From Amoebophrya sp. A120 (taxonomy: Eukaryota; Protista; Dinoflagellata), in the NCBI GenBank assembly GCA_905178155.1, contig CAJINV010000005.1:7432989-7496988 (forward strand): 64,000 bases of DNA, in the 5' to 3' direction. The position numbers and the translations under genes are program-made. Positions 1 to 64,000 of this stretch are shown in pieces. A model generated the notes under the pieces. The model was not told the DNA's origin, ran no database searches, and saw only the letters and a list, made by a program, of their open reading frames with translations. Each line of letters opens with the position of its first letter. Position 1 is the stretch's first letter.

Positions 1-3000
1 ACGACCTGTTGGGAGACCACGACGGGCCAACTACGCAGACCACTTCCCATCAAGCCGCTTCCGGTAGTACACCAGGCGCAGCAGATTCGACGACATCCGC
101 AAATAATGACGACGAGTCACAGTTCACACTGACGGACCAAATCCTGGAGTGGGAACAGTTTGACCAGCTTAAACACAATTCCGTCTACCTCCTGCAGCCC
201 GGTTATGGAAGCGTCAGGTTTGAAATCAACAAAGTTGAATAAATGTATGACCGGGCACGCGTGGTCTTGCGAGCCTGTGAGTCAAGGCCGACAGTGGTCG
301 GTCTATATTTTATGAGCGGGCTCAACCCGCCCATCACGGTAACCAAAACCTGAGTAGCATGAATATGAACCAGGCAGGGGCGCAGTTTTGCGTTGATTTT
401 CCTGCTCTGTGTTTGACATGCTGGGTTTTCAGGGACTTGCGCCCCTGCCGATGGTAGCTTGATTGTGATTCGCCGAGGGTGATTAGAGCTGCTATTTTGC
501 TCTGCCTTAGGCCGATTTATTTCCTCCTGATTTCTCCAGTTCTGGAGAGGGAGAGTTTATTTTCAATCCTAGTTTCGGATTATGATTGGTCTCCCCTGAT
601 TTCTCTCGTTCCGGAGAGGGGGAGAGAGTTTATTTCCAGTCCTAGCTTCGGGCTAGGTTGGATTTCTCCTGATTTCTCCCGTTCCGGAGAGGGAGAGTGG
701 TTTTATTTCCAGTCCTAGTTTCGGGCTAGGTTGGACTTCTCCTGATTTCTCCCGTTCCGGAGAGGGAGAGTGGTTTTATTTCCAGTCCTAGTTTCGGGCT
801 AGGTTGGATTTCTCCTGATTTCTCCCGTTCCGGAGAGGGAGAGTGGTTTTATTTCCAGTCCTAGTTTCGGGCTAGGTTGGACTTCTCCTGATTTCTCCCG
901 TTCCGGAGAGGGAGAGTGGTTTTATTTCCAGTCCTAGTTTCGGGCTAGGTTGGACTTCTCCTATTTTCTCCCGTTCCGGAGAGGGAGAGTGATTTTATTT
1001 CCAGTCCTGGTTTCGGACTAGGTTGGATTTCTCCTGTTTTCTCCCGTTCCGGAGAGGGAGAATTGAGTTTATTTCCGGTCCTAGTTTCGGTCTAGGTTGG
1101 AGTTCTCCAGATTTCTCCCGTTCCGGAGAAGGAGAGTGATTTTGTTTCCAGTCCTAGAAGTTTCGGGCTTGTTTGGATTTCTCGTGATTTCTCCCGGTTT
1201 GGAGAAGAAGGATTTGAGTTCCCGTCCTAGCTTCGGACTACGTTTGATTTCTCCTGTTTATTTTCCCCCGATCTGGAGAAGGGACATTTATTTTCAGTCC
1301 GAGTTGCGGACTATGTCGGATTTGTGCGGTTTTCTCCCGTTTCTGGAGAGGGAGAATGTAACTCCGGTCCTAGTTCCGGACTAACTATGTTGGGCGTCTT
1401 CTATTTTCTCCAATTTTGGAGCGGGGGGCTTCGCCCTAAGTCCGGGGGTTTGAAGTATGCCCCAGATTTCTAGTTTCCAGCTCGAGGGAGGGAGGCTCCG
1501 TCCTGTTTCGGATGATTTCTTTGCGAGTGGCCTCCTATTCCCCCCTTGCGAGGAGAGAGTAGGGAATCCATTTCCCCTTCGGGGTCGATTTTGTTTGATT
1601 TTCGCATCCGTTTGTGATGGCGGAGTGAGTCTCTGCTTGATTTCGCATTTTTATTTGCCGCGCTTTCCCCGTACAAATCGGAGTATCCCCCTTGTGTCTC
1701 TCAGCGAGCGTGTTTCAGTCCTGTTGTTAGTCGGGCTTGGAGCAGTTTATCGCCACACATCTCTCGTGCTGGTGAGGGAGCATCGGCCGCGTTTATGCCG
1801 TTTCTTCGGGGGCTTCTCCACTCTCCCCGCTCGGGGAGTGGGTTTCTCTTGGATTTCCACTTGTGAGGGCAAGAAGTCTATTGCCCCAGGTTCTCCCGGG
1901 TGCGGAGAAGGATTTCAGGGTCTAGCTGCAGGCTGCTTTTCTGCTCTAATTTCCGGCTTCTGCCGGCTTTGGTTTTCTTGTGGGTCTCACTTTATTACTC
2001 ATTTTCGAGATGTGCTTGCCCTTGCAGGCTTCTTTCTCGAGGTCTACTTGCAAGGTTTTGCTCCGTTGTATTCGACATGGGGCGCCATTCTGACCTTGGT
2101 TATTTTCATTTCAACCTTGCTCGGCTTTGTGGCACTGGCGGTTTGAATCCGTTAAACCTAAAAGAGGGCAGGCGCGAGATGGAAAGGCTAGGGATGCGCC
2201 CGGCGCCTCGTGCGCCGGGGTTTTGTTTTCGCGGATTCTTTTGGTTCCGGTTTCCGGGTTTCTGCCGTCCCTAGCTCCACGAGCCGAGTCGAGGGCTTGA
2301 GATGAAATGACCAAGGTCAGCGATGGCGCATGTGGCGCAGGTTTTCCCCTGTCGGGATGTTTTCTTTCAAGGTATTCCGATTCTCCTCTGGAGGGGGTGA
2401 TCTTTCTATATGGAGCTTCGTGCCCCTATGTTGTTTGCCTGTGGTTTTAGGACATCTTCAGATCCCTGTTGTACAGGGTGCGAGGAGTGTTGTGTCAAGA
2501 GTCGATCCGGTTGCATCATTACGCAGCGATGTGGTATCCTCTTCCGAATCCTTTGCCCGCCTTTTTCGGTTCAGGGGGCGAGAAGTGTTAGTCCCTGGAG
2601 AGAGGAGGTCGTCGGGCGTTTTTGTTGGGTGTCTCATGTTTATCGGGCAAACTTTCGTATGTGTGTGTGAGGATTCTTGGCAGGATTGTAGGGGGCACTG
2701 CGCCTTCCCTGCAGGGCTTGGTCCTTTTCTTTCTGATGTCGCAGCATGCGCGTTGACCGGATCACAAGCATTACCTCGAGGTCCATTTGGCATGGTCATG
2801 GGTGTTAGTGTTTCTCGAGGTCCTCACGGCCATCGTCGCTGAGGTGGGTGTTGTTTGCTTACTGCTCCAGAGGCAGTCTTAGTGAGTTCGCGCGCATCTC
2901 CGGAAGGGTGTCGCAGATGACGGCTCCAATCTTTTCATGGGCTCCGGACTCTCTTTCCCTGTGTCATGGTGCCGGGTGGCTCCGAGTTTTCTTTGCACGC

Positions 3001-6000
3001 AGTGTCTTCGGAAAGGATCCCGCGCCGAAGTTATTATTTCCGTTTGAAACACACAGCTTGCGCGGGCGTTGTGGCCACCGCCGCGAGGTCTACTCTTGTG
3101 CTTTGGAAGGTTCCTTCCTGGATAGTTGTTTGGTATGCAGGTCTTTGACCTGGGGGCGCGTTCATCCCCGTGGGCTCTTGATCTGAGTACTTCTTGTTGC
3201 TCGATGACTTTCCAGCATTTCCCCGGCCGCATCCCGGCCGAGTTGTCAGGGTTGAGACCTCTTTCATCAGTGTGCGAGTGGTCAAGCGCACTACGTATCC
3301 GAAGTGAAGCCGGAGCTTCCGGGGAGTTATTTCCTATATTAAATGTTCTTACGCTGATTCTTGGGCAGCGCTTCTGCCACTAGCTGCTCTTGTGGTTTCG
3401 GTAGTTGACAAGGATTTTGCTAAGGGCCAGGGCGAAGGCGCTTTGTTTCGCCCTTTTGGAGCCTTGTTGGGATGCTGTGTGACAGTCTTTGGCATCTCAG
3501 TCGGTGTCGTCGCACGCACTCTTGCGTGTGGGGCGGCTGTTCGGTACCCAAATTCATCTCCAGCTGGTGCCGTAGGGTTCTTTGGGTCGCGTCGATGCGT
3601 TGCGTCTCCGCCGGTGGGGTAGGCTCTCCACATGCTTGGTCGCGGGCGCCTGCACCTCCTGACTCCCGGAGCGCACATCCAACGATGATCATCCATAGGA
3701 TGATCTATCCGTCGGAGAAGATGTTGACTAGATCATTAAATGTATGACCGGGCACGCGTGGTCTTGCGAGCCTGTGAGTCAAGGCCGACAGTGGTCGGTC
3801 TATATTTTATGAGCGGGCTCAACCCGCCCATCACGGTAACCAAAACCTGAGTAGCATGAATATGAACCAGGCAGGGGCGCAGTTTTGCGTTGATTTTCCC
3901 CACCCTCCCGCCCCTATTTTCTTCTTGTTATCTCTTCTTCCGAGCGGATGGATCATGAGGCTTCGCGCCGCTTCTTTTTGAGGTGTGACAGAAGCCCATC
4001 TCTTGCATTCGGGAACTGGGGTAGGCTCTCCACATGCTTGGTCGCGGGCGCCTGCACCTCCTGACTCCCGGAGCGCACATCCAACGATGATCATCCATAG
4101 GATGATCTATCCGTCGGAGAAGATGTTGACTAGATCATAAAATAGTTTGTCATGCATAAAATGCAACGCAGAAAATGCCTGTCTTGCAGAGTAGGCAAGG
4201 GAGGCAGATTGTAAGCCTGTTTCGGGGTAGAAATAGAGCTGCTAAAGTACTAGCATCACAAAAGGCGTCTTCCTTACCCAAACAGCATGACACTCAAATT
4301 TGTCATGCGCCGCTTAGAAATTGGGCTTCCAAGAACTGGTATCGATTTTATGCATAAGAAGTTATATCAACTTTGTCGATTTCAACTCTGGTGACACATC
4401 CATACCGGTAAGGAGAGAAAAGAGCTGGAAAACATCACGGGTGACAGGTGGCGAAGGTTGAAAATCTATCAAATGTAAAAATGTCTGGGTCTGGAAGATT
4501 CCGAGATTTGTCATGCAGTTTTTCCAAGCTCCACCAAGTCTGGAATGCAGGGCCTAGCATCACAGGATCTGCAGCCCCTTTGTGATGTCTGTTCTGCATG
4601 AGAAATGCCCCCTCAGCATGGCCAGAAATGAGCACCTTTTGCAAGTCACGCAACACAGATTTTTGTATGATGCGCAACATGCATCACAAGTTGCATCCTT
4701 CCAGACCCAGACACTTTTGCATTTGATAAAATCCAAATAGACCCAATACTGCATGTGGAGGCCCAGAAAGCGGTATTTTTTTTTCTGATGCTGGTACCGC
4801 CACCGCCGTATTAGTTCCATCATTTTTGATCTAGCACGACGAAGACGGAAGCAACTACGTCGTCAAGCAGGGGCTGATCGTGAACTTTTCATCCGCATCA
4901 GATCTCTGTCTACTAACTTTGCAACGCAAGAATACGTACTTACACAGATCGCCCGCATGAAGCGCGGTTCGAATCTTCTGAAGCACACCCGGTACGGGTA
5001 CCCTCACCTGCGCATGTTTCAGCTCTCGGAGGACACCAGGAGGCTGATTTGGTACTCGGCTGCAAAAGAGAAGAAAGACACGGTCATTTATGCATTGCAA
5101 AAGTATCGTATTCGTATAAATGCATTACAAATTTCTGCAGCGTGAGAAATAAAATTTGTAATGCAGATTTAGCTTAAGAAAGGGATTTGTATATACATGA
5201 TTGCAATACGAGTACGATACTTTTGCACAGGATATCATCTCTATGGAAAACATTTCGGAAATTTTGATTGGGAACGGGAACGACACGTCCAACGCCTATA
5301 AACTCGCCATGCTGGAACATCTTTCTTTCACGATTGTCTGCAAGAATCCTGGAGTATCCCACAGAAAAAAGCCGACAGGTCACATTTGTAATGCAAAAAT
5401 AAATACACAATAGAAATCGGTATTGCGTACTAGCCTAAACAGCATGCTATGAGGCCGCCCATGACAGATTTTTCTCTGTATTTATTTTTGCATTACAGCG
5501 TTCAGCTGCTCTCGGGCTGGAGGAGGGAGTAGCAAGCAGCAGTCCGCTAAAGGGCACACTGCCAACATCATCATCATCAATATACCTCGCCAGCTTTTTT
5601 CTGTGGGATATGGAGCCCAGATGTACTCCGGCACTTCCGCACTGTCCAATGTTCTGAACACGGTCACCGGGGCGGGGAGTGTGAAGAGTCTGGAAGTCAC
5701 CTGCAAAGACGAATTCGAGTTTGATCATTGGGTAAGTACTTGTTTTTCTCATTCAGAACGTCAAGACGTGAGGAAATGTGTCTTCTGCTATAAAGTTCTC
5801 GCAAGTAAGATTATGCGCAAGGCTATTTCTGCTTCACTGCGCAAATCGAAGGACGAACGCATCTATCCAAATCTCGTCGCTCTTCTACAAATTCACCCAG
5901 GTCACTGGTTTGAAAGCCCTGCACTACCACCACACGTCGCGCCTGCTTTCCAAAGAGCAGCTCCTGAACCATTCCCAACGGTTCAAGCGCGCACTGCAGA

Positions 6001-7172
6001 AGAACAACGTGGCAATCAAGCTTACCCAGCTCCCGGAGATCCGGGAAAAGGGGCACGTCGGCCTGGACGACTGCATCGAGATTTCCGTGTCTCAGTCCAA
6101 AGAGGAGCTCGAGCAAAAGCTGGACCGGCTGAAAGAGCGGCACAAGACGCTACAGCTCTCCACAAACAAGTTGGATTTTCACGCGGATATGCAATGCAAA
6201 AGCATCCTACTTCTAGTCTAAATTGCATTACAAATTAGCCCACCATTGCGAATTGAATTTGTAGTGCTGAATTACCTTGACAAAGAGATTTATAATGCAT
6301 AAATGCAATGTACTACGAGTGCGATACTTTTGTACAGGATAGCGGAGGCGGAAACCGAGCTGGATTTAGCCGTGATGACCGGCTCCGGACCCGCTTACGC
6401 GGCGCTGTTTACGGATACAGAGAACTGTATCAAATGCAAATATGTCTGGGTCTGGAAGGTTGGAAGACTTGTCATACAGGTTTTCCTTGACGCGTGAGGT
6501 CTGTCATACATGACCCAGCATGACAGATTCTCCCCGACCTGTATCATGCCTCGTCTGCATGAGAAACTTTCTCTCAGCTCGGTCAAAAGTGGACAGCTTT
6601 CGGTAGTCATGCTGCAACACAGATTTTTGCACTATCCAGAATTAGCATGACAAGTTGCATTCTTCCAGGAGACCCAGACATGTTTGCAATGCATAAACTG
6701 CGAAGATGAAGAGATGGAGTACCGGAGGATGCAAGAGTTGCTGAAGGAAGTGCAGTCCCAGCTGACAAAGGCCCGAAACGATTTTATCGCGATCAAGGAG
6801 GCACAACTACCCGGAACGCAGAATCTCAGCGACGCGATTGCTGGCACCACCTCGTCGGGGAATAACAAGGAGGAAGGTAGTACTAGCGCGACGAGGAATA
6901 GCAAGAAAAACAAACCTTCGCAGCTCACCAAGCAGGAAAAGGAGGAGCAACAGAAGTACAAGAATCTAGATCATTTGCTGTGGAAAATCGAGGTTGATCT
7001 GGAAAACGTGGAAGACATCCTCTCCCGGTATCTGGACAACCAGAAGCAGGTGCAGCAGCCCTGGCAAGTGCTGGTACAGGAAAAGACGGCCGAGTTTACC
7101 AGGAATGTGAACGACAACCTGCAGATAATGCAGGGAAAAGTGGACGAATGGAGGAAGTGGTGGAACAAATAG
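1..7172 (+). CDS. PH-domain (PLC/PRAF-like) plus coiled-coil protein, 5'-truncated, multi-exon
   Basis: Manual splicing gives a continuous frame: ...YLLQPG|KERKELENITGDRWRRLKI|QIDPILHVEAQKA|IARMKRGSNLLKHTRYGYPHLRMFQLSEDTRRLIWYS...SFTIV...SLEVTCKDEFEFDHW|VTGLKAL...WWNK*. This is a typical PH beta1-beta2 region and C-terminal W-helix. Introners at 204-4404, 4467-4728, 5089-5234, 5355-5610, 6188-6341, 6428-6695. GT-AG introns at 4773-4947 and 5732-5900. Confidence 0.8.
240..4141. mobile_element. Non-autonomous split-direct-repeat (PAT/Ngaro-type geometry) element
   Basis: A1 240-402 matches A2 3737-3899, and B1 3615-3736 matches B2 4017-4138, giving A1...B1-A2-spacer-B2. Removing it restores the introner sequence gttgaa|atagtttgtcatgcata seen at 56288. 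No recognisable intact ORF. Confidence 0.8.
500..1420. repeat. 73-bp tandem minisatellite, about 12 copies, degenerating at both ends
   Basis: The unit cctagtttcgggctaggttggacttctcctgatttctcccgttccggagagggagagtggttttatttccagt recurs at 714, 787, 860 and 933 (period 73). Each unit contains short hairpins. Confidence 0.9.
4467..4728. mobile_element. Introner family A (TIR TATCAAATGCAAAWATGTCTGGGTCTGGAA), representative copy
   Basis: TSD AAATC on both sides. Other copies: 6428-6695, 8619-8881, 10792-11046, 11148-11415, 11522-11815, 12639-12912, 31286-31542, 32133-32393, 32488-32748, 32809-33069, 34367-34615, 36318-36580, 43829-44079, 54805-55054, 55633-55887, 58422-58700, 59809-60118, 60741-61002, 63487-63754. 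Confidence 0.92.
5089..5234. mobile_element. Introner family B (about 150 bp; TATGCATTGCAAAAGTATCG...CGATACTTTTGCACAGGATA), representative copy
   Basis: TSD TCATT/TCATC. Other copies: 6188-6341, 8969-9121, 9784-9933, 11907-12051, 13204-13371, 13608-13773, 31033-31181, 31619-31767, 33686-33844, 34158-34311, 44994-45149, 46137-46289, 47393-47561, 47903-48057, 48588-48747, 48944-49095, 55126-55293, 59123-59353, 60177-60335. Confidence 0.92.
5355..5610. mobile_element. Introner (TIR TATCCCACAGAAAAAAGC)
   Basis: Perfect TIR tatcccacagaaaaaagc / gcttttttctgtgggata. TSD TGGAG. Frame restored on removal. Confidence 0.9.
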
Positions 7173-7196
7173 AAGCTCATGCTTTTTGATGATGTT

Positions 7197-7362
7197 TACG
7201 CATTGCAAAATTATCATACTAGCTTGGATCATCGCAATACAAATTTTCTCAGCACTACAAATCAAATTTGTAATGCGGCTTTACCGTAGTAACAACTAGA
7301 TTTGTAATGCATGGTGAGTGCAATTTTTAGTACGACTGCAATATTCCTTTTGCAAATTCATA
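7197..7362. mobile_element. Degenerate family-B introner just downstream of the stop codon (3' UTR)
   Basis: tacgcattgcaaaattatc...ccttttgcaaattcata with internal tttgtaatgc motifs. Confidence 0.6.
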
Positions 7363-8580
7363 ATCGCGGTGTCTGGGTGTTCTTGCCGGGTCTCTCTGTT
7401 CGCGCGAAGATTTGTCATTGCGTAGTACCCTGCTGATGTGGCACATCTACTATCCAAAGAAAATTCGGTCTATGAGTACCTTTTTTCATCTCCAGATATT
7501 TTGTAATTCATTGTCGTCGTCATCAACCATGGTAAAACACTCTCAACAACATCGTCCTGTTCGCTTTCGCATAATTCTTGGTCGGATTTGCCCTTGCCGG
7601 CGCGAGGGCGTCGTCGTCGAGGCGAGCTGAGAAGTTATAATGGAAATTAGTTGTCGTCGTGAGCGGAAGTAGATATTCTCGACGGAACCTGGCTCGTTGT
7701 AAGGTGCTGCTAGGTGTACTTTGGATTATTTTCGTTCGTTCTTCTACTGTTCGATTTCGTGTTGATGGATCGCTCGGCTGCCGTCGTGGTCGTGATCGGT
7801 CGTCAATTAGAATGGCAGTGCACTATTGCAACTATTTTTGCGGAGCCATGCGAAGATCTGAAGCACCAGGATATTAAACTCGAACGCTGTGTAGTTTTTC
7901 GTGGTGGAGAGCAAGTGTTGATTCGTCGTTATTTATTAGTACCGAAGAATGAGAAGCAGAATCGGCCTACTTCCTTCCCATGTTAAGAGTGGAGACCACT
8001 TCATGTTCATTCTAAGTCCAAGTCCGCTTACTTACACCAGTTCGGATAATTCACGCTTTCCTTTCGCGGCTCTAACTTTATCTTGTTTTAGCTCGTCGTA
8101 GGTCTGTAGTTGGTTCTTCTATGATTTCGTCGGTGCTTGTTTTGCCTCCATAGAGCTCCAGCTCTAGTTCGAAAAATATGACGATATCTCGTCTACTTCT
8201 TCGCGTTGCAATTTATTGACCCAACAAGATGAAAGCAAGCCTTGTGTTGCCGAAGAACATAACAACAGTGCTCTCTGTCTATGAACTAGCAAAAAATGGC
8301 TCGTCGTCGTCACGCGAGGTGGGGTACGCTACGCTGGGCGAGACATGAGATAGAAAGTTAGTACAGCAGGCGCGGTGGTATCTGACCTCCCACTAAGCGC
8401 CTCTATTTCGTCTTCGTCAGCACGACGGTAGCAGAGCACGACCCCGCGTTGGAAAGATATTTTCACCTGCGACTCCGCCTGCTGGATGCCGCTTGGGCTT
8501 GTTCCTAAGTTCTTGCGGTTGTTCTGCTCCGTCTAGAAGCGTGGCTCGACTGCTAACCTCGGCGCTAGCGTGGTACGACC

Positions 8581-11500
8581 ATGGCGAACATCGGCGCCGA
8601 GGATGTCAAGGGCGCGGTTATCAAATGCAAATATGTCTGGGTCTGGAAACATGTAAACTTCTGATGCGTATTTGAGGCCAGGAAAAAATCTGTCATGCAT
8701 GGACCGCAAAAGTAGCTCACTTCTTGCCACCAAAAGGGGGAACTTGATGTCATGCGGATTAGGCATCGCCTAACCTGCTCAAGAAATAAACCTGCGCTGC
8801 TAGGACTTGCATGCTAGACCTTCTGCGTCATGCACAAACAGCGTCACACTTTTCCAGCCCCAGACATATTTGCACTGGATAGCGGTGGAGAACCGGCAAA
8901 AGTCGGACTTCGCCAACGCGGACATGGTGATTGACGAGTACCTGGAGAAGAAGGCTGCGCGCGAACGGTATCCTGTGCAAAAGTATCTGATACTCGTATT
9001 GCAATCATGCATTATAAATCCTTTTCTTGAGGTAAATCAGCATTACAAATTTTACTTCTCACGCTGACGAGGAAATTTGTAATGCATTCATACGAATGCG
9101 ATACTTTTGCAGTAGTTCATAAACGGGAAATCCTGGCGATGATCAAGAAGCTGAAGGGCGAGCCGGACGACGCCGAGCTGGCTATGGGGATCTCAAACGT
9201 TACATTCCGAACTGTTACTCGATTTGTCATGCAAAATCCCCATAAGTCGTCACGTCGGAAGATGATGGCTCTTTGCATGACAAATCCTCGAAGGGCTGAA
9301 CAGCACCTACATCTGTTGCAAATTTGTGATGCGAGACTCGCAGGCTTGCCCCTTTCGATATTTGCTCTTCTTGCATGACAGATTCGCGTAAGTAACAGTT
9401 GAGGGTGTAACGTTTGCGAACGCCATACTGGCGATCGTGCGGATCGACGCGGAGCAAGAGCGGATCCGGTTAGGAATTCCAGTTTCCGGAGCTCACATAT
9501 GACAGTGCACAAGTACAACACAACTCCCCCTTATTTGTATAGCATAAACGGCAGTGCAAGCATTAGCAAGAATGCCGGTTTTGCATTACAAATTTGCACT
9601 GGAGCATAGTGCTACGATTTGGGATGCCAGAACTTGTCATGCATAATAGTGACAGGAGGGAAACCGTGGACTTGGTATTTTGCATGAGAAATGCAAATGA
9701 CAATGAGAACGAGGGGGAGTTCTTGTGCACTGTCATATCACAAACACCTGCACTGGATCCCGCAGCGGTACGTGGCCCCGACGTATGAATTGCAAAAGTA
9801 TCGTACTCGTAGTAATCGCAGTCATGCATCACAAATTGCTTTCTCAAGTGGAACCCGCATGACAAATTTTATTTCTCACGCTGAGGAAATTTGTCTTGCG
9901 ATTTATACTAGTACGATACTGTTGCACTGCATACCACGGGCCAGCCGCCAATCCGCCGGTTCTGCTCCAAGTACTATCAAACAAAAAAGTGTTAACGTTA
10001 ACGGTTTCCACAGATGGCAGTCATGCATTACAAATTTTGCCATCCATGCATGCTACGCAATACAAATTTTGGCACCTTTTCTGATGCATTCCTGCATCAC
10101 AAATTCCGTTAACGTTAACACTTTTTCGTGTGATAAGTACGGAGACTTCTTCATGTACGCCTGCGGCTACTGTCAGTTTCTCATCGTCATCATCATGTTT
10201 GTCGTTTGGTGGCACGCATTCCAGGAGTACAACGACTCGTACTCGGGGAAATGCCAGCTGAGCCGCCCTTCCAATCGACTGAACGAGACGCAGGCTTTGT
10301 GCCGAGACTGTCTCTTCGACATCAAGGCGCTGATTGATGTAGAAGAGCAGTCTATGCAAGAAAAAAACTGTGTAAGTGTAAATCTGTGATGCAAAAAATG
10401 CAAAACAGTATAAACTTCTCAGGCTGGAAGTGCGTCATAGCCGTGATTCATGCGCGTTTTCACGTACTATCTGCGCATGACAGGTTTTTCCTGTAATGCA
10501 AAACGAATTTGTGATGCTGCTCTTCCTAAAAAATTCCACTTACACAGTTTTTTTCCTGGATACAGTCCCCGGTGCTGGCTGAAGAGAAACGGGAGGAGTG
10601 GCTCGACCACGTGCGGTCTACGTACTCGAGCAACGAGCTGGCTCTCTACTACACCGCTATCGAAAAATTTTACTCCCGCGACTTCGGCGAGCGATACCGC
10701 GAATTTCGCATGCGGAAATACAAAGTCAAGTACAACCCCTACGGTTTGGTCTACTACGTTCCCGAACAACCTGTTTTCAAGTGTTGTCCGCTATGCATTG
10801 CAAATATCCCTGGATGTCTGGAAACTTGTAATGCTGAGTTGGAAATAGTGAGTTCTCTGCAATGCACAGCCAAGCATGAGAAATATTTTCGCGCCTAAGT
10901 GTTGCGGTTTCCCCATGAGAAACTGCGTTTTTCCATGACAAGCACAAGGATCTCTTCTTGGACACGCATCGCAAACTCTTCTGTGATGCCAGACAAGCAT
11001 GACAGACCCTGCATCCTTCCAGACCCAGACATATTTGCAGTCGATATCCGCAGTCCTGTTGCGACTGGCTCCAGACGAGTTCCGTGGCTGACCGCGGGCA
11101 CTGCGACACCACTGTTTTCACGCACCTGCAAACGCAGCACTGGCGTCTATCAAATGCAAAAATGTCTGGGTCTGGGCGGATGGAACTTGTGATGCGTCCT
11201 GTGGGTCACACAAAAATCTGTGTTGCGTGATCACCAAACAAAGTTGTTCTTTTTTGACCAACATGAGTGGGAGTTTCTCATGCAGGGTAGGCATGATAGA
11301 GATTTCGCAGAATCTGTCATGCTAGGTCCTGCATTCCAGACCACATGGGGCATGGGAAAATATGCATGACAAGTCTGCATTCTACTTCCAGACCCAGACA
11401 CTTTTGCATTTGATAGCGTCTCTACGCCGACGATCAGGACACAAACCAGTGTAACACCGGCGCGTGGGACTGCACCCTCTACCGCCCGGTGGATTTCGAT

Positions 11501-14500
11501 ATGGAGGTCGGCGCAGGCTACTATCAAATGGTGCAAATATTATGTCTGGATCTGGAAACCGAAACTTGTGTTGCTGATACGTGCATTACAGAAACTTGCT
11601 TGCACGGCATAACAGCATGATAAGTTTTTTCCCTTGGTTGATGTTCCTTGCGGATTCATTCATTCGTATTTAGCATTACAAAGTGCAGCCATCCTCATCC
11701 AGCACGACAGAAAACCTGGTCCATCGTATTCATGCATTACAGATCTTGTTGTCCTTCAGACATCGGATTCGGATCACAAATCCAGACCGCCCAAAAGACA
11801 TATTTGCGATGCATAGCTACAACGACGCGGTGAACGTCGGCGTGCCGCAGCACAGCTTCCGTTTTGAATACCACGCGGTCAACGTGTTTTGGTTCATCAC
11901 CCAGCTTATCCTGTGCAAAAGTATCGTACTCGTATTGCAGTCATGCATTACAAATCCTTTTCTTAAGGTAAATCAGCATTACAAATTTTATTCCTCATGC
12001 TGAGGAAACTTGTAATGCATTTATACGAGTGCGACACTTTTGCAATCCATACAGCTTTGGGTCCTGGCGATCGGCGTGAACTTCTTGTACGTGATGGGCT
12101 GTATTCTGATCTGGACCATTGAGAAAAAGTCCGTGGCCATCCGCTCCATGATGGCGGACCGGTATCCACAGGAAATTTGCCCTACATGATGTACATCTGC
12201 GGTCTCTGCATGACAAAACTGGGCTGCTATCCTAGTTTAGCATGACAAGTGTTAGTACATTCGCTCCCAATTATTGTTGAATAAATTTGTGATGCGTCTT
12301 CACATGTGCGGCAAATTTGTGTTGCATAACCGGATTGAGGAGACCATTTTGAAGATTCGGATTGTGTACATGGAAGCCCACCCGAAGTTTTTCTACCGGT
12401 ATCTGATCCACTACTCCGACTACTACGACAAAAAATTGGTGCGGTTCCGCCTCTTCTACGGAAGGCGGCTCTACATGCGGATGACGCGCATCGGTCGGCG
12501 GTTTTGGTACGGCGTAAAAGCCGTCGAAGAGCAGGAGAAGCGGTATTTGAAAGCCGACCGGCGGGACCTGCGGCGCAAGCCGGTCCCGGTCAGCGCGGAC
12601 ATGATGATCAGCAAGGATGACTGTTGGACCTGTTGCACTATCGACTGCAAAAAATACGTCTGGGTCTGTGACGAGATTGCGAGATTTGTCATGCTAGTCT
12701 GGCATGTCTCTGGACTCTGTATTGGGTGGCCGGGAAGTAGAGCTCCTCTTGCCTGTCATGCAAATAAAACGCAGTTTCTCATGCGGAGTACGCAACTCAC
12801 AACCTCCACGGCAAAACTTGTCATGCTGGGCGATGCATTACAGTGTTATTTTCACTATTGCCTTCCTTGCAACACAAGTCTCCAGAGAACCCAGACATGT
12901 TTGCAATGCATATGCACCTGGTGGTGCCCCTGCTTTACGTTTTCCTGGACGGTGGGGCGAAAACTGTACCACGTTTTGAAGGAAGAATGGCGCAAGGCGC
13001 GGGGAGAAACTGAGTCGGATAAGACAACGACCGACGCTGGTTCCAGCCAGCTGCTGGGGGACCCGATCCCGATCTCCGCCTACGAAATGGGGCTCAAGCA
13101 GATCAAGAAACCCTTCCTGCGCCCCAGAACCATGAACTTTGCGGCCAAAGCGAATTTGACGGAGATGCGGGAGGTGGACATGCAATTGATCGCAAAAGCG
13201 AACTATCCTGTGCAAAAGCATCGCACTCGTATTTCTGATCGCAGTCATGCAAGACAAATTTCTTTTTCAAGGTAAATCAGCATAACAAAGTCCATATCTT
13301 GTCATGCTGAGCTAATTTGTATTGCAAGAAGTACTACGTCTACGAGTTGTGCGATACTTTTGCAGTTCATACGAATCGGGTTTCCGACCAGGAGCGGTTC
13401 CTGAAGACCGGTGGCACGGAGCAACTGGGTCTTAAATTCCACGTGGATAGTGGCGGAGAGAAATTTGCGACCCGAATACGCAGATACTACAAGCCCGGTT
13501 CCAAATTTGACCGGATCGTCATTCGGGTGGTGAAGGGGGAGTGCATCGACCTCACCCTCCACAAGTACAAGCACTGGAAAAATCCGGACTTGGTGGTTGA
13601 CAAAGTCTATGCATTGCAAACGTACTATCCTATCTGCCCAGGCTTGCATTACAGATCTAGTTGTTGTATGTGAATCAGCATCACAAATTTCATTTTCCTT
13701 TTCGGAAGAATTTTTTGTCATGCGGTTTATACTAGTCTACTGTTGTGTGATAGTTCTACTCTTGCAATGCATAACGTTGCAAAAAGGCGAGACGGTGCCA
13801 TGATGGATTTTCATGACGGACCGAAGAAACCGGAGTGGGAAATGGAAAATCTGAAGGTGAAACCTGTTGTCTTCGCGGACGGAGACCCCCGCGACATCGA
13901 AATGCGCAAAAAGTTGGAAAAGCGGAATCTTCCGCCACTGAAGGGAGAGGGGAAGAGGGAAAAATCGGATTTCGACACCGCGTTCTCTTCATCCGGGGGA
14001 ACAGCTACAGTAGAGGCAGCCACAGGAGCAGAGGATCGTGCTGATAGAAGCAGTGCGAATGAGTGGACCACGTCGAATAAAGGAGCTGCAGGTACTAGTA
14101 CAGCAACCAATCCGGAGCAGGACAAAACAGGAGACGGACCGGAGCAGGATAACGAGCCAAAGAACTTCTCTGGAGCGGGAAGAACAAGAAACGGAGATGA
14201 TGTTGACGACAACTACGGGGAAAATGACGGGAAAAATGAAAATAATGCGAATCCGGCAGAGCCCCCTGAGCCCGATGATCTTCATGATCCCGCAGAGACA
14301 GCAGCTCCGGCGAGAAGTCCTGCTTCATCTTCTTCGAAAAAAGATAAAGAACACAAGAAAAATAGCAAGGCGAAGCGCAACTCTAACGACGACAAGACAG
14401 GCCGGGCTTCGCAGTACGATACCGAGTTCGTGAAGCACCCCCGCGTACTGCACGTCCGAGCCTGTCTGGCGGAGAAATTCGGGATCCAGCCCAATTCGGA

Positions 14501-15779
14501 CGCTTTGGCTAGGGTGATATGCAATACAAATTTTCCGTGCATGATGTTGTACAAAATGCATCACAAACTTCACCACCTTGGATGAAAAAGCAACTTGTCA
14601 TGCTGAAAAGGCTTGAAGGAAAAGTTGGTCATGCGGACGCCGCATTTGTACTTCGTTGTGTGCGGGAAATTTACTGTGGATAGGTGAACGACTTGATCAT
14701 CACCACGGAGAATTGGCACTTGGCGGACTACACCCGGCCGTGCGAGCTGGAGTTTCTCCGTATCGCCCCCGAGTGGTTGGCGAACAATCCGAAACGGAAG
14801 TTTCACATCATGCGCAAGACCAGGACGCAGCTACGGCACAAATCCGCGCCGGAAATCATGAAGGCCGTGTCAGATGTGATCGGTGGCGGGGTGAACAACC
14901 CGGTCTTGTTTCAGTTGGAGAAAGGAGACGTTCAGCAGCCCAACGAGATTCGGAACAGCAGTATGAAAAAAATACAAAGTTATTTTCGCACAAGACGTAC
15001 ACCTACAGATAGTACAAAATCAAAATCAAAATGCACCAAAATTTTGGCTCCGCCAATCACCTTCATGAAATAAAGCTATTTGTGGTGCTTACTGAAGTAG
15101 AGAATTAGAGGAAATTTTTTGTCATGCAAACCGCAATCGCACGTGTTCATCGTGTGCGGGAAAAACGTATTTTCTCTGTCTATAACCACGGACATCGGGC
15201 GGAGGTTTGAGTCCCCGATGAAGCTGGATTACGGCGTGCCCGAGAAAATCGAGTTTGAGGACTACATTAAGGACCCAGTGTATCGCAAGAAAAAACTGTT
15301 ATTTCACTGTAAACTTCTGATGCATAGAACGGAACGCAGATGTGTTTGTCTTGCTACACATGCAACACATTGGAATTCTAGCTGTGTTTTCCCTTAGGAA
15401 GCGCGCATGCCAAGTTTTCTTTGTCATGTGTAACAAACTTGTGATGCAGATCTTGCAAAATCACCGCAGTGAAGCAGTTTTTTCGTGGGATACAGTGGAG
15501 AAGCGGGACTACTTCGACTTGAACGTGCGATACGATTACAGCAGCAAAATCTCCGCCGGCGACGTCGATCACCGAGGCGTCAAGTTCCGCGATTTGGTGC
15601 AGGAGCGGAAGGACCGCCGGAGAGCCCGGCGGGAGGCGTTTGGGCATGCGGACCGGGAGACGAGGAGCAAAGCTGCGAAGGGCAGGAAGCAGGCCAATCG
15701 GAAGGGCCGGTCTGTGGACCCGGAGATCGAAGTGCTGGTCAAAGTGGAAAACGCCGCGGCACGGGAATTGCTGGAATAA
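8581..15779 (+). CDS. Hypothetical membrane protein (2 TM helices flanking a Cys-rich loop, long charged C-terminus), 19 exons
   Basis: Spliced frame MANIGAEDVKGAV|ENRQKSDF...YCQFLIVIIMFVVWWHAF...CCPQSCCDW...LWVLAIGVNFLYVMGCILIW...AARELLE*. There are 18 introners, starting at 8619, 8969, 9183, 9498, 9784, 9975, 10353, 10792, 11148, 11522, 11907, 12163, 12639, 13204, 13608, 14518, 14962 and 15281, and the frame stays open across all junctions. Confidence 0.8.
9183..9427. mobile_element. Introner family H (TATGG...AAACGTTACA TIR)
   Basis: TSD CTGGC. Related copies at 41944-42185 and 49444-49699 (TSD CTTCC). Confidence 0.85.
9498..9737. mobile_element. Introner family E (TATGACAGTGCACA..CTCCCCCT TIR)
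   Basis: TSD TCACA. Other copies at 33388-33605, 47618-47848 and 51851-52211. Confidence 0.9.
9975..10135. mobile_element. Introner family D (AAAAAGTGTTAACGTTAACGG TIR)
   Basis: TSD AGTAC. Other copies at 33141-33301 (opposite orientation) and 44777-44937. Confidence 0.9.
15281..15492. mobile_element. Introner family C (TATCGCAAGAAAAAACTG TIR)
   Basis: TSD CAGTG. Other copies at 45704-45916 and 55352-55560; related 10353-10562. Confidence 0.9.
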
Positions 15780-16780
15780 AACTTCTTGTACACCAACGAA
15801 GGTTTATCTTCGTTGTTCGTGCATTTCTTTGCTGGTGTTTGTAGTTCTGATTCTGAAACATATATGTAATCAATGTACGATAAAGTTCTAAAAGTAGTAT
15901 GCGCGACCCAGCCGTAGTAGAATGTAAATTTTCATCCAGGGATAAGAAACTCCGTTGAACCATTTCCGACTGCCTTTTCTTTGCAGTCGACATTTTCTGA
16001 AGAAATCGAAAACTAGACCCCACGATGTGAAATTTTTCTGATGAGAGAATCGTGCGGCGAGCGCATGAGAAAGGGCACAAACAATGAGGTCGGCGAGCAA
16101 TTCTTGCTCACATTCTATTTTTTTGCCGTCTATTTCCCATTGAGGTGACTAGCGACACCTCCCTTTGAGCTAGACTATTTGTCTTCGACCTGTTGGCGTC
16201 ATTTCATTTTCCTCTGCGTTCAGTCACATCCAGAGGCAGTCTCCGACCTGTTGGTGATGAGTTGCCGGCAGGTCTCAGTCATTTAGAGTGAGAGATGCAG
16301 ATGCTTGCCCGAGTAAGTCTGCCGCGAGCGATTTCAGTTACGCTGCGAGCGACATCAGTTCTTCCCGCGCTCTATTTGAGCTTCCGCGCTCGGACCAAGG
16401 GTCTTCATGCTCTTCGAGCTTAGCACGATGAGAGAGACAGAAAAATCGAAAACTAGACCCCACGATGTGAAATTTTTCTGATGAGAGAATCGTGCGGCGA
16501 GCGCATGAGAAAGGGCGCAAGCAATGAGGTCGGCGAGCAATTCTTGCTCACATTCTATTTTTTCCCACCCATTTGATCAGTTGATCCCACCCTACAGTTT
16601 AAAACGTCTTCCGTTCGCTCCGCTCTTCGTCTCGCTTCTGAAACTCAGAGTAGCGATGCTGCTTTCGTGTGCAAGCGGCCCCAGAAGCCAACGGCAGTTA
16701 GACCGTCGTCTGCCGTCCAGAGGAAAGCCCCGTCCGGGCGACATCACAAGTTCCCGAACGCAATTAGCAGACCACGGTGC

Positions 16781-18109
16781 ATGTCAGACCCTTTCGGCTC
16801 CGCTATCCCACAGCAGCCCATACTCCAGTTTGAACCACGAACACGGGCAGCCACGGAAGAAGACGTATTCGCAGCAGCAGTAGCTGCGTGTGGTGACACC
16901 GCATTGGCGGCCAGCAGCATAATCCCCTCTTCCTCCAAAACTTCAGCCCAGTTCGCCCCAGGTTTCTTCAGCGAGGTAGCATCGCACCCGAAAGTATTGA
17001 AGCTGTACAGGGACGCCCACGACCCCAGCAAGCAGAAGTCCAGCAGGCAGAAGGAGGAAGCTTTCGAGCTGGTGGACGACTTCTTCCGTCTCCAAGCTGC
17101 AAAGGAGTTGATCACCAAGCGCCCCGCCTCGGCGACAGAAGATGCAAGGATGAAGTGTTATTTTCAGTTCTGCACGCGGGCATCAGTCCACCCCGGGTTA
17201 GGCTTTCTGAAGAAGCCGTGGCCAATGACGCGGGACCACGCCGTCTACTTCTTCGCCGCTCTGGTGGGCGACGATGCGTCACGGTCGTTCTACGCTACCG
17301 CCGACGACTACCTTTGGTCAGTAGTAGCGAGGCTCGAAGCAATCCCCGGGGGCAGCATCTTGGGACAGGCGGACAAAGTGTTGCTTTCCCAGATTGTCAC
17401 GCGGCAAAAGAGGACTGGAAAATTCGCGCATACGCAGGCGCCCCCAGTCCTCGTCGAGGAGTTGCTAGAAGTAGCGCAACCAGTGTACAAGCGGAAGCAA
17501 CAGTTCGCTGCGGCGTGTTCGATCGGATTTCTTTTCGGATTACGCAAGACCACGCTCGTGAACCACATAAAATTCGGCAACAGCGAAAGATACGCTTCCC
17601 AGCAGGTCCAGTTTGAAGACTCACCCTCCGACGAGGAAGATGGTGGCTCTTACGAAGAAGCCATGCAGAATTTACACCTAGTTTCTCGCGATCATAACTC
17701 ACGCAAACACTTCTCAGGCGATTTTTCATTCAATCGTGCTGCAGGAGTCTTTTGTCTAAATTTAGACGCATATATTCTCAAGTCGAATTACATTCGACGG
17801 GTGTACGTGAAGTGCCTGCGTGGTACTGATTTAGAGGCAATCTGCCCACACGTCACCATACCAATTTTGGACGAAGTCGGATTCGACGACTGGCGACACT
17901 GTTTTGTTGCTGATTTTACATCATTTTTCGGCACCTCCCGCACGCAATCCTTACGCATAGGATGCTTACAGCGCCTTATGTCGTGCCGGCTTGGGAAAAG
18001 TCGTGCTGGTTGTCATCTCCGGTGGAAAACGGAATCTATGATTGAGTATTATAACAGAGGAAATCAGTATCCCCATAACAAATTTGCTGGTCTTTCCTTC
18101 ATTCCGTGA
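16781..18109 (+). CDS. Tyrosine recombinase (DIRS/Ngaro-type)
   Basis: Motifs GFLFGLRKTTL (R), ILKSN (K), RTQSLRIG (HxxR with H replaced by Q), HLRWKTESMIEYY (W...Y nucleophile). The first ATG is at 16781; the ORF track starts at GTG 16667. Intronless. Confidence 0.8.
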   Translation: MSDPFGSAIPQQPILQFEPRTRAATEEDVFAAAVAACGDTALAASSIIPSSSKTSAQFAPGFFSEVASHPKVLKLYRDAHDPSKQKSSRQKEEAFELVDDFFRLQAAKELITKRPASATEDARMKCYFQFCTRASVHPGLGFLKKPWPMTRDHAVYFFAALVGDDASRSFYATADDYLWSVVARLEAIPGGSILGQADKVLLSQIVTRQKRTGKFAHTQAPPVLVEELLEVAQPVYKRKQQFAAACSIGFLFGLRKTTLVNHIKFGNSERYASQQVQFEDSPSDEEDGGSYEEAMQNLHLVSRDHNSRKHFSGDFSFNRAAGVFCLNLDAYILKSNYIRRVYVKCLRGTDLEAICPHVTIPILDEVGFDDWRHCFVADFTSFFGTSRTQSLRIGCLQRLMSCRLGKSRAGCHLRWKTESMIEYYNRGNQYPHNKFAGLSFIP

Positions 18110-18453
18110 CATTCATTCCACACGTGACGACTTCTAACATTATGCTGAGCAAAAAATTTTTTGAAATGATAACTCCGCTTGCGCTCCCACTCGGAGAGTA
18201 TTTACTTGCAAGCACCTTGGCGCTGTTCCTGCAGTTGCAGTTGTTCCCTTCAAACTTGCCATTCCACTGAGAGTCCTCAGATTTCTTCTTCTCTTCATCA
18301 GTTCAAGAGCGAGTGCGATTCAAAGTTCATTTGCAAAGAGTTTTGCAAACCTGGCACACGCAGCATGAGAGAGACACTTCTTCGCCGTCTTCTTGTTTTC
18401 ATTTCAATTTCACCAAAATCACAGAAGAGCATTTACCACTAAAAATTCTCAAC

Positions 18454-20349
18454 ATGTCGCTGAACGCTGGTGCCATGGCGCAGGTCGCCGGAGGCCCGGG
18501 TGCCGGCGTCCTCGGCGCTGACCCGCTAGTCCCTGCCGCGCCAGGACCTGTTCCGCCGCCGTTACCGGTGCTCCCGCCAGGATTAGTCATCAACCCCGCT
18601 GCAGGTGCCGGCGCAGGAGGAGGCGATGGCGCAGTCGCACCAAAAGCGAATGCGCCAGTCGGCCCGAAGGCGAAAGCCGGTGGAGGAAAAGGACCCATCA
18701 ACGTGAAGGGACCAGTCATCCCGAAAAAGGGCGGAGGCAAAGGAGGTGTAGTTGCCCCACCAGTCGTCCCCCCGGCTTTACCCGCGGTAGCACCAGTTGT
18801 CCCCCCACCGGGCCCAGTCGTGCCGGTTGCTGGACCCATCATTCCCCCAGTCGCACCGCTGATTGCTCCGCCAGTCCCACCACCCGCACCGCCAGCTGTG
18901 GTCGGAGCACCACCAGTCGCAGTGGCGCCACCAGTTGTCGCGGCACCGCCTGCGGCCGCAGCGCCACCAGTTGCGGGAGGAGCACCACCAGTGCCCGGAG
19001 CACCACCGGTCCCAGCCGGTCCGGCACCGGTTGTCGCCCCCGGCATGAACATGAACATGCAGGGAATCGACCCGGCGTGGCAGGCATACTACGCCCAGCA
19101 GTACTATTTTCAAACCATGATGCAGAGCAACTACCTCGCACAGCAGAGCGCCAACATGCAGAACATGCAGCATGGTTTTAACGGCTTCTTCAACCAGTTC
19201 GGTGCTGCTTTTCCCGCGGCAAACGATCCCTTCCACCCACAACAGCCGGATACCGAGCTGGAAGTTGCTGCGTACGCGGATTCTGCAGACCACATCCCGC
19301 GCAGTGATCGAGTGGCGCTCGAGTCCTGCAAAGCCATCACCGCGATGGTGAGGGATAAGTCGCTGCACTCCGCCGGGCATGTTGGGGCGAAGTATCTGTA
19401 CAAGAATCAGATCCAGACTTTGGATACGAAAAAAGTGGAAAAAACAGTCCCGATGAAACCCAGTACGCTCATCCGGTATTTAGCCGTCTCCGGGAAAGTC
19501 CCGGCCGTGTTCGAAGATTTCGAAACGGCGAGCCGGTTAGTGTTGTTCGTGGACGACCACATGAAAGCGGTGCCGCCACACACATCAAAGGAGAAGTGGG
19601 AAAGGATCATCACAGGAAAATTCTACGAAGTGCTATCGTCTTCCTGCGATGCCCTCGCTCCTGCTTCCACGGTCATGATCGACGGAGTCCCGACCGCAAC
19701 CACATATCAAGACCGGGTGTACAACTTCTTTTCCCTGCCGGAATCGAATGCGGCGGGATTTAAATACAAGTTGAACAACCTCTGCACCATGACGCATCAA
19801 ACTGCGCACATGTTCAACGACGACGAAATCAGGAGCATGCTCGGATTGCCAGACACCCCGGACTCCACGGGCCGTGATCGCTCCAGATCCCCCCGCCGTA
19901 CCGGTGGCGGAACCCACTCTACGAACCAGGAAGCGGGGGAGAAAGCGATGAAAGTCTGCTGGCACTACCTGAAGTGCGCGCCCTGTTCCAACACGGAGAT
20001 CAAGGATCGAAGCGGTTGCGTGTCATGCGAGAAAGGGGGATTGCGCCCTACGTCCAAAACCCAATTGACCAAAACGCAGTTCAAGAAGATCAAACGCACC
20101 GCGTTAGGTCGTTCGGCGTTGAAAGACATTGGTTATTTTAGTTGGATGGACGGTAATATTTACAAGGGTAGCAATCTGACTAAGTATTTCCCGAACCGCG
20201 CTTCCTCCTCGACATCCAAGTCCCAGAAGAAGGGAGGCGGCAAAAACCAGGGCGGTTCCAAAAAATCAACTACCACCAGTAAACCGGAAAAGGAGGAATC
20301 CGAGCACGACTCCGCTTCTGAGAAAGAGGAGGAGAAGCAAGAAGTCTAA
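18454..20349 (+). CDS. Pro/Ala-rich gag-like protein with Cys cluster and basic tail
   Basis: Intronless ORF inside the SDR element. PAV-rich N-terminus, RDRSRSPRR, CWHYLKCAPC...CVSC cluster, Lys-rich end. The gag role is inferred from position and composition. Confidence 0.65.
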   Translation: MSLNAGAMAQVAGGPGAGVLGADPLVPAAPGPVPPPLPVLPPGLVINPAAGAGAGGGDGAVAPKANAPVGPKAKAGGGKGPINVKGPVIPKKGGGKGGVVAPPVVPPALPAVAPVVPPPGPVVPVAGPIIPPVAPLIAPPVPPPAPPAVVGAPPVAVAPPVVAAPPAAAAPPVAGGAPPVPGAPPVPAGPAPVVAPGMNMNMQGIDPAWQAYYAQQYYFQTMMQSNYLAQQSANMQNMQHGFNGFFNQFGAAFPAANDPFHPQQPDTELEVAAYADSADHIPRSDRVALESCKAITAMVRDKSLHSAGHVGAKYLYKNQIQTLDTKKVEKTVPMKPSTLIRYLAVSGKVPAVFEDFETASRLVLFVDDHMKAVPPHTSKEKWERIITGKFYEVLSSSCDALAPASTVMIDGVPTATTYQDRVYNFFSLPESNAAGFKYKLNNLCTMTHQTAHMFNDDEIRSMLGLPDTPDSTGRDRSRSPRRTGGGTHSTNQEAGEKAMKVCWHYLKCAPCSNTEIKDRSGCVSCEKGGLRPTSKTQLTKTQFKKIKRTALGRSALKDIGYFSWMDGNIYKGSNLTKYFPNRASSSTSKSQKKGGGKNQGGSKKSTTTSKPEKEESEHDSASEKEEEKQEV

Positions 20350-21255
20350 AGATTCAGTTATTGTTTTATTGTCACACCAAAATGTGTCCTATCTTTGGTT
20401 TTTTTTACCTCGCGCGAGTGTCTGTAAAAACGAAAAGTCAGCTCTACATCAAAAATGTCAGATTACCCGTTGCTTCATGCCTACATCAGTAGTGCCATGA
20501 TTCTACTTTGTGATGCTCAGTTTCATCGCTATTTGCTTTTCGGCATACGCCACCATGTAGCGATTTCAGTTACGCTGCGAGCGACATCAGTTCTTCCCGC
20601 GCTCTATTTGAGCTTCCGCGCTCGGACCAAGGGTCTTCATGCTCTTCGAGCTTAGCACGATGAGAGAGACAGAAAAATTTGACCCTCATCCAAAAGAAGA
20701 GCACGAGCATTTGACTCACGACCCATCTTGTAAAAAAATAAACCGTTCTTGTAAACCAATGAATGTGGTGCTCCTGCTCTCAGTGTACGTAAAATTGCTT
20801 GATGTGCTGAGGATAACAAACACTGCACGTGGTCAGACTCAGACACTTATCTGTTTGGATAACGAGACAGAGTATGTTGGAGGTCGATGTGTTCCTCGCA
20901 AAGGTGGATCTCCGTACTTTGGGATCAGAAGTAAGCTAACGAATTATACAAAAAGCCACTCACTACATTTCTTTTTTGATGTCTTTCGTTGTGGTTAAAT
21001 CGGTAGACCACGCGTCACCAGGAGGACTAATTGCTTTTATTCGACAGAACAACATCGTACCGCAGTAGATCAAGGGCGATTAGAGCGCCTGCAGAATTTT
21101 TTGCAACTACGCTAAGTGCATCAGCAGCGTCTCCTGGCCGTGTGGGCGGAGTACTAAGTTGGTGCTAAAAGCTTTAGAGGACTTTGGTGCCAGCTAACGG
21201 CAAGATCATCCTCGAGTGCAGCAGTCCAATCTCGACCTCCACAACGCGCAACCTA

Positions 21256-24200
21256 TGTTGGTCAAAATGTTGGCGTCCCTGGTGTTCGTCGCATCACCGG
21301 GCATGATTCTTTTGCAGCTTTTGTGCTACTCCTGCTGCTTTTACAACATCAGCACGCCTAACAATCTCGTATTCGTCACCGCGACCAAGCTCCAAAAGAA
21401 GTCCGCGACTTCTTCATCTGTCGGCAAGAAAACTACGAGCGTCAGCCTGGACGACTTCGACTTCTCAGGTAACGTGCCTACTGCAAGTAGAACTCGAGCA
21501 GGGACGCCGGCGGGTCGTACTGAACTGCAACAGGACGCGACGAAACCCCAGCCGCGTGGCCGAGCGAACGCTGCAGGAAGTGAAGAGGAGATGACCCCGT
21601 CGTCGCAACAAGCTGCAGCGACATCAACGAATCCGCCTTCGTTTCTCATCCCACCGCCAGGCCGAGACTTTTCGTTTGACGCCGAGGACAATGATGTGGT
21701 TGGTGATGTTGCAAGAACGTCTCAGCTTCACGGTAGCAGCAGTGACGTGCTGATTGACATTCCGCTGGAGGAGATCCCGGAGGGGATTGCGGAGGGCACG
21801 ACGGAAATAAATGGCGCAGAAGAGCTTGTCCCCCCTAGCAGCTGCGGGACATCAGCTGCTGGTGGCCGCGGCCGCAAGGGAACGAGCCTTTCTACTACCA
21901 TTTTTGGAAAGACCATGAGCGGCACGACTTCGAGTCAGGACGAACACGAGGCCGTAGCGAGGGCAGGAGCAGCCTCGAAGACGTGTACAACTGCATCTGC
22001 AGCAGTAGATGGCAGCAATAAGAAGGGCACATCAGCGAATTCAAAAAGCCTGTTCCAGAACCTACTTGACAAGGCAGCACGGGAGTACGACTACGCGGTT
22101 ATGTATGCACTGCAAAAGTATCGAACTAGGATAAAAAATCGCATGACAAATTTCCTCAGCATGAAAAATCATGAACAAATCTGTAGTGCGGATTTAACTC
22201 GGCAAAGAAATTTGCAATGCTTATCTGGGAGCTCCACTTCAATACGGAGCCAAGCATGACAAATTTTTGGGCTCCTGTGTGTTGCGTATTCCGCATGGCA
22301 AACTGCGTTTTTGCATGACAGGTAAGGGGACAGCTTTGTGCCCATGCATCACAGATTCTTGAATCATGTCAGACATGCATGACAAATGTAGCAATCTTCC
22401 AGACCCAGACATTTTTACACTTGATAAGTCATGGAGTTTAGCAATACAAATTGCATCTTGCCAGACCCGGACATCTCTGCGCTTGAACTTGATACATAAC
22501 GAAGCGCATAGGATAAGAGTTTCCCCGTCGGGCCCACATACCGCATCCCCACATTCCAGGCATCATGAGGAAACTCGCAGTCGCATAAGTAGAAAGCACG
22601 TAGCACATTTTCAAGAGCGTGAATGCTAGAAAACAGCTGCATCCGCACTCGCCCTATCGATCCATGAAGGTTTTTTATCATGCAGCTGCACGCGTGCGCC
22701 TGGGCGCATTGGGGATTCGACGCACGCGTGCGCGGTATTTCATGCAAAGAGGCGTTTTTCAGAATGCATGTTTATTCAGAGTGTATTGCCTGCTCCTGCA
22801 CGCGTGCACCCGGGCGCATTGGAGATCTAGCGCACGCGTGCACGGATTCCCATGCATGCTGCGCAATTTTTTCTACGATACCTTGGCGAACTGGTAATTT
22901 TGCAGATACTATCAAATGCAAATATGTCTGAGTCTGGAAAGTTGGAACTTGTCATGCTGGTCTTGCATTCTTGTGAAATCTGTGCCTCATGACCAACAAA
23001 AGTGGCAGCCTCGCGCGTGGTTATACAAGAAATGGATGCACACGCGCAGCCCTTGGAATGCCAGAAAAGTAATTTTTTTTGCAACAAAATAAATAATGAG
23101 TTACATCTTTTTACTGCAGAGAAAAAACATTTTATTCACGTGCATGACATAATTGCCAACCGAATTTTCACGGTGTGAAGACAATCAACGACGAAGAAAC
23201 GCGGGCGGTGTGAACACTGGCCATCTTGCATGTCAAGCAGAATCTAGGTGGGATTCAGTGTTTCTTAGTCGCAATCAATCTATGGTGACTATCGTCACAG
23301 CCTGTGGGGAAAAATTTAGGGTTCCAAACAACACACAAATTCTGACGTCTCAGTCACGGGGGTAAAGCATGAAAGTTCAAATTTGTTCTAATCGCCCTAA
23401 ATTTATGAGAAATCCGATCAACCATCGTTGATCATCACTAGCTTACAGTGTGGGATTAGAATGAACTTCATTTTTGGTTCATTTGTATGAGCATGCTGAT
23501 TTCACATTGGGTCCAAATTTGAACGACAAATTTAGAGCCTGATTTCAATGAGCATTCAATTTAGGTCGTAGGGAATTTGCTTGGCTTATGATCCTGGTGG
23601 ATTTCATATCTTGCCTAACATTCCCCCTTCCGAATGAACACTAAATCATCGAAATGAATCAGATGAGATGACTTTGTGTGAAATTCGCATCAATCAATCC
23701 TAGAGATTATTGAAGTCAGCAAAGTGGGCTTTCGCAAATACTTCATTAGCTTTTCTTGAGGGAGCTTTGAAGATTTGAATATACTTCTCGCCTGGAAGTG
23801 GCTTTGTCAATCCATCCGCTAGATTGATATCCGTGTTTACATAGCACAAGTCTTTTACGTAGTCTCGTACTAGGTGTAGTCGAAGACTCATGTGCTTGGA
23901 TCTTTTCGTGGCTACGGTTGTCTGACTCAACGCAAGCGCGGACTTGTTGTCGTTGAAGATCAACGGTAGAGATCCTGACTCTTGTTCTGAAAACCAGTTC
24001 AAATATCCTTGGTCCATAGTCATCCTTACACAGTCATACATCGCGCAATACTCGGCTTCCATTGTTGACGTAGCTCGAATCGATTGACGTTTCGACTTCC
24101 AACAGATGGGAACTCCGCGTCGATATAGGATTGTTCCTGACGTGGATCGAAAACTTACAGAACATCCTGCAAAATCTGCATCGCAGAAAGCAATAGTGTC

Positions 24201-27200
24201 TCTGTATTCCTTGTTTTCTAGCTCTGCGGCTTTTGTGTAGATTTCTTTGAACTTTTTCTCTTGCTGCTTGCTGTATTCCAATCCTTGCGATTTGGTTCCT
24301 TTCAAATACGCCAGAATACGCTTAGCATCTTTTACCGTTTGGTCGGTTGGACTAGCTACCTGCGTCGCTACTCTTTGTACTGCGAATGCGATATCAGGCC
24401 GGGCAACGCAACTGATATACAACATTCCGCCTACTAGCGATCTTATCGGAAATGTGGAATTCGACGGCGAGTCCAAGTCTGCGTGGGAATTTGGTAAACA
24501 TGGGGAAACTACTGCGCGGCAGTCCTTCATGTGAAATTTCTCAAGCAGCTTATCAATTGCGTCTTCGCAAGTGATTTTCATGACTCTCTTTTTCGCGTTG
24601 AAGGTCAACTTTGCGCCGAGAAGGTCGCGGATCTCATTGCCTTCCTTGTCATATTCTGCGAGAATTTCTTTTCCTGGGAACTCTGCTAAAATTGCATTCA
24701 TTTCTGCAGCGACAAGGTCATCATCTTCGCCTGAGATAATGTTGTCATCTACGTAAACTGCTAGCCAGAGCTCTTGCTCTTTTCCCTGTTTGTCTTTTGC
24801 AAACTTCTTGAACAAACCTGGTTCGTGTTCGGATACAACCCAGCCTAACTTCTTGAGTCTGCCGGAATATTCGTCATACCAGCGGCGTGGGCTGATCTTC
24901 AGACCGTATAACGACTTTAACAGCCTGACAACATCGCCTTTTTCTTTGTTCTTGCTCCAGCTGTTGTGCTTGGGCAGGCGACATAACGCGATCTCGTCAC
25001 CTAGAGCTGCACGCACAAACGCATTTGAAATATCGAACTGTCTAACTTTCCATCCGCGTGCTGCTGCTTCAACAAGTAAATACCTGTTAGCGGCATGGCT
25101 CACAGTTGGGCTGTATATTTCTCCTTGAAGAGATAGCTTTTGCCTGTTTCCTAGTGCTACGAGACGACACTTGTAGCGTCCGTCTCTCTTCTTCGTGTAG
25201 ATGCATACCGTCGGGATAATCTCTAACTTATCACCCATCTCTTTGATGTCTTCTGCGGTTGCATGCCTCCACGTTTTTGCTTCTTCTAGCGCTAGGCGTT
25301 CTTTCGTATCTGACTCGATCCATTTGATTGCGTCAGGACTTTCCAGACACTTGGCCCAAGTGTGCTGCAAGCCAAAGAGGTAAGGAGTTTCGTCCTCCTC
25401 TAATTCATGACGAATCTGGAATATAGCTTCTGCTTCTTTTTCAAATTCCATCGGAAGATCTTTCAAAAGGTCAGATGACGACACAAGATTGACTTTCTGC
25501 CTTTTCTTTGCTCGAGGGCCACGACTTTGGCCTTTGTCGTTGCGTTCTTTGCGCTTTTTCTTGTCATGCCCTCGGCCCTTCTTGCGAAGTTTCTTTCGTG
25601 TAGGTCCTTCAACGAGGATCCTAGGCGCTTCTTGTGTCTCGTTCTCTTTTTCATCAGCATCAACTGTATTAGACTTTCTTTTTCGATTTCCATTCTCAGC
25701 TTTCTTTTTCTGCTTCGGGGATTTTTCAGGCGCCTCCTCTGAAAACAAATCGAGCCAATCCTGATTAGGGTTTTGATTTTCCTCGCCCCCTTCCTCAGGT
25801 TGCTCACCCCCTTCGAAACTCTTGCCCTCGTCGTTTTCGACGGTTTCTTTTTCCTTCGAACTGCGTTTGTCCGCATCTTCTTCATCTTTCGAACGATCGG
25901 TCCTCGGAGCGTCCTGACCACGACTGCTTTGATCATGATCTACAGCGGGCACATTCGGCTCTACGAGCTGCGAACTATCACCCAGACGCGCCGGATTCGG
26001 AAAATCAATTAACAACTTGTCAGCGTCCGGCTTCAGATCATCTATCTTGCTGACCAGCACTGATTCATCAAACTTACAACACTTCACCTCGTGGACTCCG
26101 AAGCGGATTTTGGAGCTTTTCTTACATCGACCATCTGCGGACCACATGCCTACCAGGTATGTAGAATTTTCTTGGGCGTAGCCTAGAAAGATTCCACGGG
26201 TAAACCGGTCTTCAAGCTTCGACTTCTGTGAGTGATCCTTCGCGTATACCAAGCATCCGAAACGTCGGAAATACTTGATGGAAGGTTTTCTTTTGAAGCG
26301 TTTTTCAAATGGCGACTCGCCTCCTTTGGCTGTAGGGGTTCGGGCGAATATGTGGGAGAAAGTGCGTGCTGCATAACTCCACATACGCTTATCGACTCCG
26401 ACCATCATTGCCCTCACTCCGTTCTGGTGAGTTTGATTGTATCTTTCAACTTTTCCATTTTCTTGTGGTTCGTATGGAGCTGAGTAGTCAGTATGAATCG
26501 GCGGGGACTGTTTCTGTGCTGTCTTTTTCCAAGTGCTACCTGGTTCCTTGAACTCTTTGGCATTGTCGGATCTCACTCTTTTCGGTGGTCCCTCTTCATT
26601 TATCCAGACCTGCAGCTTTGCGCCTGCTTCTGCTTTGCTTTTGCAGATGAAAGAACGAGGCCAGCTGGTTGCTTGATCGATGGCATTTAGCACCCATCTT
26701 TGCGACCAGTAGTCAGGTTCCCACGGTCCAGTAAAGTCAAAATCAACTTGGTCATTGAATTTTTCAACTTTGTAGCATTCTTTCTTCGCTTTTGCATGTT
26801 GCGCGCCTTTGCTTTTCGCGAGATCGCAGGCAGGACATCGGACTACTATTCCTGGTAGACTACGATGTCCAGCACGCTGATGATCAAGAAGCATTTTCTC
26901 AGCCTTTGTCATCATAGTGGACTCTGTCTCGATCTCTTCGCACAACAAACCCTTTTCACCTGGATCTTCGTTGAACCCAAGTGCCACGGCCGGCAGCTTG
27001 GTTCCGATCCCTTTGTGAAGAAAAATTCTCTTTCCTGTCTTCCTACTTTGCAAGTAGTTGCCCCCTTCGTCGAAAACAACTCTATAGCCTTCTTTCTTCA
27101 GTTGCTCGACACTGAGGAGGGTCTGTGGAAGGAATGGATGGAATATTGCACGCTTGCAACCAAGTGCGTTTGGTTTCAATGTGCCAAAATATCCAGGGCC

Positions 27201-30200
27201 ATCCAACTCTTTTCCGTCTGCTACAGTTATTCGCACTGGATTACTGTCGTCCCAAGATTCGAAAATCTCTGGTCGGCCCGACATGTGACTTGTTGCGCCA
27301 CTGTCGCAAATTGCATCATCGACACAATTAAAAGCTGTTTCATGATTTCGGTGCTGCTCGTCCTTTTTATTCCGATGAGCATCGTTCGCCTCGCGCACCT
27401 TCCTCAATGCTGATTCGCGAACGCTGTAGAGGTGTGCTAGCTTTCTTGCTGTGTACTCGGGCGAATGATTTTGCTCGCTTTCTTTTGCTACGATTGAAAA
27501 TACTGCATCTTGTGACAGATTGCATTTCTCAACTCGTTCGGCTTTGGACGCATCCGAAACATGAGATCGAGGAAATAAAATCTTACGGATTTCGCGATCG
27601 GTCGACTCAAGAGCCTGGACTTGTTGTGTCATATTTGCCATCTCTGGGGTTGCAAATTGCTCAGCAAGCTCCAGCTCTGCTCTTTTTCGTTTTCCTTTCA
27701 GCTGTCTCGTTGGACCAGCTGCATCATTGGTACAAATTTCATCTTCATTCTTATCGAGATTCGAGAATAAATCATCCATATCGATTAATGATGAAGAATC
27801 TGGATTGAAGATGTCAAGCTTGCTGTCGAACACACATTCATCTTCTTCAAAATGACTTGTAGTCACTGGTGGTTCATCACCAGGTGGTTGTTCTTTTTGT
27901 GGGGGGTTCTTTTGGGGGGGTATTTTTGTTAAAAATTTAGTTGAAAAACATCGCGAATAATTTGTATTATAACATCGAGTTTTCGTCAGCCGTAAGAATA
28001 GTTTTCTTACTTTTTGTAGTTTGTGTAACAAGCTACTTTTCTTCGAAACACCATCTAAGACTCAGTATTTCCTACCCTTCTTTCCTTTTCCTTTCTTACC
28101 TCCACCCTTCGGCTTGTCGTTGCCCTTGCGAACAGTATTCGTGTTGTTACCCTTACCGGAATTCTTATTGGAAGACTTGTTATTGACCTTATTGCCGTTT
28201 TTGTACCAGCAATCCTTGGTGTTGTGGGATTCCGAATTGCAATTCGAACACCACTTGGAATCTCCTGCGTAATTGGCCGCATGACTGTCGTCATTGCTAC
28301 CAGCAGTGTGATTCTGGGTCAAGTTCGGATTTTGCGCGATCAGATTCGCAGCGGCTTGCTGGATCAGACTCGGCATCTCTTTCTTCAACATATTGGAGAA
28401 CATCTGCTTCTCACGGTTCTTCTGAACGTGATCCGGGCGCGGGCCATGCTGGTTGCGAGAATTCTTGTTGCGGACCAGATTAGCTTTGTGCTTCGTGGTC
28501 TCTCCGTTGCTAGACAGAGCGCGTTCTTCCTCGACCATATGATTCTTGGTTTCTTCGAAACTGAATCCATTAGCCAAGGCACGCTTGTTGCACTCATCGA
28601 ATTCCTCGCGCATGTTCCCGAAGATACAGTGATAGCGTAACTCTTCGGCCGTAACTTTAGCGCCCAGTTTGAAATTCCAGAAGTTCTTCAGTTTGTCAAT
28701 ATGTTCTTCCACGGTTTCATCTTCACCCTGCTTGCTGTTGAAATATTCCTTGATCAACATGCGGCGGGCACCGGCGGTCTGCGGGTTAGCCTTTTCCTTG
28801 ATCTGAAGCATCAACCAGACTACACACGCGTCAGCCCCGGGCTCTTCCTGAATGTCCTGAGCTTTGGCTCGGGCCTTTCCGGTTAAGGATTTGAATACTG
28901 TACCATACAACTTCGCGTAAGCTGAGCGCACTTCGGTTGTGTAGGTGGGCCAGAAGTCGTTTTCGTGTTTGCCGTCAGCAACCCACTGGTCGCAGGCTAA
29001 CTGATCGACCTCATCCCACTTGTCCATGCAGACTTTTCCTTCTAAGTCCTCTTTGAACTGGGGACCGATGTTCAACGAGAACGCCTGAGCGATCACGCTA
29101 CCCTTGAACGTCTGGAAGTCCTTTCCAGTTTCTCCCTCGTGTTCCGCGTCGTACAGCATTCCGACGGTGCCGGAAGTGCTCGGACGATGGTCATCACCCG
29201 GCGCCCCCATCTTTTCACGATGAGCACGCGCGTCGCGGTTGTGTCGTCTGTTGTACTCGGTACACGCGTAGGCGGCTACCTGTACAAGAAATTTGCAATC
29301 GAATTCAGATGGTATTCAGCATTTCAAATGCGATCATCTTGTTGAATTCACGATGCAATTACAGACAAAATCAGAATTACGCTTAGACTTCTATTTTCAA
29401 AAACCGATGTAATTCAGTACCTTTTTCGTGGCCTGCTGTCGGGTCCTTGCTCTTGTACCGGCCTGCTGCTCGGTACGTTAAATCCGCCGCCCAAAACTGT
29501 AATAGTTTTTGTTGGGGAGGATTAACATGCGATTTTTGTGCTCTTGCCATGTGTGCTCGCATTCAAAATTTCCAATGATTTTAGAAAACAGACCGAAAAT
29601 AAGTACAATTTTAGTACCTGTCTTGTTCCTCGCTCGATGCTTCGGCAAAGGTTACGGGCTTCGTAGCGCGCACCTTTGGTCGCTTTGTCTCTCTTGCACC
29701 TGTGTAGGTGTATGATTACAAATTCTCTCTTACTTTCAAACAGCCTCTGACCGTGTATCAGCAATTGATATCACGGCAGCAAATCACCACTGTTGGTTGA
29801 TTTGAACTCGGTGGCTGGGGGTTATTTTGCCTAAATTTTTAGTTCAAATTCAAACAAAAATTCTATTCAAAAACACTACCAAAAATTCAAAATTTTCTTT
29901 ATTTTTCTTCGTGCTTTTAGTACCTTCCTGCGGGTCTTGGTGTGGTTGGTGGTTTGGTTCTGGTCCTGGCTTGGTAGGTGTTGTCGTGTTGCGGGGGGAC
30001 CAGGCTTGGTAGTTGTTGTCGTGTTGGCACTGGTCGTGTCTTGTGTCAGCGCTCAAGGCTGTGCCGTTAGAATGTCAACCGAATTTTCACGGTGTGAAGA
30101 CAATCAACGACGAAGAAACGCGGGCGGTGTGAACACTGGCCATCTTGCATGTCAAGCAGGATCTAGGTGGGATTCAGTGTTTCTTAGTCGCAATCAATCT

Positions 30201-33200
30201 ATGGCGACTATCGTCACAGCCTGTGGGGAAAAATTTAGGGTTCCAAACAACACACAAATTCTGACGTCTCAGTCACGGGGGTAAAACATGAAAGTTCAAA
30301 TTTGTTCTAATCACCCTAAATTTATGAGAAATCCGATCAGCCATCGTTGATCATCACTAGCTTACAGTGTGGGATTAGAATGAACTTCGTTTTTGGTTCA
30401 TTTGTATGAACGTGCTGACTTCACATTGGATCCAAATTTGAACGACAAATTTAGAGCCTGATTTCAATGAGCATTCAATTTAGGTCGTAGGGAATTTGCT
30501 TGGCTTATGATCCTGGTGGATTTCATATCTTGCCTAGCAATAATTTCATAATTATTTTTCCAGGTGAATAAAATAAAAGAACTATTTTAAATGAAAGTAA
30601 AAGAATTATTTTTTTCTTGGAGAAAATCAATAACTCTTTTATTTATTTTTTTGCTTTCATTGCTTGCGAAACCGCATGAGAAATTGCCTGTCTTGGCCTG
30701 TCGTTGTCGCCTCTCCTTTCGCCTCTCCTTTCGCCTGTCGTTTCGCCTCTCCTTTCGCCTGTCGTTTCGCCTGTCGTTTCACCTCTCGCCGTCACCTGTC
30801 GCGGTCACCTGTCGCCGTCACCTCTCGTCTGGGGTATGTGATTACAGAACCCGGAAGTCAAGCAATAGAGTATAAATATTAATCATGAGCAAATCTGTAG
30901 TGCGGATTTAACTTGGCAAAGAAATTTGCAATGCATAAATGCGAAAATCAGTGAGTGCGATACTTTTGCCATGCATATTATGTACGATGCGCCGAAATCC
31001 GACCAAGCGCAAAAACTCTTTCGCAAGTACGCTATCCAGTGCAAAACTATCGTACTCGTATAAATGCGAGTCTTGCATCACAAATCTTGTTCCCAAGGAA
31101 AATCAGCATTACAAATTTTATTTCTCATGCTGAGGAAATTTGTAATGCATTTATACGAGTGCAACACTTTTGCACAGGATATACGCACGAGAGCAGGAAG
31201 TGCTGAAAATAAATTCACAGTGTGGCATCGCGGATAAGGAGGTAGAAGTCTACTACATCGGGGAGCAGCAACTCGACACGTCCGGTATGCATTGCAAATA
31301 TGTCTGGGTCTGGAAGAAAGCAAGTTTGTTATGCTTGTCTGGCATGACTCTTAAATCTGTGATGCATAAGCAGGATAGGGCCTTCTGGCTGTCATGCAAA
31401 AACGCTGCTTGATGTCATGCGGACAACGAAATGCACAGCAGCTCAAAAAGTTGTCATGCGTGGCTGCGTATTGAAGTGCGCCTACCATTCACAGACTTGC
31501 ATCACAAGTTTCCAGCAGACCCAGACATAATTGCATTTCACATCCGGTGGCCAGCTGCAACTCTCAGGGACAGGTTCTTCAGACCCGTCAACCCCCAAAT
31601 TCGGCACAACGAGGTTGTTACCCTGTGCAAAAGTATCGTACTCGTAGTAATTGCAACCATGCATTACAAATCTTTTTCTTAAGGTAAATCCGCATTACAA
31701 ATTTTATTTCTGACGCTCAGAAAATTTGTAATGCATTCATACGAGTGCGTTGCTTTTGCATTTCATAGTTGTCCACCGCAGGTAGTTGTACTTCTAACGC
31801 AGCTGCACTCTCTTGTACGTCAAGCGCCGCCTCGGCCTCTTCCTCCAGTGATATGTTGAATACAGCAGCAGCCCCCGCGGCCGCCCCGGCGATTATGCAG
31901 TACTCCCCGGCTTATTTTGAAAGCATGGAGCCCTACAACTACAACCGTGGTCCGATGTATAATCACCATCGCTCACCTGCTGCTCCGAGTGGCGGCGGGC
32001 AGCAGCCTCCTGTTGTGCAAGTGATCAATAACATGCCCGTGGCGGCCCACACTGGTGCCCAGAAGCTCGACACTTCCCTGTCCAGCAATACCCGCCGGGT
32101 TCTGAAAGCGAACATTGAGCAGGGGAACGAAATATCAAATGCAAATATGTCTGGGTCTGGAAGATTCTACACTTGTGATGCTGTCTCAAATTTGTATTGC
32201 ATGACGAGCAAGAGAGACCAAGAGAACTCCAGTTTGTGCTACGCGGAGAGGGTAAGTCTCACACGGTATAGGTGTCACAAAGTCCTCTAAAAATCAGTGA
32301 TGCTAGGGCATGCATCACAGACATCATGGGTCATTCAAAATATGCATGACAAACCTGGGAATCTTCCAGACCCAGACACTTTTGCAGTTGATGCGAAAAC
32401 TTGATCACGCAATTAGAGCAGAAGGGCTTATTCGACAAACCGAAAAAACCCCACTGCTGCTGCCGCGCCTTGTCCTTTTTCACACGATATGGATTGCAAA
32501 AATGTCTGGGTCTGGAAGGTTGCAACTGGTCATGCTAAATCCGAATCATGCAAAAATCTGTGTTGCATGAGTGTCAAAAGCTGTCCACTTTTGACCAAGT
32601 TGGGAGGGAGTTTCTCATGCAGGATAGGCATGAAAGAGACCTCACAGACTCTGTCATGCTAGGTCCCGCATTCCAGACCTCAAGGGTCATGGAAAACCTG
32701 CGTGACAAGTTTACACTCTTCCAGACCCAGACACTTTTGCATTTGATACGCGAAACATGTCCCGCCTGGTGGTCCTCGCGATCTGTGCCGCACAGTGCAC
32801 CACGGTGTTATGGATTGCAAATATGTGACCTGGGTCTGGAAGAAGATTGCGAGCTTTGTCATGCTGGCATGGCATGATTCTGCACTCTGTATTGCGTAGC
32901 CACCAAGAGGTCGACTTGCCTGTCATGCAAACCGCAGTTTCTCATGCGAAATACGCAGTACAGAAGCACGCAAAAAACTTGTCATGCTTGGCGGCGCATT
33001 ACAGAGCACTCACTGTTCACGGACTTGCATAACAATTTTCCAGAGCCAGATCGATATTTGCAATGCATAGGTGTGGCAGCAGTACCACTTATTGAAAATC
33101 GGCCAGGACATGCAGTCTTCGGTGACCGATTTTTCTGGGGTATCACGGGAAAAAGTGTTAACGTCAACGGAATTTGTGATGCAGTAACGCATCAGAAAAG

Positions 33201-34678
33201 GTGCCCAAATTTGTGTTGCGTAGCATGCATGGAAGGCAAAGCTTGTAATGCATAGCTGCCATCTGAGAAAACCGTTAACGTTAACACTTTTTTGTTCGAT
33301 ATGGGGGGATCGAGAAGCGTATCACCGGCTTTGCGGACGATTTGCAAACGAAGGTGGAGACCATGCTGGACAAAGCGATTTCGGACATATGACAGTGCAC
33401 AACTCCCCCTCCCCCTAATTTGTAGTGCATTTCTACCAACAGAAACCATGTCAGAAATGCAGTCTCTGCATTACAAATCCACGCACGGAGCATAGTGCAG
33501 TTTGGGCTTCGAGAACTTGTCATGCAAGCACAGCCAAAAGGCTCGGACAGGATTTGGCATTTTTGCATTACAAATGAGGGAGAGGGGGAGTTGTGCACTC
33601 TCATAGGACATTGGTTTAGACCAGAAGCTGGACAACGTCCGGAAGGACATGAGGAAAGAAATGACGCAGTTCACAAACACTCTGGTATGAACTGCAGATG
33701 ATGTATCGTACTCGTATAAAGGCATTACAAATTTCCGCAGCATGAGAATGAAATAAAATCTGTAATGCGGATTTGGCTCAAGAAAAAGATCTGTAATGCG
33801 AGACTTGCATTTTTTATACGAGTGCGATACTTTTGCACACGATATCTGGATCTGGACAGCAAACTGCAGAAAGTGGAAGACAACATCGAAGCGCATATGA
33901 CAACGATGGGCGGAAAATTTGACACGGTCACGGAGGACATGGACGACAAGCTGGATGCCGTTTCCGCGGAGATTGGAGACACGTTGAACGCCAGTTTAAC
34001 CTCCGTCGCGTCGCAAATGAAAGACAACATGAACGCCAGCATGACGGAGTCCTTTCAAAAAATGGATGAAGAAGTCTTTAAACCGATGGCGACGCAGCAG
34101 AATTATTTTGCGGTGCAGAACCAGGAAAAAATGGCGGAAATGCAGCGGGATTTGGATTATGAACTGCAAAAGTATCGTACTAGTACAAATCGCAATACAA
34201 ATTGGCTCAGCATTACAAATTGAATTTGTAATGCGGATTTACCTAACCAACTAGATTTGTAATGCATAACTGCGATTATTTACTACGAGTACGATACTTT
34301 TGCACAGCATATGGATCAGAAACTGAATTTCTCAACAATGGAATCTGGTATGGCGCAGCTGGGCCATATGCATTGCAAAAATGTCTGGGTCTGGAAGATT
34401 CTACACTTGTAATGCTGTCTCTGGATTCTAAGATGACCAGCAAGAGGACTCCAGTTTGTGCTACACGGAAAGGGCATTTCTCATGCGGTAGAGGCATCAC
34501 AGAGCCTTCTAAAAATCTGTCATGCTAGGTCATGCATCATAGACATCGTTGGTCATTCAAACTATGCATGACAAACTTGGCAATCTTCCAGACCCAGACA
34601 CTTTTGCACTTGATAGGCCAGGGGCAGCAGCAAATCTTGGAGAATCAAGGACAAATCATCGCGAGGCTGAACAATTGA
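21256..34678 (+). CDS. Hypothetical signal-peptide + TM + apolipoprotein-like coiled-coil protein, 13 exons
   Basis: MLVKMLASLVFVASPGMILLQLL...DYAVM|YDAPKSDQ...RLVVLAICAAQCTTVW...LDSKLQKVEDNIEAH...IIARLNN*. Introners start at 22104 (8.9 kb, contains the copia), 31033, 31286, 31619, 32133, 32488, 32809, 33141, 33388, 33686, 34158 and 34367. Confidence 0.72.
22686..22845. repeat. Two ~50-bp units each bracketed by GCACGCGTGC palindromes
   Basis: tgcacgcgtgcgcctgggcgcattggggattcgacgcacgcgtgcgcgg and tgcacgcgtgcacccgggcgcattggagatctagcgcacgcgtgcacgg. Confidence 0.75.
23154..23620 (-). repeat. 3' LTR of copia element
   Basis: Direct repeat of 30073-30539 with about 12 substitutions by eye. Confidence 0.95.
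23700..28061 (-). CDS. pol: Copia Pol polyprotein (protease, integrase, RT, RNase H)
   Basis: ICDSGATSHM (PR); HQRAGH..CPAC (IN Zn finger); DFTGP/RSDNAKEF/ENGKVER (DDE); RYKCRLVALG, FDISNAF, LYGLK, YVDD (RT); DADFAG, EAEY, DNKSA, ADGLTK (RH). The frame is open right up to the gag stop. Confidence 0.95.
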   Translation of the reverse strand, partial: VLDGVSKKSSLLHKLQKVRKLFLRLTKTRCYNTNYSRCFSTKFLTKIPPQKNPPQKEQPPGDEPPVTTSHFEEDECVFDSKLDIFNPDSSSLIDMDDLFSNLDKNEDEICTNDAAGPTRQLKGKRKRAELELAEQFATPEMANMTQQVQALESTDREIRKILFPRSHVSDASKAERVEKCNLSQDAVFSIVAKESEQNHSPEYTARKLAHLYSVRESALRKVREANDAHRNKKDEQHRNHETAFNCVDDAICDSGATSHMSGRPEIFESWDDSNPVRITVADGKELDGPGYFGTLKPNALGCKRAIFHPFLPQTLLSVEQLKKEGYRVVFDEGGNYLQSRKTGKRIFLHKGIGTKLPAVALGFNEDPGEKGLLCEEIETESTMMTKAEKMLLDHQRAGHRSLPGIVVRCPACDLAKSKGAQHAKAKKECYKVEKFNDQVDFDFTGPWEPDYWSQRWVLNAIDQATSWPRSFICKSKAEAGAKLQVWINEEGPPKRVRSDNAKEFKEPGSTWKKTAQKQSPPIHTDYSAPYEPQENGKVERYNQTHQNGVRAMMVGVDKRMWSYAARTFSHIFARTPTAKGGESPFEKRFKRKPSIKYFRRFGCLVYAKDHSQKSKLEDRFTRGIFLGYAQENSTYLVGMWSADGRCKKSSKIRFGVHEVKCCKFDESVLVSKIDDLKPDADKLLIDFPNPARLGDSSQLVEPNVPAVDHDQSSRGQDAPRTDRSKDEEDADKRSSKEKETVENDEGKSFEGGEQPEEGGEENQNPNQDWLDLFSEEAPEKSPKQKKKAENGNRKRKSNTVDADEKENETQEAPRILVEGPTRKKLRKKGRGHDKKKRKERNDKGQSRGPRAKKRQKVNLVSSSDLLKDLPMEFEKEAEAIFQIRHELEEDETPYLFGLQHTWAKCLESPDAIKWIESDTKERLALEEAKTWRHATAEDIKEMGDKLEIIPTVCIYTKKRDGRYKCRLVALGNRQKLSLQGEIYSPTVSHAANRYLLVEAAARGWKVRQFDISNAFVRAALGDEIALCRLPKHNSWSKNKEKGDVVRLLKSLYGLKISPRRWYDEYSGRLKKLGWVVSEHEPGLFKKFAKDKQGKEQELWLAVYVDDNIISGEDDDLVAAEMNAILAEFPGKEILAEYDKEGNEIRDLLGAKLTFNAKKRVMKITCEDAIDKLLEKFHMKDCRAVVSPCLPNSHADLDSPSNSTFPIRSLVGGMLYISCVARPDIAFAVQRVATQVASPTDQTVKDAKRILAYLKGTKSQGLEYSKQQEKKFKEIYTKAAELENKEYRDTIAFCDADFAGCSVSFRSTSGTILYRRGVPICWKSKRQSIRATSTMEAEYCAMYDCVRMTMDQGYLNWFSEQESGSLPLIFNDNKSALALSQTTVATKRSKHMSLRLHLVRDYVKDLCYVNTDINLADGLTKPLPGEKYIQIFKAPSRKANEVFAKAHFADFNNL
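28062..29210 (-). CDS. gag: Copia Gag with CCHC zinc knuckle
   Basis: 382 aa; KQGEDETVEEHI capsid-type motif; CSNCNSESHNTKDC (CX2CX4HX4C). Confidence 0.9.
   Translation of the reverse strand: MGAPGDDHRPSTSGTVGMLYDAEHEGETGKDFQTFKGSVIAQAFSLNIGPQFKEDLEGKVCMDKWDEVDQLACDQWVADGKHENDFWPTYTTEVRSAYAKLYGTVFKSLTGKARAKAQDIQEEPGADACVVWLMLQIKEKANPQTAGARRMLIKEYFNSKQGEDETVEEHIDKLKNFWNFKLGAKVTAEELRYHCIFGNMREEFDECNKRALANGFSFEETKNHMVEEERALSSNGETTKHKANLVRNKNSRNQHGPRPDHVQKNREKQMFSNMLKKEMPSLIQQAAANLIAQNPNLTQNHTAGSNDDSHAANYAGDSKWCSNCNSESHNTKDCWYKNGNKVNNKSSNKNSGKGNNTNTVRKGNDKPKGGGKKGKGKKGRKY
30073..30539 (-). repeat. 5' LTR of copia element
   Basis: Direct repeat of 23154-23620; followed by TSD ATAAT. Confidence 0.95.
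30705..30830. repeat. 12-bp tandem repeat (tttcgcctctcc/tttcgcctgtcg)
   Basis: Directly visible run of about 10 units. Confidence 0.8.
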
Positions 34679-36238
34679 GTAGCTGCTCGACCACGGCCGA
34701 TTATTGTGGCAATTATGGTGCTGTCCTCTGTCGTGCGGAGTTGGTGGTGGCGGAGGAGTTTCTTGCCACATTACAACTGGTGGCTCTTACAGAAATGGTG
34801 TCGCGTGTAAAAAAAGATGAGAAATCGTTATCGTACTTGTACATTAGATAGTTGTGATAGAAAAATCGCATTAATGTTTCTCGTTCAGCGGAACGAATAA
34901 AGATCGGATCATTGTACTTGAGAGAAACACCCGCTGTTGTAGTACGTCCAAAATGAAGTAGCCAGAACCCTGAAATAAATGTACGTAAGACTATAGAACA
35001 TTCGAATTCCTTCGCGAAATGAACTACAGTCCAGAATAGAAGTTCTAAACATACCGGTTGCAGCTGCAGCAGCTGAAGAAATTTAAGTATATATGGATTT
35101 TGCTGGATGTGGATGTTGATGCATATGCAACTATGGTCTGCAAAACGAACAAAGAACTCAGCTATTAGAAGTACAACTACACACGACTGTAACACCCTCC
35201 GGCTCTACTTCGCCACTACTGTCACTGTGTTTTGCGCAGCGCAAAAGCAATACCAAAGTTGTTCGTCGCTATTCGAAAGCACGCAGCGCTAAGTACTAGC
35301 CTTCGATTTTCAACATTCTCAGATTGTGCGGTTTACTCTCTTCTTTGTCAACGGCGTAGTTTATTTTGCTGCACCAGGAAGCTCTACGACGGTAAAGTCA
35401 ACGCCTGGAGGCTAGTGACGTCCACACAAATTGATATCGGTTTTCAAGAAGCTGAGAAGTTCAAGGTCTTCTTCTTTCATCGGTTGTAGTATGCAAGTCC
35501 TTTACAAACTACCTTCTCGGTTGATGCTGCGTGCAGCTTCTTGGTTCTGTTGCTCCTTCCTCGGTGGAATCAATGAAAGGCTGAATTGTCGGTGGATAGT
35601 ATAGAAGAGCACGAAGATCTCCTACTTCTGCTCTTGTACAGAATCGGTATTGATGTCTCGTCTTACTTTCGTGGTTTCGGTGTGCAGCTCGTCCTGATAG
35701 TAAGTTCATGCAACCTCAGAAACATGAAAACATAGACATACTACCGTGGTCGTTTCACGACCACGGCGACCTTGCGGACCTCGGCCTCAAGAAAGCGGCA
35801 GTTTGTCTTGCTTCCTTCGCATGACAAAAATCTAGTACTCCACTTTTATCACAGCTCAAGCCATACAACCCATTTTCCATATGTAGTTGCTACAATATTG
35901 TTGTGTCCCCCGCACGTTGTTAGTCGTTGACTTTTAAGAAGTAAGTGATGCTCCTAAAGCAAAGTACAAACCCTGAGGCTTATTTTTAACCAACATGTCA
36001 CATCCCCCATTCCGCACTCAATCTTCTCAAGACCGACGCCTGCATCTCACCGCGTCCGCCGGGAGCGGCCGCGTCAACACTGACTGACAGTGCCATGAGG
36101 TGGCACGACTGCCCAAGGACGACGTGATGTATCCACTCGAAGGAGCAGCTCCCTCATTTTGCCCCAAAGATGAGTACTAGGGTTCTACACTGAAACCTCA
36201 CAGGGCGAGGTCGCTAATTTGAATTTCAGAAGTCCTCA

Positions 36239-39200
36239 ATGACAGGTTTCGGCGGGGGGACTACAAGCGCAAAGCCCAGAACACGGGCCTCTTCCCACGG
36301 CACCCTCGACAGTGACATATCAAATGTAAAAGTGTCGGGGTCTGGAAGCTTGCCAGGTTTGTCATGCATATTTTGGAAGACTCGCGATGTCTGTGATGCA
36401 TGCTCTAGCACGACAGATTTTTAGAGGCCTACGCGATGCCTCTACCGCATGAGAAATGCCCTCTCCGGGTAGCACAAACTGGAGTTCTGTTGCCGGTCAT
36501 GCAATTCAATTTTTTTTAGAATCCAGAGACAGCATCACAAGTTTAGAATCTTCCAGACCCAGACATTTTTGCATTTGATATGACACGAACTTTTTCGATG
36601 TTTCCAGCGTGTCTGAGGGGGAGCAGGAGGTTAATAATCCAGCACAAAATCTGGGAAATGAACAGCCCCCCACCAGCAGCAGCAGCAGCACGAAAAAGCC
36701 GCGCCGGCGCTCCGGCTCAGCAAATAACACGACATGGCGCGGCAAATTTGCATCCCGAAAGAGCAGCATTGTCAATGGCGCGAAAAGGAAAATGCGTGCA
36801 TCAACATCCTCCTCTTCCACACTAGTACAAGCTGTACCTCGTCCGAGTGAGCGGGATTTGGTGATTGCAATCGATGAAATTTTGGAACACGAGATTCTTC
36901 AGGCCGAACAAGGTGACGACGGCGCTGACGTGGTTAGAGTTACCGCGTTTGCTACACGTAGTACACCCCCGTCGAAAATATTAAATCCGAATGCCTTCAT
37001 TCGTGCGGATGGCGAGGGGGAGACCTCCGCAGGAATTCTGCCTGAAGAACTTGTTCTCATGGGTGGCGATGATGATGAGAACGAGGCTTCTGATGTGGTC
37101 AATAACATTGCCCGACAAGAACCGATGAAAATGATGTTACACCGCGACGATGACGAACATAACGTCAACACCACGTCTAGTACCGATGCGATGCCTGTCC
37201 CTCACCACAACTCTACTGTCCACACCAGCCATAACGTGAAGGCCCTCGACGACCTTCTTTCACTACTCAGCACTGGTGTGAAAAGAGCGGGAAGGAGAGA
37301 TGACAAGCAGCTGGTATCTACTTCTGCTGGTCGAGGAGGTCCCACGAACAGCAACGGGAAGCGCAGTCACCATTACGCTACCCCGATTCAGCGGAAAAGT
37401 TCATCCAGGTTGGTCATTCATCACTCCCCAGGCGGAGTTCGTGGGCGTGGTCGCACAACTACTACCTCTAGTACCGCCTTGTCTTCGTCAACGTCTTTCG
37501 GAGCAGGGGACTACAATAGCTCGAAGATGAAGGACAAATTTCGAAAAGTGCTGCCACCACGACCACCCAGTCGTGGTGCCGGTGATGACATTACAACTGC
37601 GATGACGAGCAACATGTCCTCTCCTGTCCCACATCACAGCCGTTCGGCGGCCGCAACAGCCTGGATGTTGAATGCTAAACAAGATCGAAAAACTAGGCGG
37701 CTTAGCAAGGGGCTACAGCCACCAACTACTTCTGAAGAAGTAGAAGATGATCCTGAAAATACCAAGCAGATGAAAGCAGAACCCCAGGTCGTCGTCGATC
37801 CGGATCGCGACTACCTCGCCATCTGCAACTGCAAGCGCGAAGGCCTGCGGCTGCACAACTGGCGGGAAGGAGTGATTCACGTGGTGAGGAAGGAAATGGA
37901 AAATTTTTTGCCAAACCTCCCAGGCGAAGAACAAAATGAACAACGAGAAGGTGGACCGTTACTCACCTCCTCCGCGAGTGGCATCAATGCAGAAGCAGTC
38001 GAAAATGGTGCGAAACAAGACGCGCAGTGGCGAGCTACTAGCACACCCGTATTAGAAGTAGAGCAGCACCTGACTCCCGCACGACAGGTGCATCCCGCCC
38101 CAGCAACTACGTCCCCTGAGTCAACATCTGTCGTGGCAAAACAAGTACCTCAGCGAGGAAGTACAGCGGCAAGGTTCTCGGACGTCTGGGAGCCCGTGAA
38201 GGTCCGCCTATTGCTCCGGGATCTTCTGATGCGGAAAAGGATGGAGAGGATAAACGAAAGAGAACGGAGTCTAGAAAAAGAACAAAAGCAACTACTTCTT
38301 CTCGCGGAACACGAAAAGGAACAGCTTTCCCTCCACGAGCTTGGGACGCCAAGAACCGCTGGTGAACACGATGGGCACGACGCTCTCGTCACACCATCGC
38401 AGCTGTTCTGCAGAAGGGAGAGCAGGTTTGACAAGTTGAGCAAGAGACATGTGCCAACTACGCCGAATGTGGTGCAACAGACTACTAGTGCTGTTGATCC
38501 ATCATTTTCGATTTCGCACCCGTCGGTGCAGCACATCAAGCGCAACGCCAGTAAGAAGCCGGCTAAAAATACAGCCATTGCGACTTCTTCTACTGCGCCA
38601 GGAGGCCGCTCATCTTCGACTCATGCGGCCACGAAAAAAATGAACCTGAAAACTTTGCCGCTCGACAATGGGAGAAGGAACAAGCCGCAACTGCCAATCA
38701 ACAATGCGAAAAATCCCCCGTCGACAGTCAACATTCCGGAACGATACAAAACAAACGTGGTCTCCGCAGCTTCACTTTTGAAAAGCTTGAAAACGACTAC
38801 AACTCATCACGATGCTTCCGCGACGGTGGCAACTTCTGCCGCCAAACCATCAAAAGTGGCAAGTACTTCTAAGGTGGCCGGCCACAAGCCCCCGCGGGCA
38901 GCACATAATTCACCGGCGAATAAAGTCAAAGCGGTAGAACTTCTACAACCAGAGGTGGACCCTGGTTCTGATCCTGATTTCTATCACCAAGGATCTTCCT
39001 CGAGTAACAACTACCCAACAGGTCCTTCAAAAGCAGCTTCACCAGGGTGGCCCGAAAGCGAGGAACGCGAGGAGCACGCACTTGGAAATAGTACTACGAG
39101 TAGCGCGGCGAAAATAAAATCGGGGGAACTACAAAAACAGCCACAGCAGCAGGTGCGCGAGATCATTATCGCGCACAAGCAATTTATGGAAAGCATGATG

Positions 39201-42200
39201 AAGAGCCTACCAGATGCGCAGATGAAAGTAGAGCACAGTGGAATGAAGAACAACAACAATAACGACCAACAGCTGTTGCTGCGCCACTCGTCCACCCCCA
39301 GCGTTGATTTGTCGATTCGCGACCAACTGAACGACCTGAGATCTTTACTGGACAAATGCGCCGCGTTGGTGGAGCGAGAGTTTCCGCATTTTTTGCTGGA
39401 TGGTGAAGAGGTGGATGGTGCTAACATGTTTGTCAGCGGCGCGAGGGCTCCCGGTAGTCGCTCAGTTGTAGTTCCGGACTATATGGACCTCCACCAGTCC
39501 CACCTGCTGCACGAGTTGGATTTTTATCAACTGGAAATTTCGACGATTTCCCGTGCAGACGGACGAGGGCATGTTCTACTGCATGACAAAACTTCCTTAC
39601 CTGCGATTTTACCGGTCAGCATGACAAGCGTGGTTCTTACACTCTAACAAGTTGGCGGAATTTGTGATGCATTTCGTACAGTGTCAGTGTCTGTGCGGGA
39701 ACAAAATGAATTTGTCTTGCATAGCTTTCTTTTCCACCCCGTCGAGGACTATTTGTACAGTGGAAGAATTATCCACCCAGTTTCTGATGCGGACCTCGCT
39801 ATGGGAAGTACTAGAACTTCATCTATGACAAGCCCGTATACTACAGAACACGCCAACTCCACAGCAACCGCTCTCCTTCCCTTCAAGTACCGACTGAAGA
39901 AACAAATGCTGCTTCCGTTGCTGCGACTGGAGGAAAAAATCCGGCACAGTCCGAGCTACATGCTGGAATGCGAACTCGGGCGGGCAAAAAATTCTTACGA
40001 CGAAGAGGACCACGACCCGGCAGCAGATCTCCAACGGTTGATCACCTTTGAATTTCTGAAACGGCTGAAAATCTACAATGTTCCCTTCCACCAGGTGATC
40101 AACAGCTTGCGGCAGGCTGTGTTGCTATTCCCCTGCGACAGTGAGATTTTCAACGCGTGTTTGTATAATGTCCGGGTGAACGAAGCGTGGCGGGGAAGGT
40201 TGTTAGCCGGCATGGATTTGCGGGAGGAAGTGGAGAGGTATTTTCAGAACGAAGTAGTACCAATGAACCCCCGAAGAACATCGCGAGAGAATCTGAGTCA
40301 TGTTGCACAACAACAAGAACTCAGTGGAGGTTCAGTGGTGATGGACCTGGAGCTGGACCAAGATGAAGAAAATATTACCGCCAAGAACGATATTCTGCTG
40401 GAGAAGGTTGTCTTTCATCCGTCGTCTTCGACTGTGGTATCTTACGAGCCGAATGTGCACCTGTTGCGCGACGTGTTACGTGTTGTGCCAGGGGCGACGA
40501 CTACGACTGGTATAACAACTTCTACTGGGTCCTCAATAAAGACGAAGACGGCCGACTTAGTAGACGATACAACCCCCATCGTCCCAGGGTCGGGTCTGAA
40601 GAGAGGGCACCAGAACAAAAACGCCGCGCAGATGAACCACCGAGGATCTTCGCCGGGTTTTAAGCTGGACTTCTCAAAACTCGTGCCATCCTCGTCTTCG
40701 CAAGTTGTGATGCAGGAGAGCAGTGGGGCTCTACTTGAAGAGGCCGCACAGACGCCGACACAGGGAGCTGGTGGACGAGCCACTTCTACTACCAGCAAAA
40801 ACGAAGCGAAGCCCGGCGTGAGTGCGCACCTCCTGGCGAAGTATCCACTGAAAAAAACAACCGCGAGCATCGGTGTCAAGAACAAACAAGCCGATACAAG
40901 AACGGCGGGCAAAACTGGCACAGGCCAGGCGCTTGATCGGATGAGAAGTAGAGGTAATATTAAAACCCCCGCCGGCGGGGGTAGTCAGCATCGACGCGGC
41001 GCTCCTGGACCGGCAGGTGTTGGAGCTTCTCCTGAGAATAAACGGCAGAATGTTACTGGTCCACCGCATTACCATCTCCATCCGCACAAGCGACAGCAGC
41101 AGCATCATCAACATCAACCGCCGGGTGTAGGGTTTGACAACATCCTCCCGCATCATGCAACTACCGGTGCAAATGCAGCACCTGGAACAATCGTCAGCGA
41201 GACGATAAACCTACCTACTTCATCATCACAGCAAGATACTTCATCATCATCATCATCATCATCACCCTACAAGCCGGAGCTCACCATTCTAGTCGGTGGC
41301 TCGGCTAGTTGTCCCTCGGTGAGAGCATTGCTCCCGGATTTCCTTGCCAATTTGCTCCCACGAGCAAATGGTGCTGATTTTCACAACGGCGATCATTTCC
41401 ACCGTAATGGAGATGCGTCGAAGACGAACTTTGATCTTTTGAACCCCCGAGTTTCCCTACAGTTTGTCTACATCGACGAAGCGCACGCAGCGGACACGTT
41501 GGCCTCCAACATTGGAGGTTATGCGAGGGAAACAAGATCTTCAGTTCCAAGACGACAGTCTAGTACTTCCCAGTGATAAAAATTCAAGTCTGTGGTCATC
41601 ATGTTGCAGCAGTGTTTGATTCATCAACTTGTGTCGCTATCCGGTAGAGGATTTCTGCCGACTCAGACCTACTGCAGAGCTGGTTTCTTTGCCGCGGCCC
41701 ATGTCCATCACCTCTACAGGTGGAACAACTCCGTTTATTGCATATAGTCGCAGTTGTACTAGTATCGATGAGCTGCATGCAGTTCGTTGTGGTCTACTTA
41801 CTACTAGCAGACAATGACAAAGACTGTGTCTGTGGCAGAAGTACTGAGATTGCATGTAGTCGTCCAAGAACTTTTTTCCCCTCCATACCATTTCAGCCGG
41901 CGTGGCCAACGCGAGCCACAAGTCCCAGGCGGACCGGAGAAAATATGGCGCTCTCGTCAACTGTTACATCCTCAACTGTTACATGGATTTGTGACGCAAG
42001 AACGGCAACAGTGAAAGAGGGGACCTTGCGCGTCTTGCATGACAGATTTGGCACAGATTATCAGCCTGCTGGGCTCTTCGAGTATTTGTAATGCGAAACA
42101 GCTTGATCGTGTCGATCCTGATTGCAACTCTGCGTGACAAATCACGTACTTAACAGCTGAAAATGTAACATTTGAGAACGCCATAGAAAGCGCGCTTTGG

Positions 42201-42700
42201 ACTTTTGGAAAAAGGAAGTCTTGGCACACTTTGACAAGGAAGACAAAGATGAAAGAACAAGAAGCTGCGCCGATGGCACATCAACTATCAAGACGACCTC
42301 CGCCCATCTTCCAGCCTGGCTCGGCCCCCTGCTCATCGACCTCCACCCGGAGAACCAGTTCAAGGAATTCTTCGCCTGCTGGCCGACCCGGGTGCTTGTC
42401 GTGAACAATTACACGGGAAAATTGGAATTTGTTTCCTTCGGCAAGAAGAAAGACGGAGGGCGGCTGGATCTGGACGGGGTATATGATGTAGTGCTGAAGA
42501 GAGGTGAAGAGAAAACGAAAACGACCAGCGGGGGAAGATCATCATCATCTTCAAAACAAGGAAAACACGAACAACCGCGGAAGAAAACCAGATCTTCGCA
42601 TCCACATGCTGATGATGTTGAAAGTCATCATTTTCCTCGTCACGACGACGACGCGAAGGAACATCATCAGAAGCTCAGTAGACGTAGCAAGACATGGTAA
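36239..42700 (+). CDS. Large low-complexity protein with C-terminal iodothyronine-deiodinase-like thioredoxin fold
   Basis: Spliced via introners 36318-36580, 39525-39723, about 41520-41887 (junction uncertain, may be two elements) and 41944-42185. Motifs ILVGGSASCP, FVYIDEAHAAD, HKSQADRRKRA, LLIDLHPENQFKEFFACWPTRVLVV parallel deiodinase GSCTUP/YIEEAH/HxxxEDR/DxMxN..YxAxPER. Confidence 0.68.
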
Positions 42701-43739
42701 TGGATTTAGATAAGTGACTGTGACTTCTATACAAGAGCCAGCTTTTGATGCCGGCCCGGGCTATAGAATAATGCTTTACAAAGTTGTTCCCTACTTATGT
42801 GATTACAAAAATGCAAAGACACAGCTTTTGTCTACATACGATTCTCAATAGCGACGTAAGTCAGTCAATTCAAACTATCACTAAGGTGTCGACGCCTTAT
42901 GAATCAGAATCCTGCTGTACGTAAGTACTTTTCTTCATTCCGGTTCATCAGCAGATGAAAAGGTATCGTCAAGTATCAAGAAACCGGGATGACAGGTGGA
43001 GCCACCTCGACCACCAGCGCCAGCTTTTTATTCATTTTGGATAATGTCCGTCGTTCTATGTTGTTGTCTTCAGGAAGAGCTTCGCAGCTCTTTTCAGCAT
43101 GATCGTCGCCTTTGGATCGGTTCTATGTAAACATGTGGTCATGTTGCTCTTCATCCAGCGACGAGTACGAATTGTAGATCTTAGCTTAGTCCTGTTCCTG
43201 TTGCAAGAGTTCTTGGACTACGGTAGTAGAATTGTGGTCACCAGTGGAATCGTGCTCGTCGATATGATGCTTAAACGTCCTCGTTGTCGTTTTGTTTCTT
43301 TGCTTTTGTTGAACCTCAAGGAGCGCAAAAGGTGTCAAGAGCGAGTGAGTCGCTAGCTGTACACGACGTCGCGTCGCATAATTCTCTTATCGCCACAACT
43401 TCGTAGCAGACCTTCGCTATTCGTATTCGCACTTCTGAATTTTCGTTTTCATCGCATAATCGTAATACTTGTGTCGCATCGCTTTCGCTCGGATTATATT
43501 TTCCCCTCTTTCGATTTCGAAGGGCTGTCTCATTGACGTGATTCGCTTCGTACCTGATTCGTTCGTGAAGAACAAGAACAGGTAGCTGCTGAAGATCATC
43601 ATGTAGATCATGTGTATCTATCATTTTGAAGACGACAAAAGGGTGGAGTAGGAATTGCAATTCCAATTGTTATTGGAAGACGATGAGTACATCATTTTGA
43701 TTTTCCCCATGATCTTCTGAGAAAATCGTGTACACCACC

Positions 43740-46700
43740 ATGTCCGCCTCTACCCCAGGCGGTAAGGATTTCGTCCGCAGCTCTCAGGAATGGTGGGAGC
43801 AGCGGCAGAATCGCATGATCGAGCACGATATGGATTGCAAAAATGTCTGGGTCTGGAAAGTTGGAGCTTGTAATGCTAGTAGCTTTCCATTGCTAGGAAA
43901 TCTGTATTGCATACACCAACAAAAGTCGCAGCCTCTTTTGTCATGCAAAAACGCAGCTTCTTATGCGCAGTTCCTATCAAAAAGTTGTCATGCTGGGCTG
44001 GTGCATTCGGAACTGTTTCCATCAGCCATATTTTCGCATCACAAGTTTCCAGACCCAGACATCATATTTCCATTTGATACACGAAAGGCAGCTGCAGCAA
44101 ATTTCCTCCTCCCGAACGCCTTCGATGGGCACCACTGGCACGATGTTGAAAAGCGCTGCAATTTCGAAAGAACCAACGAGCATGATCGGCACCATTGGTA
44201 AAAACGACGCAACCATTACAACCACCGGTGAAGAAGATCAAGAACAAAAGCCACTGGACAGCGAAGGTCTGAAAGACGAGCAGAAAATCTACGAGCGGTT
44301 GGTAAAAAACCGCACAATGGTCAGCACGCGGAACCATCCTGGCGCCGTCGGGACTACCACTACAAATACAATTACATCTTCAAACAGAGACCAAAGAACT
44401 ACTACGTCAGCAGCTCACGACAATACTTTCTCCCCTTCCTACCGGAACAACGTGTACGCGAAGGAGTGCAGCCCGCGAAGGAACCTGCTCCGGACCGCGG
44501 TCGTGCACAAGGAAGCGGCGAGGCAGATCTTGCAAAAGACGAAATTCATGACCAGTGAGGAGCGGAGAGAGGTCGCGGAAAAAATTTTCACGACTAGCAC
44601 TAACAGGAACGATAGACCTCTGACAGGAGGATCTTCGCTGTTTGAAGAACATCATCAATCCGAGATGAATCCCGATCCGGGGCTGATGCAGCAGCTCATG
44701 GATGAGGTGTGGTCTTTGGAAGCGGCTTTGCGAACCTGCGAGCAACAAATCACGAACATGCTAGACAACGAGCCGATATCACAGGAAAAAGTGCTAACGT
44801 TAACGGTTTTCATAGATGGCAAAAATGCATGACAAATTTTGCCGAGCATGCATGCTATGCATGACAAATTTTGGCACGTTTTGTGATGCATTTCTGCATC
44901 ACAAATTCCGTTAACGTTAACACTTTTTCCTGTGATAGCCGAAGCTCGCCTTTCTCGCGGAGATCGAGAGGGAAACGGTTGAGGCGCGGGAACTATGCCT
45001 TGCAAATCTATCGAATTCGTCGTAGTTGGAATCGCAGTGATGCATGACAGATCTATCTTTGTAGGAAAACCACCATTACAAATTTCACTTATCATGGCGA
45101 CAAATCTTGTCATGCGATTTCGACTACTACGATAGTTTTGCAATGCATAGGGGCAATTCAAGCTGGTGAACGATCAGCTACACAAACTGGAAGAAGAAAA
45201 CACGAAAGTGGTGGAGGATTTGAGAAAAGCCGAGGAAGCGGCGAAAGGGTATAAGAACCAGTAGTGGGAAGTGCAGGTGCAATCATACATGACAGATCCT
45301 CCTTCTCAGCTAAATCAGCATGACAAATTCCATTTTTCGAGCTGAAGTAATTTGTGATGCAGTTCCTACTAATAATCTAATGGTAATGCGTTACTTTTCT
45401 CGTATGCATGATACGGTATCATGCATACGAAAAAAGTAACGCATTACCACAGGTACATGAAGAAGCTGGAGGGGCAGGATGAGCAGAACGCCAAACTTGA
45501 CGCAGATCTCCGCGACATGGTGCAGAAACTCACCCAGATCGACTCCGACCACATGCGAGAGCTGCAACAAGTGAGAAATGACCACCAGATTGCGATCATC
45601 GACCTGGACCAGCAACACGCCAAGGTGCACCGGGAACACGAACAGAAAGTTTTGGAGATGCACCGAGTCCTCGCGAAGGCGAACGGCGAGAACCAGCAGC
45701 TGATATCGCAAGAAAAAACTGTTTCACTGTTGTAAACTTGTGATGCATAGAACGGAGCGCAAATGTGTTTGTCTTGCTACAGATGCAAGACATTAGATTT
45801 TTAGCTGCGTTTTCCCTTCGGAAGCACGCATGTGAAGTTTTCTTTGTCATGTGTAGCGAACTTGTGATGCAGGATCTTGCAAAATCCTCACAGTGAGACA
45901 GTTTTTTCGTGGGATAAGTGATTACGAAGTTGCAATCCGAGCATCTGAACGAATTGGCGGAGCTGCGGAACCAATTTCAACAGGAAAGGATGGATTTGAT
46001 CGAGTTTAACCGCGATTCGATGCAACAGATTGAGATGGGGAAGCACACTGCCATCTTGGAACTGGGAACGAAGCAGGAGAGGGAACGGACCAAGCAGGTA
46101 AATGACCTGGAAGAGAAACTGTTGAAACAGGAAAGCTATCCTGTGCAAAAGTATCGCACTCGTAGTCATTGCAATCATGCATTGCAAATTATTTTCTTAA
46201 ACGTAAATCCGCATCACAAGTTCTATTTCTCATGCTGAGGAAACTTGTAATGCATTCATACGAGTGCCATGCTTGTTTTGCAATGCATAAAAGCCGGATC
46301 TTAGCGGATCAGGTCCGGGTCAAGGAGCTGGAACGCAAGTTGGCAGGTTATGAGGAAAGTGAAACTGCGGTAGGGGGAGCTGCTTCTGGGACGATAGGGC
46401 CGGAGAAGAAGAAGCTGTTGGATGCGCAAAAGGAAAAAATTGAAAAATTGGAGGAAGAGGTACTCGTACTACACAAATGCTTCTTATGTGTTTCTGAAGT
46501 GGGAAAGCACGACGTGACCGTGGTGCTCTTTGATGCAATACAGTGCGTGCTGCTAATAAACCCTAAGAACAAAGAAACGCGAACGCCGTTAGAAGTCTAC
46601 TTCTCACACTCACATCGCAGATTACCCGCTTGCAGACCGCACTTTCCGAGTCCCAGAAGGCACTTGAGGACGAGAGGAAGGAACACAAGGAACACAAAAA

Positions 46701-49700
46701 AGACTCGGAGAAAAAACACTCGCACCACGGTGGGGAAATGGCAGAGCTGAAAGAAAAGATCAAGGAGTTAGAGGCCAGGCTATTACAATGAAAAATGCCC
46801 CCACTCCCAAAGTTGCAAAAATTTGTGATGCGAAGTTTCCAAATGAAAACTTTCTGTCATGCATGAAAGGAGTATGAATCTTTCTGATGCAGGGTCTAGG
46901 CGTGTATCGCATCGCTTGCATGACAAGCACTGCTCTTGATGGGGTCTTTTGCAATACAAATCTTTGCTATTCGCGATTGGAAATCTGTGATGCTGATAGA
47001 TGCAAAAGGGTGAGTGTTTCACTTGGAAAGGTTTGCAATACAAATGCTCCCAAGTTCGGGGGTGGGGGCATTTTTCATTGTAATACAAGCTTGCAAAACA
47101 AGAAGAGGATCTGAGGAAAGAATTAGCCGTGGAGCTGGAGGAACAGGAGAGAGAGTATAAGAAAATGTTTTTTTCGTCAAGAGATGAAATTTGTCATGCG
47201 AAATACCGAATGTATGAACATGAACCGCATGACCGTCACCGTCCATGTTATCCGTGCATGACAAACCCAAACTCTACCAAAATAAAGGTTCGAAGCCCAC
47301 GTGACCGAGTTCCAGGCAGAGCGCGAGGCGTATGAGAAGCGGCACGAAAAAATTTTGAAGCACCAGGCGAACAAAAACTGGAAAGCCTTTACTATCTTCT
47401 GTAAACGCATCGCACTCATACAAAAGATGCCAGACAGGCATGGCAGATCTGCGTTTTTACTTGCATCTGCATGACAAATTCCACGCCTCTTCTCGAAAAG
47501 TAGTAGATTTGTGATGCAATAATCCCTAACTATGAGTGCGAAGATACTTGTGCAATGCATATCTACCTACGCGCTGCGATTCGAGAAGCTGGCGTTTCTC
47601 GCGCAGGAGGACATGCATATGACAGTGCACATCTCCCCCTCCCCCTCATTTGTATAGCATGAACGTCGGCAATACAAACATCAGCAAGAGTGCCGGTTTT
47701 GCATGTCAAATTTGAATTTCCACTGGATTGCAGTGCTGTTTGGGCCGCTACCAGAACTTGTCATGCAAACAGTGCCAAGAGACAAAGGGTTGACTGGGTA
47801 TTTTGCATGACAAATGAGCAGGGGGAGGGGGAGTCGTGCACTGTCATAATGCAGAACATGATCGGAATCATCAAACGGTACAAACGGAGAAATCGGCGGC
47901 AGTACCCTTTGCAAAAGTATCGTACTCGTACTAATTGCGTTTATGCGTTACAAATCTCTTTACTAAGGCAAATCCGCATTGCAAGTTTGATTTGTAATGC
48001 TAAGTGAATTTGTAATGCAATTTTATAGATGCTAGTACGATAATTTTGCAGTTCATAGGCAGTCGCAGGCGTTGATTACCGCCGGCACCATTGCGCGGAA
48101 TTCTGCGGGGCAGAAAAACCGGACCTCGCAGATAAAGAACTACTCGACGACGTCAGGACCAGGAGGTGGTGGTGAACAAATACAGGAACAACAACTCTCC
48201 CAGTCGGCTACAGAAGTCAAAAACCAAATTTTGACTGCCGGCCAACACAACCGACAACTGGCAATGGACACGGAAAGCGTAAACGACATGGAAAATCATA
48301 GTACCGAGGAAAGAACACCCCGGCTCGGGCGGAAATCGTACGGGAGCGTGGATGTGGCTGCAGTCAGTGGGAAAACATCATCTTCGAATAAAATGTTGAA
48401 GCCTGCTGACAAGGACCCCAACTCGTCACCTGCGAAGGTCGTGCATGATCAACACTTCTCAGTGCTTCCTCGAACAAAATCCTCCTCCTCTTCCTCTTCC
48501 TCGACTAAAATCTTGCACAGCGGGACACGTCGCAGCTACGTAGACCGGCGAGAATCTTCGTCAGCGATTTTGCAGCAGCAGCAGAAGTATGCATTGCAAA
48601 AGTATCGTACTAGTAGACATTGCATTACAAACAGTCTCAGCATGATTACAAATAAAATTTGTAATGCGGATTTACCTTGATAGCTAGGTTTGTAATGCAT
48701 GACTGCGATTACTACGAAACGAGTACGATATACTTTTGCACTGGATAAGGAGGCGGGAGGTGGTCCCCTTCGGGAGAAGTTGGACGATTTTGATGTGGAT
48801 GATGAAAACGAAGAAGCAGTTGAAGATGATGGACTAAGGGAGAATGTTGATACCACCAACGCCGATATGAACCAGAGCGAAGGTCTGCTAATCGACAGTG
48901 TTCTGCAGGAAAACGCAGCTCTCAGTAGAGATCGCGACGACGCTATCCTGTGCAAAAGTATCGCACTCGTATTGCAATCATGCATTACAAATTTTTTTCT
49001 CAAGGTAAATTCGCATTTACAAATTTTATTTCTCATGTTGAGGGAACAATTTGTCATGCATTTATACGAGTGCGATACAACTTTTGCAGTTCATAGACGC
49101 CCGGAAGTCCGTGAAATCACTAGAAGAGAAACTACGGGTATTGGAAAACGCCCAGCGGAAAGACGAGAGAACAGCAGTAGAAGTTTATTCTGGCGCAACA
49201 AGAGCCACCTCCTCTTCTAGCAAGCAAAAAAAACCTGTCGCGGAGAAAAAGCTAGTTCTGGCCCGGGGCGAGATTCCAACCCCGACGGAAAGTGAGACGC
49301 ACTCGGTGATGTCGGAGATCAATAATTTGGAGGTTGTTCACGATAGTACCGACTATCAACAGAACAAGCAGCAACTGGTGTCCTCAAGAGGGGCGCTTAG
49401 GGAAGGGGCGCACCGGTTCGCGAGGAGGAATAGCGCTACTTCCTATGGCCTCCTCAAGCGTTACAATCTCAAACGTTGCAATAGAATCGGAATATGTGTT
49501 GCATGATGAGCATGACAGATTCGCACAGCGTTCCACCTTTTGCAATACGAACTCCGCCAGATTCTAGTGCGGGTTGGAGCTGCAGAACTTGTCATGCGCA
49601 ATCCTGTGCTGGGAGTAGGGTAGATCGTGCACTTTTTGCATGACAGATTTCCACAGTTCTATTGTAACGTTTGAGATTGTAACAGCTGAGCAGGTTATAC

Positions 49701-52450
49701 TTCCTCCGGCGCATCTTCCTCGTCTTCAAAAGATTTTCCCGGCGGAGGTCGGTTGAAAAGCATATCGTCAGGAAGCAGGACGAAAACCACTCCCGATGCG
49801 AACAACCAGAGCTTTCTTTTCTACAATGATGCCGTCGCCGCGGAAAGTAGTCTAGGACTTAGAACAGCTCTGCATGATACTAGTACCGGCACGTCGACAG
49901 AGCGGACCGCCTTCTTCAAAAAAGATACTGCTGCTGCACCAGAGGTAGAAGCTCTAGCGGGTTCTGGTGTATTAGCCAGCATGACAGAAGTTCCAGAATA
50001 CCGGGAAATCGCTTTTCCGGACACGCTGCGAAAAGGAACCACGGCAGCGACAAGAGACAGGAGTAGGTCCAGCAAGATGAGACAACCAAAAACAAAAGTT
50101 GCGAAGAACTCCGGAGCAGGAGGTGGAGCTTCTGCTGCTACAACTTCCTCCTCCTCCTCCTCCTCCTCGTCAGCAAGCAGGTCAAACAAGAAAGCACAAA
50201 AAAGTCCCGTCGATTTGGTTTTGGGAAAGAACGGTAACTACCAGGATGAAAAAGTAGAACAAGAAACACCAACAAGTAGGATAAAAATTCATTCCCATCC
50301 TCCCCGCCCACCATCCGTGTTGCAAAAAATCTGGCGGTCCTTCCTTCAGTGGAAAAACGAGATGGCGCAGCCTTTGGAAGACGAATTTTTCGCCCTGTCC
50401 GCGCAAGACTGGCGTAACAGCGCCAACCGACAGCTGATCCAGGACCTCTGGAACCACGCAGAAGAGGCCCTGATCGCTTTGCAGGGGCAGTGGGCAAAGG
50501 AGCTGCTGACCCTGGATTCCCAGGAGAGCGACGCATTGCACGATTGGCGCGAAGCGAAGCTGGCGAAGATAAAAACAAGCTACGAAAGCGCCTGGAAAAA
50601 GTGCTTTCTTTCGACAGCAGCTGACGGCGCAGCGATCGCCGTATCATCTCCATGTTCGGGAATAGTATTAAACACTTCCATGATTTCAACACCCCACGAA
50701 CAGGTGAAAGCAAGGGTTTGCGGCAGGATAGCTGAGTTTAAACAGCGGATGGGCGAGTTGTCATCTTCGTCTAGTAGCTCCGGAGCATCTTCTATCGTGA
50801 GAAAAAAGTGTTACAGTTACACACTCTGATGGGAGACAAGCAAGACAGACAACCTCTGTCATGCAGGAAATGCTCTCCAGCCTCATTTCATCGGTGTTTT
50901 CCCTTATAGTCTACGCATCACAGGTTTTCTTAGCCATGTCGAGCAACTTTGTGATGCAGGAACTCCACCAAATGTGTAACTGTAACACTTTTTTCCTGTG
51001 ACATCTTCACTGAAGCGCCTCGACGCTGCTGCGGTAACAACAGCCGCTGCACGAACTAGATCCGACCCCGACCTCCCAGATCCCCGGCGCCTCCTCGCGT
51101 TGAACCGGCTGGCGTGGAAAAAAATCGCGAAGCGGAAGCCGATTGAACTGTGGCGGGACAGTGTGCTGCTGCAGCCCGCGGTGGATGATTTTGCACGGGA
51201 ATTGAAGGAGTTTCTGGATGAGAACATCAGCTGTCACACAGAACAAAATAGCACAAGACCGGGATCAGCAGCAGCAACCGCGAGTAGATACAACCAGCAC
51301 AAGAGACTGCGCCGAGTGCTGTCCTTGTCGAAATCGATGGCGCGGGGCGTGGAGAAGCAGATCCTCGCTAGTGATTTGCCAGCAAGCGGCGCAGCTTCTG
51401 CGTCGAAGTCGAAGAAGAGAAAGGGTTGTAATACAAGCGGCAGGACAATAGCAACATCTTCAACTCGTGACGATACTGCTCTCTCTGCCGTGAAACTGAA
51501 GGACATTGCGAGGTGTTGTCTGGTGGTGGCAACGTTTGAGGATGTTGCTGCGGTTTTGGACCATTTGGAGGGGGAGGTATAATTACTTGACTATATCAAG
51601 CTGTACGTGTACTTTTTTTTTAGCTGATTTTTGATTCGCGTTTTTGATTTGGTTTTCATGCTGTTGCTGACCGTGGTAGTGCCTTGAGAAATTCTTACTT
51701 CAAATGCAGTTTCTAAATGCTGCATGAAATAAAGACGAATACCAGATCAAATAATCTCGAATGTGATCGAATATGACAATTTCCATCTCGCCCCAGCTCT
51801 CCCGAACTATCGGCGTGTTCTTCGTCAAGGACCGGATGTTCGAGCTTCATTATGAAAGTGCACAGCTCCCCCTCCTCATTTGTCATGTAGAAACCCGAAT
51901 CCAGTTGCGTCCTTGTGGCATCGTGTGCATGACAAATTTCGGTGGAAATCCGAACAGAACTACGCTCGGCGCATAATCTTGTCATGCACAGGGTCCATCT
52001 GTGTTGGTGTTTCTGTTTGTAATTACACAAAATAGAACGCACTTCAATCCCAAAATAAATCTCCTTTCTTTCTTTTTTCCTTGTTTCCTTTTTTCCTTCC
52101 AATTCGCACGCAATAATTATCGCTACGGGCCTTGAGCGCTAGCCTAAACCGGATTTGTAATGCTATTCATGTCATACAAATGAGGGGGAGGGGGAGTTGT
52201 GCATTTGCATACTCATCCCGAAGATGACACGAAGATGCAACGACCTTCGTCCCATTGGCGCGACCTGCTCTTTTACCTCTGCTTTCGCGCCAAGCCAGAC
52301 GTCGTGTTTGAGCTGCAACTCGTGCATTACGGGATGAAAAGTGCGGACTTGAGGAGTGGTTGTCATGCGAATGGGGGAGCACAGAAAGAGGAAACGGTTT
52401 GGGAGCAGCTCCGGTTGTTGCACGAAATTTCCTGTGCTGGTCGCGGGTAA
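43740..52450 (+). CDS. Long coiled-coil protein with C-terminal RelA/SpoT-synthetase-like nucleotidyltransferase domain
   Basis: Continuous frame across introners starting at 43829, 44777, 44994, 45249, 45704, 46137, 46781, about 47156, 47393, 47618, 47903, 48588, 48944, 49444, 50793 and 51851, plus GT-AG introns 46460-46620 and 51577-51796. C-terminal motifs KSMARGVEK, LKDIARCCLVV, VKDRM, WRDLLFYL, VFELQLVH. Confidence 0.68.
45381..45449. repeat. Near-perfect 34-bp-arm hairpin inside an intron
   Basis: tggtaatgcgttacttttctcgtatgcatgatac-g-gtatcatgcatacgaaaaaagtaacgcattacca, one mismatch. Confidence 0.9.
46781..47085. mobile_element. Introner family G (TATTACAATGAAAAATGCCCCCAC TIR)
   Basis: TSD CAGGC/CAAGC. 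Reverse-oriented sister copy at 59421-59733. Confidence 0.9.
50793..51003. mobile_element. Introner family I (AAAAAAGTGTTACAGTTACAC TIR)
   Basis: TSD TCTTC. Sisters at 60413-60643 (opposite orientation) and 63224-63427. Confidence 0.88.
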
Positions 52451-54569
52451 GTAGTAGATCCAGAAGGCAGCTATAGCGCCTCGATCAAAGCGTGCAGTGA
52501 AAGCGTTAGAACGAAACTGAAAGCTGCCGGAGTCGTGTGGCTCCAAGAAAAAAAAAGAAAAACAAAAGTTTTGCACGACGAAGGACTGCCTTGCTACTAG
52601 GAGTGCGCAGGCGATGAAAGTAGATGATATCAAGTTCAGATTGTGATTAAACCAAACAGAAGGAGCAAAAAAATTGTACAATGATAGAAGTATCCTATGA
52701 CTCATCAGGAGCATCGTTTTCAAAATTAAAACACGGATTGAAAGAAAGATAGACCTAAATAGAAAGTGAATGAATAGGAGCGAAGCTGCGTAGCAATGGC
52801 CAAGGCGAGCAAGCCCTCAGGACTTTGTAGACGAGGCAATGCAATAGCCGCCAACTTTGCATTTGCAAGCTTGTCGGGTACCAGCTTGGCGGCGTATATA
52901 TAATTCTCTAGTCTTGCGGCCGGAACCGGAAGTAAAGAAGAACTTGAGCTGTTGTACCAAATGTAAAGATATGACCTAGTTTATTCGTAGTTTCATATCC
53001 TTTCCCAGAAACCATCGAGGTAGAAGACCACGACGAGAGGCTTGTATTTACAACGACGAGTTGCATCGTAGTAGGGCTTCCTATAATTGAAAAGTTGTAG
53101 CTCTCCTGATTCTAATCATCATGTCTTAGTCTTGCCAGAAACTGAACTGGAGAAAAATCGACCAATGAATAATTGTACACTCTACTGTTCCACCTCCAAG
53201 TAAATGTTTGGAGAATAGTTTTGCGAAGTGGCAGAAATTACTCCTTTTAAGGAGTCGCCGCTTGTTCATCTTGTGCGACGAGGGCGGGTGTTTTCTCTAG
53301 AATTCCCTTGGCGTTCCGCTCACGCTACGCAGCTTGATACGCATCATCTGTCTGAAAGTTTGCATATCATGTAAAACCAAAGTCGGTAAATCTCCGTGAG
53401 AATTTGAATTGTTTGTGGCTTTAGCTCAAGGTCAAGCTCTTTTCTCTAGAACTTTCGCTCGGTTGTACTACACGAGCGTCGCCTTCGTTCTCTTTGAGCT
53501 TGGTCATTTTTCGGTAGACAGCATTTTCTCTTCGTCTTCGGTAGATTTCTTCATTCGTACACAGCTCTCTGAGCAGATGACTTCGGTTGTACCCAGGACC
53601 TTCCCTCGTCGATTTGGCTCGTCGGTATCGTACTCAGGTACGCTGTTTAAAAGACAGGATTACAACTTCCTTTTCGGTGCGTCACAGAAGTAGTACGTAC
53701 ATTTTAGTCGTTGTTGTCATCATCATTTTGTACTACGTCCGCGGCAAAAAAACTTTCGCACGAAGATGAACTCCTCGTGCAACGAAAAACGTTCGCGACA
53801 TGATCATGCGTCGCACTTCTAAAAAACCATTCTCGTCATGCAAGAACGTCGTGCAAGCCTGTCGTGCTCTACATCTACTCTCTTGCGCTTAGGACGTCGG
53901 TTTCGAGAAAGCAAAACTATCTGTTCGACGTCTTCATGGAAACAGGAAAAAACTCGTCGTGAAGGTGATAGTAACCCTACTGTCTCGTCACACCCCTGAG
54001 AAATTTTGTTTTGCGAAAGTAAAAACTTCTTGACAGTCAGCTTACGACTCTCCATCTTTTTTCGACCCTGAACTTTTTTGATCAGTTGCGTCGTCGACTG
54101 ACAACACAAAACCGACCTCCCCTGGTGGTTTTTCTTACTCGCGTTCCAACTACGTACATTTTTCATCAACGTGCGAGAAGCAAAAATTCCAATACCACAA
54201 GACTCGTCCACGACCTCCGGGCAAGCAGGAAGACGGAGCTGACGCCAGCACTGCGAACGCACCAATTGCGCAGAGATCAAAGACGCAACCAGGTACTATG
54301 TGCTGCTTTATTTGATAGATATTGATGAAGTTGTTGAAACTCTTCAAACAGCCCCGCTTTCTCATTCGCACCGAATCACTACAAGAAGTTGTTTCTGTTG
54401 TAGTTATGCCAGAGAAGAGCTTGTAAGAAGTACTTAGCTCTGCCTACTTCTTACACGGGCACTCGCACTGTGACTACACCGGAGCAGAGCGTACAACCCA
54501 CTTCTACAGCGGGATGATTAAAACGTTTTCCAATCCTCACACTGGAACACCGCACAGGACCACGAGAAG

Positions 54570-57500
54570 ATGAAGCAGCTCTTGTCCCACTGGAGCTACT
54601 CCACACGGATGAGCAAGAAGAACAAGCTGCACAGCATGATTCTCGGCCCGCTCCTCGGCCTGTTTCATCTCCAGAGCGGGCTACTGGGGCACAAAAATTT
54701 GATGGTAGTTGTTTCCGCCTCCGCGGCCGACCTGGTGTCAGGAGGACATCATGACGAGCAACTGCACGACAAGAACGAAGACCTACTTGTTCCTACGACC
54801 ACTGTATCAAATGTAAAAATGTCTGGGTCTGGAAGAGTGGAACTTGTAATGCGTATTTCAGAACACAGAAAAGTCTCTCATGCATACGTAGCAAAAGCTC
54901 CCACTTTTTGTCAGAAAAATAGGGGACTTGTCATGCGGATTCGGCATTGCGGAAGGTTCTCGAAACCTGTGATGCTAGAGCTTCCATGCCAGACCTTCTG
55001 TGTCATGCAAAAACAGCATGACTCTTCCAGACCCAGACATTTTTGCATTTGATACACTGCCACTGCTACCTCCATGCTTCCGACGCCGGTTGACGACGAC
55101 GACGATTTCGTGAATGCCGAGGACGTATGAATTGCAAAAGACTCGTACTCGTGTAAATGCATTACAAATACAAACTTCCTCAGCTGCATGGGAAATAAAA
55201 TCTGTATCTGTAATGCGGATCTACCCTAAGAAACAGATTTGTAAATGCATGACTGCAATGATCACTACGAGTGCGACACTTTTGCACAGCATAGGACGAT
55301 GACGAGAGCGACTGGGACTTTGAGAGCTGCATGGAAAATGAACGTCTGACATATCGCAAGAAAAAACTGTTTCAGTGTAAACTTGTAATGCAGAAAATGT
55401 ATGTGAGAAGTGTTTGTCTTGCTACACATGCAAGACAATGGATTTTTAGCTGTGTTTTCCCTTTGGAATCTCGCATGGCAAATTTTCTTTATGATGTAGA
55501 GCAAACTTGTGATGCAAAACTTGCAAAATCCTTACAGTGAAGCACTTTTTTCGTACGATATGACACGAGCAAAGTTTGATGCCGACAGGCGGCTGCCGGG
55601 CACGGAGAAAGATGTTGTGCCCTCCGCCATGCTATCAACTGCAAATATGGCTGGTTCTGGAAAAGTGCACGGTTTGTCATGCTAGGCTAGCAAGATTTTT
55701 AAGTCTGTCATGTACGTTACCCAAAAGCGCTATTTTTCTGTGATGCAGAACGCAGTTTGTCATGCAGAATAGGCAACACTTGGAAGCTCAGAAACTTGTC
55801 ATGCTGAGCCATCAACATTTGTGGCCTCCACATGCTAAGTCACTCAGCATTACAATTTTCCAGACCCAGACATATTTCCAGTTGATACATGCTGCAGCGG
55901 AAGCTCTTGCCCGAGGACACTAGCACAGCAGGAGTTCTTGCAGGAGCCGCGTGGAACAACACTTCCGCTTCAGACGAAGATCCTTCCGCTTTGCTGCAAC
56001 TGACAGAGCGCGAGCGGAATGAGATTGAGAACAAGAAGAAGAAGAAGGATTGTTGCGGACCAGACGAAAAGGACTACAGCGAGTCTGTCGAGGCGGGAAA
56101 AGGAAATGCTTGCGGGAAATGCTGCGGAAAGGCGAACGGCAAAAACTGGGCGAAAACCATGTTCGCGAAAAACATGAGGGTGAAGGTGAAAGATTCCTGG
56201 TTCAAAGTGGTGGAGAACGGCGTTTACAAGGGGAGATCCCGGTATGGGAGTGTCAGGATCGAAATCGTCCAAGTTGAAACGGTTGAAGTTGAAATAGTTT
56301 GTCATGCATAAAATGCAACGCAAAAATTGCCTCTCATGCAGAGGACGCAAGAGAGGCAGACTGTAGTACTGGCAAGGGTCGAGAATTGGGCTGCTGATTA
56401 GCATCACAGAGGAGAGCCCTTTTGCCCTAAACAGCATGACAAACTGGCTTCCTGCACGGACAAAAATTGTCATGCGCCGACTAGAAACTGTGGGTCCAAT
56501 TGGTATCGATTTTATGCATTACAAGTAATTCCAACTTTGTCGATTTCGATCCTGACAGTTCCATACCCGGGGCGCTGGCTACACGCTTGCCGTGGTGAAA
56601 ATGGTGCGGAAGAGCGACAAACAGCCATACATAATGAAGGTTTACCGCGCTATCGAGGGCCCGACCGACACACTGCGCAAAAAGGGCGACCGACACAAAA
56701 TGAAGCACCGGTTCAATTACTACAGAAATTTGCGTTGGGTCACCAGGTCGGTCAACAAGTACTACGAGGACCACTACCGCGGTGCGGAGCCGGATGGCGA
56801 CCCAGCGTATCTGCATTTCGAAACGCTGGCGGACGAGGCGGTCAAAATGGAAGCCCCTCTGTACTTTGAAGATCTGACCAAGAAAAAGCGGGCGCGGCGC
56901 GCGGACGAGCGCGATGTCATTCCCCTCAGCGATGACAAAGACGGCGCGGAGATGATGGTATCGTAAGGGAAAATCCCCCCCTCCTCCCCATAGCGAAACA
57001 CGACACGACCAAAGAACCTTTTCAATCCTGATTTGTGAGGACCACGACACATCGTCGTCCCTGTCTACTTGCAGTGAGGCAACTTCTACCCCAGTGCAGG
57101 CTTCGCCGCATTAGGGAGGCAGAAGTCGGTTGTAACGCTGTTGAGCACAGCACTACAGCGCAGACGCCCTTGCCGTGCTAGGCGCCTACGTCAAAACCTC
57201 TCTGCAGCTCAGGCTTGGGGTTACTTATATGCCCAGTATACTAGTAGTAGGAGGCGGATCTTCTGTGGTCTTGCAGTGTGTAGTGGCTACTGCATGACAT
57301 CAAATCGAATTTTTGTACCCGCACCCGCAAATCCAAATCCGGCATAAGGAAGGAAACGTCGTTTTGAACTGGGGACGAGGGGGGATTTTTCATTTTGATA
57401 GATGGGCCTTTTGGTCCGGTCCTCCTGCCTATGCATTGCAAAAGTATCGTACTAGTATAAACCAGCCATGCTCCGGCTGCCGCCGGAGCGCAAGGCTGTG

Positions 57501-64000: not shown

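What the first reader, a model, noticed from the sequence alone, without database searches (positions are those of the whole stretch)
16003..20678. RT-less tyrosine-recombinase element with split direct repeats and ORFs reversed relative to the canonical layout
Seen in sequence: the layout is X1-spacer-Y1-X2-[YR ORF]-[Pro-rich/Cys-cluster ORF]-Y2. The internal Y1X2 junction is a copy of the circle junction, and an AAAT core is shared by both outer boundaries (reconstructed empty site ...ctgaagAAATttgacc...). Both ORFs are intact and the repeats are nearly identical, which suggests a recent insertion. There is no room for RT/RNase H. Established: PAT/Ngaro DIRS-order retrotransposons read A1-gag-RT/RH-YR-B1-A2-B2, and Cryptons carry YR without split repeats. 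Here the repeat triplet lies upstream of the ORFs, YR precedes the gag-like ORF, and the HxxR His is Gln. Inference: this is either a semi-autonomous retroelement that supplies its own integrase and capsid and borrows RT in trans, or a new circular-intermediate DNA element.
Basis: partly seen in the sequence, partly recalled or inferred. Interest (0 to 1): 0.85.

Follow-up and report, generated by a model that had tools for sequence, protein, structure and literature searches.

The report
RT-less recombinase retroelement, new family layout
A 4.7-kb jumping gene, likely in a marine Amoebophrya parasite, carries the split end-repeats and the recombinase of a rare retrotransposon class but no reverse transcriptase, shares an unusual gene order with relatives in another strain, and likely borrows the missing enzyme from a longer relative in the same genome.

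Summary
Split direct repeats X (119/121 identical) and Y (120/120) share an AAAT core. ORF1 is a tyrosine recombinase (AlphaFold pLDDT 80.5; Z 13.1 to Cre), and there is no RT.

New here: the order recombinase then ORF2 is a family trait. Three of 9 related gene models from another Amoebophrya strain run from the recombinase into an ORF2 homologue.

The layout is less exotic than claimed. A1-B1-A2-B2 reads the same on both strands, a recombinase downstream of the internal junction is published for nematode Pat1, and Gln for His is shared (6 of 37) and tolerated in Cre. ORF2 as capsid is unproven.

The copy looks single. A diverged paralogue lies on a 7.3-kb contig with about 3.3 kb more downstream of its recombinase, which is room for RT; that RT was not seen.

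Best reading: a helper-dependent, RT-less member of a split-repeat YR retrotransposon family that I did not find described. A one-off deletion, a wholly RT-less family and a DNA-circle element stay open. This scan had no look-alike by sequence, though it noted gene-less split-repeat elements in other genomes.

The parts
16003..16123 (+). X1 (A1), left terminal repeat; begins with the AAAT crossover core (16003-16006)
16124..16326 (.). 203-nt unique spacer between X1 and Y1; no similarity to the element interior
   Evidence: local score 21 and 19 against shuffle means of about 21.7
16327..16446 (+). Y1 (B1), internal copy of the right terminal repeat
16443..16446 (+). AAAT core of the internal Y1/X2 junction, a copy of the predicted circle junction
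16443..16563 (+). X2 (A2), internal copy of the left repeat; candidate promoter region for the recombinase transcript (inferred)
   Evidence: RNA-type contigs begin at 16598-16631
16781..18109 (+). Tyrosine recombinase, 442 aa: core-binding plus catalytic domain; R255, K334, Q389-x-x-R392, W415, Y424
18454..20349 (+). ORF2, 631 aa: Pro/Ala/Gly/Val-rich N-terminus (aa 1-200), conserved helical core (about aa 263-470), Cys cluster, Lys/Ser/Glu-rich tail; gag-like role unproven
19957..20046 (+). Cys cluster C502-x8-C511-x13-C525-x5-R531. Five other family members have His at or next to the last position (CCCH-like spacing, no Pfam match)
20559..20678 (+). Y2 (B2), right terminal repeat; ends with the AAAT core (20675-20678)

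Best explanation
This is a recently inserted 4,676-bp element with split direct repeats, an intact tyrosine recombinase gene and no reverse transcriptase, and it likely moves as a helper-dependent DIRS-order (PAT/Ngaro-type) retrotransposon whose RNA would be copied by an RT made by a longer relative. Shown: the repeats, the core, the YR fold, the lack of RT, and the conserved YR-then-ORF2 order. Inferred from the DIRS model: (1) a near-full-length RNA is made from X1 to Y2 (or the reverse) and lacks the extreme ends; (2) a borrowed RT copies it, and the internal Y1/X2 junction templates the missing ends and the head-to-tail joint; (3) the element's own YR recombines the AAAT core of the circle with an AAAT in the host, leaving one AAAT at each end. 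X2 likely drives a separate YR/ORF2 message, and ORF2 is likely the nucleic-acid-binding, gag-like packaging protein. The likely helper is a family member of about 8 kb with RT/RNase H somewhere between its YR and its right repeat; no such RT was seen.
For: Split repeats and core. YR: AlphaFold model pLDDT 80.5, pTM 0.71; VIA-align Z 13.1, rmsd 3.8 over 255 residues to Cre, with the top 10 rows all tyrosine recombinases or integrases; catalytic R and K in 37 of 37 family sequences, Y in 32 of 37. Family order: AT5.2 gene models P0007, P0010 and P0071 each join a YR (32-39% identical) to an ORF2 homologue (E 5e-12, 3e-07, 5e-37); that is 3 of the 9 AT5.2 YR models identified. Single copy: the interior is one unbroken 4,055-nt contig at depth 42 against flanks at 43-45, with X and Y at 73-77. 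Longer sibling: a 7,302-nt contig at depth 44 carries a diverged YR, starts 1,532 nt upstream of the shared C-terminal match (window contig: 1,543) and runs 5,737 nt past the stop (window: 2,479), 3,258 nt more. YR P0063 lies on a 7,557-nt record. DIRS-1 RT acts in trans on an RT-less construct, and the internal junction copy (ICR) is essential for DIRS-1 retrotransposition (PMC7192593 passages).
Against: No RT was seen in any relative: 0 of 47 family proteins have an RT Pfam match, and none of the 3 fused gene models runs on into an RT. The 7.3-kb contig could not be read, its extra 3.3 kb may be host DNA (the run has records up to 95 kb), and its orientation is my reading of the table's coordinates. 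The helper's YR is diverged (only 21-33-nt stretches align), so cross-mobilisation is assumed. One copy cannot show that the RT-less form ever moved. ORF2 has no fold match to a capsid (best Z 6.0 on a pLDDT-48 model). No YR tree against DIRS, PAT, Ngaro, VIPER or Crypton references was built.
Confidence: 0.5

Rival explanations
1. One-off deletion derivative: an ordinary autonomous family member of about 8 kb lost RT/RNase H during or after its last insertion, and the RT-less form has never moved.
For: Single copy. The paralogue's surplus of 3,258 nt is about the size of an RT/RH gene. Internally deleted copies are reported for Cafeteria Ngaro (PMC8547959 passages) and Xenopus Ngaro (bioRxiv 2021.08.05.455354 passages).
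Against: No near-identical parent in the DNA run even at 80% likeness, although the repeats are 98-100% identical. Both ORFs are whole, and no RT remnant was found in 12 frames. A related element's YR and ORF2 sit on separate records of 2,464 and 2,106 nt, together about this element's size.
Confidence: 0.25
2. The whole family lacks RT: a semi-autonomous lineage that keeps its own integrase and packaging protein and borrows RT from unrelated retroelements.
For: YR and ORF2 are kept together across about 60% amino-acid divergence. No RT was seen next to any of them. Other RT sources exist, for example an intact copia element 2.5 kb away.
Against: Two relatives lie on records of 7.3 and 7.6 kb with room for RT. 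Gene models cannot show an antisense or separately called RT. The split-repeat families in the passages I read all have RT-bearing members.
Confidence: 0.13
3. DNA element of Crypton type: a 4,236-bp unit X2-YR-ORF2-Y2 that excises as a circle at AAAT, with a 444-bp miniature derivative (X1-spacer-Y1) inserted head to tail at its left end, which mimics split repeats.
For: Cryptons have 4-6-bp terminal direct repeats, sometimes a second gene, and non-autonomous derivatives that share their ends (PMC3212892 passages). No RT. Lengths.
Against: X and Y show only about two-copy depth, so the only miniature would sit against the only full copy, whereas Crypton derivatives outnumber their parents. 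The spacer is unrelated to the interior. The paralogue's contig breaks at the same offset upstream of its YR, as if it too had a repeated X. A DNA element has no need for an internal junction copy (inference).
Confidence: 0.12

Closest known systems
PAT-like retrotransposons: nematode-form Pat1, Kangaroo, and the Daphnia 'novel' PAT (PMC4157794, passages and section 7)
   Same: A1-B1-A2-B2 split direct repeats and a YR. In nematode Pat1 the internal repeats lie upstream of YR, as here on +. In the Daphnia form an inverted YR goes with internal repeats next to the 3' repeat, as here read on -.
   Different: No RT, RNase H or methyltransferase. Only 203 nt lie between A1 and B1. A second, Cys-cluster ORF follows YR on the same strand.
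Ngaro (Cafeteria, PMC8547959; Xenopus, bioRxiv 2021.08.05.455354) and VIPER/TATE (PMC6681497); passages read
   Same: Split direct repeats; YR in place of a DDE integrase; poorly conserved gag-like ORF. Amphibian Ngaro has an extra ORF after YR, and VIPER's SIRE derivative is A2-short spacer-B2.
   Different: There the ORFs lie between A1 and B1A2B2 and include RT/RH. Here both ORFs lie between A2 and B2 (or antisense on the other strand), and the YR has no Pfam match.
SymbioDIRS-Dnmt3 of Symbiodiniaceae (PMC5890265, passages)
   Same: Dinoflagellate YR retrotransposons with A-coding-B-A-B repeats; two structures differ in the order of the recombinase and Pol ORFs.
   Different: They encode Pol with RT, RNase H and a DNMT. 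Relationship of their YR to this one was not tested.
Crypton DNA transposons (PMC3212892, passages)
   Same: YR without RT; 4-6-bp direct repeat at both ends; optional second gene.
   Different: Cryptons have no long direct repeats; this element has two 120-bp repeat pairs and an internal junction copy.
TOC1 of Chlamydomonas (recalled; named in earlier scan notes, not read here)
   Same: Split repeats, no RT, moved in trans.
   Different: Recalled as lacking its own YR; this element encodes an intact YR and a second conserved protein.

Membership tests
Split-repeat YR retrotransposons (PAT-like, Ngaro, VIPER; order DIRS) | Split direct repeats in the order A1-B1-A2-B2 | tested here: met
Split-repeat YR retrotransposons (PAT-like, Ngaro, VIPER; order DIRS) | Internal junction equals the head-to-tail junction, with a short shared core and no target-site duplication | tested here: met
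   AAAT at both ends and at Y1/X2; no empty allele was available to confirm
Split-repeat YR retrotransposons (PAT-like, Ngaro, VIPER; order DIRS) | Tyrosine recombinase with catalytic R-K-H-R-H/W-Y | tested here: met
   Z 13.1 to Cre; R255, K334, Q389, R392, W415, Y424; Gln tolerated in Cre, not in Flp
Split-repeat YR retrotransposons (PAT-like, Ngaro, VIPER; order DIRS) | RT/RNase H gene in this copy | tested here: not met
   so it is not filed as an autonomous member
Split-repeat YR retrotransposons (PAT-like, Ngaro, VIPER; order DIRS) | RT/RNase H gene in some member of the family | not testable with these tools
   No genome held; related loci not found; room for RT on 7.3- and 7.6-kb records
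Split-repeat YR retrotransposons (PAT-like, Ngaro, VIPER; order DIRS) | Gag-like capsid or nucleocapsid ORF | tested here: inconclusive
   ORF2 conserved with a CCCH-like Cys cluster; low-confidence model and no clear fold or family match
Split-repeat YR retrotransposons (PAT-like, Ngaro, VIPER; order DIRS) | YR groups with a named clade in a phylogeny | not tested
PAT-like (nematode Pat1 / Kangaroo) | Internal repeats upstream of the YR gene | tested here: met
   layout from PMC4157794
PAT-like (nematode Pat1 / Kangaroo) | gag, RT/RH and methyltransferase between A1 and B1 | tested here: not met
   only a 203-nt spacer there
Crypton | YR without RT, with a 4-6-bp direct repeat at both ends | tested here: met
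Crypton | No long terminal or internal repeats | tested here: not met
   two pairs of 120-bp repeats; met only if the tandem-miniature reading is right

The most novel reading that the evidence does not exclude
A lineage of split-repeat elements that permanently gave up RT but keeps its own tyrosine recombinase and a zinc-finger packaging protein under selection, in a YR-first order downstream of the internal junction. It would be a retroelement that brings integrase and capsid and borrows only the polymerase, or else a split-repeat element that has switched to a DNA-only circle route.
Probability: 0.22. Interest if true: 0.8.

Novelty: new variant of a known kind. Interest (0 to 1): 0.5.

Why it matters
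YR retrotransposons are among the least understood mobile elements. In the DIRS-1 paper the primer is unknown and the recombinase's specificity untested. This family puts its genes on the other side of the internal junction. That suggests the junction works as a position-independent template and that A2 can act as an internal promoter. An intact RT-less copy with its own recombinase separates the copying step from the integration step, and gives a compact test substrate: a 4-bp core, two 120-bp arms and one 442-aa enzyme. It also flags a YR clade that Pfam misses and that the Amoebophrya genome paper's main text does not mention. If long members turn out to carry RT, the finding shrinks to a new family layout plus one non-autonomous copy.

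Tried and rejected
No whole genome is held, so no genome-wide copy search was possible.

Related-locus scans found nothing: metagenome contigs, viral contigs, prokaryote genomes.

Pfam: no family for either ORF. Weak, sub-threshold Phage_integrase matches in 4 of 47 relatives. A single-sequence search with the ORF2 core found nothing; a 3-sequence profile was needed.

ORF2 fold: model pLDDT 48, best Z 6.0 with no capsid among the 50 rows, no viral match at E<=0.001, none in PDB sequences, Atlas features only to unnamed clusters at 0.91. None of this excludes a gag fold.

The CCCH finger in distant YR model P0048 looked like ORF2's Cys cluster by eye, but 80 of 1,000 shuffles scored as well and hhalign gave probability 0.3; rejected as evidence.

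Hairpin at the Y1/X2 junction: z -1.98 and -1.77 as DNA, -0.78 and -0.58 as RNA, and -0.01 for the whole 237 nt; weak, not used. No loxP-like symmetry around the core (best 5 of 20 pairs). Rfam: 0 matches.

No empty-site joint in run X1; contigs drop rare forms, and X1 may be the window's own source. No RNA holder was on record. The RNA-type contigs do not cover 16172-16597, which is no evidence either way.

The original PAT and kangaroo papers are not held. Earlier-finding searches by sequence gave nothing.
Full report
1. What is in the sequence. The element spans 16003-20678 (4,676 bp). X1 (16003-16123) and X2 (16443-16563) match at 119 of 121 positions; Y1 (16327-16446) and Y2 (20559-20678) match at 120 of 120. 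In 100 shuffles the longest exact repeat was 14 nt. Y1 and X2 overlap by AAAT, and AAAT also opens X1 and closes Y2, so the internal junction copies the head-to-tail joint. A 203-nt spacer separates X1 from Y1 and resembles nothing in the interior. Two open + strand ORFs follow X2: 442 aa and 631 aa. There is no RT: no minus-strand frame exceeds 233 aa, the motif scan found only two hits in the window, both outside the element, and 0 of 12 other frames matched RT or RNase H. The host is likely an Amoebophrya, inferred from named relatives and the dense introner-like repeats.

2. ORF1 is a tyrosine recombinase. Pfam misses it. A profile search returned 61 proteins at E<=0.001, the query included. 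With 42 sequences AlphaFold gave pLDDT 80.5 and pTM 0.71. Foldseek's best PDB rows are Cre, XerH and lambda Int (probability 1.0, best E 0.001). VIA-align gives Z 13.1, rmsd 3.8 over 255 residues to Cre, covering both domains. Among the 37 of 61 sequences long enough to keep (24 dropped), R255 and K334 are invariant, R392 is in 35, W415 in 34 and Y424 in 32. The box II His is His in 29, Gln in 6 and Tyr in 2. [quoted passage not shown] So the Gln is a subclade trait and no sign of decay. The window's protein falls in one clade (SH 1.0) with six others, of which four are named Amoebophrya gene models and one clusters with such models. That tree has no reference elements, so it does not place the family.

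3. ORF2 and the gene order are family traits. I looked up the sources of 19 of the 60 other YR hits. With cluster members this gave 9 YR gene models from Amoebophrya AT5.2. Three of them (P0007, P0010, P0071) run from the YR into an ORF2 homologue (E 5e-12, 3e-07, 5e-37). P0071 is, block for block, YR P0003 followed by ORF2 P0068, which lie on separate records of 2,464 and 2,106 nt. These fusions are probably gene-calling artefacts, but they show that YR precedes ORF2 on one strand. Free ORF2 homologues are 26-28% identical over the core. They share a helical region and a Cys cluster of roughly C-x8-C-x11/13-C-x4/5-H; the window's copy has Arg at the last position. The long Pro-rich N-terminus is private to this copy. 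The spacing recalls CCCH fingers (my recollection; no Pfam match). The fold tests were inconclusive. Gag-like genes of VIPER and TATE are also assigned mostly by position (PMC6681497, first part and passages), so a gag role is plausible but unproven; amphibian Ngaro shows that an ORF after YR can be an accessory gene.

4. Copy number and a longer sibling. In run X1 (kind not on record; unspliced and even, so likely DNA, and possibly the window's own source) the interior is one 4,055-nt contig with no other letters at depth 42. The flanks are at 43-45 and X and Y at 73-77. The tool warns that depth is no copy number, but the pattern fits one copy with each repeat present twice. At 80% likeness only one further contig was laid: 7,302 nt, depth 44, sharing three to four short collinear stretches of the YR gene. 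Reading its minus-strand coordinates as the other rows imply, it begins 1,532 nt upstream of the shared C-terminal match (window contig: 1,543), as if it broke at its own X2. It runs 5,737 nt past the YR stop against 2,479 nt, a surplus of 3,258 nt. In this window the two longest gaps between 182 introner-like words (5.4 and 5.1 kb) are in or span mobile elements, and the longest other gap is 3.0 kb. This mildly favours the surplus being element DNA, but the run also has contigs up to 95 kb. YR P0063 lies on a 7,557-nt record. Both sizes fit autonomous elements (Cafeteria Ngaro are 6-7 kb). I could not read either record, so RT in the family is inferred only. Against it, 0 of 47 family proteins carry RT and none of the 3 fused models extends into one.

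5. RNA. Runs X3-X6 are one sample of one study and are only guessed to be RNA. An X3 contig skips the 217-nt introner at 15276-15492, which supports the guess. Their contigs cover much of the YR gene from 16598-16631 to about 18150 and ORF2 in patches. Three cross the right boundary and end at 20772-20838, and an upstream host contig runs into X1 and the spacer as far as 16171. The insertion lies 224 nt after a host stop codon. One reading: the element sits in that gene's 3' UTR, X2 drives YR, and ORF2 RNA reads through Y2 to the host's old 3' end. Contigs give no strand, start or level, so this is inference.

6. Mechanism. In the DIRS model the transcript lacks the extreme ends, the internal junction copy restores them, a circle forms and YR integrates it at a short core. 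For DIRS-1 the ICR is essential, RT works in trans, and most cDNA is linear and single-stranded (PMC7192593, passages). That logic needs the order A1-B1-A2-B2 but not a fixed place for the genes, and the order reads the same on both strands. A DNA-only element regenerates its joint by excision and needs no internal copy, which is my main ground for the RNA route (inference). I put 0.50 on a helper-dependent RT-less member of a family with RT-bearing long members, 0.25 on a one-off deletion, 0.13 on a wholly RT-less family and 0.12 on a Crypton-type unit with a tandem miniature.

7. Against the literature. Nematode Pat1 and Kangaroo carry the internal repeats between MT and YR, a Daphnia PAT has an inverted YR with its internal repeats next to the 3' repeat, and the authors call such features homoplastic (PMC4157794, passages and section 7; PMC3266345, passages). 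Symbiodiniaceae DIRS shuffle the order of YR and Pol (PMC5890265, passages). Cryptons lack long repeats (PMC3212892 and PMC13465315, passages). I did not find in print a split-repeat element with YR followed by a Cys-cluster ORF between A2 and B2 and no RT, nor a YR retroelement in Amoebophrya (searches). The main text of PMC7789003 has 0 hits for 'DIRS' and 'recombinase'; PMC12130899 passages did not describe one. The library lacks most subscription papers. I did not see the original PAT and kangaroo papers, the Goodwin/Poulter reviews, Repbase or any supplements, and any of these could hold such a family. PMC4738411 (passages) was not informative.

8. Verdict. It works like a PAT/Ngaro-type element, but it is not filed as an autonomous member because RT is absent. 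It is a new variant of a known kind: a YR clade and gene layout that I did not find described, with one intact RT-less copy. Interest 0.5. If the family proves RT-less throughout (0.22, including the DNA-only route), the interest is 0.8.

Noticed in passing
window 23154 to beyond 30372: Ty1/copia LTR retrotransposon on the - strand with open gag (28062-29315) and pol (23700-28061, RVT_2 E 1.5e-28) separated by one stop codon; LTRs start at 23154 and 30073 and are about 98% identical.
   Followed up: partly
window 16077 and 16081: The only two X1/X2 differences are both A (X1) versus G (X2), 4 nt apart; too few to call editing or RT error.
   Followed up: no
window 16040, 16427, 16480, 20659: The 9-mer GATGAGAGA occurs 4 times in the 64-kb window, once in each of X1, Y1, X2 and Y2, and CACGAT also lies in both repeats; candidate recombinase-binding motif shared by the two arms.
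   Followed up: partly
window 16186 and 16244: An 11-nt word is repeated twice within the spacer and nowhere else on + in the window.
   Followed up: no
window 15276-15492: A 217-nt inverted-repeat introner is skipped in an RNA-type contig with non-GT-AG ends; related repeats are scattered through the window and are nearly absent from this element and the copia element.
   Followed up: partly
window 524-1355: Tandem array of a 73-nt unit, 11.4 copies.
   Followed up: no
proteins P0048 and P0052: Distant YR relatives whose records end in a CCCH zinc finger (E 8e-07) or a weak CW finger; possibly more YR-then-finger elements, but homology to ORF2 was not supported.
   Followed up: partly
proteins P0063, P0064, P0065: Two transcript-derived proteins are identical to YR P0063 for about 277 residues and then end differently, which suggests spliced or truncated YR messages.
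   Followed up: no
run X5, joint 17791 to 20532: One contig at depth 2 joins the YR gene to the tail, skipping 2,740 nt; probably an artefact, not followed.
   Followed up: no
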